Shown: positions 1 through 64,000 of the stretch, one piece after another | Layout: the number at the start of each line of letters is the position of its first letter | How positions within the stretch are numbered: position 1 is the first letter of the stretch | Assembly (NCBI GenBank): GCA_964393695.1 | Contig: CAYMWC010000004.1 | Span: 298-64,297 of the forward strand | Direction of reading: 5' to 3' | DNA: 64,000 bases | DNA from: an uncultured Pleurocapsa sp. | Lineage (GTDB): Bacteria; Cyanobacteriota; Cyanobacteriia; Cyanobacteriales; Xenococcaceae | Notes under the pieces: generated by a model | Databases searched by the model: none | What the model saw: the letters and a program-made list of their open reading frames with translations, nothing else | Told to the model about the DNA's origin: nothing | Position numbers and translations under genes: made by a program

Positions 1-728
1 GTTTCTTCTGCTTGTGTTGGTTCAAAGGCGCGGAAGGTGTTGGCTTCGCCACCGTCATCAAATAGCGTGTTTTCTACTGTTGCTCCGTGAATGGCACACA
101 GTAATGCCCCACCTAGTACTCCTGCTACTCCCATCATGTGGAAAGGATTGAGAGTGAAGTTATGGAATCCTTGAACAAATAGGATGAAACGGAAGATTCC
201 CGCTACTCCTAAGCTAGGTGCGAAGAACCAGCTAGATTGTCCCAAGGGATAAAGTAAGAATACCGAGACAAATACGGCGATGGGGGCAGAAAAAGCGATC
301 GCGTTATAGGGACGAATCCCTACTAGACGTGAGATTTCAAACTGACGTAGCATAAAGCCAATCAGGGCGAAAGCACCATGTAGGGCGATGAATGCCCACA
401 GTCCACCGATTTGACACCAACGGGTGAAACTCCAGGCTGCTTCAGGTCCCCATAAGAATAGTAGGGAATGTCCCATGCTATCTGCGGGAGTTGAGGCTGC
501 TACAGTTAGGAAGTTACAACCTTCGAGGTAGGAACTGGCTAAACCGTGAGTATACCAAGACGTTACAAAAGTTGTGCAGGTAAGCCAACCACCGATTGCC
601 ATGTAGGCACAGGGGAAGAGCAAAATACCTGACCAACCTACGAATACAAAGCGATCGCGCTTGAGCCAGTCATCAACTGCATCAAAGATGCCCTGTTGTG
701 CTGGGGCGCGTCCTACTGCTATTGTCAT
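1..728 (-). CDS. psbD: Photosystem II D2 protein, 3' part runs off the window start
   Basis: Manual translation from CAT at 726-728: [34 protein letters not shown]...[26 protein letters not shown]; absent from ORF track because no stop lies in the window. Confidence 0.99.
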
Positions 729-1232
729 ATGTTTCTAATCCTCTTGCTTGAACAAATATAAACTGCAAGATTTCTCAAAATGTACTTTTCTATCATGCCT
801 TAAGGTGTTACTTCAACGAAATGTTGAGAACTACCAAGTTTTATAAAACTTTACCAGATTTTTAGATAAGATTCTCTGTTATTGGCTGAGATTATCCTTA
901 AGATACTGTTACAGTCTGACCTCCCTAGGAGTACTGATGTTATGTATCTTAAAATAGCATGAAAACCTTATCGTTAGGTATTTTGAGTCAACTGTGAGAT
1001 AAGCTTCTCATATTGGCTCAGAATGGCGATCAGCATTAAATAATTATTAGCAAAATTTTTACAAAATGACACAAATTCCACGAGACTGAAACAATTTTTT
1101 CGGCTTTTGCTTGACTAATATCTACCGAGGACGAGGATTTGTGTGGGATTAACTTCTGAAAATGAGAAAATAAAAAGTTGGTTTCAGATTTCTTTTAAAC
1201 AAAAAATATTAATTAAACTCCGAGAGTTAGTA

Positions 1233-1793
1233 ATGACAACCAATCAAACTACCAAACAGACTTTGCGACAAGACATTTTAGGCTCACGCAGATTTAGTAA
1301 TTTCTTATGGGCAATAATCGTAACTTTGGGGGGAGTAGGATTTCTCCTAGCTGGATTATCCAGTTATCTCAAAACTAACTTACTAATTGTTTCTGATACC
1401 AGTGGATTACAGTTTATTCCTCAAGGAATTGCTCTAACTTTTTATGGTGTGGCAGGTTCGCTTTTAGCAGTTTACCTATGGTTGCTGGTGACTTGGAATG
1501 TAGGTGGTGGTTACAACGAATTTAATAAAGAAACAGGCAAAGTAGTTATTTCTCGTTGGGGATATCCAGGTAAAAATCGCCAGGTAGAAGTAACTTTTCC
1601 GATTGCCGAAGTTCAATCCGTCAGAGCCGAAATTAGAGAAGGATTGAGTCCTAAACGGGCTTTGTATCTACGTTCTCAAAAAAGACGCGATATTCCTCTC
1701 ACTCGTGTTGGTGAACCTATCGCCCTAGCAACTCTAGAAAACCAAGGAGCAGAATTGGCAAGATTTTTAGAAGTTCCCTTGGAAGGACTATAA
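1233..1793 (+). CDS. ycf4: Photosystem I assembly protein Ycf4
   Basis: GSRRFSNFLWA, PQGIALTFYG, W.VGGGYNEF, ENQGAELARFL; ATG 1233 preferred over GTG 1143; canonical position next to psbD. Confidence 0.97.
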   Translation: MTTNQTTKQTLRQDILGSRRFSNFLWAIIVTLGGVGFLLAGLSSYLKTNLLIVSDTSGLQFIPQGIALTFYGVAGSLLAVYLWLLVTWNVGGGYNEFNKETGKVVISRWGYPGKNRQVEVTFPIAEVQSVRAEIREGLSPKRALYLRSQKRRDIPLTRVGEPIALATLENQGAELARFLEVPLEGL

Positions 1794-1795
1794 AT

Positions 1796-1852
1796 AGAAG
1801 TCAGAGGTCAGAGGTCAGAGGTCAGAAGTACCACAAGGGTATAACATCAGAA
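1796..1852 (+). repeat. Heptamer tandem repeat (AGAGGTC/AGAAGTC) with embedded TACCACAAGGGTA hairpin
   Basis: gaagtcagaggtcagaggtcagaggtcagaagtaccacaagggtataacatcagaa; 1821-1852 is the exact reverse complement of 15538-15569. Confidence 0.9.
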
Positions 1853-2001
1853 TTCACAAAGGGCTAGCTCGCATGTAGTCAGAAATCAAAAGTTTTTACC
1901 TACTAACTATTACCTGTTTTGACCAGTTTTTCCAGTCTGGGTAAAATTAGGCTACAAAGGTCAAGGCAATATTATGAGCATAAAAAGTCTAGATTGGAAA
2001 C

Positions 2002-2754
2002 ATGACTAAAAATACACCAAGGTGGCTAATTAAGATGATTTCCTTACTGCTAATTAGCAGTTTAGTTTTGGGAGGGTGTGCAACATCGGCGACAGATGTT
2101 TCCCAATCTTCCTCGTCATCTGATAATCTGGCAAATAATCAATCACAAGTGGCGATCGCCAATAAAGATAATCAAACTATGAATAATAATTTGCCCAAAC
2201 TCGAAGGGATGGCGAAAGTCGAATTGCAGGTTAACGGTTCACCCATCATTATGGAAATTAATGGTACAGAAGCCCCGTTCACGGCAGGGAATTTTGTGGA
2301 TTTAGTTGAGCGAGGTGTTTATGACGGTTTAGTATTTCACCGTGTTATACCTGGATTTGTTGCTCAAGGCGGAGATCCTCAAGGAAAAGACCCTAATTTT
2401 GCTGGACAATTGGGTACAGGTGGCTTTGTCGATCCCGATACAGGTTCAGAACGTCGTATTCCTTTGGAAATTAAATTAACAGGAGAAAGTGAGCCTACTT
2501 ATAGTAAGGCAAGGCTAGGAAGCTCAGTAGTCCTCAAACACGATCGCGGTGTTATTGCGATGGCTCGTTCGGCAATGCCTGATTCTGCTTCTTCACAATT
2601 TTATATTGCTCTAGAAGATTTACCTTCTTTGGATGGTGACTATGCAGTTTTTGGTAAAGTCGTAGAAGGGATGGATGTAGTAGATAAAATCAAGCAGGGC
2701 GATCGCCTTAGTTCCGCTAAAGTCACTGAAGGCTCAGAAAACTTAAAAAAATAG
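2002..2754 (+). CDS. Cyclophilin-type peptidyl-prolyl cis-trans isomerase, probable lipoprotein
   Basis: [20 protein letters not shown]...[18 protein letters not shown]; N-terminal signal peptide with LGGC lipobox. Confidence 0.95.
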
Positions 2755-2858
2755 ACAAGTTTTTGATTGAGATGAAAAGTCTTTAACAGTTAGAGCAGTT
2801 AAAAGCTGAAAGTTAAGCGTGCCGTTAGGCATAGCGGTTTTATCTAAGTTCAAAATTT

Positions 2859-3983
2859 ATGGACGTTGTAGTTACTGGGATAGGATTAATATCCTGTCTT
2901 GGTTCACTTGCTCAAACTTGGTCAAGTATTTTGCAGGGTAAGTCAGGAATTAAATTACATTCACCTTTTCCTAAACTCCCTGCTTATCCTTTAGGATTGA
3001 TTAATTCTCAACCAAGTAAAATAGATGCTTTAACTCAAACAATACTGCTGGCGACTCTTCAGGATGCTGGCTTGCAACCACCTTTAGCTCAATGTGGGGT
3101 AGTAATCGGCTCAAGCCGAGGTTGCCTGGCAACTTGGGAAGAGTTGGCAACTCAAAGATATAATTCCGAAATTGCAATTTCTCACTGGCTAGAGACGTTA
3201 CCCCATCAAAGCGCGATCGCCACTGCTCAATATTTGCAAACTTCTGCCCCTGTTTTAGCTCCAATGGCTGCTTGTGCTACGGGAATTTGGGCATTAGCCA
3301 GGGGCTATGAATTAATCAAGACTGGTAGATGTGAAAGAGTTATTGCTGGTGCAGTTGAAGCTCCAATTACTCCCCTGACTTTAGCAGCTTTTGAGCGTAT
3401 GGGAGCGTTAGCAAGTACAGGCTGCTATCCATTTGACTACAAACGCGAAGGATTGGTTTTAGGCGAGGGAGGAGCTATGTTTGTTTTAGAAACAGCAGAA
3501 TTAGCTGTCTGTCGCCAAGCAAAAATTTATGGGAGAATCTTAGGCTTTGGCTTAACCTGTGATGCTCACCATGTCAGCGCACCTCAAACGGTTAATGGCA
3601 GTGCAGCCAGAGCAATCAAACTAGCTTTAGAGCGTAGTAATTTAAATCCTCAAGCGATCGCTTATCTTCATGTTCATGGTACAAGTACAATTTTGAACGA
3701 TCGCCACGAAGCTCAATTAATTCGACATATATTTCCGTCACAAGTTGCTGTAAGCTCTACGAAAGGCGCGACAGGTCATACCTTGGGAGCATCAGGAGCG
3801 ATCGGCACTGCTTTAACGCTGATGGCATTTCAACATGGATATTTACCTCCCTGTGTAGGCTTAAGCAAGTCAGAATTTGACTTAAACATTATCACCCAGC
3901 CTAGGAAGGTTAAAATTGATCATGCTATGTGTTTCAGTTTTGGCTTTGGTGGTCAAAATGCTGTAATTAGTTTAGGCAGATAG
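2859..3983 (+). CDS. fabF: Beta-ketoacyl-ACP synthase (KAS II/FabF-like)
   Basis: AACATG catalytic Cys, HGTST, SSTKGATGHTLGASG, SFGFGGQN. Confidence 0.88.
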   Translation: MDVVVTGIGLISCLGSLAQTWSSILQGKSGIKLHSPFPKLPAYPLGLINSQPSKIDALTQTILLATLQDAGLQPPLAQCGVVIGSSRGCLATWEELATQRYNSEIAISHWLETLPHQSAIATAQYLQTSAPVLAPMAACATGIWALARGYELIKTGRCERVIAGAVEAPITPLTLAAFERMGALASTGCYPFDYKREGLVLGEGGAMFVLETAELAVCRQAKIYGRILGFGLTCDAHHVSAPQTVNGSAARAIKLALERSNLNPQAIAYLHVHGTSTILNDRHEAQLIRHIFPSQVAVSSTKGATGHTLGASGAIGTALTLMAFQHGYLPPCVGLSKSEFDLNIITQPRKVKIDHAMCFSFGFGGQNAVISLGR

Positions 3984-4017
3984 CTAAACTCCTTGGGTGT
4001 TTTTAGGAAACAAAGTA

Positions 4018-4590
4018 ATGACTTCTACTACTACTCGACTAACTCTGGAAGAATACCTTGCCTATGACGATGGTACAGATAATCGCTACGAATTGGTAGA
4101 TGGGAAACTAGTAACCATGCCTCCAGAATCAGATCGCAACAATTTAATTGCTCTTTACTTGCTAACAGAATTTCTTAAGCTTGTCCCAATTAGATTAATC
4201 CGTCACAAAGATACTGAGCTGGTGGTTACAGGTAATCGCACTAGAGTCAGAATGCCAGACTTAATGATCTTGACCGAAGAATTATTAACAGCAATTGGCG
4301 GAAGACGGGCTACTATTACTCCTGATATGCCCTCTCCTGTTTTGATTGTAGAAGTAGTTTCTCCTGGTAAAGTAAATGAAGACAGAGATTATCGTTATAA
4401 ACGTTCCGAATATGCAGCCAGAGGTATTTTAGAATATTGGATTGTCGATCCTCAAAGTGATAAAGTGACAATCCTCTCTCTAGTAGACGGTTTGTATGAA
4501 GAGACTATATTTAAAGGCGATCGCTTAATCACCTCAACTGTTCTTACACAGCTATCATTAACAGCAGAACAAATATTTGGCTTCCAGTAA
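4018..4590 (+). CDS. Uma2 (DUF820) family PD-(D/E)XK endonuclease
   Basis: RYELVDG...MPP, RMPDL, VEVVSPG, D...KRSEYA..GI.EYWIVDP. Confidence 0.93.
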   Translation: MTSTTTRLTLEEYLAYDDGTDNRYELVDGKLVTMPPESDRNNLIALYLLTEFLKLVPIRLIRHKDTELVVTGNRTRVRMPDLMILTEELLTAIGGRRATITPDMPSPVLIVEVVSPGKVNEDRDYRYKRSEYAARGILEYWIVDPQSDKVTILSLVDGLYEETIFKGDRLITSTVLTQLSLTAEQIFGFQ

Positions 4591-4597
4591 TTTTTGC

Positions 4598-5305
4598 TTA
4601 CACTTGGTCGGGATCTATTCCTATTTCTCGCAGCTTTTCGGCTAGTTTGGCGGCTTTTTGCTCGGCTAGTTGGGCTTTTTGTGCAGCTAGCTCAGCTTTT
4701 TGCTCGGCTAGTTTAGCTTTTTGTGCGATTTCTGTATAAGTTAAAAACCTATTTCCATCTGGACGATAAATCTCTAAATCAGTTTCTGAAAGCTCAAACC
4801 GAATCTTTAATCTGGGACTAACCCACTGCTGAATTGGTTCAATTATATCCAAAAAGCCCTCAGTACGTACCCAACCGCTCAGATGGTTGAGATCTGGATC
4901 ATACAAATAATACTCTTCCACACCAAAACGGTCATAAAATAGCAGCTTGCGATTCATCTCAGCTTTTGTATTTCCAGGAGACAAAATTTCAAATACTACT
5001 TGTGGTGCTATGTTATCTTCTTCCCACTGCTTATAAGAACCTCTGTCACCTTTTGGTCTACCAAAGACTATTAAAGCATCTGGAGCAACACGAGTCTTAT
5101 TATTTCCTTCAACGGGATACCACAACAAGTCTCCAGCCACGAATACATTTGGATCTTCGGCAAATAACCATTCTAGATTTTCTTTAATAGTTACAATCCA
5201 GCGAAATTGCTTGGTGTTATCTGCCATCGGCTGTCCGTCACAATCGGGATAAATGATATTTGGCTTTGAAGATGGTTGTAGTTGCATCATATACCTCTGT
5301 TCCAT
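4598..5305 (-). CDS. Uma2 (DUF820) family endonuclease with C-terminal AEQKA-type repeats
   Basis: YPDCDGQPMADN, APDAL, VFEILSPGN, KLLFYDRFGVEEYYLYDP. Confidence 0.93.
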   Translation of the reverse strand: MEQRYMMQLQPSSKPNIIYPDCDGQPMADNTKQFRWIVTIKENLEWLFAEDPNVFVAGDLLWYPVEGNNKTRVAPDALIVFGRPKGDRGSYKQWEEDNIAPQVVFEILSPGNTKAEMNRKLLFYDRFGVEEYYLYDPDLNHLSGWVRTEGFLDIIEPIQQWVSPRLKIRFELSETDLEIYRPDGNRFLTYTEIAQKAKLAEQKAELAAQKAQLAEQKAAKLAEKLREIGIDPDQV

Positions 5306-5445
5306 CAGTCATTTTGTTCTAGTTTCATTATGCCCGACAATTAGAGACGCGATCGCTGATCGGCGAAAATTCCCCTAAATATTATAATTTAGCTTCACGG
5401 ACGGAAGCTAACGCAAGCAAAAAACTATTTGGGACAGATTAACTA

Positions 5446-5934
5446 TTATTTCTCTTCCTGATTTTCAAGATAAAGTGTTTGAGTATTTACGCGATCGCTA
5501 ACTATTAAACATTTATTGATTCTGCGAGCAAGTTTGTTACTAACTAAAGTTAATGCTTGCTTTGGTGGGAGAAATTGATAAGCACTAATTTCATCGGTAG
5601 CAATTTCGATCTCTGAAATTTTTTCTTGAGCAAGAATACCACCAAAAAAGATAAATTGTAGAGACTCGATCGCTTCTTCGTTTTTACTGGTGTAATCAAT
5701 ACATAACAATCGTTCTGGTTTGATTTTGATGCCAATTTCTTCTCTTACTTCTCGAATACAAGCATTTTGGGGGGATTCATTAGCTTCAACAACACCACCA
5801 GGAAGATTCCAAGCATCTCTATATACAGGTTTAACTACTAAGATTTTGCCTTCAGTATCAAAAAATAGGCATCCAGCACCCATTACTTTTTTTGGTAAAC
5901 TTGCTAAATATTCTTGACGATTCTTCAAAGTCAT
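5446..5934 (-). CDS. NUDIX hydrolase
   Basis: Nudix box GGVVEANESPQNACIREVREEIG. Confidence 0.95.
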   Translation of the reverse strand: MTLKNRQEYLASLPKKVMGAGCLFFDTEGKILVVKPVYRDAWNLPGGVVEANESPQNACIREVREEIGIKIKPERLLCIDYTSKNEEAIESLQFIFFGGILAQEKISEIEIATDEISAYQFLPPKQALTLVSNKLARRINKCLIVSDRVNTQTLYLENQEEK

Positions 5935-5961
5935 TAACCCTAAAATTTTATACTTACTACA

Positions 5962-6309
5962 TCACGGCAATTTATCAAGATGCGAAAGTTCAGTCAAATC
6001 TAGAGGCACAGTTGACTTCATAAATACTTCTTCAGTTTCCGTAACAAGGGGATCGAGGTTTGCCCGTCTAAATTCTAAAGCAGCTATTAAATCTTGATCA
6101 ACACGAACCTTAGCTTGGATAGCTTGATATTGATCCATACTGTCATATACCCAAAGTGCTGCAATATGATTACCATCTTCAGTTTGCCACCTACCAATTA
6201 AACAAGCTCCATAACGTTTCTGCACTGGGAATAAACGTTCTTGGAAAAAATTGTTAAAAACCTCAGTCTTACCAGGTGATACTTGATATTGCCTCAATCT
6301 GAATATCAT
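5962..6309 (-). CDS. NIPSNAP family protein
   Basis: LRQYQVSPGK...F...IGRWQT...LWVYDS pattern. Confidence 0.8.
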   Translation of the reverse strand: MIFRLRQYQVSPGKTEVFNNFFQERLFPVQKRYGACLIGRWQTEDGNHIAALWVYDSMDQYQAIQAKVRVDQDLIAALEFRRANLDPLVTETEEVFMKSTVPLDLTELSHLDKLP

Positions 6310-6453
6310 AAATCCTAATTTTGTAGTTAATATTCATTAACAAATTACCACAATGGATCTTAACTATTAGAGAATAATACTCTAGAAACCTTTAAATTAT
6401 GGCAACTGTTAGAGCCAGCTTGTTCAATAGCAAAAGTATAAATATTTAAAATA

Positions 6454-7530
6454 ATGGTAGATAGCCTTAAAAAACCCCAGTTTGAGGAAGTGCGCCCTGG
6501 AGTTAAGACTCCTGCGGAAGAGACTATTCTCACCCCTCGCTTTTATACAACAGATTTTGATGAGATGGCTAAGATGGACATCTCGGTTAATGAAGATGAA
6601 TTGAGAGCCATTCTAGAAGAGTTTCGTATTGACTATAACCGCCATCACTTTGTTCGAGACGAGCAATTCCAAAAATCTTGGGATAATATCAGTGGTGAAA
6701 CTCGTAAACTATTTATAGAATTTCTTGAACGTTCTTGTACGGCTGAGTTTTCTGGTTTTCTGCTTTACAAAGAATTGGGAAGACGTTTAAAAGGTAAAAG
6801 TCCTGTGCTGGCTGAAATTTTCACCCTTATGTCACGGGATGAAGCACGTCATGCAGGGTTTTTAAATAAAGCTTTATCGGACTTCAACCTTTCTTTAGAT
6901 TTAGGATTTTTAACTAAAAGTCGCAAATATACTTTCTTTAAGCCTAAATTTATCTTTTATGCCACATATCTTTCTGAAAAGATTGGCTACTGGCGTTACA
7001 TCACAATTTTCCGCCACTTAGAACAACATCCCGAAAACGAAATTTATCCTATTTTCCGTTTCTTCGAGAATTGGTGTCAGGATGAAAACCGCCACGGAGA
7101 CTTTTTTGATGCAATAATGAAGTCGCAACCCCAGTTTCTCAACGACTGGAAAGCAAGATTGTGGAGTCGTTTCTTCTTGCTATCAGTATTTGCGACAATG
7201 TACCTCAATGATGTTCAACGTTCTGGTTTTTATGCTTCTTTGGGCTTAGATGCTAGAGAATATGATAAATACGTGATTGAGAAAACTAATGAAACTGCTG
7301 GTAGAGTCTTCCCCGTTGTTTTAGATGTAGAACACCCTGATTTTTATCAGCGTTTAGAAACTTGTATAGTTAACAACGAGAAGCTAACTGAAATTGCTAA
7401 CTCTCAAGCATCTGCACCAGTTAAGTTATTACGCAAGCTACCCTACTATGTTTCTAACGCCGTAGAATTAGTTAAAATGTATTTAATTAAGCCTATTCGA
7501 GTAGATCATTTGGCTGAGACTGTTCGTTAA
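6454..7530 (+). CDS. acsF: Mg-protoporphyrin IX monomethyl ester oxidative cyclase
   Basis: [40 protein letters not shown] diiron motifs. Confidence 0.98.
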
Positions 7531-7575
7531 AGTTAAAAATGTAAGTAACTTTAGTTTATTTTTTCTCAGTTTTTT

Positions 7576-7603
7576 AGTCCTGTTGCTTAACAGGGCTTTT
7601 TTT
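7576..7603 (+). terminator. Rho-independent terminator after acsF
   Basis: AGTCCTGTT-GCTT-AACAGGGCT stem followed by T run. Confidence 0.75.
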
Positions 7604-7709
7604 GTACTAAGTTAATAGTCAATATTGTAGTTGAGACTTAGCCTACTTAATTTTTGATTAACGATAAGATATAAATTGAGAAGAATTTTTAGATAGTTTT
7701 ATCAAATTT

Positions 7710-8276
7710 ATGTCTACTGTTGTCGCAGTCGAAAAGAAAAAATTAAACAAACCACCTTTAGATATTCATTATTTAGGCGATCGCGTTTTACGTCAGCCAG
7801 CTAAACGGGTTGCTAAAGTAGATGATGAGATTCGTCGAATCATCAGAGAAATGCTACAAACTATGTATAGTGCTGATGGTATTGGTTTAGCAGCACCTCA
7901 AGTGGGTATTCACAAACAGCTTATTGTCATTGACATTCATTTAGATCAGCCTGATAAACCACCTCTAGTTTTAATTAATCCTAAAATTACCAAATTTGGT
8001 AAAAATCTTTGTAACAGTGAGGAAGGCTGTCTTAGTATACCTGGGGTGTATTTAGAGGTAACTCGCCCTGATGAAATTGAGGTAACTTATAAAAACGAAC
8101 AGGGAAAACCTAGTGCCTTAAAAGCTACTGGTTTATTATCTCGTGCTATTCAACATGAAATGGATCACCTAAATGGTGTAATGTTTGTAGATCGAGTTGA
8201 AAATAATCTGGCTCTTAATGAAGAGTTACATAAAAAAGGTTTTGCTCTCAGCGCAGTTAAGCCAGTGAAAAAGTAA
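7710..8276 (+). CDS. def: Peptide deformylase
   Basis: GIGLAAPQVG, EGCLS, QHEMDHLNG. Confidence 0.98.
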   Translation: MSTVVAVEKKKLNKPPLDIHYLGDRVLRQPAKRVAKVDDEIRRIIREMLQTMYSADGIGLAAPQVGIHKQLIVIDIHLDQPDKPPLVLINPKITKFGKNLCNSEEGCLSIPGVYLEVTRPDEIEVTYKNEQGKPSALKATGLLSRAIQHEMDHLNGVMFVDRVENNLALNEELHKKGFALSAVKPVKK

Positions 8277-8324
8277 CCCAAAAATAAATAAATATAAAAC
8301 AACAAATTTCAGAGGAATATAAAA

Positions 8325-8531
8325 ATGGTTTCAATGACCCCTAAAAGTGGTGTATGTTTAATTTTGTGCTGTATAACAGCGATCGCAGGAGTCGGCTCGG
8401 TCTTTGAACTATCCTCTGGTAATCCAGAATTAGGCAGTATGGTTACAGGTGTAATTCTCGCTGCTAGTATTCCTCTGACAGGTATTTTATTCTGGATCGC
8501 TGTACAAGATACCAAAGCTAATCAGGGTTAG
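8325..8531 (+). CDS. Small two-helix cyanobacterial membrane protein
   Basis: GAGG upstream; two hydrophobic segments; GSVFELSSG.P motif I recall in conserved cyanobacterial small proteins after def. Confidence 0.7.
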   Translation: MVSMTPKSGVCLILCCITAIAGVGSVFELSSGNPELGSMVTGVILAASIPLTGILFWIAVQDTKANQG

Positions 8532-8580
8532 TGAGCAATTACCAGTTACCAAAATAGCAAGTAGCAAGACTGAGAAATTA

Positions 8581-8802
8581 ATGAAACAGTTCAAAATTGT
8601 AATTGAGAAGCATTCAGACGGATATGTTGCTTACCCAATTGGTGTTGTAGGCGCGATTGTTGGACAAGGAGACACTTATGAAGAAGCCTTGTCAGATGTA
8701 AAGTCAGCGATTGCCTGCTACGTTGAAATTTTCAGGAAAGAAATGTTGGAAGATACCCCTTCGGTGGAAGTTTTCATTGCTGAGGCAGGAATCGCTGTCT
8801 GA
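8581..8802 (+). CDS. hicB: Type II TA antitoxin HicB (short UPF0150 type)
   Basis: IVIEKHSDGYVAY...GQGDTYEEALSDVKSAI. Confidence 0.88.
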   Translation: MKQFKIVIEKHSDGYVAYPIGVVGAIVGQGDTYEEALSDVKSAIACYVEIFRKEMLEDTPSVEVFIAEAGIAV

Positions 8803-8906
8803 TGCCAAAGTTCCCAGTGGATGCGCCAAAGAAGCGAATTATTCAAGCGTTTGAGTCATTAGGTTTTGAAATTTTCGCGACCGAGAACATTATGAATATT
8901 CTCTAA
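8802..8906 (+). pseudogene. hicA: HicA toxin pseudogene (frameshifted, truncated)
   Basis: TGATG overlap with hicB; MPKFPVDAPKKRIIQAFESLGFEI, with (V)RDREH continuing in another frame; C-terminal part absent. Confidence 0.8.
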
Positions 8907-8935
8907 AGCTTAATTATCAGTAATCAGTAGATTAT

Positions 8936-10066
8936 TTAACCATTTTGTAAATTAACAAACCAATTAAGAGTTTTAGGAGAAACCCAACCGTTTTGCGTGA
9001 TAAGTTCGCCAAATTTACGACGGGTTAAAGATTGCTGCTGCAAAATTTCGGTAATTTGTTCTCCTTGGAGTAAGCCTGCATGGTTTAAATAATCGCCCAG
9101 ACGTAGCTTATCTTCAGAGTGAACTAGCCTGGGCAAATCATTGATAAAAAAGTTAATGGTTTCGGCAGGTAGATATCCTTGTTGAATGAGAATTTCTCCA
9201 AAACGGTAATTTCGTTGTTGCTCTTGAATTTTTAATGCTTGTCTGATATTTTGAGGGGATAATAAGCCCGCCTGTTGCAAAATTTCCCCTAAAGGTAAAT
9301 ATTCTGTCTGTAGATAAGGCGGAAATTTATATTGATTTAGCTTTTGCTTGCCCACTAACCAAAATAAAGGCAGGCTATCGATTAGATAACGTTTCCAAAG
9401 TCTAGCAGGTTCAGAGGTAAGGCGATATAGCCATTCTAAGCCCAGATCACTCATGATTTTAGGCGATCGCTTGATATTGCCTGCTTCAAAGTCAATAGTT
9501 GCTCCAATTGCTAGAAATATTTTGATTTTCGGTAATTGCGATCGATATTTAGCGATCCACTTTTCTTGTTTTGGTGCGCCAACTCCTACAGCTAAAACTG
9601 TGGCATCAGAATAATTAATTCGTTCAATAATTTCTTGACATTCTCGCTCATTATTTTCAAAACCAAAGGAAGGAGAATGGGCTGCCACAATAATTTCGCG
9701 CCCTATTTTTTGATTGATATTAATTAATGCTTGTTGTGCCACACCTTCTTGAGCACCTAAGAGAAATATTCTGACATCTTCGTTATATTTATTGTATTCA
9801 TAAAAAGCAGGAAATAGATCAGAACCAGAGATTTTCTCTTTAATTGGATTGCCTAAAAAAAAGGAAATATACTGCAATATTTTGCTGTCACAAACTCGAT
9901 AATTAGAATGATAATAAGCCTTTAATAATTCGCGATCGCTTTGTATTTTAACAAGATGATCGACATTAGGAGTTACTACTATCCCACCATTACGATTTAA
10001 ATCTTCTAATAATTCAATAGTAGTAGTATTGTGAATTGATACATTTAAAAAATCGACTATATCCAT
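8936..10066 (-). CDS. WecB/TagA/CpsF glycosyltransferase with C-terminal MshEN-like repeats
   Basis: TPNVDH, SGSDLF, VGVGAPKQEKW, IGATIDFEAG, GLEWLYRL; C-terminus has four (L/F)G..L...G repeats; ATG 10066 preferred. Confidence 0.93.
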   Translation of the reverse strand: MDIVDFLNVSIHNTTTIELLEDLNRNGGIVVTPNVDHLVKIQSDRELLKAYYHSNYRVCDSKILQYISFFLGNPIKEKISGSDLFPAFYEYNKYNEDVRIFLLGAQEGVAQQALININQKIGREIIVAAHSPSFGFENNERECQEIIERINYSDATVLAVGVGAPKQEKWIAKYRSQLPKIKIFLAIGATIDFEAGNIKRSPKIMSDLGLEWLYRLTSEPARLWKRYLIDSLPLFWLVGKQKLNQYKFPPYLQTEYLPLGEILQQAGLLSPQNIRQALKIQEQQRNYRFGEILIQQGYLPAETINFFINDLPRLVHSEDKLRLGDYLNHAGLLQGEQITEILQQQSLTRRKFGELITQNGWVSPKTLNWFVNLQNG

Positions 10067-10221
10067 ATATTTACAGTTAACAGTCAGCAGTGAGTAGTGA
10101 GCAGTCATCAGGGAAGTAATGGGTAATGGGTAATAAGTGAATAACAGAGGGTACAGAATTTAATTAACCATCAGCTATTATCGGTAATTAGCAATCAAAG
10201 TTAAATTACATTTCAAATAAC

Positions 10222-10266
10222 AAAAAAAGAAGCTAGATTTACTTAATTAAGTAATTCTAACTTCTT
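10222..10266 (-). terminator. Probable terminator downstream of ino1
   Basis: 40-bp near-perfect palindrome AAGAAGCTAGATTTACTTAATTAAGTAATTCTAACTTCTT followed by a T run on the minus strand. Confidence 0.6.
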
Positions 10267-10328
10267 GATTTGAACTAGTAATTGACTAAAATCACCAAGA
10301 TCTAATAAATCTTGGAGCTACTTGCTAG

Positions 10329-10356
10329 TCTAAGGGCGCAAGCCTTGCATCCCTAC
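10329..10356. repeat. Degenerate REP-like palindrome
   Basis: TCTAAGGGCGCAAGCCTTGCATCCCTAC resembles GTAGGGGCGCA..TGCGCCCCTAC and the copy at 42843. Confidence 0.6.
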
Positions 10357-10378
10357 TTTCTATTTTTTTGGTAACTGG

Positions 10379-11473
10379 TCACTGTTGACTGATAAACGCT
10401 TCAGTCATCTGATAGGCTTCTTCATCTGTAAACTGTTGGGGAGGGTGTTTCATAAAGTAAGCAGAAGGAGCAGTTAAAATACCACCAATACCCCGATCTA
10501 AAGCTAATTTACAGCAACGAACTGCATCAATTACTACCCCTGCGGAATTAGGAGAATCTTCTACCGAAAGTCTCATTTCTAAATTCATTGGCACATCGCC
10601 AAACAATTTACCTTCAATACGGATAAAAGCAACTTTATTATCTTTCTGCCAAGGTACATAGTCACTTGGCCCTACATGAATATCTTCGTCTTCTAAACGT
10701 TTAGCAATTACTCCTTGTACCGCCTCAGTCTTGGATTCTTTCTTAGAATCGAGACGGGAGCGATCAAGCATATTACGAAAATCGGTATTACCGCCCGTGT
10801 TTAATTGATAAGTTCGCTCAACCTTGACACCGCGCTTTTTACACAGATCGACTAAAGTTCTATGGGTAATAGTAGCCCCAAACTGAGACTTGATATCGTC
10901 ACCAATAATCGGAATATTATGACGTTTAAATTTATCTGCCCATAATGGCTGGCTGGCAATAAAGACAGGAATACAGTTAACAAAAGCCACTCCCGCGTCT
11001 AAGGCACATTCGGCATAAAATTCAACCGCTTCTTGTGAACCAACGGGTAAATAGTTAATTAAAACTTCTGCCCCTGATTGTTTGAGACTATTGACAATTT
11101 CCGCTTTTGATTGCTCAGGGCGATCGCTTACTACAAAAGTATATTTTTCATCAACACCGTTCATGTGAGGGGCAACTCCGTCTAGGACGTTTCCCATTTC
11201 GACTGTGACCCCAGTTGGGGGAACACGATCACAAAAAACAGTTGTACAGTTAGGAGGAGCAAAAATTGCCTCGGCAACATCTTTTCCTACCTTACGTTGG
11301 TCAATATCAAAAGCAGCAACTACTTGAAGATCGTAGGGTTTATAGCCTCCGAGATCCCAATGCATCAAGCCTATAGCGTCTGATGCCTGTTTGCCCTTAT
11401 AATATTTAATTCCTTGGATGAGTGAACTGGCACAGTTCCCCATACCTACTATTGCAATTTTTATGCTCCCCAC
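10379..11473 (-). CDS. ino1: myo-inositol-1-phosphate synthase
   Basis: IAIVGMGNCASSL, NYLPVGS, GDDIKSQFGAT, QLNTGGNTDF, DSPNSAG..IDAVRC.KLA. Confidence 0.96.
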   Translation of the reverse strand: MGSIKIAIVGMGNCASSLIQGIKYYKGKQASDAIGLMHWDLGGYKPYDLQVVAAFDIDQRKVGKDVAEAIFAPPNCTTVFCDRVPPTGVTVEMGNVLDGVAPHMNGVDEKYTFVVSDRPEQSKAEIVNSLKQSGAEVLINYLPVGSQEAVEFYAECALDAGVAFVNCIPVFIASQPLWADKFKRHNIPIIGDDIKSQFGATITHRTLVDLCKKRGVKVERTYQLNTGGNTDFRNMLDRSRLDSKKESKTEAVQGVIAKRLEDEDIHVGPSDYVPWQKDNKVAFIRIEGKLFGDVPMNLEMRLSVEDSPNSAGVVIDAVRCCKLALDRGIGGILTAPSAYFMKHPPQQFTDEEAYQMTEAFISQQ

Positions 11474-11547
11474 GATTTAACCTTCCTCCATTATTGGACT
11501 ACATTATAGGGAAATCTTACAGTCATTGTTTAAAGAATGGTAAACGA

Positions 11548-13341
11548 ATGGTAATCAATTCCACCATAGTAGATGTTCTACTTGATAAATCGGTACACCA
11601 ACCCCATCAAATTGCTTATACTTTTCTAGCCGATGGCGAAAATGAATCAGGTAGCTGTACCTACCAAGAATTAGATCTTCAGGCACGGGCGATCGCGGTA
11701 CAATTATTGACCAAAGTTAAGCCAGGCGATCGCGCTTTATTAGTGTATCCCTACACTGCTGGTTTAGAATTTATCGCTGGTTTTTTGGGTTGTCTTTATG
11801 CTGGAGTTATTGCTGTTACCGATTATCCTCGACAACATATCAAATCGCTGACTCAATATCAAGATCGCATTGTTGATTGCCAAGCTGCGATCGCCCTAAC
11901 CACCCAGGAATTTGCTGACAGGGTGAAAGGACTATTAATTACTAATCCCAGTCTGGCATTAAAACTGAAAGCTCTACCTTGGATCGCCAGCGATCAAGTA
12001 GATTTAGATTTAGCCTCTCAGTGGCAGAAACCTCAAATTACCAGTGATACTTTAGCCTATTTGCAATATACTTCTGGTTCAACAGGACAGCCTAAAGGAG
12101 TGATGATCACTCATGGCAACATTTTGCATAATTCCGAGGTAATTTATCAGTCTTTTGGACATCATCCTGAAACTAGAATTTTGATGTGGTTACCAATGTT
12201 TCATGATATGGGGCTAATTGGTGGTGTAATGCAGCCTCTCTATACAGGATTACCTGCGGTGTTAATGTCCCCCATTGCTTTGGCACAAAAACCTTTTCTC
12301 TGGCTACAGGCAATATCTAAATACAAAATTACTACCAGTGGAGGACCCAACTTCGCTTACGATTTACTCTGTCAAAAAGTCACCGATGAACAAAGAGCTA
12401 GTCTAGATTTAAGCCATTGGTCAGTCGCTTTTTCTGGTGCTGAACCTGTACGGGCAGAAACCCTGGCAAAATTTGCCGAACTATATGAACCCTGTGGATT
12501 TAAAAAAGAAGCCTTTTATCCCTGTTATGGTATGGCTGAGGCAACGTTATTTATTACGGGAGGGAATGCCCAGAATTATCCCACTATCTCTCATTTAGAT
12601 CAAATCGCTTTAACTGAAGATAAGGTGGTGGCGATCGCACCAGATCATCCTAACTCCAAAGCAGTAGTTAGCTGCGGTCGTACATGGTTAGGAGACGAGA
12701 TTATAATTGTCGATCCAGAAACTAAGATTGAATGTGCCAGTGATAGAGTAGGTGAAATTTGGGCAGCAGGTAAAGGTATCGGTATTGGTTATTGGCAACG
12801 GCAAGAACAAACACAAAACACTTTCCAAGCTACCCTGGTGGATAATCCCAATAAAACCTATCTGCGTACAGGGGATTTAGGCTTTATTAAAGACGGCGAA
12901 CTATATATCACAGGACGAATCAAAGACATGATGATCCTCTGGGGACGTAATCACTACCCCCAACACATTGAAGAAACAGTAGAAACTTGTCATCCTGCCT
13001 TGCGTCTTAATCATGGTGCTGCTTTTAGTATTGAAATTAACGGGGAAGAACAATTAGTTATTGCTCACGAAATTAACCGTTCAGACTTACGTAATCTGAA
13101 TGCTGAAGAAGTTATTGGGGCAATTCGTCTGGCTGTGGGCGAGCAAAACTTGGCAAATGTCTTTGCCGTTGCCCTGCTTAAAACTGGTAGTATCCCCAAA
13201 ACCTCTAGCGGTAAAATCCAGCGTCGCGCCTGTCAAAGTATGTTTCTTGATGGTAGTTTAAGCACCGTCGCCCAATGGCAACAGTCAGAAATACCCGATA
13301 CTGATATTACCGATTTAGCAGGACAGTTTTTTACGGATTAG
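11548..13341 (+). CDS. Stand-alone fatty acyl-AMP ligase (FAAL)
   Basis: YLQYTSGSTGQPKGV, WLPMFHDMGLIG, YGMAEATL, FAAL-type insertion, LRTGDLG, HYPQHIE, PKTSSGKIQR; no fused ACP. Confidence 0.93.
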   Translation: MVINSTIVDVLLDKSVHQPHQIAYTFLADGENESGSCTYQELDLQARAIAVQLLTKVKPGDRALLVYPYTAGLEFIAGFLGCLYAGVIAVTDYPRQHIKSLTQYQDRIVDCQAAIALTTQEFADRVKGLLITNPSLALKLKALPWIASDQVDLDLASQWQKPQITSDTLAYLQYTSGSTGQPKGVMITHGNILHNSEVIYQSFGHHPETRILMWLPMFHDMGLIGGVMQPLYTGLPAVLMSPIALAQKPFLWLQAISKYKITTSGGPNFAYDLLCQKVTDEQRASLDLSHWSVAFSGAEPVRAETLAKFAELYEPCGFKKEAFYPCYGMAEATLFITGGNAQNYPTISHLDQIALTEDKVVAIAPDHPNSKAVVSCGRTWLGDEIIIVDPETKIECASDRVGEIWAAGKGIGIGYWQRQEQTQNTFQATLVDNPNKTYLRTGDLGFIKDGELYITGRIKDMMILWGRNHYPQHIEETVETCHPALRLNHGAAFSIEINGEEQLVIAHEINRSDLRNLNAEEVIGAIRLAVGEQNLANVFAVALLKTGSIPKTSSGKIQRRACQSMFLDGSLSTVAQWQQSEIPDTDITDLAGQFFTD

Positions 13342-13390
13342 CTTGATTTTTGATTGTAAATAACTATTACTTGTACATCTATTTCTGATT

Positions 13391-13942
13391 ATGGCTGATT
13401 TGATGCAGTTTTTTATCCCAGATACTTTAAATTTACTCTGGCTAGCAGTTGGGCTATTTATTGCAGGTATTATTGAAGCTTTTTTATGGAAAACAAGTAT
13501 TTTTCAGCTTCTAAATGTGCCGATTCAAACTGCATGGTTCGGCGCAAATAAAAAATGGCGAGGATTAGTTAGTCTTCCTTTAGCTATGTTAATTAGTGTT
13601 TATTTACTACATTTGATTGAAATTTATCTTTTTTCTTTTCCAGAAAGAGCAATTTTATTTTCTAATTTTAATTTAATAGAATTCGGTTTATTAGTTGGTT
13701 TGATTTTTAATTTATCTGAATTACCTAATTCTTTTATTAAACGTCGTTTAGATATCCCTCCTGGAGATGAAAGTAGCAAAATCTTTTATTTTATCGACCA
13801 CATGGACTCTACCTATGGAGTTTTAATTCTTTGGTATTTTTATTTTCATTTTGCCCTACATTTTATTCTTACAGGTTTAGTTGTTACACCATTATTATTT
13901 ATGGGAGCAACAGAATTAAGGAAAAAATTGGGTTTGAAGTAA
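13391..13942 (+). CDS. CarS/DUF46-like (CDP-archaeol synthase family) membrane cytidylyltransferase
   Basis: PI....FG.NKKWRG and SELPNSFIKRRLDIPPG...IDHMDS match CarS/CdsA CTP-transferase signatures; strongly hydrophobic. Confidence 0.8.
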   Translation: MADLMQFFIPDTLNLLWLAVGLFIAGIIEAFLWKTSIFQLLNVPIQTAWFGANKKWRGLVSLPLAMLISVYLLHLIEIYLFSFPERAILFSNFNLIEFGLLVGLIFNLSELPNSFIKRRLDIPPGDESSKIFYFIDHMDSTYGVLILWYFYFHFALHFILTGLVVTPLLFMGATELRKKLGLK

Positions 13943-14059
13943 TATTCATAATAAATAAATATATTCATAGCTTCGACTTGTTTCGAGTGTTAACCACTCA
14001 AAATAGTTTTATTATTGTTTAATGATAGATAAAGATAAATATAAACTTCCAGGCATTTC

Positions 14060-14914
14060 ATGCACTCAATGACAGCCAATAAAAAAAACAAAAAAGGTCT
14101 TAGTTTTCGCCCTCGCAAACAGTTTGGTCAACATTGGTTACGTGATGAGAAAAGTTTAGATGAAATTATTGCTGCTGCCGAATTAAACTCAAGCGATCGC
14201 ATTTTAGAAATTGGTACAGGTACAGGGATTTTAACTACTAGATTGTTATCTAAGGTTTCTGCTTTAGTATCAGTAGAAATTGATCGCGACTTATGTAAAA
14301 AAATAGTTAAAGATTTCGGCGATCGCGATAATTTTTTGCTAGCTCAAGGTGATTTTCTAGAACTGAATTTAGCAGAGTTACTCCAAAATTTCCCTAAGTT
14401 TCAAAACCCCAATAAAGTAGTTGCTAATATTCCCTATAATATTACTGCTCCAATTATTGAAAAGTTATTAGGTAAAATTGCTAATCCTACACCTCAACAA
14501 TATGAATCAATAGTGTTATTAGTTCAAAAAGAAGTAGGGGAACGTTTAGTCGCTGTTCCAGGTAGTAAAGCCTTTGGTGCATTATCAATTCGGGTGCAAT
14601 ATTTAGCTAGTTGTGAATTAATTTATGATGTTCCTGCTCAAGCCTTTTATCCCCCACCAAAAGTTGACTCTGTAGTAATAAGATTACGTCCCAGATTAAT
14701 CGATAATCCTGCTGATAATCCTCGACAGTTAGAGACATTAATTAAATTAGGTTTTGCCAGTCGGCGTAAAATGTTACGGAATAATTTGAAAAGTGTAATT
14801 GATCTAGATGATTTAACTCAAGTGCTAAAAAAATTAAATCTAAATCCTCAATGTCGTGCCGAAGATTTAAGCTTAGAAAATTGGATTTTACTTAGTAATA
14901 ATATTAATTACTGA
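14060..14914 (+). CDS. rsmA: 16S rRNA adenine dimethyltransferase
   Basis: KQFGQHWL, LEIGTGTG, VANIPYNIT, QKEV.ERL, PPPKVDS. Confidence 0.97.
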   Translation: MHSMTANKKNKKGLSFRPRKQFGQHWLRDEKSLDEIIAAAELNSSDRILEIGTGTGILTTRLLSKVSALVSVEIDRDLCKKIVKDFGDRDNFLLAQGDFLELNLAELLQNFPKFQNPNKVVANIPYNITAPIIEKLLGKIANPTPQQYESIVLLVQKEVGERLVAVPGSKAFGALSIRVQYLASCELIYDVPAQAFYPPPKVDSVVIRLRPRLIDNPADNPRQLETLIKLGFASRRKMLRNNLKSVIDLDDLTQVLKKLNLNPQCRAEDLSLENWILLSNNINY

Positions 14915-14975
14915 TTACTGATTACTGATTACTGATCATGGTTAATTGTTGATTGTTAATTGTTGATTGACTCCT
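14907..14975 (+). repeat. Heptamer tandem repeats (ATTACTG x4; TTGTTAA/TTGTTGA)
   Basis: Direct reading; 14938-14975 recurs at 16717-16747 with one fewer heptamer. Confidence 0.85.
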
Positions 14976-15036
14976 TTTTTTCTGTTACCCGTTACTCATT
15001 ACTTGCTACTCTGATGACTGATTCAAGGTGATTTTA

Positions 15037-15354
15037 ATGTCCCAATATGATCGCATTTATGCAGTTGTTAAGCAAATTCCCCCAGGAAAAGTAGCAACCT
15101 ATGGACAAATTGCCGATTTAGCTGGATTGTATGGCAAAGCTCGGTTAGTGGGATATGCTCTGTTTCGTGTAAACTTAGATGATGATATTCCTTGGTATCG
15201 AGTTGTTAATGCTCAAGGCGAGATTTCTTACTCGTTTCAGCGTCGTGGTGGAGATTATTTACAAAAGATTTTATTAGAAGAAGAGGGAATTGAATTTAAA
15301 AATAATGGCAAAATTGATTTAAATCGCGATCGTTGGCAACCAAATTGTAAATGA
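15037..15354 (+). CDS. Alkyltransferase-like (Atl/YbaZ, MGMT family) base-flipping protein
   Basis: IPPGKVATYGQIA, ARLVGYAL, PWYRV (W in place of catalytic C), LEEEG. Confidence 0.92.
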   Translation: MSQYDRIYAVVKQIPPGKVATYGQIADLAGLYGKARLVGYALFRVNLDDDIPWYRVVNAQGEISYSFQRRGGDYLQKILLEEEGIEFKNNGKIDLNRDRWQPNCK

Positions 15355-15523
15355 CTATGTAGGGTATGCGTAGTTAAATTTATCTAATTACATCGTTATA
15401 ATAATAAATAACTATAAAACTAAAATATAGCGGTTTTGATATTAAAAAAAATTTATAAGCGAAGGCGCATCTAAATTGCAGATCATCCTGTTAGGAAATG
15501 AAATTGCAATCCCTGATCCTGAG

Positions 15524-15573
15524 TTCTGACTTCTGACTTCTGATGTTATACCCTTGTGGTACTTCTGACTTCT
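15524..15573 (-). repeat. Heptamer repeat (CTTCTGA)n with embedded TACCCTTGTGGTA hairpin
   Basis: Inverted 32-bp exact copy of 1821-1852. Confidence 0.9.
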
Positions 15574-15617
15574 TTCTCAACTAGTAATTTAAGTGGATAA
15601 CAACTTATAACAATAAC

Positions 15618-16193
15618 ATGAGTTTATTTGATGATATCAACCAGTTTTTAGAAGAGCGACTTGACGAATTTTTACGTAATAATCCTCATCTAGAATTACA
15701 GGCAATTGAAGAACAGTTACGAGAACAGGAACAAGATACAAAAAAATTAATTGCCAAATTACAGCTAGAAGAAAAAAACCTTCAAGCTCAAATATTAGAA
15801 ATTGCTAATAATATTCAAACTTGGCACAGTAGAATTAGCAAAGCTGAAGCAGCTAAAAGAGCCGATTTAGCTAATGCTGCAAGAGAAAGAGAAGCGGAAT
15901 TGCTCAGACAGGGAAATCAAGTTTGGGGGCAAATGGAGGGAGTCAAACAGCGGCTAGTCAAAGCTCAAGAACTACTCCAACAAGTGCAACAAAAACATCA
16001 AGAAATTAAAACTCAATCAACCCAAGCAAACACTACTCGCACTGCCAATGGTTATAGAAGTGATACTGTGGGTTGGGATCGTGGTGCTAATTCATCTCAA
16101 TACAGTCGTAGCGCTGATCCTCTAGAAGCAGAATTTCAAAAATGGGAAGTAGATGAAGAATTGGAACAGATCAAAAGAAAGATGAATCAATAA
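15618..16193 (+). CDS. PspA-like coiled-coil protein (TIGR04376 family)
   Basis: MSLFDD..QFLEERLDEFLRNNPHLEL..EEQL; C-terminal WE.DEELEQIK. Confidence 0.85.
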   Translation: MSLFDDINQFLEERLDEFLRNNPHLELQAIEEQLREQEQDTKKLIAKLQLEEKNLQAQILEIANNIQTWHSRISKAEAAKRADLANAAREREAELLRQGNQVWGQMEGVKQRLVKAQELLQQVQQKHQEIKTQSTQANTTRTANGYRSDTVGWDRGANSSQYSRSADPLEAEFQKWEVDEELEQIKRKMNQ

Positions 16194-16339
16194 TTTATCT
16201 CAGCAATAGAGCAATACCCTAACTTATCTAGGTCAGGGTATCTTAGTGTAGTAATGCTAAATAATTCGTAGTAAACGACTAATAACTAATAATTAATGAT
16301 GCTCAACAACATAATTTTAATAGTTATTTACTGCGCTAC

Positions 16340-16492
16340 CTACCAGTCAAAGCGAGAATAATCACTACTAATAGTGCCACTAAAAGGCTGTACTCCTACT
16401 GCGGGATAAGAATCATGATCAGGACTAAAGATTTCTATGAATCCTTCTGTTATGTATTGAATAATATTTTGGACTATTCTAACTAAAATCAT
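16340..16492 (-). CDS. 50-aa conserved cyanobacterial small protein (possibly IsiD-like), not in ORF track
   Basis: AGGAG then ATG; MILVRIVQNIIQYITEGFIEIFSPDHDSYPAVGVQPFSGTISSDYSRFDW; QY..E...IF.P..D.YP..GVQPF.G motif. Confidence 0.8.
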   Translation of the reverse strand: MILVRIVQNIIQYITEGFIEIFSPDHDSYPAVGVQPFSGTISSDYSRFDW

Positions 16493-16871
16493 AGTTTTAA
16501 CTCCTATTGTTATATCCATAGGGAAGTAGATAGAATTTCCCTTGATTATCTAATCATGACTGAAACATGGAGATTTATTCAGCTATTAGTAATAGTTATT
16601 TATTTACGTTTATATTGCAAAATCTTTGTTTGTAAATCTTTGAAGACTCGGTTGTATTTGTTAAATATTATTGATGAGTTCTTGACTTTTATTATTTAAC
16701 TACAGTGTAACATTTTATGGTTAATTGTTGATTGTTGATTGACTCCTATGCTCCTCTGCAACGCCAAATAATTAAATCTACTTAAAAAAGATTGTCAACA
16801 AGCCCTAATCACGCTATATCTATATAAAAAGACAGCTAAATAAAAATTACTATCAATAAAATTGACTGCTT

Positions 16872-17228
16872 ATGACTCAGACAATAAATCTCAAGTCGTC
16901 AAAACTACCAAGACTTCGAGAATTTCAAGAATTTATTTTTATTGGTAATTCTTCTGCTCAAGTCCAGACAGATTCCTTAGAGCAATTGCATGATGCTCCT
17001 AATACTCAGTGTTTGAATACTAGCGGTACAGGGAGTTTTTTATTGATTACTCAAATTCATACCCTCAAACAGATCACTCGCCAGTTAAGCAGATTAAAAC
17101 TCAAGCCAGGAAAAATAGTGCAATTGATTAGCAAAACCAAGAATGGTTCAGTAGTAGTGAGCTACAACGGCAAGTTAATTGGCATTGGTGCAACAATTGC
17201 CCAAAAAATTATCGTAACTTCGGTTTAG
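16872..17228 (+). CDS. feoA: FeoA-domain protein with N-terminal extension
   Basis: RQLSRLKLKPGKIVQLISK...GSVVV...IGIGATIAQKIIV SH3-like FeoA pattern. Confidence 0.7.
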   Translation: MTQTINLKSSKLPRLREFQEFIFIGNSSAQVQTDSLEQLHDAPNTQCLNTSGTGSFLLITQIHTLKQITRQLSRLKLKPGKIVQLISKTKNGSVVVSYNGKLIGIGATIAQKIIVTSV

Positions 17229-17240
17229 TCAAACAAGATA

Positions 17241-17492
17241 ATGGAAATAACAATTAGTATTTACGAATTATCTTTAGGTTCAGTAGGGGTTGTAGTTGGC
17301 TATAGTCGAGTTTATGGCGGTTATATCGGCAAACTAGTATCTAAAGGATTAATACCAGGTACTCCCTTTGTCTTGCTTAATTTGGCTTTAGAGCAAGGCA
17401 CTGTACAAATTATGCTACAAGAAAAAATTATTATCTTATCTAAACCAGAAGCTAATGCTCTTTGTATTGAGCCTGTGGCGGAAGATAACTGA
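17241..17492 (+). CDS. feoA: FeoA family protein
   Basis: L..G..G.VVGY...KLVSKGLIPGT...LSKPEA. Confidence 0.72.
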   Translation: MEITISIYELSLGSVGVVVGYSRVYGGYIGKLVSKGLIPGTPFVLLNLALEQGTVQIMLQEKIIILSKPEANALCIEPVAEDN

Positions 17493-17509
17493 AGCAGCAA
17501 AGTTTTGGT

Positions 17510-18391
17510 TTAATCATCTTGTCTTTGAGCAAATCTTAATTTAGCCGATCGCGAGCGCGGATTTTCTCTTTGTTCGTCTGCTTGAGCAATGATGGGCTTT
17601 TTAGTGATTACTGTTAATAATTCGCTGTTACGAAAATGGTGTTTAACAATACGATCTTCTAGGCTATGAAAACTAATAATACCAATCTTACCTCCTGGTT
17701 TAAGCCAAGTTGGAGCTTGAGCAATAAATTTTTCTAAAGACTTTAATTCCTGATTAACTTCGATGCGTAAAGCTTGAAATGTCCGAGTCGCAGGATGAAT
17801 TCTGCCATGACGATATTTGCCTGGGACAAGAGTAGCGATCGCTTCCGCTAGCTCGGTAGTGGTTTGAAAAGGACGTTGCTGCACAATTTTTTTGGCAATA
17901 CGACGAGAAAATCTTTCTTCTCCGTATTCATAAATTAAATTAGCTAGAGATACTTCCTGCCAATGGTTAACAATTTCGGCTGCGGTAATACCTCCAGAGC
18001 GATCCATTCGCATATCTAGAGGAGCAGCATGGCGAAAACTAAAACCTCGTTCGGCAATATCTAATTGGGGCGAGCTAACTCCTAGATCGGCAATAATTCC
18101 GTCAAATAAATAATTTCCTGGTTGATAATCAGCAAAATTACCCTGCCAAAATTCTAATTGCTGAGGATAATAGTCCCTTAATCTAGTTTGGACAGCAGCG
18201 ATCGCTGTTTTGTCCCGATCTATTGCTACTAGCTTAATATTTTTTCCTTGGTTTAAAATCAATTCACTATGTCCGCCAGCACCAACCGTCGCGTCTAGAT
18301 ATCGTCCTCCTGAACAGATATCTAAACCAGCAATCAGTTCACGACTCAGCACAGAAGAATGGTTGAATAGACTGGGTTTCTGGGCTGTCAC
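17510..18391 (-). CDS. rsmH: 16S rRNA m4C1402 methyltransferase
   Basis: [63 protein letters not shown]. Confidence 0.98.
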
Positions 18392-18578
18392 TAAGTTTAA
18401 CTCCTAAAAATCTTAATTAAAATTTTATAACCTAAGTTATGAAAGATACCAATTAAATTTAAATTTGCGGTTAGAATAATGGAATCAAGTATTTAGTAGA
18501 ATAAGGACTAATCTTTATTATCTACTGCTACTTTTTAAACTGTTTATCAAGATAAGGTTGAACTTATCGTATTCATAT

Positions 18579-18782
18579 ATGGAAGTTAGCCAACGCCCAG
18601 GAAAAGCCGAAGACTCTCCTGGTCATAGGTGGGCAGGAATTTTAGGAACAGGAGTTGCGGTAGTTACCTTGACTCTACCTATAATTATGATTGCCTCCTA
18701 CTCCCCATTTAGCAGCAATGCACAGCCACTGCCAACAACAATTAATCAATTACAGGAAACTAGAATTAACCCAATGAAATAA
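18579..18782 (+). CDS. Small single-TM hypothetical protein
   Basis: GTGVAVVTLTLPIIMIASYS hydrophobic segment resembling conserved cyanobacterial small proteins. Confidence 0.6.
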   Translation: MEVSQRPGKAEDSPGHRWAGILGTGVAVVTLTLPIIMIASYSPFSSNAQPLPTTINQLQETRINPMK

Positions 18783-18975
18783 AGAAAATTACCGCGCTAC
18801 AGGTTCTTTTTAATAACAGCGTTGGGCAAGATTAAAAATCATCATCTCCTAAAAGAGTCAGCGTCAAAGTTAACTTTATGTTTAAAGATAGCTGAATTTT
18901 TTGCCTCTAACAAGATTTTTTCCTTAAATTAGGAAAACTAACTAAAATATCTATGTTTGTTGACGGCAAAAAAAC

Positions 18976-19848
18976 ATGAACAGAATTAATTCACAGCAGT
19001 TATTTCTGACTGGCATTTTTTTGGTTGCTTTGCTTTTTAGCTTAGAACTAACTTTGATTAAGCCAGAAAGAATGCTGTTGGCAGCCCATAGCCATGACTA
19101 TCCTAGTCCAACCGCGATCGCTATGGTTGAGCCTGAAGTACCTGTTACCACTGAATCGGTAGAATATGTGACTATAGATGGACAAGCCATCAAAGGCTAT
19201 TACGCATATCCTGAAGGTACAACCGAACCCTTACCAGGAATTATCGCTATTCATGAGTGGTGGGGACTCAATGACAACATTAAAGCTATGACTAGGCGGT
19301 TAGCAGGAGAAGGATATCAAGTACTAGCGGTAGATTTATATAATGGTCAGACAGCCCAAACGCCCCAAAAAGCAACTCAATTAGTATTGCAAGTAACGGG
19401 TAATCCTTTGGGTACGGAAGCTAATATTACCAAAGCCTATAAATATTTAACCACAGAAAAAAAAGCTCCTAAAGTAGGAACTATTGGCTGGTGTTTTGGT
19501 GGTAGTTGGTCACTCAAGACAGCATTACTATTTCCCCAAGAGCTAGATGCAGCAGTAATTTATTATGGTGGAGAAGTAGGATCAGCCACTCCCAAACAGT
19601 TAAGCACTTTAAAAATGCCTATTTTAGGTATCTTTGGCGCAGCAGATGATACAATTCCTGTCAAAACTGTCGAGAAATTCCAATCAACTCTAGAGAAACT
19701 GGGAAAAGAAGCAGAATTTTATATTTATGACAATGCAGGACACGCTTTTGCTAATCCTTCAGGTCAAAATTATATGCCAGAAGCAGCCGAAGAAGCTTGG
19801 GAAGAAACTACCAAGTTTTTAGAAGAACATTTAGTTAGTACTCAATAA
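18976..19848 (+). CDS. Dienelactone hydrolase family protein, exported
   Basis: HEWWGLN, GWCFGG nucleophile, AGHAFANP; N-terminal signal/TM. Confidence 0.93.
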   Translation: MNRINSQQLFLTGIFLVALLFSLELTLIKPERMLLAAHSHDYPSPTAIAMVEPEVPVTTESVEYVTIDGQAIKGYYAYPEGTTEPLPGIIAIHEWWGLNDNIKAMTRRLAGEGYQVLAVDLYNGQTAQTPQKATQLVLQVTGNPLGTEANITKAYKYLTTEKKAPKVGTIGWCFGGSWSLKTALLFPQELDAAVIYYGGEVGSATPKQLSTLKMPILGIFGAADDTIPVKTVEKFQSTLEKLGKEAEFYIYDNAGHAFANPSGQNYMPEAAEEAWEETTKFLEEHLVSTQ

Positions 19849-19851
19849 TGA

Positions 19852-21939
19852 CTATGTATTGTCTTGGGCAATTGCTTGTAAAGCAGCTTTGATTAATTGA
19901 AAATAGGGAGGTTGAGTAACATTGACAGATTTAGCTTCATTTCTACTTTTACCAATTAGTCCCTGGCGATCGCCCTGATGAACAGCTAAAACATCACCGC
20001 GATCGTTTCTAATCCTTAGTTCTTGGCAAGATTTACTGCATACATAGATCCTACCATTATGGGTAAATACTGCTTTTTGGATATTATCGGTATTAATTCG
20101 CTGATTTAGTTGGGTAATCTGATTACTGGGTGTAGCTTGGGGCAATTTAACTCCCACAAGTTCTAGTTCAATACTCGTGTGTCCCTGCCAATGATTCTCT
20201 TTTAATTGATAAGCAATATCGAGATATTCTGGTAAAGGACAGTATTCTCCCCATCGCCAAGCTAGTGCCTTGATTTGGAAGTCTGAATTAGCGTCTTGTA
20301 AAGTTAACTTTAAATGGCTACGGCTTTTCCCGATCGCTTTTTGCTCAATGACTCTTACATTAGGTGTCCAAAATACAGGGGGACTATTCCCAATTCCCCA
20401 GGGTTGTAAACCTTCTAGCTGTTCGTATAACTGATGATTGATTTGTTCTAAGCTGGCTTGAGCATCTATTTTCACCAACGGCTTGAGATGTTCTACCTTT
20501 AAACATTTATGGGCAAACTCGCTCAATCTTTGTTTAACTTGTTCCAAATTACTAGCAGGAAAACTAAAACCCCCTGCTGCTCGATGTCCACCAAATTTTG
20601 CTAATAAATCACTGCAATAATTAAGGGCATCAAAGACATTGAATTCATCGATACTTCTAGCCGAGCCTCGAATCATTAGACTAGTTGGAGATGCAGACGA
20701 TTCTGATTGCTCATGTTCATCTTCATAAGTACCAATAAAAACTGGTACACCATAACGCTCCACTAGACGAGATGCTACAATCCCAATAACTCCATGATGC
20801 CATCCTGCTGCTACTACTACCAAAACCCGATCACGCTGCCAGGGAATAGGAGTAGATTCTACGAGAGCGATCGCTTCTTTTTCAATTTGTTCGCATAGCT
20901 GCCGACGTTTTTGATTAATTTGTTCGCACTGCATTGCCCTTTCTAAAGCTAACCCAGGCTCATCAGTAGTCAATAGCTCAATTACCATTTGTGGATCGCC
21001 GATACGTCCTACTGCGTTAATTCTAGGCCCTAAGCGAAACCCAATATCATCGGGTTTTAATTGTTTCTGTGCCTCATCAACTCCTGCTACCTGCATTAAA
21101 GCTTGAATACCTAATAATTCCGAATTAGGTAAAGCTCTTAAACCCCGCTTGAGCCAACGACGATTTACCCCCACCAAAGGAGCTAGATCGGCGATCGTCC
21201 CCAGGGTAAACAATTCTAAAATCTGATTAGTTAAACCCTTTAATTTACCTAAACTTTGGGCTGTCGCGATCGCCAGAATATAGGCTACCCCAACTCCTGC
21301 TAACCCTTTATAGGGAGAGCTATCAGGCAATAACTTGGGATTGAGGATCGCATCCGCTGGAGGTAATCTATCTGGTAAGTCATGATGGTCGGTGATAATA
21401 ACACTTAAACCCAATTCTATTGCTCTGGCGATCGGCTCATAAGCAGAAATGCCGTTATCGACCGTGAGAATTAAACCTACCCCACCAGTAGCAAATTCTT
21501 CGACAATCCGTTGATTAATGCCATAACCATCCTTCATCCGACTGGGAATTGCGTAATCTACCTCTGCCCCTAAATGCTTTAAAGCCCTTAATAACAAGGC
21601 AGTACTGGTCATTCCATCCGCATCATAATCCCCACAGATAGCAATTTGTTCTCCTTCGGCGATCGCCTGTTTAATTAACTCGACACTAACTCCTAAATCC
21701 TGAAATTCAGATAAGGGAGAAGGCAGATGTTGAGATTCTGGTTCAATGTAAACCTGGGCTGCATCTACAGTAGCAATATCTCGATTAATAATTACTTGTG
21801 CCACTAATGGTAATAAACCAGTAGCCCGACTCAATTCTAAAGCTCTTTGAGGCTGAGGTGTAGCAATCTGCCATCTTTGATTAGGAAAGCGTTTGGGGAC
21901 AGAGCAATTACCCTGTGGGTATACTTCGTGAACGCTCAT
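19852..21939 (-). CDS. recJ: Single-stranded-DNA exonuclease RecJ
   Basis: GDYDADG, LTVDNG, TDHH, GT.ADL, PRINA.GR, GGH.AAGG, PWGIGN. Confidence 0.97.
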   Translation of the reverse strand: MSVHEVYPQGNCSVPKRFPNQRWQIATPQPQRALELSRATGLLPLVAQVIINRDIATVDAAQVYIEPESQHLPSPLSEFQDLGVSVELIKQAIAEGEQIAICGDYDADGMTSTALLLRALKHLGAEVDYAIPSRMKDGYGINQRIVEEFATGGVGLILTVDNGISAYEPIARAIELGLSVIITDHHDLPDRLPPADAILNPKLLPDSSPYKGLAGVGVAYILAIATAQSLGKLKGLTNQILELFTLGTIADLAPLVGVNRRWLKRGLRALPNSELLGIQALMQVAGVDEAQKQLKPDDIGFRLGPRINAVGRIGDPQMVIELLTTDEPGLALERAMQCEQINQKRRQLCEQIEKEAIALVESTPIPWQRDRVLVVVAAGWHHGVIGIVASRLVERYGVPVFIGTYEDEHEQSESSASPTSLMIRGSARSIDEFNVFDALNYCSDLLAKFGGHRAAGGFSFPASNLEQVKQRLSEFAHKCLKVEHLKPLVKIDAQASLEQINHQLYEQLEGLQPWGIGNSPPVFWTPNVRVIEQKAIGKSRSHLKLTLQDANSDFQIKALAWRWGEYCPLPEYLDIAYQLKENHWQGHTSIELELVGVKLPQATPSNQITQLNQRINTDNIQKAVFTHNGRIYVCSKSCQELRIRNDRGDVLAVHQGDRQGLIGKSRNEAKSVNVTQPPYFQLIKAALQAIAQDNT

Positions 21940-22138
21940 TATTTAATCTGATAAAGGTAGATTTTCACAAGCTATATTAGCCTGTAATTTTACTATATAG
22001 TCTGTTAATCTTATTGATTACGACCAGCGATCGCCTGAAAATTCATATTTATTTCTTTTTTTGCTTTAGGTTCACTCCAAACAGATTTAGCTTTGCACTT
22101 TTATTAAATCTAATAAAATCTCACAACAAATAGACTTT

Positions 22139-22855
22139 ATGCATTCTGCCAATAAGCAAGCGAATTTTGCTACTTCATTCCTAAACCTCAGTCGTTTAAG
22201 AAGCGAGACTATTCAAAACAACCACACTAAGTCCGAACTAGATTTGATTTATTTAGAAGACTCCGTAATTCTCCAGATCAAAAGAACCAACCAACCCGTA
22301 GAGACATACTATGGTTTTGACTTTCAAGCAGCCCAAAGAATTAAATCTGCTTGGGAATGGGAAGCAGAAGAAGAGTTAATGGCGATCGCTTCTGCTTCGG
22401 AAAACGCATTGTTTGTTATGGGGTGTGACTTAAAAACTTGGGAAATACCTTTTAGTTGCCTCCCTTGTTTAGATCTAGTTCCCCAGTCGGAGAAAGGTAA
22501 TTTTCAACTTGACGAGGATGGTAGTTACCTTTATTGGGAATGTGCCGATCTTCATGTCGATCTAGAAGAGATTAAAGCTGCCGTCGATCCTAAATTTAAA
22601 GAACAGCTTTTAGTTGAAAAATTAGAATATGGTAAATCCTTTGGTAAGGCGATCGCTTTTGTGAGAAAAGCCCACCAATTAAATCAAAGTGACATTGAAG
22701 GTATCTCAGATAGACACCTCAGAAGAATTGAAAACGAAGGACAACAGCCAACCTTAGATGTTTTGAAAAAATTGGCTGCATCTCATGGACTAGATTTGGA
22801 AGATTACTTAACAGAAGTCAATCAATTTCTCTTCAACACTCAATCTCAGACGTGA
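22139..22855 (+). CDS. DUF2442-like plus C-terminal XRE-type HTH protein
   Basis: F.LDEDGSYLYW...DLHVDL DUF2442-like segment; RKAHQLNQSDI..ISDRHLRRIENEG..PTL..L.KLA HTH. Confidence 0.75.
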   Translation: MHSANKQANFATSFLNLSRLRSETIQNNHTKSELDLIYLEDSVILQIKRTNQPVETYYGFDFQAAQRIKSAWEWEAEEELMAIASASENALFVMGCDLKTWEIPFSCLPCLDLVPQSEKGNFQLDEDGSYLYWECADLHVDLEEIKAAVDPKFKEQLLVEKLEYGKSFGKAIAFVRKAHQLNQSDIEGISDRHLRRIENEGQQPTLDVLKKLAASHGLDLEDYLTEVNQFLFNTQSQT

Positions 22856-22911
22856 ACTACCACATTAACGACCAACAAAAGAATTTAAAAAATCCAGGTT
22901 AACAAGACAGG

Positions 22912-23835
22912 TTATTTGTTAACTAATAATTTATTGCGCTTAAGATGTCTTCTAATTTCCCTTAAGCAAGCAAGTAAGCCATCAGTATGAATCCAGCCCA
23001 CATATCCACCAAAAATAAGATCACCAGACTTATCAGCAACAAATACGTGGAGAACATTTACAGGATTTCTCCAGGTTCTAACACTCACTCCACTTTTACA
23101 AGTAATAAAAAGTTCTGAACTAGAAAAATCTCTATGGTGCGCACTTGTCATGCCAGGTACTTGCTTAAACAACTGAATAATCTCTTTTGATTCGTCTACT
23201 TTGTATTCGTCGAGAATATAAGATTCTTCTTCAGGTTCAATAGTAATGACTCTTTCTCTGTCTTGTTCTTTTGCTTCTATAACTTGTTGAGCAGACATTT
23301 CGTTTTCAACTTCACCCAGAAAAGAAATTATAGTATCCTGCTGAGGATTCATTAACATAGCCATAAAATTAAATAGTTGCTCTTTACTAAGATTATCTCT
23401 TTCGTCAATACGAGTCAGAGTACGGCTGAAATAATCTTGAGTAACTGGAACTAAACGTTTATCAAGCTGTTTTAAAACATAGTTAGTAAGAGCGATCGCT
23501 TTGTGAAATTCCACTAAAACTTCAAAAGAAGGATTGATATCAATGTCTTCTCTCAAAGCCATCAGTTCGTGATATAAACTAAGAGCTAAATAAACTAAAT
23601 CTTTTTCCATCTCCGACTCAGCTAGTTTGAGATTTAGATCGTTAATCTGCTTTTTACTTCTGTCAGAAAGTTCATAATATTGCTTTTGTAGTTTATCTCG
23701 GCTGTTAATTAATTCAGCGTTAACTTTTTCATATCGTTTTACAGCCTGTTTATCCTTTTCGTTAGCTGCCTGAGTTGTCAATACGCCGATAACTGCACCA
23801 GCAGCACCGCACGCTGCCATGATTAGAGGTAACAT
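22912..23835 (-). CDS. Hypothetical protein: N-terminal Gly/Ala hydrophobic helix, coiled coil, separate C-terminal domain
   Basis: MLPLIMAACGAAGAVIGV followed by a heptad-rich region; 307-aa ORF, 25 bp downstream of 23861..24880. Confidence 0.8.
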   Translation of the reverse strand: MLPLIMAACGAAGAVIGVLTTQAANEKDKQAVKRYEKVNAELINSRDKLQKQYYELSDRSKKQINDLNLKLAESEMEKDLVYLALSLYHELMALREDIDINPSFEVLVEFHKAIALTNYVLKQLDKRLVPVTQDYFSRTLTRIDERDNLSKEQLFNFMAMLMNPQQDTIISFLGEVENEMSAQQVIEAKEQDRERVITIEPEEESYILDEYKVDESKEIIQLFKQVPGMTSAHHRDFSSSELFITCKSGVSVRTWRNPVNVLHVFVADKSGDLIFGGYVGWIHTDGLLACLREIRRHLKRNKLLVNK

Positions 23836-23860
23836 AAAAGTAACTCCTATAATTTATAAT

Positions 23861-24880
23861 TTATTCGTTAATTGGTGGTAAAAGATTTTGCTGAGAAGCT
23901 TTCAGAGATTCAGATTGAGTTGATGCGTTTTGAAGAGAGTGATAAATCTGCCGAGATTCCATATATCGCTGCAAAGCACCTTGTACGCCAGACTCACGAG
24001 GACGATTAACAATTGCTTCTGTCAATTGCTGTTGTGCATCTAAAACCGACATAGTTTTTTGATGTTCATAGATTAATTCAGCTTCCACTTGACGGAGATA
24101 TAACAATTCTTGCTCAGTCATCGACTCGTAATAAGCCCTAACTTGCTGCTTATGATCGTCTAGAATTTTAAAAAACTCGTAAGTTAAACCAGCACCTCCA
24201 GCAACCCATAAAGCAGGGGAAATTGCAGCTAGAGCTATAGCGATGGGAGGACAAGCCGTTGCTATAGAAGTAACAGTAAAAGCCGTCGCAGCACCAACAC
24301 CAGCACCCATTACTGTTTCTTTAACCGTTTCCTTGGCAGCATCTTGAGCAGAAATTTCTCCTCTGACAACGCAAAGTCCGTTTCTGAGCATCGAAAAAGG
24401 AGCAGTTGTAATCGCACCTATTACCGCGCCTTTCGGTGCTGCACGAAAACCTGCTTGAATCGCTCCAGTCAAATTTTCCAATTGTGCTGTAACATCTAAA
24501 CTTCTTTGCTCTTGACGAGTCATATTGCGATCGCCACGAGCGCGATTAATTGATTTGTTCTCCCATTTAATATTGTCTGATTGACCCGAACCTCCACGAT
24601 TGTGAGATATTATGTGGCTGGCATCTTTATCTGATAAATATTCTTTGACATTCTTAGCCGCAGATTGTCCATCAATACCTGCTCTTTGAGACGGCGGAAT
24701 TTTATCCATCATTTGTTGCATTTCCGCCGAAGTACGACCTACGCCTTGACGTAACCCACCTCTACGTAAATGATTTATTTTTTCGGGAGTGAACCGAGTA
24801 ATATCATCTAATTGAGCATGATGTACCTTAGAACTAGCAGCAGCATTAAATGCTGAATTACGTTCAGAATCGTTTGACAT
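23861..24880 (-). CDS. Hypothetical protein with HNH-like nuclease motif and Gly/Ala-rich membrane hairpin
   Basis: DASHIISHNRGGSGQSDNIKWENKSINRARG; GAVIGAITTAPFS and GAGVGAATAF...IAIALAAISPALWVAGGAG. Confidence 0.75.
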   Translation of the reverse strand: MSNDSERNSAFNAAASSKVHHAQLDDITRFTPEKINHLRRGGLRQGVGRTSAEMQQMMDKIPPSQRAGIDGQSAAKNVKEYLSDKDASHIISHNRGGSGQSDNIKWENKSINRARGDRNMTRQEQRSLDVTAQLENLTGAIQAGFRAAPKGAVIGAITTAPFSMLRNGLCVVRGEISAQDAAKETVKETVMGAGVGAATAFTVTSIATACPPIAIALAAISPALWVAGGAGLTYEFFKILDDHKQQVRAYYESMTEQELLYLRQVEAELIYEHQKTMSVLDAQQQLTEAIVNRPRESGVQGALQRYMESRQIYHSLQNASTQSESLKASQQNLLPPINE

Positions 24881-25010
24881 TTATTTAACATTATTATTTC
24901 TTTCCAGTTAATCCTATTCAGAGGATGAAACGTGTGATTTAAATCCTTAATGGTATAGAACTTATACCAACTCTCTACGAAAATGCACTAAATTAAATTT
25001 GACCCTTTGC

Positions 25011-25073
25011 GTCTTTGCGCGGACATCTCGCGATTTTGAAGAAGCTTCAAAATGCGTGTCCTTGTCTTTGCGC
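25011..25073. repeat. 41-bp palindrome GGACA...TGTCC flanked by GTCTTTGCGC direct repeats
   Basis: GGACATCTCGCGATTTTGAAG-AAG-CTTCAAAATGCGTGTCC at 25021-25061; GTCTTTGCGC at 25011-25020 and 25064-25073. Confidence 0.75.
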
Positions 25074-25236
25074 GAGATTTCAAATCTAAATATTAAGAGA
25101 CTTAGTAGGTTTGGTAGAACGATTAATTTTAATTTAATTGATTATGACCAAATATATACAACAATTGAAACGAACTTAGATAAATAATAAAAGCGATCGC
25201 GAACAGTTGAGATTTATCTTAGATAGCCTGTGCGAC

Positions 25237-25258
25237 TACCCTTTGGGTAAACTTCGTT
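25237..25258 (+). repeat. SDR-like hairpin micro-element
   Basis: TACCC-TTT-GGGTA-AACTTCGTT; same architecture as 58867-58889. Confidence 0.65.
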
Positions 25259-25270
25259 AACACTCATCAT

Positions 25271-25591
25271 TTAATTTGGTAAATGTAGATTTTCACACGC
25301 TATATTAGCTTGATTAGCTTTATTTTTCCTTGCTTCTAAGAAGTTTAAACCAATCTGAGTAATTTCATACCTACAATGCTTGCTATCTTCTTGAGGTGGT
25401 AATTCTTTGATCAATTCGAGCTTGATTAATTCTTGGATTATGTAATATGTAGGAGGAGATTTAGGATATCCTTTTAATCTATTCATCCTAAGTTCAACAT
25501 TGTACCAAGTATATTCGCAATTGTGGTTAGCAATAATTTCTAAGATTTTGAGAGTGGCTTTTTGTTCAAGATAATTTATTTCATTTTTCAT
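25271..25591 (-). CDS. Small winged-helix-like protein, putative immunity protein
   Basis: GAGGA overlapping the upstream stop; LKILEII...TWYNVELRM...IIQELIKLELI...YEITQIG wHTH pattern. Confidence 0.7.
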   Translation of the reverse strand: MKNEINYLEQKATLKILEIIANHNCEYTWYNVELRMNRLKGYPKSPPTYYIIQELIKLELIKELPPQEDSKHCRYEITQIGLNFLEARKNKANQANIACENLHLPN

Positions 25592-25595
25592 ATTT

Positions 25596-26051
25596 TTATT
25601 CCTCATAAGTGGATAAATCATACAGATCATCATCAGCAAGGTTGTAATGTTCTAGTGTAGATGTATGATTATCATTCCAAAATTCATAGTCTAAATTAGG
25701 ATTATCACCATTTCGATATTTTATTCTTTTATATCTAAAGCTTTCTCTTAACTCGTGAGCAAAGGTATCCAAATCTCTTTTAGTTGGCTCTATTTTTTTA
25801 GATAAAATATCTACAAATCTTTGTATTTGTTTTTGATTTTGTGGATCAGGGTCAAAAGAGTTCATGTGTCTTGTTACCTTATCCAAGCCTATTTTTATAA
25901 TCTTAATTTTATCAGAAGATAATGGTTTCGATGATCTTGGTAAGCCCGCTCTATCAGGATAAAAAGGGCGATTGCTAGATTGACCTTTATGTGTCCCAAA
26001 ATTATACATGGGGTCAGAAGGGTCAATTGGAGAAAAATTTTTACCGCCCAA
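25596..26051 (-). CDS. Orphan polymorphic-toxin C-terminal-like domain (HELxE type)
   Basis: RPFYPDRAG, RHM..F, HELRE..RY, WND.HT.TLE.Y motifs that I recognise from Rhs/S-pyocin C-terminal tips; TTG start, in-frame stop 6 codons upstream. Confidence 0.7.
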   Translation of the reverse strand: MGGKNFSPIDPSDPMYNFGTHKGQSSNRPFYPDRAGLPRSSKPLSSDKIKIIKIGLDKVTRHMNSFDPDPQNQKQIQRFVDILSKKIEPTKRDLDTFAHELRESFRYKRIKYRNGDNPNLDYEFWNDNHTSTLEHYNLADDDLYDLSTYEE

Positions 26052-26074
26052 TAGTTTAATTTTTGTCAGCTACT

Positions 26075-27589
26075 TTAGTTATCAAAATTGTTTTCTAATT
26101 TTGGTGTTAAATCGGATTTTAAGGTTTGTTTCCAACGCTGTTCCCAATCACGACCAATCTCAACAGTAACATCAGATTGCAAAACGCCTGTACTTTCTAC
26201 AATTACTTCACCTACGCCCAAAATTGAACGCACTTCTTCAGCAGCTTCGTCATCTCCCGACTGGGCAATTATTTTTGTAGTTGCTAAAGGATCTTGCCAA
26301 TTTGTACTAGCGGATACTCGATTATAGCCTGCTTCTCTTAAGGTATCTAATGCTGACTGTAATACTTGTTGATTGCCTGTACTGTCTTGAACTGAAATTT
26401 TTAGACGCGGATTGAGGAGTGCAGAGTTATTATTCAACGAAGCATACTGATTATCAGCGATGTCATCATAATCGTTATTGGCTGGCAGATTAAAATGTTT
26501 AGTCATCAAACGTTGAATTGCTTCCTCATTTGGTAACCAATAGCTTACAGTTTCGTTACCATTGTTAAAATCTCCTGGTAACATCATCATTTGGACGTTA
26601 GATCTTTTAGTTTGGGAAGCGAAATTAGACAGAGCCATTAACTCTCTGACAGTTAAATTGGTGTCTAGGTGAGATTGAATTACTGAAAGAATTTTGGGAA
26701 TTTTAACTACAGTTGCAGGCTTAAGAGTTTGTTCTACTGCCGAACGCATTAGCATTTGCTGTCGTTGTACCCGAGAAATATCACCATAGTCATCATAACG
26801 AAAGCGCAGGAATTGCATGGCTTTATCACCATCTAAATGCTGCACACCTTTTTTTAAATCAATATAAAGATGTTGGCTAAAATCGTTATACTTCATATCT
26901 TTGGGGACATTAACCTTAACACCACCCAAAGCATCTATAAGTTTTTCTACCCCTTGAACATTAACTCGTACATAACGATCTATATTTACTCCCCCCAATA
27001 AGTCGCTAGCAGCAGCAGCAGCAAAGGCTGGTCCACCATATTGATTAGCATGATTAATTTTGCTAATTCCATGTCCTTTCAGAAAAATACGAGTGTCTCT
27101 GGGAATAGAAAGTACAAAGAGTTTTTCCTGTTGAGGATCAAATCTCAAGAGCAACATACTGTCACTCAGACCATCAAAAGAGTTGACTAAATGAAGATAG
27201 CCGACATCTTGTTTATCGTATTTAATACCTCTGCCGTCGAGATCAGAGCTAATTACTTTGATACCCAAAACCAAAATATTGACAGGACGAGATAATTTTG
27301 GCAAGTTCAGATTTTTAGCAGTTACAGTTTCTTCTTGACTAAAAACTTTTTGTTCTTTGTTACTTAATTGTATTTGTTGTAACGGAGAGGCAGTAGACAA
27401 GGCTACAGCCAGAAATGCTCCTACTGCTGCTGAAACGAGAGAAACACCAGCTAAACCCAATCCAACTAAAATCGCTCTACCTTTGTTCAATTTTCTTTTC
27501 TGACTATTAGAGTGGTAATTAATTGAGTTAATCCGAGCCGTGGGTTGTCTTCCCGAAGGGGTTGGTTGATAAGCTTTTCTAAATGACAC
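26075..27589 (-). CDS. LytR-CpsA-Psr (LCP) family protein with LytR_C domain
   Basis: NILVLG, SDSMLL, SIPRDT, KINHA, GD.AMQFLRFR, DISRVQRQQ; N-terminal TM. Confidence 0.95.
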   Translation of the reverse strand: MSFRKAYQPTPSGRQPTARINSINYHSNSQKRKLNKGRAILVGLGLAGVSLVSAAVGAFLAVALSTASPLQQIQLSNKEQKVFSQEETVTAKNLNLPKLSRPVNILVLGIKVISSDLDGRGIKYDKQDVGYLHLVNSFDGLSDSMLLLRFDPQQEKLFVLSIPRDTRIFLKGHGISKINHANQYGGPAFAAAAASDLLGGVNIDRYVRVNVQGVEKLIDALGGVKVNVPKDMKYNDFSQHLYIDLKKGVQHLDGDKAMQFLRFRYDDYGDISRVQRQQMLMRSAVEQTLKPATVVKIPKILSVIQSHLDTNLTVRELMALSNFASQTKRSNVQMMMLPGDFNNGNETVSYWLPNEEAIQRLMTKHFNLPANNDYDDIADNQYASLNNNSALLNPRLKISVQDSTGNQQVLQSALDTLREAGYNRVSASTNWQDPLATTKIIAQSGDDEAAEEVRSILGVGEVIVESTGVLQSDVTVEIGRDWEQRWKQTLKSDLTPKLENNFDN

Positions 27590-27876
27590 TGAACATCCTC
27601 ACACTAAAGAAAAAGATAAAAAAATGATATATATACAAATATAATTCGATTAATATTAACAGTTATTGGCTAGTAAAAATACTGAGAGTAAAAATTGCCA
27701 TTAAAATATTGTTAATTCCAAAACCTCAATTAAAAGCCTATTTTAGTAACTATCACCTCCGAAATACATTCTGATTTTAGCTTTTCCCCCAGAGTAACGA
27801 CAGTTTAAGCAACTGGCAATTCTTTCCAGATATTATTGCGCTATTTTAGCTTGGGAAATTTATTGATGTAATCTGC

Positions 27877-28212
27877 TTAAGGTAGACTTTTGTTACCTAA
27901 ACGCAACATCAAGTACGTACAAGCTACAAAATAGCCTGTAGTTAGTAGGGCATTGGTATACAGCAAACGAAAAGACATAATCCCCTCAGTATTCGCTGCC
28001 CCTAAAGAGAAGAGAGAATAAGAACTTAACCAGACTAAAATTAGAGAAATAGCAAGACGACTGGCTTTTTGCTGTTGAGAATCAACTTGGTGGTCTTTTT
28101 GGGTGTGGTATAAAGTCTTGATAGCAGGCAAAATGCCGACAATGGGTAAGAAATAAATCCAGAGTTTTAAATGTCGCTCTGTCTGTAGTGGGTGAGAATC
28201 TTGATGATTCAT
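27877..28212 (-). CDS. Conserved hypothetical membrane protein
   Basis: Three hydrophobic segments (IYFLPIVGILPA, LAISLILVWL, TNALLTTGYF). Confidence 0.7.
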   Translation of the reverse strand: MNHQDSHPLQTERHLKLWIYFLPIVGILPAIKTLYHTQKDHQVDSQQQKASRLAISLILVWLSSYSLFSLGAANTEGIMSFRLLYTNALLTTGYFVACTYLMLRLGNKSLP

Positions 28213-28240
28213 GATCCTAGTGATTGAGGTTATGAGTTAA

Positions 28241-28870
28241 ATGACAAAATCAATTAAAGATGAGATTACGGCAATTATTTTAGCTGGGGGAGAAAGTTCT
28301 CGCATGGGACAAGATAAAGCTCTCTTAACTATCGGTGAGGATACGTTACTGTCTCGAATTTGTCTAGTTGCTAGAGAGTGTGCAACTCAAGTTTATGTGG
28401 TTACTCCTTGGATAGAAAGATATCAGGGGATTTTGTTCCCAGACTGTCAATTAGTTAAAGAACAGCTGGTTTTAAATGCTAGATCTAATACACCTTTAAT
28501 TGGCTTTGCTCAAGGATTACGGTTAGTGCAGACCAAGTGGGTATTATTACTTGCTTGTGATTTACCTCGATTATCTTCATCTCAAGTTCAACAATGGTCT
28601 GAAGATTTGGCGACGGTGCTGCCGAGAGAAATTGCTTTGCTATCACGTTCTCCAAAAGGTTGGGAGCCTTTATGTGGTTTTTATCGTCGAGATTGTCTAC
28701 CCTTGATTGAAGCTTATCTTCAGCAGGGTGGAACATCTTTTCAATCTTGGTTGGCAGAGTATCCTGTGCAAGAATTGTCAGTAAGCGATCGCACTTGTTT
28801 TTTTAATTGTAATACTCCCACAGACTGGGAAACTATCAGACCATCTTGCCAAACTCAAAATAGTCGCTAA
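28241..28870 (+). CDS. mobA: Molybdenum cofactor guanylyltransferase
   Basis: ILAGGESSRMGQDKA, ACDLP, EPLCGFY, FNCNTP. Confidence 0.95.
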   Translation: MTKSIKDEITAIILAGGESSRMGQDKALLTIGEDTLLSRICLVARECATQVYVVTPWIERYQGILFPDCQLVKEQLVLNARSNTPLIGFAQGLRLVQTKWVLLLACDLPRLSSSQVQQWSEDLATVLPREIALLSRSPKGWEPLCGFYRRDCLPLIEAYLQQGGTSFQSWLAEYPVQELSVSDRTCFFNCNTPTDWETIRPSCQTQNSR

Positions 28871-28996
28871 AATCGGGAGTAATATTTTCTTCATGAGGCA
28901 GATATTGAATTAAACATTTCTACATATTCAGTATTCCCTTTTTGGTGAATTAAGATAGCAAGTGATCAAATTTCCCATTTTATTTTTAGTAATTCA

Positions 28997-30298
28997 GTGA
29001 TTAAATCTCGCCCTCAATCTAGAAATCAGCCCCCATCTCAAGTGAAGCTCAGATATTTAGGGCAGCAAGTATTCAATTGGTCTTATTCCTGGCGACAGCT
29101 AGACTGGATTTTACTATTGGCAGTAATGGGATTGACTATCTTTGGTGGCTTGATGATCTATAGCACTGAGTTACCCGCTCAACATAGCTATAGTTATCAG
29201 CATTGGACAGTATGCTTACTTGGTTTTCCCCTGGTGTTGTTCTTATCTCGTTGGCGTTATCAATTTTTGTGTCAATGGCATTGGTTGATTTATACCATCA
29301 CTAATCTGTTTTTAATTGCAGTAATGGCAGTTGGAGTTACAGCTAACGGCGCGCAGAGTTGGCTTTCAGTTGCAGGAGTTAATGTTCAGCCTTCGGAATT
29401 TGCCAAAATTTCCATGGTAATTACCCTCGCAGCACTGTTGCATGACCGACCAGCCGATCTCAAGACGATCATTCGTACTTTAGCAATTACAGCTGTTCCT
29501 TGGGGTTTAGTATTTTTACAGCCAGATCTGGGGACTTCTTTAGTATTTGGGGCGATTATTATTGCCATGCTCTACTGGGCAAATGCGAACACTGGTTGGT
29601 TACTGTTAATGATCTCGCCTTTGTTTTCAGCCATTTTATATCATCTATATCTTCCTGGTTGGCTATTTTGGGTTTTGATTGTAGCTGGGATAGCCTGGCT
29701 AACGCTGCCTATAAAAGTTGTTTCTACTCTTAGTGCTGTAGCGATTAACCTGGGGGCGGTGGAGTTGGGCAATCTTTTTTGGGGGTTACTGAAGCAATAT
29801 CAAAAAGCTCGACTAATCTTGTTTCTTAATCCTGAACAAGATCCTTTAGGGGGTGGTTATCATTTAATTCAATCGCGAATTGCAATTGGTGCTGGCAAAT
29901 TTTGGGGACAAGGATGGAATCAAGGAACACAAACTCGGCTGGATTTTATTCCTGAACAACACACAGATTTTATCTTTTCGGCTGTGGGAGAACAGTTCGG
30001 CTTTATCGGCAGCATACTTACAGTGGCACTGTTTTGGTTAATCTGTATGCGTTTAATTTGGATTGCCTGTAATGCTCAGGATAATTTTGGCTCGTTGCTG
30101 GCGATCGGTATTTTAGCGATTCTTGCTTTCCAAATTATAGTTAATATTAGTATGACAATCGGACTCGCACCAATTACGGGTATTCCTTTACCTTGGCTGA
30201 GTTACGGGCGATCGGCTTTATTGTCTAATTTTATTGGGATTGGTTTAGTAGAATCTGTAGCCAATTATCGAGATGAGACAAGCAGAAAATCTTATTAA
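28997..30298 (+). CDS. rodA: Rod shape-determining protein RodA (SEDS)
   Basis: GAQSW, QPSEFAK, QPDLGT, GYHLIQS.IAIG.G, PEQHTDFIFS, GIPLP..SYG. Confidence 0.95.
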   Translation: MIKSRPQSRNQPPSQVKLRYLGQQVFNWSYSWRQLDWILLLAVMGLTIFGGLMIYSTELPAQHSYSYQHWTVCLLGFPLVLFLSRWRYQFLCQWHWLIYTITNLFLIAVMAVGVTANGAQSWLSVAGVNVQPSEFAKISMVITLAALLHDRPADLKTIIRTLAITAVPWGLVFLQPDLGTSLVFGAIIIAMLYWANANTGWLLLMISPLFSAILYHLYLPGWLFWVLIVAGIAWLTLPIKVVSTLSAVAINLGAVELGNLFWGLLKQYQKARLILFLNPEQDPLGGGYHLIQSRIAIGAGKFWGQGWNQGTQTRLDFIPEQHTDFIFSAVGEQFGFIGSILTVALFWLICMRLIWIACNAQDNFGSLLAIGILAILAFQIIVNISMTIGLAPITGIPLPWLSYGRSALLSNFIGIGLVESVANYRDETSRKSY

Positions 30299-30320
30299 TT
30301 ACTTATTAATAAGCAATTAT

Positions 30321-31115
30321 TTACCAATCGCTACTGGTTTCGTAACCTAGCTTAATTAACACATCTCCAAACAGTTCTTTAAATTGTTTTTTGTGATTTT
30401 CATTAAATAATTCCTGCCATTCTCCAGTGCGACCTGAACGGAGATGACTTTTTGGATTGGTAGTTCCTTTTCGCCTATTCGTTATATTTTTGAAACTAAA
30501 TTTTTCAGTCATATTGAGGCAGTTTTGAAGCGCTTCTTCATTAAACTGATAGTGTTTGAAAATTTGGTAAAAAACTGCTTTCTCGTCACGAATAATATCT
30601 TCGTATTTGAATTCAATAAAATTGGGGTTATGATAATTCCAGGTGGACATTTCAGAAATAACTTCTAAAGAAGTCCCCTGCATTTCTGCTAGTAAACCTT
30701 CTTCTTGATTTAAGGAATTTAAATATTCTTGATAAGTCAAGTTATTTAAACTTTGGCGAGGAATATGCGCCCATTCTTCTTTTGTCCAGAGATGATAAAA
30801 ATATGCTGAAATGATCATATCTCTGGGATCACGAATCATGTGAGAACCAACATAGTCAGGCAGTTTTTCTACCTCAACACGGCTCATGTATTCCATAAAA
30901 ATGTCAGTATCTCTTTTAAGCTCACTTTGAAAACAACTTTGAAATTGTAATCCATAATAGCGAGCGATCGCTCTTAAAACTCTGATAAACCATGCTGTCC
31001 CAACTTTGTGATAGCAACAATGAACAATTAGTTTTTTTTGATTGTTGTCTGCAAAAGGAGTTCTCAACTTTTGTTTAACTATAGACTCTAGAGGGGTGTA
31101 AAACAGCAGTGTCAT
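30321..31115 (-). CDS. Sulfotransferase-domain protein
   Basis: YHKVGT 5'-PSB, RDPRD..ISAY 3'-PB, KYED, HLRSGRTGEW. Confidence 0.9.
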   Translation of the reverse strand: MTLLFYTPLESIVKQKLRTPFADNNQKKLIVHCCYHKVGTAWFIRVLRAIARYYGLQFQSCFQSELKRDTDIFMEYMSRVEVEKLPDYVGSHMIRDPRDMIISAYFYHLWTKEEWAHIPRQSLNNLTYQEYLNSLNQEEGLLAEMQGTSLEVISEMSTWNYHNPNFIEFKYEDIIRDEKAVFYQIFKHYQFNEEALQNCLNMTEKFSFKNITNRRKGTTNPKSHLRSGRTGEWQELFNENHKKQFKELFGDVLIKLGYETSSDW

Positions 31116-31318
31116 AATGTATATGAGTAAATATGTAAATTAAATAAGGCAAAAACCAATTAGTCATTGGTGACAAGTGAAGACAAAATCCTATTTGTCA
31201 GGTCTTTGTTGATAAATATTTATAAGATCTTAATCGCTTGCTATTATAAGAAATAGTATTATGTCTGCAATCAGTAAAAATACTGAGCAAAACAATTTGG
31301 TTCTTAGTTCGTATTTAT

Positions 31319-31409
31319 TAGATTTGTTGCGAATTAAATATGTGCGTTTCTGAAACCCTTATCTGATAAGGCTCGAATTTTAAGAAAAAGCTATTTCGCA
31401 ACAAGTCTA
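31319..31409. mobile_element. ~90-bp MITE with 18-bp terminal inverted repeats and TA ends
   Basis: TAGATTTGTTGCGAATTA ... TATTTCGCAACAAGTCTA (16/18 match); internal CCTTATC-T-GATAAGG hairpin. Confidence 0.75.
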
Positions 31410-31450
31410 TTATCTTTTCTTTTTTACTTTTTTCTCTTTTGTTTGCAACA

Positions 31451-32626
31451 CTACTGTAAGTCTACATATCTCTTTAAGAATAAGACAAATAAGATAAAAA
31501 TATTATCAAGTAGTGAGAAGTTAAGAGAAAAGGAATGAAATGAAAATGGTTTGGTCAAATTACCCATAAAACGGCGGTTGTTAGCAATAGTTTCGTAGAC
31601 TTTATTACCTGTAGCCATTAAAAGTTTTAATCTCAATACAGGTGCAAGCCACCATAAAATTGGAGATATACTAACTATATAAACAATGCCATACCATTTA
31701 TAGTATCTATTTCCCTGATAATCTTCTACTACCCAAGAATTGTACTTTTGCATATCCTCATACACCGAGGGATTGTCTTGAGCTTCTAATAAAGAAATGT
31801 TAGCTAAGATCAAAATTGTCCTTAATATATAAACTACTTTTTTACAAAAACCGCAGTCTTTATCATAGTTAATAGCTAACTTAGTAATTTGTTGACTATA
31901 AGTTTTTTTATACCAGAAATCCCAGACTATTGAAGGAACAAAAACTAGCCCGAAAGCAAAATACAAACTAGGAATACTGTTAACAGCAGAAGATAAACTG
32001 TGGATAAAATTTACCAATATTAAATAGCCGATTGCAATACCCCGAAAGAAACTATTTTTTAAAGGAAAAAACCACAAAGATACTATTAACCAAAAATTAA
32101 TTGAAGGTGTATGATAAATAGTCAATAATTGCCAAGTTAATCCGATTGTTGCTACTGAAATAATGCTTTTCGGCAAAGGTTTACTTGCAATATTTAAGGC
32201 ACTATCAAAAGAATAAGTTGCGCCTAATGGCAAAAACATTCCAAAAAAAGCAATAATATTAAAGATGTTATTGTCTGAAGTAAATGAAGGAGCGGTTGGC
32301 AATATCGTGAGCATTCCCCAACAAGCAATACTCGACCAAGTTGTCCGATGTCCCATTAATAGTAATAAAGCAAAAAAGAAACCAAAGCCAAGTAATACAT
32401 ATACTAAAAAATATTCGTTACTTAAAAATTGAGTAACTGATGACGTAGTCAATAATTTTATCAAATTAAAACTGCTTGAAAATTCAATAAATGTTATTAT
32501 TAAATGAGCTATGAACCAACAGGAAAAAACAATCCTTAATAAAGCCAGAGAACGTAAATCAAATCCTAATATTTCTTTAAATGTTGTTATGACTTTGTTG
32601 GGATTTCGCCAGACTATAGTATTCAT
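31451..32626 (-). CDS. HTTM-like membrane protein with DCC1/DUF393 domain, probably shortened
   Basis: DLRSLALLRI, FLPLGA.YS.D, YDKDCGFC thiol motif; ends soon after the DCC1 domain. Confidence 0.75.
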   Translation of the reverse strand: MNTIVWRNPNKVITTFKEILGFDLRSLALLRIVFSCWFIAHLIITFIEFSSSFNLIKLLTTSSVTQFLSNEYFLVYVLLGFGFFFALLLLMGHRTTWSSIACWGMLTILPTAPSFTSDNNIFNIIAFFGMFLPLGATYSFDSALNIASKPLPKSIISVATIGLTWQLLTIYHTPSINFWLIVSLWFFPLKNSFFRGIAIGYLILVNFIHSLSSAVNSIPSLYFAFGLVFVPSIVWDFWYKKTYSQQITKLAINYDKDCGFCKKVVYILRTILILANISLLEAQDNPSVYEDMQKYNSWVVEDYQGNRYYKWYGIVYIVSISPILWWLAPVLRLKLLMATGNKVYETIANNRRFMGNLTKPFSFHSFSLNFSLLDNIFILFVLFLKRYVDLQ

Positions 32627-32687
32627 TATCTAATAAATAGCGGATAGCTATAAACAACATTATTTAAAATTCAATATTAAACAGAAG

Positions 32688-33968
32688 TTAAAATTGTCTT
32701 ATTTTCCAGTCGCGAGATTGATAATACATACAACGACTCATTGGTCGAGCCGATTTGACTGTAAAACGAAAGGATTCTACAATATCAAAAGAACAAATAC
32801 CACTTTTCAGATAAATTTTGGCATTGTAAACTCCTGGTATTAAACCCAACTGTGCAAACTGCAATTGTAGTTCTATTTTTCCTGGCTTAATATTAAACAA
32901 GCAATCATCACTTGCGGAAGTTAAATATAAAACCATTTCATTTTCTCCAGACAAGGATCTGATTTTGACTCCCAAATTAACATTGTCTACAGAAATATTT
33001 GCTTGACACTCTACTGATAAGTATGACGTTTTACCCGATGTCAGATATTTAAGAGTATTATCAACTTCATCTTTAAATGACAGGGTAGTAATATCAATTC
33101 CCATACTTTGATCTTGGGGCTTGGGTGGTAATTTTAATAGTCCGTTGACTTGTTCTATCCCGTTTAAACCCAGGTCTTGTTCGTATTGATTAATTACGGT
33201 TTCGCTTTCTCCTACAGCAACTACTTGACCTTTGTTGAGATAAACTGCTGATTCGCAGATATTTAAAATATTATGAGAGTTATGAGAAACTAAAATAAAA
33301 GCTGTTCCTTTTTTGCGTTGTTGGGCTAATCGCTTGTAGCACTTCATACGAAATTTAATATCCCCTACTGCCAATACCTCATCTATCAGCAGAATTTCTG
33401 GTTCTACATAAATTGCACAGGCAAATCCTAACCTAGCAGCCATTCCCGAACTATAGGTTTGTACTGGAGCGTCGATCGCGTCCCAAATTTCGGCGAAATC
33501 TACTACTTCATCGAATTTACGGCGGATTTGTTGAGTTGATAAACCCAGAATTGACATATTGGCATAGATGTTTTCTCTACCAGACAAAATAGGATTAAAT
33601 CCAGCCCCCAAGGCAATTAGAGGTGCTACTCTACCTTTAATCTTAACCGAACCAGTATCGGGATTAATCAAGCCACTGATAATTCTCAGCAAGGTGCTTT
33701 TGCCCGCCCCATTAGAGCCGACTAAACCAAGGGCTTCTCCACGTCGTAATTGAAAGCTAATATTATGTAAAGCCCAAAACTCTTGCGATCGCAATGTTTG
33801 ACCTTGCCTTTGTCTACCTGTTAGTTCGGCTGTAATGTCTTGTATACCATAAAAAAGCGATCGCTTGAGATGACGACAAAATTTCTTGGAAAGATTATCA
33901 ATAGAGACAACTAAATCTGCATCTTGTGGTTGCTTGATAATAGGAGGGGTAAAAGCTTTAACGGTCAT
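32688..33968 (-). CDS. wzt: Polysaccharide ABC transporter ATP-binding protein Wzt with C-terminal Wzt_C domain
   Basis: GSNGAGKST, YSSGM.ARL.FA, LLIDEVLAVGD, C-terminal Ig-like domain. Confidence 0.95.
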   Translation of the reverse strand: MTVKAFTPPIIKQPQDADLVVSIDNLSKKFCRHLKRSLFYGIQDITAELTGRQRQGQTLRSQEFWALHNISFQLRRGEALGLVGSNGAGKSTLLRIISGLINPDTGSVKIKGRVAPLIALGAGFNPILSGRENIYANMSILGLSTQQIRRKFDEVVDFAEIWDAIDAPVQTYSSGMAARLGFACAIYVEPEILLIDEVLAVGDIKFRMKCYKRLAQQRKKGTAFILVSHNSHNILNICESAVYLNKGQVVAVGESETVINQYEQDLGLNGIEQVNGLLKLPPKPQDQSMGIDITTLSFKDEVDNTLKYLTSGKTSYLSVECQANISVDNVNLGVKIRSLSGENEMVLYLTSASDDCLFNIKPGKIELQLQFAQLGLIPGVYNAKIYLKSGICSFDIVESFRFTVKSARPMSRCMYYQSRDWKIRQF

Positions 33969-33971
33969 TAA

Positions 33972-34982
33972 TCAATAGTTAGTAATAAATAGTTCGATTT
34001 TTTCCCTGGGCGTGGTTTTTTGCTGACGAAAAAGATAAGAGATTTTTTCAGCAGTTTTGTAGCCCAATAAACGCAAACATAGTTTATATAGACTGTTATC
34101 AATTTCTAAAAATAATTGGGGATCTAGGGTGAGTATTTTGTCTAAAATCACAGCATAATCGCGATATTTATCTGATTCTGGTTTATCATAATAATAATAT
34201 AAATATTCTCTGCCTATCATTCTATAGGCTTTAGCCAAAGCTTTTTTGTATCGAGGGTACAACTGCTCAAAATTAGTCAGTTTTTGTTCTGCCTTTTCCA
34301 TTACTAAACAGTGAGCTTGAAACCAACGTAGTCTACAGGCAGTCGAAACGGTTGGCTGATTCGGTATACGGTAAATAGAATCGCAACCAGGTTGATAGAC
34401 AAATTTAGCTCCTGCGATCGCTACGGAAATTAAGAAATCTCGATCTTGAGCAGCTAATAAGCTTTCATCCCAGCCTCCAGATTTAATTACTATCGAACGA
34501 GAAAACAGAATAGGTGCAATATTAGACCATTGCTCATTAGCGAGTAAAGACTCTAAAAAATCTGTTTTGGGACCACAAATTCGCACTTTATCGAGAAAGC
34601 TGCTACCATCGCCTTGATGAACCAAATGTTGCCAGTCTCCATAAACTACATTCGCTGAGGAAGTTTGCAGACATCGAACTTGTTTAGCTATTTTGTCGGG
34701 AAGCAAATAATCATCAGCATCTAAATATTGAATATATTCTCCCTTGGCTAAGGTAAAACCGAGATTTCTAGCATGATTTCCACCTTTGTTTGCTCCTGTT
34801 TGCCAAATAAGGCGATCGCCATAGCTTTTGATAATTGCTAAACTATTATCTGTCGAGCCATCGTCGATCACGATAATTTCAATTTGGGGATAGGTTTGCG
34901 CTAGGATGCGATCAATCGCCTCTGACAACCACTGTTTGGCATTGAAACAAGGAATAATTACCGAAACTAATGGCTCTTTCAT
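33972..34982 (-). CDS. GT2 glycosyltransferase
   Basis: VSVIIPCFN, DDGSTD, ARN.G, LDADD, QDRDF. Confidence 0.93.
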   Translation of the reverse strand: MKEPLVSVIIPCFNAKQWLSEAIDRILAQTYPQIEIIVIDDGSTDNSLAIIKSYGDRLIWQTGANKGGNHARNLGFTLAKGEYIQYLDADDYLLPDKIAKQVRCLQTSSANVVYGDWQHLVHQGDGSSFLDKVRICGPKTDFLESLLANEQWSNIAPILFSRSIVIKSGGWDESLLAAQDRDFLISVAIAGAKFVYQPGCDSIYRIPNQPTVSTACRLRWFQAHCLVMEKAEQKLTNFEQLYPRYKKALAKAYRMIGREYLYYYYDKPESDKYRDYAVILDKILTLDPQLFLEIDNSLYKLCLRLLGYKTAEKISYLFRQQKTTPREKIELFITNY

Positions 34983-34983
34983 T

Positions 34984-35826
34984 TTAAGAACTTATTTTTT
35001 CAATTACAAAGGGCATTGCCAAACGAAAAGCGATCCAGGTAAAGAATAAGCCAAATAAGGCGATCGCGCTAACTACCCAAAAACCAGTCACTTGAGTCAA
35101 GATTCCTGTTGTCGCTAATTCTCTGATGGTTACTAGCAAAGGAGTGACAGGGTTTAAACGTACAAGAGTACTAAAATTACCTGTTTGGGGTATGGGGTAA
35201 ATTACGGGGGTGATAAATAACCAAAATCCTGTCACCATTGTCAGTGCTTTGGTGACATCTTGATAAAGCATACTCAAAGGGGCTAGCATCACTCCAAACC
35301 AAGTACCGAGTATGATCAGATGAATCAAGGCTACGAAAGCTAAAATAACGCTCCAACCTACAGGAATACGAAACCAAATAAATAAACCGACGATTAAAAT
35401 TAGCTTAATGCAAAAATTAAACAATACTTCCCCTAGCTTGGCAAGAATAAGTGCTTCACGAGGGAAATTAACCCGCGATAACATTGGTTGAGCCTTAGTT
35501 ACTGCCTGTACAGGCCCTTGTAATGCCTCGACAAAAGTTTGCCACAAACTAGTGCTAAACATGACGTAAGCAGGATAGGGTAAATCTGTTGCACTGATCG
35601 CAATTACCTCAGACTTTCCTGCCCAAGTTAATCCTAAAGCCATTGTAATTGGGGGGATAAATGCCCAGGAGATGCCTAAAAATGACTGACGATATTGGGC
35701 TTTAATATCCCTGAGCATTAGTTGCCAAGCTAAGCCGCGAGAAGCTAGTAAGTCGCGCCACATCAATTGCCACAATTTTCGCGGATGTCTTAACTTACTT
35801 TCTGGGGTGTAAATAGTTTCATTCAT
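34984..35826 (-). CDS. wzm: Polysaccharide ABC transporter permease Wzm
   Basis: RDIKAQYRQSFLG..WAF..P, FPREAL, FITPVIYP, LNP. Confidence 0.95.
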   Translation of the reverse strand: MNETIYTPESKLRHPRKLWQLMWRDLLASRGLAWQLMLRDIKAQYRQSFLGISWAFIPPITMALGLTWAGKSEVIAISATDLPYPAYVMFSTSLWQTFVEALQGPVQAVTKAQPMLSRVNFPREALILAKLGEVLFNFCIKLILIVGLFIWFRIPVGWSVILAFVALIHLIILGTWFGVMLAPLSMLYQDVTKALTMVTGFWLFITPVIYPIPQTGNFSTLVRLNPVTPLLVTIRELATTGILTQVTGFWVVSAIALFGLFFTWIAFRLAMPFVIEKISS

Positions 35827-36820
35827 GCTGGGAAAGCCTCTGCACATAGCGATCCGTCAAATAACGATTTAATCTTTTATCCACAGAAATCAATCGACGT
35901 TCGAGAAAACCGCTCATTCTGCCAAAAGTAAGGATACGAATCAAAGGATGAATTAATGTTTCTGTACGTCGCCAGCCTAATCCTCTATAGCGATTAGTAA
36001 AATAGCTATCTTCGACCAGATCCCACTTATCTCGCAGACGATTTAAACTTTTGACAACCCAGGCATCACTCCAGCGCAGCATATAAAAAGGAACATCTGT
36101 TAATTTTAGAGGAGGCCCTGGAACATAAGTCACCACACATTTAGGTTCAAAATAAACTTTTCCTCCTGATTGGGCTACCTGCATACAAAAATCAAGATGC
36201 TCTTTAGTGTTGAGTATTTCTGCGTCTAGCTTGCCACCAATCTGCTCAAAAATAGCGGTATTTACTAACACGCAGTGAAATTCCGCTAATTCGGTTTGTT
36301 GACGACTTAGGCGATCGCCAACTTCAGAAACACGCTTACCTTGCAGATACATTTTTTCTCGCAAACGTCTTCTACCTTTGACATCACAAAAAATATGAGA
36401 TTCGCCTCCAGCAAAGTGAATAATTTCATGCAATGGTTCATCTATGCTCATTTTCTGGCACATCAAAGGGCCAACCACAGTTGCCTCTGTTTCTTCAGCG
36501 CATTTAACTAAGTGAGATAGCCAGCCAGGAGAAACTACTACATCATTGTCCACAAAGACAACGTATTTAGTATCGACATAGCTCAGACCAATATTTCTCG
36601 CATGATTAGGAGAAAGATAATAGTTACTACGAACTATACGAAAGTTTTTAGCTTGGGCTTGCTGCTGTAAATAGCGTTTAATAGAGCCAGGAGAATTACC
36701 ATCAACATAAACTAATTTAAAAGGTTCTTGGGTATGTTCGTAAATGCTGTCTAAAGATTGGCGAGTATAGCTAAATCTTTCTCTAGGAGAAACGACAATA
36801 GTTACCTGTGGCTCTATCAT
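35819..36820 (-). CDS. GT2 glycosyltransferase
   Basis: PRERFS, VYVDG.S, ARNIG, FVDND, EFHC, EHLDFC. Confidence 0.9.
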   Translation of the reverse strand: MIEPQVTIVVSPRERFSYTRQSLDSIYEHTQEPFKLVYVDGNSPGSIKRYLQQQAQAKNFRIVRSNYYLSPNHARNIGLSYVDTKYVVFVDNDVVVSPGWLSHLVKCAEETEATVVGPLMCQKMSIDEPLHEIIHFAGGESHIFCDVKGRRRLREKMYLQGKRVSEVGDRLSRQQTELAEFHCVLVNTAIFEQIGGKLDAEILNTKEHLDFCMQVAQSGGKVYFEPKCVVTYVPGPPLKLTDVPFYMLRWSDAWVVKSLNRLRDKWDLVEDSYFTNRYRGLGWRRTETLIHPLIRILTFGRMSGFLERRLISVDKRLNRYLTDRYVQRLSQHE

Positions 36821-36937
36821 AATTGTTCTTTTTAGCTCTGTTGATCAAAAATATAGAATATTCAAGATGTATTGTCAGTAATTATACTTAATTATAATAT
36901 ATATAATACTTTGAAACATAATGAAAAAAAGACTAAA

Positions 36938-37816
36938 ATGCCCGTCAAATCTTTAGTTTCAGTAGTTTTAATTTTTCTCAACGAAGAGAGGTTTCTTGAA
37001 AAAGCGATCGCCAGTGTCTTAGCCCAAACTTACAACAACTGGGAACTTTTATTAGTAGATGATGGTTCAACCGATGGCAGTAGCGCGATCGCTCTACAGT
37101 ATGAGACTCAATATCCTCATAAAATACGCTACTTAGAACACCTCGATCATCAAAACCTTGGTATGAGTGCCTCCCGTAATTTGGGAATAAACTGTTCTGA
37201 TGGTGAATATGTTGCTTTTATAGATGGAGACGATCTTTGGCTACCCCAAAAACTCGAACGACAGGTTAATATTATCGAAGGACAACCCGATGCAGCCTTA
37301 ATACGTGGAAGAGCTAAATGGTGGTATGGTTGGACGGGTAAATCTGAAGATAAGCGACGGGACTTTATCCAAAAGCTGGATCTTCCTTTTAATAGTTTAA
37401 TTCAACCACCAGCAGTATTGATGTTGTTTCTGCGGGATGAATGGGCTTCTTTACATGATATTTTAGTGCGACGCAAGGCAATTGAAGCTGTAGGTGGATA
37501 TGAAGACTCTTTCCCAGGTATGTATGAAGATCAAGTATTTCACACCAAGCTGTGTTTAAATTTTCCCGTGTATGTGTCTAGTGAGTGTTGGTATTTTTAT
37601 CGTCAACATGACGGGGCTTGTACAACTCAAGCTCATGCAGCACAGAAGTACTATCATGCTCGCAAAGCCTTCTTAACCTGGTTAGAACAATATCTAATTC
37701 AACAGCAGGCTCAAAATACTGTGGTTTGGCAGTTTGTCCAACAAGATTTATGGCACTATCGTCACCCAATACAAAGTAAAATTATTGCTCGCTTCAACCG
37801 ATTTAGAAAAGGGTGA
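36938..37816 (+). CDS. GT2 glycosyltransferase, opposite strand to its neighbours
   Basis: VDDGSTD, GMSASRNLG, FIDGDD, YEDQ; ATG 36938 preferred. Confidence 0.93.
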   Translation: MPVKSLVSVVLIFLNEERFLEKAIASVLAQTYNNWELLLVDDGSTDGSSAIALQYETQYPHKIRYLEHLDHQNLGMSASRNLGINCSDGEYVAFIDGDDLWLPQKLERQVNIIEGQPDAALIRGRAKWWYGWTGKSEDKRRDFIQKLDLPFNSLIQPPAVLMLFLRDEWASLHDILVRRKAIEAVGGYEDSFPGMYEDQVFHTKLCLNFPVYVSSECWYFYRQHDGACTTQAHAAQKYYHARKAFLTWLEQYLIQQQAQNTVVWQFVQQDLWHYRHPIQSKIIARFNRFRKG

Positions 37817-37910
37817 TGTTGCTTTTGTGTGTTTAAAGATTTAATCTAAACTTAGATTATCTACCAACAATTGAAGAACTGAATCAAGAACCATTTTCTA
37901 ACATAATTTT

Positions 37911-39383
37911 TTATTTAGCTAGCAACTTGTCTTTAATTAACCAGTATATATACTTAGGGCGATCGCGAGAACGTATTGCTACTTTTAACCAGGGATTAAA
38001 GTAAGTATCGGCAGGGTTGAAAGGATACTTAAGTAACTTGGGAGCAAGTTGTTTTAATAGTTCTACTTGAACTAGAGAGCCTAGCCTTTTTGATTCGGGT
38101 ATACTCAACAGCAAAGAATAGATTCTGGCTGAATTTAAAATTGGAAATCGTTCTAGAGAATCAAGGTCGTACACCTGCTCTTTAGCACTCAGCCAACCTG
38201 CTTGCCTTTGTTCAAGAAAAAAGCGATCGCGCCAGTCTAGATGTTCTTGAGGATGAGTTTGCACCCAAGTTAACCACTCTCGTAAACCTTTGGTAGCCGA
38301 AGAGTCGATAGGTTCGTTAAATAGTGCTGCGATCTGTGCTGCACCTGTTTGAGGAGATTCAAAAGTAGCTGGTAGCTGTCGCAAATCATGAAAGCCACTG
38401 GCGATCGCAAATCCATGTCCGCCAAAGGAAATTCCTTCTAAAGCATCTCTGACACCCATGACAAAGGGTTCGGCATCTCCATCAGAAACATTTCCCCATG
38501 AGTGTTGCTTTACCAATTCCCGTCTAATTTGTTGTTCTTGGGGTGGTTTATTACGCAGCCAAACATGGGAGACATTGTATTCTTTGGCTAGTTTAGAAGG
38601 AAGTAAACGATCAGCTAAAGACATTCGATCTGCAATTCTGGTAAAGGTAGTGAACTTGATCTTTGCTGATTTGGCGATCGCTAGTATCAAACGGGAATCA
38701 TAACCTGCTGTCAAACCCAACCAAAGTTTTTGAGGCTGCTGTCCAATATTCTGTAACGCCGTAACTAAACTATCTTTGACTAATTTAATCGTCTCGTCAT
38801 AATGGCGATCGCGATCAATTTTTGGGAGCAAATAACGATGAATCAGCTTATTATGCTTAAAATCAAGAATTTGACTGGCTAATATTCTTCTAATTCCCTC
38901 AAAAGCAGACAAAGGTGGGGTATACCAAGAAATTAATTGACCATATTCCAAAGAGCGAGAATCTTTGTTACTCACTTGCAGGATTTTCCCTAGCAAAGCG
39001 CAGCTACTAGAAATCCAGATTTCTCCTTGAGAATTGTAACCATAAAAACAACCTAATAACCCATTAGCATCTAAATGTATTTGTCCATTACCAATTAATA
39101 ACCAACGTCCTGTCCAGTTTGAGTAACTAACAATCACTTCATCACTAGATAATTGGGAAATTTGCTCTAAAGGAGTAGTATTAGCTGATATTGCAACTGC
39201 TAACCCCAATAGACCCCAAACAACCCCATTTTTGTCGGTAGCGTAACCAACTCGAAGATTTGGACTATGAGAAATCCAGGTAGAGCGATCGAGTTGACGA
39301 CAACACCAATCATCATCAGCATAAAATGGTTGCGAACCAATCACCAATTGACGATTATGAACTTTGAACTTAACATCTAGCAT
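37911..39383 (-). CDS. Asparagine-synthase-like (PP-loop amide ligase) protein
   Basis: GRW....HLDA.G..GCFY Ntn-like half; LGLTAGYDSR PP-loop variant; GGHGFA. Confidence 0.65.
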   Translation of the reverse strand: MLDVKFKVHNRQLVIGSQPFYADDDWCCRQLDRSTWISHSPNLRVGYATDKNGVVWGLLGLAVAISANTTPLEQISQLSSDEVIVSYSNWTGRWLLIGNGQIHLDANGLLGCFYGYNSQGEIWISSSCALLGKILQVSNKDSRSLEYGQLISWYTPPLSAFEGIRRILASQILDFKHNKLIHRYLLPKIDRDRHYDETIKLVKDSLVTALQNIGQQPQKLWLGLTAGYDSRLILAIAKSAKIKFTTFTRIADRMSLADRLLPSKLAKEYNVSHVWLRNKPPQEQQIRRELVKQHSWGNVSDGDAEPFVMGVRDALEGISFGGHGFAIASGFHDLRQLPATFESPQTGAAQIAALFNEPIDSSATKGLREWLTWVQTHPQEHLDWRDRFFLEQRQAGWLSAKEQVYDLDSLERFPILNSARIYSLLLSIPESKRLGSLVQVELLKQLAPKLLKYPFNPADTYFNPWLKVAIRSRDRPKYIYWLIKDKLLAK

Positions 39384-39418
39384 TTTATTAAAGGTTCATT
39401 CAATGAATTATCATACCG

Positions 39419-41032
39419 TTACCACTGACAGTAATTTGGTTCACCGTTATCAGCTTGAATAACGCGAAAATCCATCAACACCATTTCCCAATTGCGTTTG
39501 GGAGTACGCCATACAGGATCGTTAACTATATTAGGAGTCTTATAAACACGCCCATCATGTTCAAATACTAACGGGACTTGATATTTTGCTTGAGTCCATT
39601 TATGAATTAATTTTTTAAATTCTACAACAGGTAAATAATTATTTTTTAAGGGACGATATTTATGTCCAATTTTGGCTTTTGTATCATCTATTTCGATAAA
39701 TTTAACTAAATCCTCTTGATAGTCCCAGATTTTTAGTGGATTATTGGCTAACAATAAATGATTACTGACTTCTCCTTCTGTACGTAGATTACTAAACATA
39801 GAAAAATTCCCCGCAGTACGTAATCCTAAGTAAGGAGTCATTGCCCATAAGGATAATACTAAGACAAAGATATATAAAAAGTGGGGTGTTTGACCCTCAA
39901 AAATGGCAAAACCTCGCCAAGATTTTGGAGCGGATAAAATAGCTTTGACGCAGGGTACAATAACAATTAAGACTGATGTAATAAATATAATTCCTGTTAA
40001 AGCTTTATTATTAAAATAGGGATAAGCTAAATGGTAAACTCCTGCAATAATTCCTCCAACAATATTTATAAAAACATAGAGTAACGAGCGATTTAACTGA
40101 ATATTACTTCTGGATAATTTAACTGGAATATTAAAATTAAAATAATAGTTTTGAGGAATATAAGTTAACCACAGGGCAAAAATTAATGCCCCAAAATCTA
40201 CAAATCCAATTGGAGCAAGCACTAGGTGCATAAACATTGAGATAAAGAAGATAGCAGCTTGGCAAGAACGAATAAAGAGTAATACACTACCAAGTAATTC
40301 CCAAACAATGACGATGATTGCTGTCGCGAAAAGTGCTAAAAATTTAATTATATTGCTTAGATTTAAAAAATAGATACTTAAGCCAGCAGCTAAAATCGAA
40401 ATTAATAAGCTAATCGATAAAACTTTAAATAATGAATTGTTAACTAGCTGTAATAATAAATATCTGTATTGCTGAAAAATTGTTTGATAGATAAAAATCA
40501 AGCTAACTATGCCTAAAATCATTAAATTTGGCATATCAAAAATAGAGGAAAATAGCATATCAATAATTCCTGTAAAAGTCGAGCTAGCACAGGAATAATC
40601 CGTATTTAAAAAGTCATGATTTAGTTTATGAAAACCTGCCCAAAAATAAACAAGAATTAAAAATACTCTAATAATAGGTGATATAACATTGTAATAATCA
40701 TTATCTGTAGCAAATCGAGGAGTCAACCAAGTATAAATTGCTCCTACTAGTAAAGTAAAATTAATAATAAGAATTAAATTAACGTGATTGGCAACTTCAG
40801 GAAAATGAAAGTATAAAAAGTAAACTGTCGTAAAACCAAGAAACAAACAAAACTTTAATTTATCTATATTGGTAACAATAATTACTATCAGTAAAAGCAA
40901 AGTAATAGCCGTAACTATAGGATGATCCCAGTTTTCTGCCATTTCTACCCAAAGAGCAGTACTATAAAAAATGGCAAATAGAGAAAAATAACTAAACTTA
41001 ATTGACTTTAATTTTTCCATTTTATCAAACAA
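39419..41032 (-). CDS. HTTM-like multi-pass membrane protein
   Basis: VANH, YFWAGFHKLN.DFL, MFMH, YLGLRTAGNFSMFSNLRTE; many TM helices. Confidence 0.7.
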   Translation of the reverse strand: MFDKMEKLKSIKFSYFSLFAIFYSTALWVEMAENWDHPIVTAITLLLLIVIIVTNIDKLKFCLFLGFTTVYFLYFHFPEVANHVNLILIINFTLLVGAIYTWLTPRFATDNDYYNVISPIIRVFLILVYFWAGFHKLNHDFLNTDYSCASSTFTGIIDMLFSSIFDMPNLMILGIVSLIFIYQTIFQQYRYLLLQLVNNSLFKVLSISLLISILAAGLSIYFLNLSNIIKFLALFATAIIVIVWELLGSVLLFIRSCQAAIFFISMFMHLVLAPIGFVDFGALIFALWLTYIPQNYYFNFNIPVKLSRSNIQLNRSLLYVFINIVGGIIAGVYHLAYPYFNNKALTGIIFITSVLIVIVPCVKAILSAPKSWRGFAIFEGQTPHFLYIFVLVLSLWAMTPYLGLRTAGNFSMFSNLRTEGEVSNHLLLANNPLKIWDYQEDLVKFIEIDDTKAKIGHKYRPLKNNYLPVVEFKKLIHKWTQAKYQVPLVFEHDGRVYKTPNIVNDPVWRTPKRNWEMVLMDFRVIQADNGEPNYCQW

Positions 41033-41517
41033 CTATCAATGAAAAAGAAACTTATAGTAAATTATTTTTTAGAATCTAAGATATGTCTTTAAGTAATACT
41101 GAGGCAATAGGAACAAATCGGGCTGTGAGTATAGGTATTGGTTCACTACCATTTTCTTCGTAGTGTTGCCATACTTCTTCAGGTATAGGGTCTTGATCGG
41201 CGATCGCAATAATGCTAATTGCTCAAAGATAGCATCGGTTTGAGGGATTTTTTTTTCGGTGTGGAATCGTCCTGGCGGGGACATAGCTTTGGTAATGTCT
41301 AGTTAAGAGGTTGAGAAGCGAGAATCCCTCCTCGGAGACGATGGGAGGTTCAATGATTGAAATATTGCGCTTAACAAGAGTGTTCCATAAACAAAAAAGC
41401 GCAGCGCACATGTAAAGGTGGGAGACTGTATAACCACCAGTTAACATAGCGATTTTTCAGAGTATCTGATTTTGTACTAGGTTGTTTTCTAAGCGATCGC
41501 TCAATCATATTTCAGTA

Positions 41518-42810
41518 TTACTCTTTATCTAGCTTGTGCATTGTCAATTGATTATAAATTTTCTCTAATTCATCATTAAGTTGATTCATATCGTAGTTTT
41601 GTTCGACAAATTTTCTACCAGACATCCCCATGTCTTGCCAAAGAGTGGGATTTTCGATGAGGTAGCGCAGCTTATTGGCGATCGCCGTTGCATCTCTTTC
41701 AGCAACTAAATAACCAGATATACCATCTTGGACTAATTCAGGGATACCGCCATGAAAAGTGGAAATTACAGGTAAACCCATGGCCATTGCTTCTTTGAGA
41801 GTATTAACGGGTGCGTCTTGATTACCATCTTTGGCAGTTACGCAAGGAGCAAGAAAGATATGAGAACTATCTAAAATAGAGATAATTTCTTGTTGTTGTC
41901 GCCAACCTAGTAACTCAATTTTGTCTTCTACGTCTAATTCGGCAATTAATTGCTGTAATTCAGCACGTAAATAACCATCGCCGATTATTTTGTATTCTAA
42001 GTTCGGAAAATCTGGAATTAACTGAGCAACTGCTCGAATACTGTATTCAATCCCCTTTTTCTCAACCAAACGCCCTGTAGTGACGAGACGAATCAAACCA
42101 TCATCAGGAAAATAACGAGGTTGATAAGCAAACTTCTGACAATCTAACCCCGAACCATTGACTACAATCTTTTCAGGAGGACAACCTATTTTAATAGCGC
42201 GATCACGAAAAAAATTACAGTTAGTCAAAAAGAAATCAGCTACTTGAAATAGTTGATCATAAACGAGATCGCCTTGTTCTTGAATATACCAGCTAATATC
42301 CCAGCCACGAAAAGCAACAACTAATTTGCCCCTTAATAAACCTAGAGATCTTAAAGTCAATACCCCAGGATCGGCTGGTAACTTTCCCTGTAAAGCATAG
42401 ATACCAAACTGACAGTGAACAATATCGTAATTGATTGACTCTAGAAAAGCGATCGCTCCATAAAATAATCTTAAAGAAGCAGCCTGTTTACCGTATTTAA
42501 AAACATTGAGCGATCGCCATATTGCAGGAAGGTTGCGACACCCTTTGATTGAGAGTAATTGCAATGCCTTGAAAAATCGTAGTGCATAATTTTGGGGAAT
42601 TTCAGGCACGTAATAGCCACATTCAATCAAATTATATTTATCAACAATAGAATGAATCTTTGTTTCAGCAGAATAACCTTCGAGGGCATAGATATCTACT
42701 TTATGTCCCCGTTCAATTAGCCCACTAATTTGATTTAAAATGAAAGACTCGGATAAGACGGGGAATCTTCCCACCACAAAAGCAATTCGTAGACTGAATT
42801 CAGGTTTCAA
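41518..42810 (-). CDS. GT4 glycosyltransferase, WcaL-like
   Basis: FP.LSESFILNQI, HCQFG, GRLVEKKG, DAPVNTLKEAMA.G.PV. Confidence 0.92.
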   Translation of the reverse strand: MKPEFSLRIAFVVGRFPVLSESFILNQISGLIERGHKVDIYALEGYSAETKIHSIVDKYNLIECGYYVPEIPQNYALRFFKALQLLSIKGCRNLPAIWRSLNVFKYGKQAASLRLFYGAIAFLESINYDIVHCQFGIYALQGKLPADPGVLTLRSLGLLRGKLVVAFRGWDISWYIQEQGDLVYDQLFQVADFFLTNCNFFRDRAIKIGCPPEKIVVNGSGLDCQKFAYQPRYFPDDGLIRLVTTGRLVEKKGIEYSIRAVAQLIPDFPNLEYKIIGDGYLRAELQQLIAELDVEDKIELLGWRQQQEIISILDSSHIFLAPCVTAKDGNQDAPVNTLKEAMAMGLPVISTFHGGIPELVQDGISGYLVAERDATAIANKLRYLIENPTLWQDMGMSGRKFVEQNYDMNQLNDELEKIYNQLTMHKLDKE

Positions 42811-42842
42811 ATTACTCCATTCCTCCTTAGCCTTAATTTAAC

Positions 42843-42870
42843 GTAGGGGCGCATCGCGATGCGCCCTTAC
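42843..42870. repeat. REP-like palindrome
   Basis: GTAGGGGCGCATCGCGATGCGCCCTTAC, near-perfect 28-bp palindrome starting GTAG. Confidence 0.8.
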
Positions 42871-42935
42871 AGGGTTTATCTTTCAGAGACTCTCACCGCC
42901 AGCAATAATTCTTTGAAGTCTATGATTGAGAATAA

Positions 42936-43742
42936 CTAACCATAAGACTCAATCTTTTCCTTACCATCAGGCATAGCTGGTACAAATTTCCGTAATCCCA
43001 GATATTGTTGGACAATATGCCACACATAAAGAGGATTAAGAACTGCATAGCGTTGCCATAATCTTTGAGGTTCTTGTATCAAACGGAAAAGCCATTCTAA
43101 ACCTGAATCTTGCATCCATTTGGGAGCTTGAGGTAAAGTTCCTGCATGAAAATCAAAAGCAGCCCCCACAGCCAAAATTGGTATGTTGAGGAGATTACGA
43201 TATTCATAAGCCCAGGTTTCCTGGCGAGGACAGCCCAATCCGAGAAAAACTGTATGCGCACCAGAGGTTTTAATTCGCTCGACTAATCGGCAACGCTCTT
43301 GCTTAGACAGTCTTCTAAATTTAGAAGCTTCCATACCCACAATTTTTAATCCAGGATATAGTTGAGTTAAATTATGGGCGAATTTTTCGAGAGTTTCGGT
43401 TTGGCTACCATATAGGTAGATACTCAAGCCTTCTTGGGCAAAAGATTGTGCTACCTTGAGCGTGAGATTAGGGCCATAAACACGATCGCGTAGCTTTTTT
43501 TGGTGTAGCCAAGATAATGCCCAGCGTACTGGTTGTCCATCGGGGACTACTAAGTCTAAACCGTTTAAGCGTCTAGCATGGATGCGATCTAAAAAACCAG
43601 TCATTACACCATGGACAGCCAAAGCACTGACAGAACAAGGTTGTCTATTTTTGGCAGCAGTAGTGATAGCTGATACCGCAAAATCGTAGTCTACAGCACT
43701 GATATTAATTCCCAATATAGAATACTTTCCTTGGTTAATCAT
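42936..43742 (-). CDS. WecB/TagA/CpsF (GT26) glycosyltransferase
   Basis: [41 protein letters not shown]. Confidence 0.95.
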
Positions 43743-44806
43743 TGTTCATTCCATCTTTCAATACCACTTTCGTAAATCTCAGATAAGATCTGATTGATGT
43801 TGTATTTAAGCGACCAATCGGGATAATGGGACTTAAATTTAGCTAGATCGCTGATATACCAAATATGGTCACCACTACGGTTGTCATCAGTGTAGGAATA
43901 ATCGAGCTTTTTGCCAGCAAGTTCCTGAGAGATCGCGATCGCTTCTAGCATCGAACAATTACTCTCTCGTCCACCACCGATGTTATATACTTCCGCTACA
44001 CGAGGTTGTTTGTAAAACTCGTAAAAAGCAGCGATTAAGTCAGAAGAATGAATGTTGTCGCGAACTTGTTTACCTTTGTAACCATAAATTTTGTATGGTT
44101 TACCAATCGCGGTACATTTTACTAAGTATGCTAAAAACCCATGCAATTCAGTGCCAGAATGATTTGGTCCAGTCAAACAACCACCTCTAAATGAGGCTGT
44201 ACGAATCCCAAAATAACGCCCATACTCTTGCACCAAAACATCAGCAGCTACTTTAGATGCCCCAAATAAGGAGTGCTTACATTGGTCGATGCTCATATTT
44301 TCGGCTATACCTGGATGATATTCGTGAGCAGAATCTATTTCCCAGCGTTTTTCAAGTTCAATTAAAGGTAGGGAATTAGGTAAATCTCCATACACTTTAT
44401 TGGTAGAAGTAAAGATAAACACGGCATCAGGACAGTATTCACGAGTTGCCTGGAGCAAATTAAGTGTACCGTTAGCATTAACCGTAAAGTCTGAAAAAGG
44501 ATCCCTTGCTGCCCAGTCGTGAGAAGGTTGGGCTGCGGTATGAATAATCAGAGAAATATCTTGACCAAAATGTTGGAAGATTTCTTTGATTTTTTCGTAA
44601 TCTCTGATATCTACTTCCCGATGTTGATAGTTGTCAATTTCTTGTTCTAATTTTTGGCGATTCCATTTAGTAGAAGCTTCCTCTCCAAAAAAGAATTTGC
44701 GCATATCGTTGTCGATACCAACAACATCCATTCCCAGGCTACTGAAAAATCTTACAGCTTCAGAGCCAATTAAACCTGCCGAACCAGTGATAATCGCTAC
44801 GCCCAT
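43739..44806 (-). CDS. NAD-dependent epimerase/dehydratase (CDP-paratose 2-epimerase-like)
   Basis: [38 protein letters not shown]. Confidence 0.92.
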
Positions 44807-45250
44807 ATGTGATTGATTTGATTTAGATTTCTAGACTGTCCCTAACCTTGAATACACAACTAATTGCTGAAAATTCCCAATTAAAAACTTCAGGCATAAT
44901 TGTGGATATTAACTACTAAGTATATTCACTACTAATTTTTGCCATATTACTACAGGAGTTGTAAATATGTCGATAGATAAATAAGTAAAAATTCTGAGCT
45001 GAAAATTTGGACAAAAAAAATAAAACGATGATATGATTGCTTAGTTTTAAAATATAGATTCTCGTTCAGAAATTTCTGTTTCCGGTTAATAAATTGCTCG
45101 CTCAATATGTTAGTAGTAGGTTTGTTGAATTGTAAATAGACAATAAAATTGTAATCGCTTGGTTCTCTATATTAGTTGCTATAGCGCAGGTTAATCAGTC
45201 ATTTTTACTTAAGTATTTATAGTTAAAATAATAGTTGAGATATTACAGAT

Positions 45251-46432
45251 ATGCTTATTGGAATCATTGAAGTTAGTGAACCTAATCATTATTCGGCAGT
45301 CAATGGTCTAGTTAAGACTTATGCTAGCGAGCCAAGCAACCAAATAATAGTTTATACTCTGCCTTCAATTCAAAGAGCTTTAGAAGAAAACGGCTTACCA
45401 GCTAATGCTAGTGTGGTAGTACTAGAGGAAAGCCAGTCTTTAAAAAATTTGCTCAATTATGTCGAAAATACCGCTTTTGATCGTATACACATTTGCACGA
45501 TTTTCGATAACTACTTGGAATTTGCTCAATTTAAACCGCAAGTAAAAGAGATTTTTCTCCACGTCCATCAATGTGAAGAGTGGTATAACGATAACTTTAG
45601 TCGAGCGATCAACACCTTAGTTCCTAGTCTGAAAAATAAAGATCAAAACCGCAAATATTCACGGATCATAGCGCGGGCAATTGTCGACTATTTAGTTTAT
45701 CGACCACTGAGAAAGAAAATGCTGACTCAGTTTGCTCAAAATTATCAACTCAAAATCATAGTTCATAGTCAAGGTCAAAAAGAGGCATTGTTGGAGTACG
45801 GTTGTAAATTGCCGATTATAGTATTTCCTTTCGCTATCTATGAAGGAATGGCAGATGCTTCACAAACTAATCAGATGCTCAGAATTTGTATACCTGGAGT
45901 GATTACGCAAGCTAAACGGGATTATTTGGGAGTATTTCAGATTTTACAGGAAAATGCCAGTAAATTGTGCGATCGCATCGATCTTTATCTACTCGGATAT
46001 ATTACTGATCGCGAAAAAAAAGAGATGGGTGCTGCTATCTCGGATTTAAAGGCTGCTGGTTACCAGGTTTATTATCATGATGATTTTGTTTACGGAGAAG
46101 AGTTTGATCGGGCGATCGCCAATTGTGATTTGTTATTGAATAATCAATTTATCAGCAAAAACAGCACTGAAGTCTACGGAAAAACTAAGGAATCTGGGAT
46201 GATCTTTAATATGCTACGAGCAGCTAAACCAGGACTACTGCCGAAGGAGTATAGTGTCTCACCAGAATTTAATGACTGTACCTTGTTTTTTGATAGCTAT
46301 TCCCACTTAATTGAGCTTATTCAAAAAGTTTTGGATAATCCTCAATTATTACAACAGTTAAAAGTTTCAGCCAAAGAACTTTCAGTCAGTTATTCTCCCA
46401 CAAATCTCTATTCCAGATTGGTCGAAATTTAA
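45251..46432 (+). CDS. Divergent GT-B-like protein
   Basis: 393-aa ORF; PGVITQAKRDY, YGKTKESGM.F....A.KP reminiscent of GT-B C-terminal domains. Confidence 0.6.
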   Translation: MLIGIIEVSEPNHYSAVNGLVKTYASEPSNQIIVYTLPSIQRALEENGLPANASVVVLEESQSLKNLLNYVENTAFDRIHICTIFDNYLEFAQFKPQVKEIFLHVHQCEEWYNDNFSRAINTLVPSLKNKDQNRKYSRIIARAIVDYLVYRPLRKKMLTQFAQNYQLKIIVHSQGQKEALLEYGCKLPIIVFPFAIYEGMADASQTNQMLRICIPGVITQAKRDYLGVFQILQENASKLCDRIDLYLLGYITDREKKEMGAAISDLKAAGYQVYYHDDFVYGEEFDRAIANCDLLLNNQFISKNSTEVYGKTKESGMIFNMLRAAKPGLLPKEYSVSPEFNDCTLFFDSYSHLIELIQKVLDNPQLLQQLKVSAKELSVSYSPTNLYSRLVEI

Positions 46433-47430
46433 TTGTGTTGGTTAATTAATTCAACTAGTTTAGTAATTTCTTGTTGAACTTGGTTATTCCATTGACTACG
46501 ATAGGCAGTTAGATCTAGTTCTTGTAATGATAATGATCTAATTGCCTGGACTATGGATGCAGGAGAATTGTCAACTAATACTGCCCATTCTCCAAATAAT
46601 TTTTTAGTCAGAGAAGTTTTACTAATAATTAGCTGAGTATCAGAAGATAGAGCTTCACAAGCACCACTAGGTTGAGTTGCTTCACTAGTAGTTAAGACCA
46701 AAGCTGCCAGACTAGAACACAATACTTGATGATACTCTGATGTTGCTAAAAAACCAGTTAAATTGACGTTATCCAGTTGTTGCAACTGTTTAGCTGTTTT
46801 AGGCGCAAGTTTATTAATATCCGCCGTAACAATAAATTGGTACTCTGTTAATTGTTTCATAGATTCAATTAATAAATCTACTGGTTCGTCCCAAGGATCG
46901 AAAGAGGCAATGACCAAGATCTGCTTTGCCTGTCGTTGCTGAGGCGGATTTAGGACAATCGACTTAATCGGATCGCAAATAGTAAACAGTTTCGCTGAGG
47001 GATAAATACTTTTAACTAGTTGGAACATTTCTGCATTATGAACAATTATTGCCAAAGCCTGGCTGAGTATAGTTTTGCTGAGGGCGAGTTTCTGCCACAT
47101 TGCCACTTGAAACAAAGGATTGTGAGCATCAATCACGTAAGGGGTTTTAGTCAGCAATGCAGGTAAAGCACTAAAAGTAGGAGGGCATTGAGCAACTACA
47201 AAATGAGGTTTTTGAGTAGAGATTGCTTGAATACTAACTACCAGTTTAATTAAGTAATCCAAAGGGCGCAGATACTTACTTTGAAGGAGATGGGGAATAA
47301 ACTTGAGTTGACAATTAATAAAGGAAGCTAGGACTTCTGGTCGTCTTTGATATTTTTTCCAAACTAGAAACAAACCAAAAGCTTTTTTGACTGTTATTTG
47401 ATCGGACATACTTTTATATATAATCTGCAT
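46429..47430 (-). CDS. Glycosyltransferase (GT4-like)
   Basis: IDAHN, ASFDPWDEP, FTGFL....Y..L, SGACEALS. Confidence 0.8.
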   Translation of the reverse strand: MQIIYKSMSDQITVKKAFGLFLVWKKYQRRPEVLASFINCQLKFIPHLLQSKYLRPLDYLIKLVVSIQAISTQKPHFVVAQCPPTFSALPALLTKTPYVIDAHNPLFQVAMWQKLALSKTILSQALAIIVHNAEMFQLVKSIYPSAKLFTICDPIKSIVLNPPQQRQAKQILVIASFDPWDEPVDLLIESMKQLTEYQFIVTADINKLAPKTAKQLQQLDNVNLTGFLATSEYHQVLCSSLAALVLTTSEATQPSGACEALSSDTQLIISKTSLTKKLFGEWAVLVDNSPASIVQAIRSLSLQELDLTAYRSQWNNQVQQEITKLVELINQHN

Positions 47431-47448
47431 ACTTTATACTTTCGTAAG

Positions 47449-47676
47449 CTAAAAAAGCGGCTCGTGTTGCCATTGAGTTGAGAATTCCTGATTTCCCTTT
47501 AAATGATTTCTCGGTTTTGCTGATTTTTCGGGAGATTCACCAGCTAATGCCACGATTTGAACCACTTGTTCTACACGAAAAAACTTAGTCGTGCCTAAAT
47601 AGCGTTTTAAGGAGTTTAAGATCTTACCTTTTTCCTTGTATAGATTAGCATTATCATTTTGTAGGGTAGACAGGAC
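47449..47676 (-). mobile_element. IS630-family transposase N-terminal remnant
   Basis: Start-less open frame ...KFFRVEQVVQIVALAGESPEKSAKPRNH..., matching the IS630 KF.VEQV.QI.A.ACE.P..SG.P.SH motif. Confidence 0.75.
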
Positions 47677-47802
47677 TTAAACTAAAGTTACAGCGGTGTG
47701 CAGCTTGGCTAAGTAAGTTATAGAGTTCGACATTTTTAGATAATCAATATCAAGTGTGCTTAATGAATCTGAATATCGCTATAATCATGCACTATTTCAC
47801 CT

Positions 47803-47854
47803 AAAAACGAAAAAGGTTTTGGGAGTCTTGCCGTGTTTCGACCCCAAAACCTTT
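47803..47854 (-). terminator. Terminator downstream of dxs
   Basis: Minus strand AAAGGTTTTGGGGTC-loop-GACTCCCAAAACCTTT followed by TTCGTTTTT. Confidence 0.65.
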
Positions 47855-47976
47855 CTCTCTTACACTTACTCCTCACACACAATTAATAGTGTAAAGTAAT
47901 TATGAGGCTGGTGCTGGATTTAAGTGCCAGTTTCTATATTGTCATAATATTTCTCTAGCACTAAATTTTCTGGCTG

Positions 47977-49893
47977 CTAGCTAACTACAGAGGGTTCTTT
48001 GTCTTTGCTAGCAAAAAAAGTTTTCAGAATACTTTCCGCCATTTGAGAACTACTTAAACCCAAACTAGCTTTTGATTGCTCAATAGTAGCATGATCAACC
48101 AAAATATCTGGTATCCCAAAGCGTTTTACAGGCACCAGGATATCATGCTCTTGTAAAGCTTCCAAGACTGCTGAACCAAAACCACCCATGAGACAGCCTT
48201 CTTCGAGAGTAACTAGTTTGCCAATTTGTTTAGCTAAGGGGGCAATCAAATCCATATCCAAAGGCTTAACAAAACGAGCATTGACTACTGTAGCTTCGAT
48301 ACCATGTTCACCGAGTATTTCTGCTACTTGTAAAGCTGGATATACTTGAGTGCCATAACCCACCAAGAGCAAATCATCCCCATGACGGAGAATCTCACCT
48401 TTACCGATTTCAATGGGTTCCCAACCCTCATCCATTAATGGTACACCAACACCATTACCACGAGGATAACGCATAGCGATCGCGCCTTTTTGATAGTCAA
48501 TACCTGTAACCATCATACGTTGTAATTCCGCTTCGTCTTTTGGTGCCATAACCACAATATTGGGAATACAGCGTAGATAAGCAATATCGTACATTCCCTG
48601 GTGAGTTGGGCCATCTGCCCCCACAATTCCCGCCCGATCTAAACAGAAAAAGACAGGTAACTTTTGGATACAGATATCATGAATAATCTGATCGTAAGCT
48701 CGTTGTAAAAAGGTAGAATAAATAGTAGCCACGGGTTTCATCCCTTCGCAAGCCATACCTGCTGCTAAAGTTACCGCGTGTTGTTCAGCAATACCGACAT
48801 CGATATATTGCTTAGGTAATTGACGCTGAAGTTTATCCAAACCCGTCCCTGTTGCCATCGCAGCCGTAATGCCCACAATTTTGGAGTCGTTTTCCGCCAA
48901 AGCAGTTATGGTATCCGCAAATACCTTACTATAACTTGGTGGTTTAGGTTTAGTAGCAGGGGCAGATTTGCCTGTAGCTAAATTAAAAGGACTTTGGGCA
49001 TGGTAGCCTACTTGATCTTTTTCAGCGATCGCATATCCTTTCCCCTTAACTGTTGCTACATGAACTAATACTGGGCCTGGTACTTTATGTGCCTGTTTAA
49101 AAGTAGAAATTAGTTCTGACAGATTATGACCATCTATCGGGCCAAAATACTTGAAGCCCAATTCTTCAATTACTGCCCCAACTTTTGGTACTGCCAGACG
49201 TTTCATTCCCTCTTTGACTCGTTCCATTTCAGGAGTTAGAGATTCACCTAGAAAGGGTAGCTGTTTAAATTGTTCTTCTAGGTTATCGGAAATAAACTGA
49301 ATCGGATCTGATAAGCGAACTTTGTTTAAATAACGCGAAATTGCCCCCACATTCGGAGAAATGGACATTTCGTTATCATTTAGTACCACCATGAGGTTGG
49401 TGTTGGGCAAATGCCCGGCATGATTAATCGCTTCCAGTGCCATGCCTCCCGTCAAAGCACCGTCGCCGATCACCGCCACACATTTAAAATCTTCCCCTTT
49501 AGTATCCCTAGCTAAGGCCATACCCAAAGCTGCGGAAATACTCGTAGAAGCATGTCCTGCCCCAAAATGGTCAAATTTATTTTCGCTTATTTTTAAATAG
49601 CCAGCGACACCATCTTTTTGACGTAAGGTATCAAATTTATTGTATCTACCTGTTAGTAATTTATGGGGATATGCCTGGTGTCCCACATCCCAAATTACCT
49701 TATCGCGGTCTAAATCTAAAGTTTGATATAAAGCAATAGTTAATTCTACTACACCCAAACCTGGACCCAAATGACCGCCACTAGCTGCAACTGTTTGCAA
49801 ATGCTTCTCTCTTATCTGCCGGGCGATGTCCTCTAGTTGTCGGATTGATAGACCGTGCAACTGGTTAGGGTGAGTTATTTCGCTTAAATGCAT
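47977..49893 (-). CDS. dxs: 1-deoxy-D-xylulose-5-phosphate synthase
   Basis: [49 protein letters not shown]. Confidence 0.99.
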
Positions 49894-50265
49894 ACTGCCG
49901 TGTTCTCTAATAATAGATTATCTATTTTTTTGTTAAATAAATTATCCTACTTTCTCTGTTCCTAAAGTGAAAATTGGATACTTTTCTCAACGCTAAGTTG
50001 AAAATATCGCTAGTAATAATTGAGAAATGACAATTGTCATAGACTTGCACATTTAATACTTAACTAGAGAATTGTGTTATATTACTTAAGAATTTTTTAT
50101 CGTCTAGGGTAACTTTGTCTTTAGATACTCTAAGAGCATCTTAACTTATTCATCTAAAGCAGCGTAATTACATTTTATATTAATCGCTAGCTTAGATAAT
50201 AAATCAGAATTAGGATATGACGAAATTAACAAATGTATGTTAGACAGATAAAGACATAGCTATTT

Positions 50266-50322
50266 ACGGTCACTTAGGTGGCAATTTACCTGATTCAACC
50301 GTCGGCAAAGTTGCCGAAGCAA
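50266..50322 (+). promoter_or_regulatory. Candidate structured cis-regulatory RNA in the ahcY leader
   Basis: ACGGT/ACCGT outer stem enclosing a TTAGGT/ACCTGA stem, then CGGCAA-AG-TTGCCG hairpin; GC-rich island in an AT-rich spacer. Confidence 0.45.
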
Positions 50323-50366
50323 ATAAACTCCTTACAAATAGTAATTAGCGCGAATAGAAAAATCCT

Positions 50367-51770
50367 ATGACTATGCAAGTAATTGCCAAAGAAAAAAAGA
50401 ATACTCAAGACTATAAAGTAGCAGATATTTCTCTTGCAGATTGGGGACGCAAAGAAATATCGATCGCCGAAAGTGAAATGCCAGCCTTAATGACAATTCG
50501 GTCTAAATACCGCGATAGTAAGCCATTGCAGGGGGCTAAAATCATTGGCTGTATTCACATGACTATTCAAACGGCGGTTTTAATTGAAACTCTGTGTGAA
50601 TTAGGTGCTGAAGTTCGCTGGTCATCTTGTAATATCTTTTCTACCCAAGACCACGCTGCTGCTGCGATCGCTGCTGCGGGAATTCCTGTATATGCTTGGA
50701 AAGGCGAAACTGAAGAGGAATATATGTGGTGTATTGAGCAAACCTGTCGTGATGAGGAAGGTGAGCTTTGGGATGCCAATATGATTCTGGATGATGGCGG
50801 TGATTTAACAGGTTACATCCATGAGAAGTATCCTGCTATGTTAGATCGTATTCACGGTGTTACTGAAGAAACTACCACTGGTGTTCATCGTCTGTGGGAA
50901 ATGCTCGAACAAGGTGAGCTAAAAATTCCAGCGATTAACGTTAATGATTCCGTTACCAAAGCCAAAAATGACAATAAATATGGTTGTCGTCATAGCTTAA
51001 ATGACGCTATCAAACGTGGTCTTGATCACCTCATGGCTGGGAAAAAAGCCCTAGTAATTGGTTATGGCGATGTGGGTAAAGGTTCTGCTGCTTCTCTGCG
51101 TCAAGAAGGCATGATTGTTAAAGTAGCAGAGGTTGATCCTATTTGTGCGATGCAAGCCTGCATGGACGGTTATGAATTAGTTTCTCCCTACATCAACGGC
51201 AAAAATGATGGCACAATCAACAGCATTAATAAAGAATTGTTAGCATCTCTAGACATGGTTGTTACTGCTACTGGTAACTTTAACGTCTGTGATGCAAATA
51301 TGTTGACCAGCCTCAAAGCAGGTGCAGTAGTTTGTAATATCGGTCACTTTGATAACGAAATTGATACGGCTTTCATGCGTCGTGAATGGCGTTGGGCAGA
51401 AGTTAAACCCCAAGTTCACCAAGTATATCGTAGTAATGATCCTCAAGATTTCTTACTACTCTTGTCTGAAGGTCGCTTAGTCAACTTAGGTAATGCCACT
51501 GGACATCCTTCTCGGATTATGGATGGTTCTTTTGCTAACCAAGTACTTGCTCAAATGTTCTTGTTTGAGCGCAAGTTTGCTGATAAATCTCCCGAAGAAA
51601 AAGCAACTGCAATTACTGTTCAAGTATTACCTAAGCATCTAGACGAAGAAGTAGCTCGTTATATGGTTGCAGGATTTGGCGGAGTAATTACGCAGTTAAC
51701 TGAAGAGCAAGCCAAGTATATCAGCGTACCAGTAAATGGCCCTTTCAAAACTGAAAGCTATAAGTATTAA
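50367..51770 (+). CDS. ahcY: S-adenosylhomocysteine hydrolase, Pseudomonas-type
   Basis: [56 protein letters not shown]. Confidence 0.99.
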
Positions 51771-51799
51771 AATCAAATTCACAGTAATCTTTTAGAGCT

Positions 51800-51825
51800 A
51801 AGGTGGGTTAACCTCACCTTTTTTT
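51800..51825 (+). terminator. Terminator after ahcY
   Basis: AAGGTGGG-TTAA-CCTCACCTT followed by T run. Confidence 0.75.
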
Positions 51826-52037
51826 GTCTTTTTTTTCTGGTTGGTAGCTTAATTTTTTGGGGAAGAGAATCCTTAAAAGATTGGATTGAAAAGTATTTTG
51901 ATTGGGTTGCTTGGGGATTTTTAGCAGTACTAGTTTTGGGATTTGTCGCTCTGAAGTTTTTATAGATTCAATATATGCAATAAAAGTATTGATGATATGT
52001 AAAAAAGACATTCAATTGCCTTGATTCGGATATTTTT

Positions 52038-52051
52038 GTAACGAAATATAC
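52038..52051 (+). promoter_or_regulatory. NtcA-binding site upstream of nrtP-narB
   Basis: GTA-ACGAAATA-TAC, exact GTAN8TAC consensus, upstream of nitrate genes. Confidence 0.8.
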
Positions 52052-52296
52052 GATAAGCCTTTTTTTTAAATGTAACCATTACCTCAAGATTAAAAACATC
52101 TTCAAAACTCTATCTAGTCTATTTATTTAAATCAATAGCAAACGAGACATTAGTCTGACTAGTAACTATACCCTTATATAGTAGGCAAGTTTATCAAGCC
52201 AAAAATAGATATTTATTGTTGTTTAGTAGTTGATTACATTGTCTCTCAGTTTTGAATTTGATTCTGGTAATTTTTAACAGAAAAGGAAGGTAAATA

Positions 52297-53847
52297 ATGC
52301 TTGGAGAAATGTGGCAATTCCAGGGCAGGTACAAAATTCTGCATATAACTTGGTTTGCATTCTTTTTAACTTTTGTAGTCTGGTTTAATCTACCCCCTTT
52401 GGCTACTACTGTCCAAGAAGATATGGGTTTAACAGGAGAACAAATCAAGACCCTGGCAATTTGTAATGTCGCTCTAACAGTTCCTGCACGGATTATTATT
52501 GGGATGCTGTTGGATAAATTTGGTCCAAGATTAACCTATTCGCTGCTACTAATGTATGCAGCAGTTCCTTGTATCATGTTTGCCTCAGCGCAAAATTTTA
52601 ATCATCTAGTAATTTCTCGTTTATTACTAGGTATTGTGGGTGCAGGGTTTGTGATTGGAATTCGTATGGTTGCAGAATGGTTTCCACCCAAAGAAATCGG
52701 TTTAGCCGAAGGGATTTATGGTGGTTGGGGGAACTTTGGTTCTGCTTTCTCGGCGTTTACCTTAGCTATGGTAGCTGGTTGGCTATCTTTTGGCGCACCT
52801 GGTTCGGCACTCAATTGGCGTGCTGCGATCGCTTTAACAGGAATTATTGCTGCTGTTTATGGTGTCTTTTATTTACTGAATGCTAAAGATACTCCTCCTG
52901 GCAAAGTTTATCGTCGTCCTAAGAGTGCTAGAGGTTTAGAAGTAACCACTAAAAAAGACTTTGGGTTTTTAATGCTGATGAACGTGCCTTTAACTGGCAT
53001 TCTGATGCTTGTCGCTTGGCGTTTAATGAAACTGAAGCTCTATGGTACAGGCGCAATGTACGCTATTTGGGTGGCGTTGCTCGGTTTATATTTATTCCAA
53101 GCTTATAATTGCTGGGTGGTCAACAAAGATTTGGTTACAGGTAAAAAACGTTATCCTGCCGAAGATCGCTACAATTTCATGCAAGTAGCCATATTAGAAC
53201 TTACCTACGTTGTTAATTTCGGTTCAGAGCTAGCTGTAGTTTCTATGCTTCCTGCCTTTTTTGAAGGCACATTTGATTTATCCAAAGCAGCAGCAGGAAT
53301 GATTGCTTCGACCTATGCCTTTATGAACCTAGCTGCTCGTCCTGGCGGTGGTTTGATCTCTGATAAATTGGGGAGTCGTAAAATGACTATGGTTGTGCTA
53401 ACTGGCTGCATGGGTATTGGCTATCTGCTCATGGGTCAAGTCGGTAATAGTTGGTTTTTACCTGCTGCGATTGTCCTAACTATGGCTTGTTCTTTCTTTG
53501 TACAAGCTGGTGAAGGTTCGACCTTTGCTTTAGTGCCGTTGGTTAAACGTCGGGTAACTGGTCAGATTGCAGGCAATGTCGGAGCTTACGGTAACGTTGG
53601 TGCAGTAGCTTATTTAACTATCTTCAGTTTATTACCTACTTGGTTAGGCGGTGGTACAGATCCAAGTCCTGCCATCGAAGCTCAAGCTAATAGTGCCTTC
53701 TTTCAAATCATGGGAGTAGCAGCATTAGTAGTTACAGGTTTGTGCTTTGTAGTGCTAAAAGAACCTAAAAACTCCTTTGCTGATGCTCATCAGGGCGAAG
53801 AAGAAGATATGGTAAAGTCTCCAGCACTAGAACCTGAAAATATTTAG
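52297..53847 (+). CDS. nrtP: Nitrate/nitrite MFS permease NrtP (NarK family)
   Basis: LHITWFAFF, GIVGAGF.IG, GIYGGWGNFG nitrate signature, FGSELAVVSMLP, GAYGNVG. Confidence 0.96.
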   Translation: MLGEMWQFQGRYKILHITWFAFFLTFVVWFNLPPLATTVQEDMGLTGEQIKTLAICNVALTVPARIIIGMLLDKFGPRLTYSLLLMYAAVPCIMFASAQNFNHLVISRLLLGIVGAGFVIGIRMVAEWFPPKEIGLAEGIYGGWGNFGSAFSAFTLAMVAGWLSFGAPGSALNWRAAIALTGIIAAVYGVFYLLNAKDTPPGKVYRRPKSARGLEVTTKKDFGFLMLMNVPLTGILMLVAWRLMKLKLYGTGAMYAIWVALLGLYLFQAYNCWVVNKDLVTGKKRYPAEDRYNFMQVAILELTYVVNFGSELAVVSMLPAFFEGTFDLSKAAAGMIASTYAFMNLAARPGGGLISDKLGSRKMTMVVLTGCMGIGYLLMGQVGNSWFLPAAIVLTMACSFFVQAGEGSTFALVPLVKRRVTGQIAGNVGAYGNVGAVAYLTIFSLLPTWLGGGTDPSPAIEAQANSAFFQIMGVAALVVTGLCFVVLKEPKNSFADAHQGEEEDMVKSPALEPENI

Positions 53848-54121
53848 TATCAATAACTAGAAAATTAATTAATTAGTTTGTGAGTGTTGGGAGAATTAAA
53901 TTTTTCTCAACACTTTGATCTCAAGCTAGAACCCAAAAATTAACAAAAATCCAATCCAGTATTATACTTAACAGCAATCGCTCAGTACTAACAAGTATAA
54001 ATATTATCAATATAAAAAATAAAAGTTAAATCAACCAAATTTTTTTAAAGTGAACAGCAAGAGTAATCACTGATGACTGATGACTTGTGAACAATAAATA
54101 TGCAACTGGGAGAGAAGTAAA

Positions 54122-56446
54122 GTGAGCGAACCGATTAAGACCTTATGTCCTTATTGTGGTGTTGGCTGTGGTTTAGAAGTTCTGCCCCCTGCCCAATCAG
54201 GAAAAATTACCAATCGGGATAGTCAAGGCAACCCTCTATGGCAAGTTCGGGGCGATCGCTCTCATCCCTCTAGTAAAGGTAAAGTATGTGTTAAAGGTGC
54301 TACAGTCGCCGAATCATTAGATAAAAACCGTCTAAAATATCCGTTGATGCGAGATTCTTTAGATCAAGAGTTTCGTCGTGTTAGTTGGGATGAGGCTTTA
54401 GACCGTATTGTATCTCGTATTCAAGAAGTTAAAGCAACTCAAGGTTCAGAAGCCATCTGTATGTATGGTTCAGGACAGTTTCAAACCGAAGATTATTACA
54501 TCGCCCAAAAGTTACTCAAAGGTTGTCTAGGGACAAATAACTTCGATGCCAATTCCCGTCTCTGTATGTCTTCGGCAGTAGCAGGTTATATTCAAAGCTT
54601 TGGTTCTGATGGCCCACCTGCTTGTTATGATGATTTGGAATTAACTGATTGTGCTTTTTTAATTGGGACTAACACCGCCGAATGTCACCCCATTGTCTAT
54701 AATCGCTTGCGGATGCACCACAAGAAAAACCGCAAAGTCAAAATGATTGTCGTCGATCCCCGTGAGACGAAAACGGCCAAGGACGCAGATTTACATCTAG
54801 CTATCCAACCTGGTACAGATATGGATCTGCTTAACGGCATTGCCCATTTACTGTTGCGTTGGGGTGAATTAGATACTTACTTTATTGACGAATGTACCCA
54901 AGGTTTTGGTAAATTTACTCAGGTAGTTCAACAATATCCTCCAGAATTAGTAGCCCGTCGTTGTGGTATTACTATTGAACAATTAGAAACAGCAGCCCGT
55001 TACTGGGCAGAAGCAGAAAATGTTCTGTCTCTTTGGTCGATGGGAGTTAATCAATCTTCCGAAGGAACAGCCAAAGTGCGCACGATTATTAACCTGCACC
55101 TGATGACAGGCAATATTGGCAAACCAGGATCAGGCCCATTTTCTCTCACAGGACAACCTAACGCCATGGGGGGGAGAGAAGCAGGAGGACTATCCCATAT
55201 TCTGCCTGGTTATCGGGTAGTTAGCAATCCCCAGGATCGAGCAGAAGTCGAACAGGCTTGGCAGTTACCACCTGGCAGTATTAACCCTGTCCCTGGTAAA
55301 GATGCCTGGAGTATGATTACGGGTTTAGAAACAGATGAGGTGGGCTTATTGTGGATTGCAGCCACTAATCCTGCGGTGAGTATGCCTGATTTAGAAAGAA
55401 CTAAAAAAGCTTTACAGCGATCGCCCTTTACCATTGTCCAAGATGCTTATTATCCCCTAGAAACCGCTAGTTATGCCCATGTAGTCTTACCAGCAGCCCA
55501 GTGGGGAGAAAAAACAGGGATTATGACTAATTCTGAACGGGTAGTGACTCTCTGTCAGAAGTTTCGCCCGCCCGTAGGTACAGCCAAACCAGATTGGGAA
55601 ATCTTTGCGGAAGTCGGTCGTCGTTTAGGTTTTACTAAAGAGTTTAATTTTGCCAATTCTGCCGAAGTTTATCAGGAATTTGTACAGCTAACCAAAGGTC
55701 GTCCTTGCGATATGACTGGTTTGACTCACGGTCGATTGCGTCAACAAGGCCCAATTCAATGGCCCTGTCCGTTAGACGAGGTACAAAATATCAAGCTAGA
55801 GAAAATTGCTTTAGCTTGTAATACCGATGGCAATATTACTCAAGCCAACGCAGCCGAACCAGGTTTATTTTCTAACCTTTTTAGAAACAAAGAGCAAAGC
55901 CCTCCAGCCAAAAGACTTTATACCAATGGTCGATTTAATACCCCTGATGGACGGGCAAAATTTGCTGCTTTTCATTCTCAAGGACTTGCCGAACCAATCG
56001 ATCCAGCCTATCCTTTTGTCTTAACTGTTGGTCGTCTTTATGAACATTGGCATACCATGACTCGTACTGGGCGGATTGACAAGATTACGAAAATGCAACC
56101 CCAACCGTTTATTGAAATTCATCCCAAAGACGCTGCTCAATTAGGTATTGAGGCAGAAACTATGGTCGAAGTGCGATCGCGTCGGGGTAGGGGACGTTTT
56201 GCTGCCAGAATTACTAAGGCTATTGTTCCTGGGACAGTTTTTGTACCGATGCATTGGGGCGCATTGTGGACAGACAACGGTGAAGCTAATTCTCTGACTC
56301 ATTCAGAATCCTGCCCGATTTCTCTCCAACCCGAATTAAAAGCTTGTGCAGTCAATTTAACACCAGTAACATTAAGCAACTCCCTAACTACTCAAACATC
56401 TCAAAATAATCAACAGAATTTAGTTGAAGAGTCGATCTCAGTGTGA
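54122..56446 (+). CDS. narB: Ferredoxin-dependent assimilatory nitrate reductase
   Basis: CPYCGVGC...C.KG Fe-S motif, [27 protein letters not shown]. Confidence 0.98.
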
Positions 56447-56478
56447 TTTAAGTAATATAATCCCTGACAGCTTATAAA

Positions 56479-56600
56479 TTAGGAAGCGGGGTCAAATTTC
56501 CACCAGCTAGGCTTCCAAGCATAGCGATCGCCATCTACGCTAACATGACCTAAGCCTGGAAAAGGCATATGGGGGACTAGCAATTCCATAATATTATTTC
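56479..56600 (-). pseudogene. C-terminal remnant of an MBL-fold metallo-hydrolase
   Basis: HMPFPGLGHV..DGD.Y.W.P is the typical C-terminus of lactonase/methyl-parathion-hydrolase-like MBL proteins; rest absent. Confidence 0.5.
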
Positions 56601-56638
56601 CTCTGTTAAGAAACCTGCTGAATATTGCTGAATATAGG

Positions 56639-58432
56639 TTAAAATTCTTGATTAGTAATCCAAGCACATTGATAAGGTTTGAGAATAAAGCGATCGCTAA
56701 TATCTTCTATTACTTGACCGCTAAGGAGATCGTGCCAAGGATCGATACAGATTAAGTTAATATCAGAAAGCTGAAGTTCTTGAGGGCGATCGCTTAAATT
56801 ATTAACACAGAAAATACTTTGATCGCGATAAATGCTTTGTCTCCAGAAAGCGAACAGACATTTATTCATCGGATGCAAAGTGTACTGAGTAGCATTGGGA
56901 TGAAAAGCAGGTTGACGACGGCGAATTTGAATCCGTCGTGACATTTCCCTCATGACAATTGCTTGAGCAGAATTAGGATCGTTGAGTTTTGGTTCTAGAT
57001 CTTCATAATTCCACTTATGACGATTAATCGAGCGATTACGTCCTGTTTTAGCTACCCCTGCGTTATCATTAGGAGTTGCCAAAAAACTATGAATATAAAA
57101 GGCAGGAATCCCTTCTAAAGCCATCATAATAGTTTGAGAACAAAGAAACCGCTCGATTTGCCATTCATCTTCTCCTTTGGCAGTCCCTTTTAGAGCATCA
57201 AACAGCGAAATGTTGATTTCATAAGGACTTTCTGTGCCATCGGGTTTTTTCCGCATACTAATTTTGCCCCCAAACTGCTGCATCATGTTCAGCATGGTTT
57301 GATATTCATCTTCAGATAACAATCCTTCAGTCGGACGCAAACCAATACCGTCATGAGAAGCCGTAAAATTAAAATAAGCGCAACCCATCGGTGCTGGAGG
57401 CATACTCATCATCCAGGTTTTGAGGTGATCTGACTTACCCTGTAGTAAAGCATTAAGAATTAAAGGTGGCAGACTGAAGTTATAGATTAGATGTGCTTCA
57501 TCACGATTGCCAAAATAACTGAGGTTTTCCCGATTGGGTACATTCGTTTCGGTAATTAAAGCAACTTCGGGATTTAACATCTGGCTGATTTCCCGCAACA
57601 GTTTAATTATGGCGTGGGTTTGGGGTAAATGAATACAAGGAGTGCCAACACATTTCCATAAATATCCGACTGCATCAAGGCGAATGTATTTTGCACCTTT
57701 CTGTACATAAAAGATAATAATTTTCATAAATTCCAGCAAAACATCGGGATTAGCGAAGTTAAGATCTACTTGATCGGCACTAAAAGTCGCCCAAACATAT
57801 TTTTTACCTTGGTTAGTATCAACTTCAACTAGTAAAGGGCTGTTGCGAGGACGAACTACTTCTGACAAGTCGGTTTCTGGTTCAGCTTCTATAAAATAAT
57901 CGCATCCTGGCTTCATCCCTTGTTTAAACTGCTCAAACCAGACACTTTCACTGGAAATATGATTAAGAACTAGATCAGCCATCAAATCAAATTTTTCGGC
58001 GATCGCTTCTATATCCTGCCAATCTCCTATTTCAGGATTAATTTGCAAGTAGTCGATGACGGCAAAACCATCATCAGAACTATAGGGACAAAAGGGTAAG
58101 ATATGAACACCTGTAATAGTATCTTCTAGATATTCCAAAAAACGCTTGAGGGTAACTAAAGGCTTTTCACCTTGCCCTAAGACACTATCACCATAAGTAA
58201 TCATGACGACATCATTCTGACTCCATTTGTCTAAATTTTCAGTGATCAAATCAGAGAGATGTTCTTGTAATAAAGAGAATATTTGCTCTGTTAGTCGTTC
58301 AACTGTCTGTGGTTCTTCATAAATTTTACTTAACAGAGGTGTGATTTTGACCCAAAAATATTTGAAATTAAAATTTTCATTTTCAGCCTGGGGAGTTTGC
58401 TGCTCTAGAGCAGAGTAATTAGTTTTCTGCAT
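56639..58432 (-). CDS. GH13_18 sugar phosphorylase, probably glucosylglycerate phosphorylase
   Basis: ITYGD, SSDDGF, DLVLNH, RLDAVGY, TETN, SHDGIG, PYEIN. Confidence 0.88.
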   Translation of the reverse strand: MQKTNYSALEQQTPQAENENFNFKYFWVKITPLLSKIYEEPQTVERLTEQIFSLLQEHLSDLITENLDKWSQNDVVMITYGDSVLGQGEKPLVTLKRFLEYLEDTITGVHILPFCPYSSDDGFAVIDYLQINPEIGDWQDIEAIAEKFDLMADLVLNHISSESVWFEQFKQGMKPGCDYFIEAEPETDLSEVVRPRNSPLLVEVDTNQGKKYVWATFSADQVDLNFANPDVLLEFMKIIIFYVQKGAKYIRLDAVGYLWKCVGTPCIHLPQTHAIIKLLREISQMLNPEVALITETNVPNRENLSYFGNRDEAHLIYNFSLPPLILNALLQGKSDHLKTWMMSMPPAPMGCAYFNFTASHDGIGLRPTEGLLSEDEYQTMLNMMQQFGGKISMRKKPDGTESPYEINISLFDALKGTAKGEDEWQIERFLCSQTIMMALEGIPAFYIHSFLATPNDNAGVAKTGRNRSINRHKWNYEDLEPKLNDPNSAQAIVMREMSRRIQIRRRQPAFHPNATQYTLHPMNKCLFAFWRQSIYRDQSIFCVNNLSDRPQELQLSDINLICIDPWHDLLSGQVIEDISDRFILKPYQCAWITNQEF

Positions 58433-58714
58433 AGATTTCCTTGGTGATAAATCTGAACCTTATAAAAGTAAGTAACCAAAATTTGCTCCAAAAAAATGTT
58501 CTATAGAAGCTTTTTACAAATTTTTCAACAATCGATCACACTACAAAATTAGTTTATATACTTCGTAATAATTTGATAAATTCTTGCAAGACTGGCAAAT
58601 TAACAACACAAAGCCGAAAATGAAGGGTTGTTTGACTGTACACAAATATTTAGATAATCTTAGATAAAGTTAGACATAAATTTATGACATAATCCGTTAT
58701 ACTATTGATGTTCT

Positions 58715-59097
58715 GATGTTCTCAAAAAGCTGCGAGTCGAATTTCCTGACATCAAGATGACTGTTGTTTGGGACGACGCACCTTATCATCGCGCCAAGCT
58801 AGTACAAGAAGCTGCATCTGCCAAAGATATCAATCTCCAAGCATTACCTGCTTACAGTCCAGACTTTATCCTAAAGGATACACTTCGTTATGCCTGTAGA
58901 ACATCTTTGGCAATGGCTAAGAGAAGACGTTACTTATCATCTCTGCTATGATTCTCAACAGGAACTAATCAATGCAGTGAATAATTTCCAGAACCAAATT
59001 AACGCTGACTCGCTTGCCATTAGCGATCGCCTTTGGGTCAAAAAGCATCTCAAACCTGAAGAAGAAAAACTACGGTTTTTAAAGTAGATGCGGTTTA
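58715..59097 (+). mobile_element. IS630-family element, 3' remnant with frameshifted transposase
   Basis: VVWDDAPYH...LPAYSPDF / MPVEHLWQWLRE DDE motifs split across frames; ends ATGCGGTTTA after the stop. Confidence 0.88.
58868..58889 (+). repeat. 22-bp hairpin micro-element inserted in the IS630 transposase
   Basis: Removing ATCCTAAAGGATACACTTCGTT restores SPDF-MPVE in frame; TTAT repeated at both ends. Confidence 0.85.
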
Positions 59098-59216
59098 AAA
59101 CTAAATACTTCTATGGTGATTCTAGTAAAATACAAAAATACTCCACCCAAAAGGCAGAGTATTAACATTTATTAAGTAAAAAAAAGTTACTTAAAATAAA
59201 TAGTATTTGAGCAGCA

Positions 59217-59342
59217 TTATTTGGCTTCTGCTTCGCCTTCAATATAAATAAATAAAAGAGCCATAGAAACTGCTGCACCTACGATACCTACTAGAGGAAC
59301 CATAGCAACGGGTAGCCAGGAAGCTGCATAATCGCCAATCAT
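59217..59342 (-). CDS. psaI: Photosystem I subunit VIII, not in ORF track
   Basis: Manual translation MIGDYAASWLPVAMVPLVGIVGAAVSMALLFIYIEGEAEAK. Confidence 0.95.
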   Translation of the reverse strand: MIGDYAASWLPVAMVPLVGIVGAAVSMALLFIYIEGEAEAK

Positions 59343-59516
59343 ATTTTACTTTTCCTATTTTGGATTAAAACGTTGACAACATGGATATTACTGCGAACGC
59401 CTAGGGGATTAGGTTGAGTTATAAAGATTCTTAACAAAAAGCGAACTTAAACCAAGTTAAAGTAATGCTATTTAAAGGATACGTAAAACATAAACTTTAG
59501 GAGAAATCAAATCTTT

Positions 59517-59999
59517 ATGAACGAATACACTGCTATTCAACCCGCTGGAGATCCTCAAATTGGTAATTTAGCTACTCCTCTTAATTCGTCAGATTTTAGT
59601 AAAGCTTTAATCCGTAATTTACCTGCATATCGTGATGGTCTAGCACCATTTCGTCGTGGCTTAGAAGTTGGGATGGCACACGGATATTTAATATATGGGC
59701 CTTTTTTAGTTTTAGGGCCATTACGTAATACCGACAACGCTGATATTGCTGCTTTATTAGCATCTATTGGTTTAGTGGCAATTTTGACTCTGTGTTTGTC
59801 TCTTTATGCCAGTGCTATGGGTGGTAAACCAACTGAAACCGTTACTACTGGTACTGTTCCCTCTGCTTTCTCTCACAAAGAAGGTTGGAGTGAGTTTGGT
59901 AGTGGTTTCTTTATTGGTGGTGCTGGTGGAGCATTCTTTGCTTACTTCTTGCTTTCCTCAGCCTATTTGGGCAATATCAAATCATTAATTGGTCTTTAA
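59517..59999 (+). CDS. psaL: Photosystem I subunit XI
   Basis: DPQIGNLATP, NLPAYR, RGLEVGMAHGY, GPLR, GW..F..GFFIGG.GG. Confidence 0.97.
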   Translation: MNEYTAIQPAGDPQIGNLATPLNSSDFSKALIRNLPAYRDGLAPFRRGLEVGMAHGYLIYGPFLVLGPLRNTDNADIAALLASIGLVAILTLCLSLYASAMGGKPTETVTTGTVPSAFSHKEGWSEFGSGFFIGGAGGAFFAYFLLSSAYLGNIKSLIGL

Positions 60000-60058
60000 T
60001 TGACATTTAAATTACAAAATTGGGGATAGCTAAAAATTTTGATCTCAATTAACTAGAT

Positions 60059-60093
60059 TAGAGCCTGGGGGGATCTCCAGGCTCTATTATTTT
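60059..60093 (+). terminator. Terminator after psaL
   Basis: TAGAGCCTGGGG-GGAT-CTCCAGGCTCTA followed by TTATTTT. Confidence 0.7.
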
Positions 60094-60181
60094 AGATAAG
60101 CATTCAACAAAGCATTACTCAATATTTGTTGGTAGCTGCAATATATTCCTTAAAATAAGTAATTATTTGAGAACGAAAATC

Positions 60182-60904
60182 ATGAAATTAGATCTTATCC
60201 CCATAAAACAGACTGTGGCAAGCTTAAAGAGCTTGATCGTCTCTACGTTATTAATTGTCTTGACTATTTCCTTGCTAACAGCACCAGCTATCGCAACTGG
60301 CTTATTTGATTTACCGACTTTTGATGCCGAACAAGTTTGGGTAGTTGATACGGCTGATGCAATCAGTACCTCTAACCAAAGTAAACTCACTAATACTTTT
60401 AAAGAGTTAGCTGATCAAACAGGTCAAGAAGTAAGAATGGTTGCAATTCGTCGTTTGGACTACGGTGAAACGGTAGACAGTCTAGCAGATGAAATATTTA
60501 AAGATTGGTATCCAACTTCAGAAGCACAGGCTAACCAGACTTTAATAGTATTAGATACTTTAACTAACAATGTGGCTATTCGTACAGGTGACTCTGCACA
60601 AGCCTTAGTTAGTCAAGAAATTGCCCAAAGTATTGTTAATGATACTATCGGCTATGACATCCGTAACGGTAACAAATATAACCAAGCCTTTATAGATGCT
60701 GGCGATCGCTTGGTAGCAGTCCTTTCTGGTCAAGCAGATCCAGGTCCTCCAGCTATGGAAGATGAGATTCAAATTGAAGGTACATTTACCAAAGCTGAAG
60801 ACACCGATCAGGGAAGTGCGACTATTTGGGTAATTGGCTTTTTAATTGTCGCTACTATTATTCCTATGGCGACCTACTACTGGTATGTAGGCTTTGGTGA
60901 CTAG
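60182..60904 (+). CDS. psb32: TPM-domain PSII repair protein Psb32
   Basis: ATG...LP, RMV.IRRLDYG, NKYNQAF.DA..RL.AVLSG..DPGPP, C-terminal TM ATIIPMATY. Confidence 0.92.
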   Translation: MKLDLIPIKQTVASLKSLIVSTLLIVLTISLLTAPAIATGLFDLPTFDAEQVWVVDTADAISTSNQSKLTNTFKELADQTGQEVRMVAIRRLDYGETVDSLADEIFKDWYPTSEAQANQTLIVLDTLTNNVAIRTGDSAQALVSQEIAQSIVNDTIGYDIRNGNKYNQAFIDAGDRLVAVLSGQADPGPPAMEDEIQIEGTFTKAEDTDQGSATIWVIGFLIVATIIPMATYYWYVGFGD

Positions 60905-61308
60905 TCTTGAATATACTCAGTATCATTAATTAAAGCATACTCAGCCCTAGTAAATTCCCGACCCAAATAGGCAGCATGGTCTAACATGGTAATCGGACAG
61001 GGTTGAGGTTCTTCAATTACCTTGACACATAGTTCTTTAGCTGTTCTGCCTGTATATAAAGTCTCCGCAGCACGTTCAACTGTTTTGCCTCCACAAGCAA
61101 TTACTTCCCCTGTGGCTGGATCTACTGCTAAACCTTTGTCGTTAATGATATTAGTGTAATGTTTAGCGCAGATTAACCCCGCTTCACGGTCTAAGTAGAT
61201 AATATAATAACCACCAGGATCGAGGGCGATAGGACGTTTAGCAAGGCGATCGTCTATGGTTTTTAAATGATTAGTATTAATAGTAGTTGGCATTAAAATA
61301 TCGAACAC
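60901..61308 (-). CDS. DUF4346-domain protein
   Basis: LDPGGYYIIY, G.TAKEL, LDHAAYLGREF.RAE..L....YIQD. Confidence 0.85.
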   Translation of the reverse strand: MFDILMPTTINTNHLKTIDDRLAKRPIALDPGGYYIIYLDREAGLICAKHYTNIINDKGLAVDPATGEVIACGGKTVERAAETLYTGRTAKELCVKVIEEPQPCPITMLDHAAYLGREFTRAEYALINDTEYIQD

Positions 61309-61362
61309 TTTCGCAAATTAACAATAATCATGATAGAGCCTTCTAAATAAATTTAGATTGTT

Positions 61363-62145
61363 TTAAACACTTTTATAACTAATCCAAGCTTGCCAAAAAT
61401 TAAATACTGCCATAGCTGCCAAAAACAAAGTAAAAATTAAGCTGACTACCGAATCTGGTAATCTCGGCAAAACTCTCGTGCCAACTTGTGTACCTAAAAT
61501 TCCCCCCACACCCAAAATCAGACCTGGAACAAATAAAACGTTACCTTGAAATGCATGAAATATACAAGCAGAAATAGTTGTGACAACAATTACCCCCAAA
61601 CTAGTCCGAATTGCTACTTTAATTTCTTCGTTTAAAAGCAGCATTTGTAATGGCACCATAATTGTTCCACCTCCAACTCCCAATAAACCAGCTAAAAAAC
61701 CAGCAATGCTACCTGTGGCGAGTTTGGACAGGATAGGATGAAATAATTTGCTTGAGTTCCTTTCCTGAGCTACTAATATTTTACGCAACCTAATTAAAAA
61801 AATATTGACTAGCAAAAAAAAACCAAACAGTGTTAATAAAATATATGGTTGTATATTCGTTGCTAAATATACTCCCAATTGTGCTGCTAAAATCGCTGGT
61901 AAAGCGAGATAAACTACTTTTTGCCAATTTAGATAGCCCATCCGCCAATTATAAAAACTGCCTGTACTAGAACTTAAGATAATGACTAAACTACTAGTAG
62001 CAACAGCTTGAATAGGAAGATAGCCCAAACCCACCAATAAGGAGACGATAATAATTCCTCCCCCTATTCCCAACAATCCTGCTAAAACTCCCGAAACTAA
62101 ACCACCTCCAATCAAAATTAATAAGTCTAAGTTATTCATAATCAC
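61363..62145 (-). CDS. TauE/SafE (TSUP) sulfite exporter family permease
   Basis: Duplicated G..AGLLG(I/V)GGG...P...A..TSL motifs. Confidence 0.92.
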   Translation of the reverse strand: MIMNNLDLLILIGGGLVSGVLAGLLGIGGGIIIVSLLVGLGYLPIQAVATSSLVIILSSSTGSFYNWRMGYLNWQKVVYLALPAILAAQLGVYLATNIQPYILLTLFGFFLLVNIFLIRLRKILVAQERNSSKLFHPILSKLATGSIAGFLAGLLGVGGGTIMVPLQMLLLNEEIKVAIRTSLGVIVVTTISACIFHAFQGNVLFVPGLILGVGGILGTQVGTRVLPRLPDSVVSLIFTLFLAAMAVFNFWQAWISYKSV

Positions 62146-62205
62146 TTATTCAAAAATCTGTTATTAGTTATTAGTGATCAATGATTACTTATTTTTCAGT
62201 GCAAG

Positions 62206-63339
62206 CTAGTAAAGAAATAAACCAATTAGCCCTGCAAGGGGAATAACGAGGACTACCTCTAGACGCAATTTCCAGATAGCAGCTAAGGATGCAGCAAAAA
62301 TCAATAAACTAGCCCAATGTACTTGTGCGGTTTGCCCAACAACAATTGCTGCGGTAAAAATCATACCAATGACTGCGGGTCTAATACCTTTAAGAGCAGC
62401 TTGAATGACTACACAGCCTTTAATCTGGTCTAAAAGATGAGACAAAGTTACCATCAATAACCCTGGGGGGAAAAATATTGCCACTGTCGCCACCAATGCA
62501 CCAACAAAACCTTTGACGACGTAACCAATAAAGGCAGCACTAATCAAAATCGGGCCAGGAGTAATTTGTCCCATTGCGATCGCGTTACTAAATTCAGTTT
62601 GAGTTACCCAACCATAATTGTTAACAACTACTTCTTGAATCATGGGAATAAAAACATATCCACCACCAAATAGCATTAAACTCATGCCTGAGAAAGTCAC
62701 AAACAGTTTAGCTAAACTAGTTTCACCCAAGGGTAAAGGCAGCAAAAACAGTAATAAAATTATTCCTAAAACGACTAAAGGGATCGCTATTTTTTTGATA
62801 TTTAAAGGTTGTTGTGCTTGAACAATCGGATTATCAGCTAAATTTTTGGCGATTTTACCACGAAAACATAACCAGCCGATTAATCCTGCTCCTAAAATGA
62901 CTATTAGAGTAATATAAAATCCACCAATTGTTTGTAGCAAAATGGCAGCAACTGCTGCAATACTCATTTCTCGCCAACCTTTGATTGCTTTCTTACTCAT
63001 CTGAGTGACAGCATTAATGATGATGGCTGCGACTGCGGGAATAAATCCAGCAAAGACTTTGTTAACAGCAGGAATTTCTCCAGCTTGCAAGTAGGCAATA
63101 GTTAGGAATAAGATCAAAATAAAAGAAGGTAACAACACAGCAGTAGCTGTCACCAATGCACCTATACCTCCCCGTAGGCGATACCCAACATAAGCCACTA
63201 CGTTAGCAGCCAGAGGCCCAGGTAAAACACTAGCTAAAGATATGCCATCTAACATATCTTCATGGGTTAAAAGTTCACGTTTGCCAACTATGACATTCTC
63301 AATTACCGAGACTAAATTTTGTCTCGTTACCTTGAGCAA
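62206..63339 (-). CDS. chrA: Chromate efflux transporter ChrA (long chain), apparently lacking its N-terminal helix
   Basis: S.LPGP, FGGGY..IP, GQITPGP, KGIRPAV.G; first FGG motif missing; TTG start inside the upstream gene. Confidence 0.85.
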   Translation of the reverse strand: MLKVTRQNLVSVIENVIVGKRELLTHEDMLDGISLASVLPGPLAANVVAYVGYRLRGGIGALVTATAVLLPSFILILFLTIAYLQAGEIPAVNKVFAGFIPAVAAIIINAVTQMSKKAIKGWREMSIAAVAAILLQTIGGFYITLIVILGAGLIGWLCFRGKIAKNLADNPIVQAQQPLNIKKIAIPLVVLGIILLLFLLPLPLGETSLAKLFVTFSGMSLMLFGGGYVFIPMIQEVVVNNYGWVTQTEFSNAIAMGQITPGPILISAAFIGYVVKGFVGALVATVAIFFPPGLLMVTLSHLLDQIKGCVVIQAALKGIRPAVIGMIFTAAIVVGQTAQVHWASLLIFAASLAAIWKLRLEVVLVIPLAGLIGLFLY

Positions 63340-64000
63340 TTTTTACTCTTTCATAACCTAAAGCATCCAAAACATCTCCAGCTACTAATTCAAAGATCAT
63401 AATCTCTTCATCAGTGGCATGATTTAAGAACTTCTTGGTATTTTGTTTCATGATTGGTTGTGTAACATTTACCCACAAAGAGCTAGAAGCAGCAGCATTA
63501 GAAGCTTCATTAGATTGGTGGAAATTAAGCATTTCTGGAGTATATTTTTCTCCCATAAATTTACACAAACCTTGAAGACTGATTTCAGGATCGGCAACTA
63601 AGCTTTCATAGCTGATGCCATAAAATCGTTCACTTCCCAAAATATCGCGCATTTGTAAAGCTAGACGTTGAGCCTTTGCCCAGGCTTGAGCAATATGATA
63701 TATGTGCTTTTCCCCCACTACTGCTTTTTGGAAAGATAAAGCAACATCTCTGCCATCTCGGTACAGATATATGAATTTTGTACTGTTACGATAGGCATTA
63801 ATTTCGGGTAGATAAAAAACATTAGCTAAACTTTTGCAACACCAATGTTTAGCTCCCCAAGTCTCTGCTAAGATGTCGTAGATAGCGAAAAAAACCGCTA
63901 CCAAAGACTGCTCCTTACACCTGGAAGCAACATCATCTCGGTCTAGAGATACTTTATCCCAAGGTACAGGGTTTAACTCTACCAAACGACAGGCATCATC
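63299..64000 (-). CDS. Sulfotransferase family protein, 5' end beyond the window
   Basis: W.CKS, YLYRDGRDVALSF, YESLVADPE; frame stays open to position 64000 (DDACRLVELNP). Confidence 0.88.
   Translation of the reverse strand, partial: DDACRLVELNPVPWDKVSLDRDDVASRCKEQSLVAVFFAIYDILAETWGAKHWCCKSLANVFYLPEINAYRNSTKFIYLYRDGRDVALSFQKAVVGEKHIYHIAQAWAKAQRLALQMRDILGSERFYGISYESLVADPEISLQGLCKFMGEKYTPEMLNFHQSNEASNAAASSSLWVNVTQPIMKQNTKKFLNHATDEEIMIFELVAGDVLDALGYERVKIAQGNETKFSLGN

Follow-up and report, generated by a model that had tools for sequence, protein, structure and literature searches.

The window, the whole 64,000-nucleotide stretch of DNA analysed here, carries at positions 10379–13942 a trio of genes (ino1, a stand-alone FAAL gene and a gene for a CarS-like membrane CTP transferase) that is real and conserved together. 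We propose, with somewhat more confidence than doubt, that this trio is the Pleurocapsales part of a dispersed route to an inositol-phosphate lipid with a sphingolipid-like backbone, made via a CDP-lipid. The wider reading, that certain cyanobacteria form glycosyl-inositol-phospho-ceramide-like lipids through a CDP-sphingolipid (made by a CarS-family enzyme), a PIS-type transferase and a FAAL acting as the N-acylating, ceramide-forming enzyme, is put forward tentatively, its chances falling a little short of even.

Layout and conservation of the trio

The features of the locus are:
8936–10108, minus strand: GT26 (WecG/TagA) glycosyltransferase with MshEN-like c-di-GMP motifs (PF03808, 2e-53; NF053729), possible accessory
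10379–11473, minus strand: ino1, bacterial-type myo-inositol-3-phosphate synthase, 364 aa, GTG start (PF01658, TIGR03450, 1GR0)
11474–11547, no strand: divergent control region of ino1 and FAAL, 74 bp, strongly conserved
11548–13341, plus strand: stand-alone fatty acyl-AMP ligase (FAAL), 597 aa, without carrier domain (PF00501 and PF23024)
13391–13942, plus strand: CarS-like membrane CTP transferase, 183 aa (PF01864)

The identities given to the three genes in a first-pass annotation agree with both the open reading frames and the domain matches. The gap of about 75 bp that it placed between the divergent genes is 74 bp by sequence, from the ino1 GTG at 11473 (with GGAGGAAGG 8 nt upstream, as read from the sequence) to the FAAL ATG at 11548, and the CarS-like gene does begin 49 bp after the FAAL stop, on the same strand.

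The synteny check that the same annotation had called for came out in favour of co-conservation. In 23 of the 28 Pleurocapsales-type loci the CarS-like gene has FAAL as its immediate upstream neighbour (the two stand apart in the other five), and ino1 is divergent from FAAL in all 19 loci with sequence extending to ino1. The outer flanks of these loci vary while the trio persists, and the space between FAAL and the CarS-like gene holds a GNAT gene, a GT4 gene (decayed in several loci) or nothing. Judged from this comparison, the arrangement of the trio is more than chance. The GT26-MshEN gene, found upstream of ino1 in about 10 Pleurocapsales loci and missing from L024, L044, L046, L052, L054 and L061, among others, was not counted as a core part, being absent in about half of the loci.

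The ino1/FAAL spacer has a mean pairwise nucleotide identity of 94.4% across 19 Pleurocapsales loci, compared with 60% at third codon positions in the first 600 nt of both genes beside it. Its best promoter-like match (TAAACA-18-TATAAT, minus strand, 11532..11503) points to ino1. An RNA element was considered for the spacer and dropped, as an Rfam scan returned no match and RNA folding was no better than that of shuffled sequences; the spacer is more likely a protein-binding promoter or operator.

Proteins of the trio

Full-length similarity to a solved myo-inositol-phosphate synthase (MIPS; M. tuberculosis Ino1, 1GR0, residues 3–361, E=1.3e-120) and the Pfam catalytic domain (PF01658, E=1.2e-36) place the ino1 product among MIPS enzymes. 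It also matches TIGR03450 over its full length (455 bits, E=1.4e-136), below the actinobacterial mycothiol-type equivalog cut-off of 638.

The FAAL combines an ANL adenylation domain (PF00501, 9.3e-65) with a FAAL-type C-terminal domain (PF23024), and its best solved relatives are the FAAL domains 7R7G (4.5e-174), 3KXW and FadD32, with FadD23 and FadD28 also among the top matches; FAAL models of NCBIfam score 403–426 bits, under their cut-offs. No PP-binding gene adjoins or is fused to FAAL in the window or in the Pleurocapsales loci. Two FAAL orthogroups were resolved. The window FAAL belongs to the second: it groups (100/97) with the FAAL beside ino1 in G298 and with the second FAAL of each of the long-chain-base clusters of G364 and G312, and this orthogroup accompanies such clusters even where ino1 is lacking. 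The ACP-loading FAALs, including the copy on contig C45 of the same genome, form a separate clade. The earlier suggestion of a FAAL feeding an ACP-bound pathway is not supported in that form. We propose instead that the window FAAL activates a second, N-linked acyl chain, and infer that it could act as an N-acylating enzyme without carrier or condensation partner, filling a bCerS-type step.

The CarS-like protein matches PF01864 at residues 51–183 (33.8 bits; cut-off 22) and scores 32.3 bits against the archaeal equivalog NF003114 (cut-off 148); by these scores it is a distant bacterial branch and not an archaeal CarS orthologue. Its profile has a sole PDB match, ApCarS (5GUF, E=3e-7), in an alignment covering FG.NK.WRG, ELPNSF.KRRL and D..DS. 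The residues invariant in 12 CarS-like sequences (G51, K54, W56, G58, E110-L-P-N-S114, K117, R118, D136, D139 and S140) fall in blocks that align to the core motifs GDGKT, SFVKRRLGIERG and LLDQLD of 5GUF. An AF2 model (pLDDT 85.3, pTM 0.81) has five long helices plus a sixth, short helix (111–119); a Foldseek search of this model against the PDB gave nothing below E=1, only chance-level helical matches, and did not recover 5GUF. We propose that the protein is a CTP:lipid-1-phosphate cytidylyltransferase. A role as plain CdsA substitute, which the first-pass annotation had named as a way for its idea to fail, is ruled out by a canonical CdsA on C65 (PF01148, 221.6 bits), and a CTP-dependent kinase role is made less likely by the conserved neighbour of the gene, itself a dedicated ATP-type lipid kinase.

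Partner genes elsewhere in the genome

No PF01066 gene was found on the contig of the window, and the three of the genome lie on C351, C244 and C13. A CDP-alcohol transferase had been expected outside the window, and the candidate (C244:4182–4829) is a PIS-like protein whose homologues are named CDP-diacylglycerol--inositol 3-phosphatidyltransferase (EC 2.7.8.11-type) by JGI. It matches PF01066 at 61.2 bits and carries DEFDGRAARAYNQSSNFGAALDMVADR, fitting the motif D-x2-D-G-x2-A-R-x8-G-x3-D-x3-D. End to end it shares 39% identity with yeast Pis1 over 214 residues (2e-41), which we treat as a lead; against PgsA of the same genome the match is local only, and against the best NCBIfam AIPS model it scores 35.6 (cut-off 180). 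The ACP was likewise predicted to lie elsewhere, and the cluster-type ACPs of the genome are on C48, C18, C13 and C497.

A kinase on C1 has human SphK1 as its best match (4V24, 9.3e-48, versus 1e-10 for DgkB). Its GGDG and WGLISDVDIESEK align to SGDG and WGFIADVDLESEK of SphK1, and with GGDG..DWETAI..PGGSGN and SLAWGLISDVDIESEK also aligned it has the motifs of the SphK family, in which we take the second Asp to contact the sphingosine amine. On C48, an ACP-oxoamine synthase (ACP-AOS) fusion has serine palmitoyltransferases as best matches (1e-68), ahead of KBL and BioF. The set by which a bacterial ceramide pathway is recognized, namely an Spt-like AOS, a dedicated ACP, a ligase that forms acyl-ACP and a keto-reductase, is present. 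The genome also encodes PgsA, two IMPases (C41 and C275) and, on C13, an ether-lipid-like cluster with its own CdsA-like and PssA-like genes. Apart from the trio, the pathway genes are scattered over separate contigs, with 45–68% identity to clustered relatives, and the pathway link therefore rests on orthology to those relatives.

Loci outside Pleurocapsales and phylum-wide co-occurrence

In 11 non-Pleurocapsales loci, including that of Acaryochloris marina MBIC11017, the CarS-like gene adjoins a divergent sphingosine-kinase-like gene. Three loci bring further families together:
G298 (Oscillatoria sp. PMC 1068.18): ino1 / FAAL, FAAL-ACP-AOS fusion, SDR, LicD, Stealth, GT4 / CarS-like / DAGK_cat kinase
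G364: FAAL, acyl-CoA-dehydrogenase-like, ACP, AOS, SDR / CarS-like; plus a second FAAL
L063 (Leptolyngbyaceae): glycosyltransferases, PIS-like, kinase, CarS-like, sulfotransferase, epimerase, continuing with AOS, ACP, two desaturases, ACAD-like, lipid desaturase, FAAL

The eukaryote-type PIS-like gene adjoins the kinase in one cluster. In G298, where FAAL, ACP and AOS form one fusion, an SDR gene is adjacent, as it is in G364 and L069.

Across a sample of 401 cyanobacterial genomes, in which the positives represent few independent lineages, the CarS-like gene was strong in five (G000, G101, G288, G298 and G364), the PIS-like gene occurred in four and an ino1 orthologue in five or six. All three were present together in four genomes, G364 having neither PIS-like gene nor ino1, and in their distribution the PIS-like gene, ino1 and the CarS-like gene agree. 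The kinase orthologue was found in G101, G288, G298 and G364, as well as in G000 (the C1 copy), and was absent from G336 and from five AOS-bearing f3 genomes. AOS was rejected as a marker of the module: a distribution as narrow as that of the CarS-like gene had been expected, but Spt-like AOS at ≥44% identity occurred in 24 of the 401 genomes, often within PKS megasynthases, and at 65–71% in f3 genomes without kinase or CarS-like gene. Cultured carriers exist, including Pleurocapsa sp. PCC 7319 and A. marina MBIC11017.

Proposed pathway and alternatives

Genes were assigned to the proposed pathway by homology and context, while we infer its substrates and step order. The C45 FAAL would load a fatty acid onto the ACP of the C48 fusion, which would catalyse its condensation with serine or, less probably, another amino acid, and an SDR on C24 would reduce the 3-keto group to give a long-chain base. 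The sphingosine-kinase-like kinase on C1 could then form the 1-phosphate of this base, and the window FAAL would provide the second, N-linked acyl chain, yielding a ceramide-1-phosphate-like analogue of phosphatidic acid. The CarS-like enzyme would transfer CMP from CTP to this analogue and so form an intermediate of the 'CDP-ceramide' type, on which the PIS-like transferase (C244) would exchange CMP for myo-inositol supplied by the window ino1 together with an IMPase (C41 or C275). Finally, the head group may be decorated by GT4, whose gene is on C46 in this genome but in relatives separates FAAL from the CarS-like gene, and by other glycosyltransferases.

The inositol lipid envisaged in the first-pass annotation is supported, by the co-conserved trio and the PIS-like gene, but not its glycerophospholipid backbone; the comparative evidence favours a sphingoid (long-chain-base) backbone because in other cyanobacteria the CarS-like gene pairs with the sphingosine-kinase-like kinase and with clusters of FAAL, ACP, oxoamine synthase and reductase. 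A glycerophospholipid product, in which CDP-diacylglycerol or CDP-alkylacylglycerol comes from the CarS-like enzyme and is turned into PI (or an ether analogue) by the PIS-like protein, with FAAL feeding an acyl chain, would fit the resemblance of the PIS-like protein to eukaryotic PI synthase (a CDP-DAG user), the ether-lipid-like cluster on C13 and the action of archaeal CarS on ether lipids (PMC9385802). We consider it unlikely, as a canonical CdsA is present, the C13 cluster has CdsA-like and PssA-like genes of its own, the conserved partners of the CarS-like gene are the lipid kinase and Spt-like clusters rather than glycerolipid genes, and de novo phosphatidic acid needs no lipid kinase.

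The trio might instead serve an inositol glycoconjugate or specialized metabolite, either a FAAL-acylated GlcNAc-inositol (MshA-like) scaffold or an amino-alcohol natural product with a phospho-inositol tail. The best solved matches of GT4 do include BshA and MshA (weak, 1e-15 to 1e-10, and in the C-terminal half only), a GNAT takes the place of GT4 in other relatives, and related AOS genes often sit within PKS megasynthases. However, neither GT4 nor GNAT is constant among the loci, several of which carry a decayed GT4, whereas the constant partners (membrane CTP transferase, lipid kinase and CDP-alcohol transferase) follow phospholipid head-group logic, which makes such a product rather improbable. 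That the order was simply inherited without shared function appears very improbable indeed: a single taxonomic order supplies most of the trio loci, so that common ancestry could hold neighbours together, and the CarS-like gene lies apart from FAAL in five of 28 loci, but the trio outlasts its differing outer flanks, conservation in the spacer far exceeds that at synonymous sites, and the same families re-associate in another order in G298, a member of another family.

Comparison with known systems

Textbook cyanobacterial membranes contain four glycerolipids, with PG as the sole phospholipid. If the proposed sphingoid route, which is not known from any organism, is correct, several cyanobacterial lineages would gain an inositol phosphosphingolipid. 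The enzymes that make it would have their nearest counterparts in the SPT, sphingosine kinase and PI synthase of eukaryotes, and a CDP-sphingolipid would enter as a new kind of activated intermediate. This would bear on the evolution of sphingolipid and inositol-lipid head groups, on the role of bacterial CarS homologues and on the assignment of lipid biomarkers in cyanobacterial mats. The literature searched held no mention of 'CDP-ceramide' or of cyanobacterial sphingolipid synthesis, and the one genetic test published for such a pathway in cyanobacteria came out negative (PMC8895605).

Among the reference proteins compared, SPT/LCB2, sphingosine kinase 1 and PIS1 of eukaryotes come closest to three of the pathway proteins. 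In eukaryotes IPC arises through AUR1-catalysed transfer from PI, and sphingosine-1-phosphate serves signalling or degradation; we know of no CDP-sphingolipid.

The archaeal archaetidylinositol route comprises CarS, archaetidylinositol-phosphate synthase and MIPS (PMC9385802). As there, a CarS-family enzyme would activate the lipid phosphate, a CDP-alcohol transferase would add inositol and MIPS would supply it, but the surroundings of the cyanobacterial loci showed no isoprenoid ether-lipid genes, the transferase is of the eukaryotic PIS type (using free inositol) and not of the inositol-phosphate type, and the partners are the sphingosine-kinase-like kinase and Spt-like genes.

Bacteroides has its MIPS gene in a cluster of inositol-lipid genes and ends with inositol phosphoryl (dihydro)ceramide (Heaver et al., 2022; PMC9246714); it first forms PI-DAG, through PIP-DAG or putatively through CDP-inositol, and only then does ceramide receive the head group (PMC9246714). 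The cyanobacterial proposal shares the bacterial MIPS gene among inositol-lipid genes and an inositol-phosphate sphingolipid-like product; it differs in having no PIP synthase/phosphatase and no NTP-transferase/HAD set, and the kinase together with the CarS-like enzyme suggests direct CDP activation of a sphingoid lipid, unlike in Bacteroides. For the ceramide phosphoglycerate of Caulobacter, a lipid kinase (ceramide kinase CC_1160) starts the phosphosphingolipid head group, and Spt is supplied by an ACP together with an acyl-ACP synthetase (PMC11324152). Both traits, a lipid-kinase start and an ACP with an acyl-activating enzyme for Spt, would recur here, although the Caulobacter head group is another one, built without CTP transferase or CDP-alcohol transferase.

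Mycobacteria (Ino1/PgsA1/PimA and FadD32-type FAALs) use CdsA and PIP synthase on diacylglycerol lipids, and their FAALs load PKS carrier proteins, in both of which they differ from the cyanobacterial proposal. Like it, they have an inositol lipid system in a bacterium, and the closest solved Ino1 is mycobacterial, as is FadD32 among the FAAL homologues.

Gene identities and synteny of the trio

The source assembly of contig C4 (6.24 Mb, 99.6% complete) is cyanobacterial, and close relatives of the window proteins carry the names Pleurocapsa and Waterburya. We recovered the three open reading frames of the first-pass annotation at exactly the positions it had given, with spacers of 74 bp between ino1 and the fatty acyl-AMP ligase (FAAL) gene (claimed as about 75 bp) and, as claimed, 49 bp between the FAAL and CarS-like genes. 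The locus reads as follows:

10379-11473, minus strand: ino1, bacterial myo-inositol-3-phosphate synthase (PF01658; TIGR03450, E=1.4e-136; 1GR0, E=1.3e-120)
11548-13341, plus strand: stand-alone fatty acyl-AMP ligase (PF00501 + PF23024)
13391-13942, plus strand: CarS-like membrane protein, 183 amino acids (PF01864 above threshold)
from 14060: ksgA, following the CarS-like gene

The ino1 product resembled Mycobacterium tuberculosis Ino1 (1GR0) over its full length; its TIGR03450 score lay under the actinobacterial cut-off. The top solved relatives of the FAAL were 7R7G, 3KXW and FadD32. A profile of the CarS-like protein and its relatives had a single match, Aeropyrum CarS (5GUF, E=3e-7), with which the conserved blocks FG.NK.WRG, ELPNSF.KRRL and D..DS aligned; a fold search against the PDB gave only uninformative, chance-level helical hits.

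A scan using one genome per species yielded 48 CarS-like loci of the window type, all cyanobacterial except for one weak match, and 28 of these were Pleurocapsales-type (77–92% identity in the CarS-like protein). The trio, flagged in the first-pass annotation as a possible source of an inositol phospholipid or lipoglycan anchor, proved to be syntenic in this group: FAAL lay directly upstream of the CarS-like gene in 23 of the 28 loci, and ino1 was divergent from FAAL in all 19 with sequence reaching that far. The outer flanks varied, with ksgA downstream in the window, a metallo-β-lactamase and SecA in PCC 7319, and GFA and a PIF1-helicase in Waterburya. Variable too were the contents of the FAAL/CarS-like gap, which holds nothing in the window, a GNAT gene in PCC 7319 and others, and elsewhere a GT4 on the opposite strand, in intact, split or remnant form. 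Broken, split or short forms of this GT4 occur at loci L033:9169-9787, L041:9573-9827, L049:9637-9756 and L024:8620-9847. The Pleurocapsa genome itself carries an intact, 74% identical GT4 on another contig (C46:9397-10656); no GNAT orthologue was found in it.

The 74-bp spacer between ino1 and FAAL showed a mean identity of 94.4% among 19 genomes, compared with about 60% at third codon positions within the first 600 nt of the two flanking genes. TAAACA-18-TATAAT, the region's best promoter-like site, falls within the spacer and is oriented towards ino1. An Rfam scan of the spacer gave no match and RNA folding no unusual structure. We read the spacer as a putative, densely used divergent control region.

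Two further genes downstream in the window deserve mention. A 108-amino-acid protein with an O6-alkylguanine-transferase DNA-binding domain (15028-15354, plus strand; PF01035) has PWYRV in place of PCHRV at the active-site position and is therefore probably no transferase but an alkyltransferase-like (ATL) damage sensor. The gene at 15618-16193 (plus strand) encodes a TIGR04376-family protein (257 bits) that is also similar to TIGR04375, 'hercynine metabolism protein'.

Neighbours of the CarS-like gene in other cyanobacteria

Outside Pleurocapsales, a DAGK_cat kinase of 420–445 amino acids was adjacent and divergent to the CarS-like gene in 11 loci, including those of three Acaryochloris genomes (one being A. 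marina MBIC11017), a Leptolyngbyaceae, two Oscillatoria, Lyngbya, Limnospira and a Xenococcaceae genome. In Oscillatoria sp. PMC 1068.18 (G298), the ino1/FAAL pair precedes a FAAL-ACP-aminotransferase fusion and SDR, LicD, Stealth and GT4 genes, after which come the CarS-like and kinase genes. Genome G364 has FAAL, acyl-CoA-dehydrogenase-like, ACP, oxoamine synthase (AOS) and SDR genes adjoining the CarS-like gene, with a second FAAL beyond and no ino1 in the set. At the Leptolyngbyaceae locus (L063), kinase and CarS-like genes adjoin a PF01066 gene 54% identical to one on contig C244 of the Pleurocapsa genome; its flanks hold five glycosyltransferases, a sulfotransferase, an epimerase, AOS, ACP, two fatty-acid desaturases, a dehydrogenase-like gene, a lipid desaturase and FAAL.

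More distant CarS-like homologues (30–36% identity) from other members of the phylum (L018:5454-6026, L019:194-859 and L020:8165-8752) each lie right after an 860–890-amino-acid protein with a PEP-utilising/PPDK-type-looking N-terminus, two of them near a 310–335-amino-acid membrane protein that by eye is UbiA-like; they form a different subfamily in a different context. Arthrospira platensis PCC 7345 has a CarS-like gene on two scaffolds (L064:4121-4669 and L065:2106-2654), with no partner genes found within the flanks examined.

Candidate pathway genes elsewhere in the Pleurocapsa genome

The putative pathway has a dispersed layout in Pleurocapsales. Searching the assembly by tblastn, we found a single orthologue of each of these partner genes, all on contigs other than C4:

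C45:3653-5434: FAAL
C48:7216-8850: ACP-AOS fusion
C24:1102-1950: SDR
C1:30977-32296: kinase
C244:4182-4829: PF01066 gene (PI-synthase-like, PIS-like)

The last of these would supply the CDP-alcohol transferase that the first-pass annotation had expected outside the window. Its product has the CDP-alcohol transferase motif, and its homologues bear the JGI name CDP-diacylglycerol--inositol 3-phosphatidyltransferase. It aligned end-to-end with yeast Pis1 at 39% identity, which counts as a lead only, since the Pis1 sequence used did not come from a database; with the PgsA of the same genome it shared a 58-residue local match and nothing more. The top matches of the AOS were serine palmitoyltransferases (3A2B, 1e-68; plant LCB2a; human SPTLC2), with KBL and BioF ranking below them. 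The best match of the kinase was human sphingosine kinase 1 (9e-48; DgkB, 1e-10), with the SphK motifs aligned, including WGLISDVDIESEK versus WGFIADVDLESEK. Canonical CdsA (C65), PgsA (C351) and two IMPase-family proteins (C41 and C275) are also encoded.

A maximum-likelihood tree resolved two separate FAAL orthogroups. The window FAAL grouped with the ino1-side FAAL of Oscillatoria sp. PMC 1068.18 and the second FAALs of G364 and G312 (support 100/97), and the ACP-loading clade (85/86) included the C45 copy and the FAAL domain of the Oscillatoria fusion. Two FAALs per system are compatible with a two-chain lipid. The window type accompanies long-chain-base genes also in systems that lack ino1, which suggests that it serves the lipid backbone and not the inositol.

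A second unusual lipid cluster lies outside the window on contig C13 (G000:C13:36522-48668; L083:6523-18669). It encodes a fatty-acid desaturase, an SDR, a CdsA-like protein (301 amino acids), a PssA/archaetidylserine-synthase-like CDP-alcohol transferase, a FAD-linked oxidase with the look of alkyl-DHAP synthase, a PlsC-type acyltransferase, phosphatidylserine decarboxylase, a FAAL-ACP followed by a reductase domain split over two ORFs and, by eye, an MFS protein. The cluster has the appearance of a myxobacterial-type pathway to ether-linked PS/PE, which would be unusual for a cyanobacterium.

Distribution across the phylum

Distribution was scored in a single fixed set of 401 genomes from the phylum, absence meaning not found among those searched. 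The CarS-like type was present in the Pleurocapsa genome (G000), G101, G288, G298 and G364, which are relatives representing few independent lineages. The PIS-like gene occurred in the first four of these, as did the ino1 orthologue, found additionally in G336 and as a broken copy in G344. Besides the C1 copy, the kinase orthologue was detected in G101, G288, G298 and G364, and was not found in G336 or in five genomes of family f3 with 65–71% identical AOS. By this presence pattern, therefore, the kinase gene co-occurs with the CarS-like gene and, within that set, ino1 with the PIS-like gene. Long-chain-base genes are more widely spread, AOS at ≥44% identity being present in 24 of the 401 genomes, in many within PKS megasynthases.

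The f3 genomes that lack the kinase or CarS-like module carry a FAAL-ACP-AOS set together with a second FAAL of the window type (L085; G312:C8:28000-46000) beside a B12-radical-SAM/DUF4070 protein, a Rieske oxygenase and two Asp/Asn β-hydroxylase-like proteins; this set may represent a different fate of the same amino-alcohol backbone.

Proposed pathway and comparison with known systems

The observed part of the pathway consists of homology-based gene identities, the conserved adjacency and co-occurrence of the genes, and the presence of housekeeping CdsA and PgsA; from this we infer its chemistry. FAAL, ACP-AOS and SDR would produce a long-chain base, to be phosphorylated by the SphK-like kinase before or after N-acylation. 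Use of the window FAAL for N-acylation would give a two-chain lipid phosphate, an analogue of phosphatidic acid, and the CarS-like enzyme with CTP would form a CDP-activated lipid of one chain or two. The PIS-like enzyme would couple this to free inositol derived from ino1 and IMPase, and GT4 and other transferases would lengthen the head group.

Our literature search found neither 'CDP-ceramide' nor phrases for cyanobacterial sphingolipid synthesis, and the only cyanobacterium studied genetically in this respect, Nostoc punctiforme, was concluded not to produce sphingolipids (PMC8895605). In Bacteroidetes, the route to inositol sphingolipids passes through PI-DAG and then a transfer step, with CDP-inositol as a putative alternative (PMC9246714); that to the phosphosphingolipids of Caulobacter has a ceramide kinase acting first and no CTP transferase (PMC11324152). 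Archaea pair CarS with an inositol-phosphate-type transferase (PMC9385802). The pathway proposed here would follow the same logic of CdsA/CarS plus CDP-alcohol transferase, but on a sphingoid lipid.

Follow-up and report, generated by a model that had tools for sequence, protein, structure and literature searches.

A patchily distributed, mostly cyanobacterial gene pair joining a predicted membrane-anchored HNH-type nuclease to a membrane-anchored partner with a swappable head

The 64,000-nt stretch of DNA from an uncultured Pleurocapsa sp. that was analysed here (the window) carries two adjacent genes, A and B, for whose products no Pfam family above threshold and no description of the pair in the literature searched could be found, and this raises the question of what such a pair does and to which class of genetic systems it belongs. 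A reading made from the sequence alone had seen in it a nuclease with a coiled-coil partner, possibly a defence or pore system, and had named no known system; likewise, no named defence system can be assigned to the pair here. The combination of a membrane-anchored HNH-type nuclease, as predicted, with a membrane-anchored modular partner is undescribed. As to its role, the most likely reading, to which we give about even weight, is that A and B make up a conflict module of the defence type, almost exclusively cyanobacterial, that is complete with two genes and moves horizontally. A precomputed Pfam tag (PF26373) is present on some homologues, and the family may already have a DUF-type entry.

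Both open reading frames have the extent originally given for them (strands and lengths in Table 1). B lies downstream of A at the distance claimed, and inspection of the gap reveals AGGAG 8 nt upstream of the ATG of B.

Table 1. Features of the A-B locus, in window positions.
Feature	Position	Strand	Basis or remark
Direct repeat copy 1, true recJ start and upstream sequence	21904..21984		81 nt
238-aa protein with C-terminal XRE-type HTH, in the insert	22139..22855	+	HTH_3 E 1.2e-4; PADLOC HTH_VI E 3.5e-7
Gene B, 307-aa membrane-anchored modular partner	22912..23835	-	ORF; homologues and their domain fusions
B residues 215-303, small alpha/beta C-terminal head	22927..23193	-	Model, pLDDT ~80
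B residues 25-175, conserved helical B-N module (~150 aa)	23311..23763	-	Alignment A3, HMM, model
B residues 1-24, N-terminal TM anchor with conserved small-residue face	23764..23835	-	Hydropathy 2.17
A-B spacer, 25 nt, with AGGAG ribosome-binding site	23836..23860	-	Sequence reading
Gene A, 339-aa membrane-anchored HNH-type nuclease (predicted)	23861..24880	-	ORF; 332 homologues
A residues 236-320, C-terminal helical tail, proposed B docking site	23921..24175	-	Model; tail/B co-absence
A residues 189-234, 46-residue hydrophobic hairpin, predicted two-TM anchor	24179..24316	-	Hydropathy 1.81
A residues 138-172, Gly/Ala-rich amphipathic helix, weakly hydrophobic	24365..24469	-	Hydropathy, model
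A residues 20-130, soluble N-terminal domain with nuclease core	24491..24823	-	AF2 pLDDT; distant relatives
A residues 85-115, beta-beta-alpha-metal core (D86, S88, H89, N103, E107, N112, R115)	24536..24628	-	Conservation, AF2
Direct repeat copy 2, relic of recJ start	25232..25312		Brackets the insert with copy 1

The HNH-like core proposed for A is borne out by motif conservation, an AF2 model, Foldseek and sub-threshold family matches. The motif DASH...GG...NI..WE...NRARG occupies residues 86-116, and in an alignment of 63 superfamily members (20-76% identity to A) there is no variation at H89, E107 and N112 and almost none at S88, N103, R115 and G116 (N103 conserved in at least 90%); D86 is invariant among the A orthologues. 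The motif is more than chance. In the AF2 model, strands 85-89 and 104-108 and helix 109-115 fall right on the motif, pLDDT is 82-89 across most of residues 21-130, and the N-terminal domain that holds the core is the stretch common to distant relatives. Foldseek against BFVD returned many phage ‘HNH endonuclease’ matches (probability 0.9-1.0, rmsd 1-3.5 Å) with E values above 0.1 because the HNH core is short, and Cas9 HNH domains are among the weak fold matches in the PDB. Sub-threshold matches of A or its relatives were to Endonuclea_NS_2, HNH, HNH_4 and HNH_5 in Pfam and to EssD in the PDB; for A itself the best Pfam family was Endonuclea_NS_2 (E 0.02; 15.5 bits, where the cut-off is 27), and its relatives reached E 2.4e-4 with HNH_4 and 1.5e-3 with HNH. 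The fold at the motif and the conserved His/Asn positions of the HNH superfamily are found in A, and no curated family model scores above its cut-off. Alignment and model together show a His-Me-finger/HNH nuclease core with conserved catalytic-type residues. A PDB sequence search with A and the 63-member profile yielded only the weak EssD match, the other hits being spurious alignments of the Ala-rich membrane region with poly-Ala.

The nearest HNH/His-Me finger group is that of EssD from S. aureus (PDB 8guo) and Endonuclea_NS_2 (PF13930), of the DRGH type, with which A shares the beta-beta-alpha-metal core, a D-x-x-H candidate general-base His and Asn at structural/metal positions. Unlike this group, A stays below every Pfam cut-off, combines an N-terminal nuclease with a two-TM hairpin and a helical tail, and has no zinc-binding cysteines, no delivery domain and no EssI-type immunity gene. 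It could be supposed from the weak similarity of A to Endonuclea_NS_2 and to EssD, a T7SS toxin, and from the variable C-terminus of B that A is a secreted or contact-dependent polymorphic nuclease toxin and B its immunity protein. We consider this highly improbable: A has neither signal peptide nor delivery or trafficking domain, its nuclease is N-terminal and conserved instead of being a variable C-terminal tip, the variable part sits in B rather than in the toxin, B has a membrane anchor and comes with NTPase heads, and no conserved secretion-system genes lie nearby. The EssD/EsaD-like layout of delivery domain, C-terminal tip and small immunity protein was not found for the pair.

The hydrophobic helices attributed to A are also present, in the form of the hairpin outlined by hydropathy. 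It has a CPP turn at its centre, and all of 21 orthologues share G192, G196, P211, P212, G228, G229 and G231. In the Gly/Ala-rich helix that precedes it, which the AF2 model also shows, residues 153-172 have a hydropathy of 1.22; a Gly-zipper_OmpA match to this helix (E 0.12) is not significant. The model gives the tail three helices (230-253, 256-291 and 299-320) with low pLDDT, and its confidence is low for TM and tail as a whole. Full-length fold matches of A in the PDB (Foldseek) to ZorA, ESCRT-III/Vipp1 and ExbB were set aside as non-significant, long helices diluting such searches. Of the coiled parts described earlier, that in the tail of A stands only at residues 306-334, the sole heptad-like stretch on a crude score, and the ‘long coiled coil’ of B does not stand: by the same crude score its heptad-like part is limited to residues 29-86, in a region modelled as a helical bundle.

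B does open with a Gly/Ala hydrophobic helix, as had been read, in which P3, G10, A11, G13, A14, G17 and A18 reach a conservation of at least 90% across 76 sequences. The B-N module that follows is the sole part common to all partners (alignment A3); its helices reach a model pLDDT of up to 90, and its HMM matches 87 loci. YtxH-like matches occur in 8 B members. The separate C-terminal domain recognized in the original reading was likewise recovered in the model; it has no significant fold match in the PDB, and elsewhere in the genome it recurs as a fusion with an alpha/beta-hydrolase. The top fold match of full-length B, formiminotetrahydrofolate cyclodeaminase, was rejected as non-significant (rmsd 16 Å).

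The two genes belong together well beyond this genome. The collection comprises 332 homologues of A, with identity of at least 58% among the 120 matches listed, and 80 species-level loci, nearly all cyanobacterial, from a scan based on alignment A1, the divergent alignment A2 being too variable. B-N lies directly downstream of A in ~72 of the 80 loci; the co-occurrence check that had been suggested for the pair came out in its favour, a B-N gene following every intact A with readable downstream sequence except at L106. No third conserved gene was found at the A-B loci. Truncated A copies (L004, L056) and a distant A paralogue family (L014-L030) have neither tail nor B; the tail is absent wherever B is absent, so that the two are lost together.

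What follows B-N in the partners is a different matter. Across relatives the C-terminus of B may be missing or may consist of TPR, FGE-sulfatase, GUN4, LRV, a ParM-like ATPase, a dynamin-like GTPase or FtsZ; in the set of 76 partners, Dynamin_N occurs in 16 and ALP_N in 16, so that ParM-like heads are found in only 16 of 76. Among 65 long B homologues there are FtsZ+GUN4 and FtsZ+ParM+GUN4 fusions, and some homologues are full dynamin family proteins. The NTPase motifs of these heads look intact. At least 26 changes of head class can be placed on the A tree, on which the closest relatives of the window's pair bear FGE or TPR heads, and single genomes may hold two copies with differing heads. 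The comparison shows that the head has been exchanged repeatedly, close relatives included, and that only the first ~150 residues of B are the conserved member of the pair, the C-terminus being a swappable head. This head-swapping shifts the picture from a nuclease plus coiled-coil partner to a nuclease plus modular adaptor. Two RefSeq ‘ParM/StbA’ genes that were examined proved to be annotated ~150 codons short, with the N-terminal membrane module omitted.

At the locus studied here, the pair sits within a 3.25-kb insert flanked on either side by an 81-nt direct repeat, the copies of which are 85% identical over 81 nt (blastn E 1e-22); a search for a longer diverged duplication beyond it gave just one more weak block of 33 nt (E 0.05). 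In two genomes of the same genus the LCP gene adjoins recJ and the insert is absent. The insert contains an HTH gene, B and A. This HTH gene and a pair of 122- and 151-aa proteins in the same region were considered as further components and rejected, because their homologues are absent from the other A-B loci.

The wider distribution is patchy too. Of 401 sampled cyanobacterial genomes 44 match, ~13 of them with strong orthologues, and the pair is absent from ~90%, including one of the two sampled genomes of the same genus. The cassette is sometimes duplicated, its flanks are unrelated between genomes, and four copies, adjoining VapC, a HEPN protein or phosphorothioation-associated genes, lie on plasmids typed as conjugative. 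No copy carried by a phage turned up, a point against the conflict reading. Laboratory strains such as Trichormus variabilis ATCC 29413 have homologues, in this strain the pair AVA_RS27590 and AVA_RS27585 on plasmid A. An accessory character of the pair is supported by this distribution, by the site-specific insert and by the conjugative-plasmid copies. The neighbourhoods mix housekeeping, toxin-antitoxin, restriction-modification and candidate defence genes, and the 125 neighbours of 32 loci gave scattered hits to PbeA, DpdF, methyltransferases, SoFic, LmuA-like, Uma2, PemK and ParE, both surveys having been made with no control set.

Not all of this favours a conflict module. No known defence HMM matches A or B over the full length, many flanking genes are housekeeping, which counts against the conflict reading, and A, with 50-66% identity across orders and a tree that mostly follows taxonomy, is unusually well conserved for a defence gene, a pattern that vertical inheritance of a cell-biological function, with losses, would explain too. 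The pair might then be a membrane-DNA organiser and not an immune system: A would hold or process DNA at the membrane, and B would couple it to cytomotive or membrane-remodelling machinery (ParM, FtsZ, dynamin). Such an organiser could position plasmids or chromosomes, help to take up DNA, or act in the dynamics of thylakoid or septal membranes. The strong purifying conservation of A and the housekeeping neighbours are in keeping with such a role, as are the B-N fusions to intact ParM-like, FtsZ and dynamin modules, the RefSeq name ‘ParM/StbA family protein’ for these partners and the location on large plasmids. We nevertheless judge it unlikely, though with an appreciable chance, since the window's B and many others have no NTPase head, or TPR, FGE or GUN4 in its place; the pair is missing from most sampled cyanobacteria, including a genome of the same genus, and resides here in an insert; the catalytic-type residues of A, for which a simple DNA tether would have no use, are invariant; and no conserved ParR- or parC-like partner was found among the genes of the loci. 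In particular, for a Type II (ParMRC) partition system the window's B would need a ParM domain and the loci a conserved third gene, and neither was found.

The compact operon also invites comparison with addiction modules, in which A would be the toxin, through its nuclease or a hairpin pore, and B would restrain it in the membrane, giving a toxin-antitoxin-like or bipartite membrane-damaging pair. The two genes are spaced at translational-coupling distance, the hairpin, with amphipathic helices alongside, is strongly conserved and its Gly and Pro residues do not vary, the nuclease core is nearest in sequence to toxin nucleases of the Endonuclea_NS_2/EssD type, and plasmid carriage and toxin-antitoxin neighbours are as such a pair would have them. 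We know of no antitoxin fused to dynamin, ParM or FtsZ heads of 350-750 residues, which weighs against this explanation; furthermore, no pore-former or holin family matches the pair, and the distant A-like paralogue family persists without B (the two truncated A copies lacking B, by contrast, may just be decaying). An addiction pair is, on balance, quite unlikely.

The pair can be compared with several known systems. In Zorya, the ZorAB membrane complex uses a long helical tail to recruit nuclease effectors. The pair resembles it in a putative membrane complex with helical cytoplasmic extensions and a link to a nuclease, but lacks the MotAB/ExbBD-type stator, the peptidoglycan-binding subunit and ZorC/D; neither protein has a PADLOC Zor match, and ZorA, the top full-length fold match of A, is not significant (E 0.11, TM-score 0.16, rmsd ~40 Å). 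The two-gene PADLOC candidate PDC-M09 has an analogous layout, M09B having a soluble N-terminus and a Gly-rich membrane region, as in A, while M09A, like B, is helical and includes a Gly/Ala membrane segment. The weak match of A to PDC-M09B (E 2e-4) covers residues 96-220 only, over the membrane region, matches of this kind occurring in three members; B has no PDC-M09A match, and no full-length match was obtained; genuine PDC-M09 proteins score E 7e-109 and 5.5e-164. In Lyngbya, A, B-N and a dynamin-like gene are followed on the same strand by a complete PDC-M09 pair. A precedent for holding a defence nuclease at the membrane is SNIPE, whose GIY-YIG nuclease cleaves phage DNA as it is injected and is prevented from self-cleavage by its sequestration at the inner membrane (10.1101/2025.11.03.685801). 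The likeness is that of a TM-anchored nuclease with a cytoplasmic catalytic domain, as predicted for A; SNIPE, however, combines a single TM helix, DUF4041 and GIY-YIG in one protein, A is of HNH type with a hairpin anchor and a separate modular partner, the two are not homologous, and searches of A and B gave no such Pfam or PADLOC matches. Eleos (LeoA/LeoBC) and the tubulin/ParA conflict systems of multicellular bacteria place polymerising or membrane-remodelling NTPases, of the kind borne by some B relatives, in predicted or demonstrated immune modules; unlike in Eleos and dynamin-based defence, neither an NTPase nor a GTPase domain is found in the window's B, Dynamin_N being confined to the 16 partners elsewhere. 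LeoBC was matched weakly (E 1e-5 to 1e-6), by helical or membrane regions. Precedents for the heads also exist: domains of the FGE type, GUN4 and TPR are variable modules of cyanobacterial conflict systems (PMC7159879), and dynamins and tubulin homologues occur in the immune systems of multicellular bacteria (10.64898/2026.10.19.760177); an HNH-hairpin protein or a B-N adaptor is in neither of these two works.

How a conflict module of this design might work can be outlined. A and B have no signal peptide and the residues that follow the TM helix of B are net positive, so the soluble parts of both proteins probably face the cytoplasm. The two could form one membrane complex, held by the Gly/Ala faces of their TM segments and by contact of the A tail with B-N, and tethering would keep a non-specific nuclease off the nucleoid. 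The head of B would sense a cue or supply the drive: here it may be a ligand- or protein-binding domain, in relatives an NTP-driven polymerising dynamin, ParM or FtsZ, and the cue might be a protein of the invading element, a membrane disturbance or incoming DNA. The outcome would be a nuclease set free, activated or gathered on foreign DNA or, where the response is abortive, on the DNA of the host. A bolder version, which we hold to be doubtful and give only a small chance, is an ‘integrated-decoy’ immune receptor, in which B-N displays copies of FtsZ, actin-like proteins or dynamin, or binding repeats, as bait, and a trip frees the HNH nuclease. Phage or plasmid factors that attack the cytoskeletal or membrane-remodelling machines of the host would trip the bait and turn the nuclease on the invader. 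To our knowledge, no guard or decoy immunity based on cytomotive NTPases has been described in prokaryotes.

If the conflict reading is true, the pair would represent an undescribed, mostly cyanobacterial immune architecture in which a nuclease made safe by tethering is served by a single adaptor for many heads, whether dynamin, actin-like, tubulin-like, tetrapyrrole-binding or repeat. The recent proposal that self and non-self may be told apart by spatial sequestration in place of sequence recognition would thereby be widened, and the recruitment of cytoskeletal NTPases to immunity could be studied in multicellular bacteria in a tractable case. If instead the cell-biological explanation is the true one, a new link between membrane, DNA and cytoskeleton would be defined. 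On either reading, a domain structure is assigned to a family now annotated as hypothetical.

The two open reading frames that the sequence-only reading had placed 25 bp apart are both present as described (see the table): gene A, encoding a candidate membrane-anchored HNH-type nuclease, and gene B, encoding its membrane-anchored partner 25 nt downstream, with an AGGAG read in the sequence 8 nt before the ATG of B. The assembly containing the window comprises 6.24 Mb, and both proteins are annotated as hypothetical; the names of their homologues indicate a cyanobacterium of Pleurocapsa/Xenococcaceae type.

Features of the A–B locus and of protein B
Feature	Position	Strand	Description or basis
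Gene A	23861-24880	minus	ORF, 339 aa
Gene B	22912-23835	minus	ORF, 307 aa
B TM helix	residues 2-24		model
B helical region	up to about residue 194		model; best-defined bundle 80-140
B disordered linker	residues 184-212		model
B alpha/beta domain	residues 215-303		model
Direct repeat, 81 nt	21904-21984 and 25232-25312		85% identity, E 1e-22
238-aa protein, C-terminal XRE-type HTH	22139-22855	plus	PADLOC HTH_VI E 3.5e-7, weak capH
151-aa and 122-aa ORFs, overlapping	25271-26051	minus	between LCP gene and repeat

A matched no curated family above threshold in the Pfam copy used; residues 73–126 gave a sub-threshold match to Pfam Endonuclea_NS_2 (E 0.02), residues 96–220 matched PADLOC PDC-M09B (E 2e-4) and, in the PDB, the EssD nuclease was returned at E 0.56. 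Homologues of A numbered 332 at E ≤ 0.001, the 120 listed being at least 58% identical and drawn from several cyanobacterial orders, and an exhaustive search added 302 remoter representatives sharing residues ~38–240 (domain and membrane region) behind varied N-termini. In an alignment of 63 superfamily sequences (20–76% identical to A), P62, H89, E107 and N112 are invariant and G42, S88, N103, R115, G116 and M120 nearly so. The AF2 model, confident only for roughly residues 20–130 (pLDDT 82–89 over most), arranges the motif as strand 85–89, strand 104–108 and helix 109–115, that is, as a beta-beta-alpha-metal fold. Foldseek against viral models returned many ‘HNH endonuclease’ entries (probability 0.9–1.0, E > 0.1; rmsd 1–3.5 Å over 36–50 columns), Cas9 HNH domains occur among the weak PDB fold matches, and sub-threshold Pfam matches across the superfamily include Endonuclea_NS_2 (four members), HNH (two), HNH_4 (E 2.4e-4) and HNH_5; some paralogues already carry the RefSeq label ‘HNH endonuclease’. 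The D-A-S-H motif of A resembles the DRGH motif of Serratia and NucA-type nucleases. Given the invariant residues, the modelled arrangement and the convergence of Foldseek and Pfam, the core is accepted as being of the HNH/His-Me-finger type, which bears out the HNH-like core first read from the sequence. Behind the core come a Gly/Ala-rich, weakly hydrophobic segment (residues 138–172) and a strongly hydrophobic 46-residue stretch with CPP at its centre (residues 189–234). This hairpin is highly conserved in orthologues (G192, G196, P211, P212, G228, G229 and G231 invariant), and is followed by a tail, residues 236–320, predicted by AF2 as helical with low confidence.

The model of B (overall pLDDT 72) has four parts, the last of which is the separate C-terminal domain anticipated by the earlier reading; the model as a whole has no significant PDB fold match. 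The same genome encodes a 299-aa alpha/beta-hydrolase (GHSMGG) fused to this C-terminal domain of ~85 aa (G000:C59:130-1029, minus strand, locus L121) and, since it recurs there, the small domain is a mobile module. Across partners only residues ~1–150 of B can be aligned (the helical module B-N), with a near-invariant small-residue face in the TM helix (G10, A11, G13, A14, G17, A18), and the C-terminal head is variable. A Pfam scan of 76 partners identified Dynamin_N heads in 16, actin-like ALP_N/MreB-like_C heads in another 16, LRV in three, GUN4, FGE-sulfatase and TPR in two each, and FtsZ/tubulin in one; 12 partners are headless, consisting of B-N alone. A B-N-restricted search open to long proteins yielded 65 more homologues. 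Some of these are annotated ‘dynamin family protein’ or ‘ParM/StbA family protein’, others are FtsZ-GUN4 fusions, and one of 1234 aa combines FtsZ, ParM-like and GUN4 parts. Among the NTPase heads, those of the dynamin type retain [AG]xxxxGKS and those of the actin type both of their phosphate motifs. In three genomes B-N and dynamin are separate neighbouring ORFs. In a rapidly built maximum-likelihood tree of A, whose clades mostly track taxonomy with few misplacements, the head class switches at least 26 times; the closest relatives of the window's A (77–83% identical) bear FGE or TPR heads, and metagenome matches follow the same pattern. This adaptor architecture is unusual and, to our knowledge, undescribed. 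Two RefSeq ‘ParM/StbA’ partner genes, AVA_RS27585 (L122 10012-11571; T. variabilis ATCC 29413 plasmid A) and NPM_RS36260 (L124 9016-10554; Nostoc N6 pNPM2), are apparently annotated about 150 codons short, their open frames starting right after the A homologue and including the membrane-anchored B-N.

A locus scan with one genome per species gave 88 relatives, of which 80 loci were kept, all cyanobacterial (Xenococcaceae, Leptolyngbyaceae, Pseudanabaena, Chamaesiphon, Microcoleaceae, Nostocales) save one, a 15-kb contig assigned to a Rhizobium bin, probably in error. In about 72 of these loci a B-like gene starts 10–40 nt past A, and an HMM built from the first 150 residues of B placed B-N beside each intact A whose downstream sequence could be read, the sole exception being L106, so that the co-occurrence by which the sequence-only reading proposed to be judged was found. 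Two loci, in a same-genus genome and a Pleurocapsa MAG, have an A cut at about residue 278 and no B, and a distant Nostocales paralogue family of about 310 aa has neither the helical tail nor a B-N gene. The tail of A and B-N thus go together, and this joint occurrence suggests that the two proteins are in contact. Within one Nostocales genus, 16 of the 19 genomes sampled encode members of the paralogue family; PCC7120DELTA_RS30235 (L123 4635-5645, pCC7120alpha, Nostoc PCC 7120) has the HNH core and membrane region, with tail and B absent, next to an HsdR N-terminal-domain gene, a thermonuclease and an ISNCY transposase. An 88-aa A-related fragment just past an intact pair in Nostocales cyanobacterium HT-58-2 (L038 9973-10239) is possibly a relic of tandem duplication. 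Clustering of all flanking ORFs revealed no third conserved family at A–B loci.

In the window, the 81-nt repeats flank a 3.25-kb insert with the HTH gene, B and A; the repeat is a duplication of the first 11–12 codons of recJ plus upstream sequence, and the 122-aa ORF has the copy at 25232–25312 as its 3' end. In two same-genus genomes the LCP gene is next to recJ, at distances of about 140 bp and about 700 bp, and the intervening genes, the 151-aa and 122-aa ORFs included, are absent. The HTH gene, convergent with B, has an N-terminal part of ~165 aa with no family match, and neither small ORF has a confident one; because none of the three has homologues at other A–B loci, they are not considered components of the pair. 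The pair is accessory and mobile in character. A matches occur in 44 of 401 sampled cyanobacterial genomes (about 13 being strong orthologues) and in one of two sampled same-genus genomes, some genomes having two copies, in some cases with different heads. The flanks vary by genome: one has RecQ and SIMPL there, another has glucokinase. Four full-length copies are on plasmids typed conjugative; its neighbours are phosphorothioation-associated genes on T. variabilis ATCC 29413 plasmid A and, on pNPM2, genes for VapC, for a HEPN protein and for a helicase. No phage-borne copy was found when looked for. The main rival, a membrane-DNA-cytoskeleton function, would suit the cytomotive heads, the plasmid ‘ParM’ annotation and the strong conservation of A; however, the headless and TPR/FGE/GUN4 variants, the patchy distribution and the invariant catalytic-type residues speak against it, and we consider it rather unlikely.

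Links to defence are suggestive only. The weak PDC-M09B match is shared by A and two relatives, and two relatives match LeoBC; in Lyngbya sp. CCY1209 (L070 5648-12061) an A homologue is followed on the same strand by B-N, a dynamin-like gene and both PDC-M09 genes (PDC-M09A, E 7e-109; PDC-M09B, E 5.5e-164), PDC-M09 being a candidate system only. The PDC-M09A of this row has a further, weak match to the LeoBC model (E 1.4e-6). Among 125 neighbouring genes at 32 dereplicated loci, surveyed without a control set, are Uma2, PemK/MazE, ParE, a Zeta-like kinase, PbeA, DpdF, methyltransferases, SoFic and an LmuA-like gene, together with numerous ordinary metabolic genes. Some homologues carry the precomputed Pfam tag PF26373, so a DUF-type entry for the family may already exist. 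The literature search found no published description of the pair, which, with no family above threshold in the Pfam copy used, agrees with the earlier view that it fits no named system. FGE-type, GUN4 and TPR domains are variable modules in cyanobacterial conflict systems (PMC7159879), and dynamins and tubulin homologues are among the NTPases of multicellular-bacterial immune systems (10.64898/2026.10.19.760177); neither work describes A–B.

Both proteins lack a signal peptide, and the stretch just past the TM helix of B is net positive; on this basis the soluble parts of both would face the cytoplasm. A secreted toxin-immunity pair fits less well and appears very improbable; a toxin-antitoxin or pore function, also a poorer fit, is somewhat less so, if still improbable. 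About an even chance may be given to A–B being a nuclease-effector conflict module with modular sensors. In such a module, A and B would be joined by contacts between their Gly/Ala TM faces and between the A tail and B-N, and membrane tethering may prevent self-cleavage by A, by analogy with SNIPE, an unrelated nuclease for which this was demonstrated experimentally (10.1101/2025.11.03.685801). The head would detect a cue or supply NTP-driven assembly, by which the nuclease may be activated or positioned.
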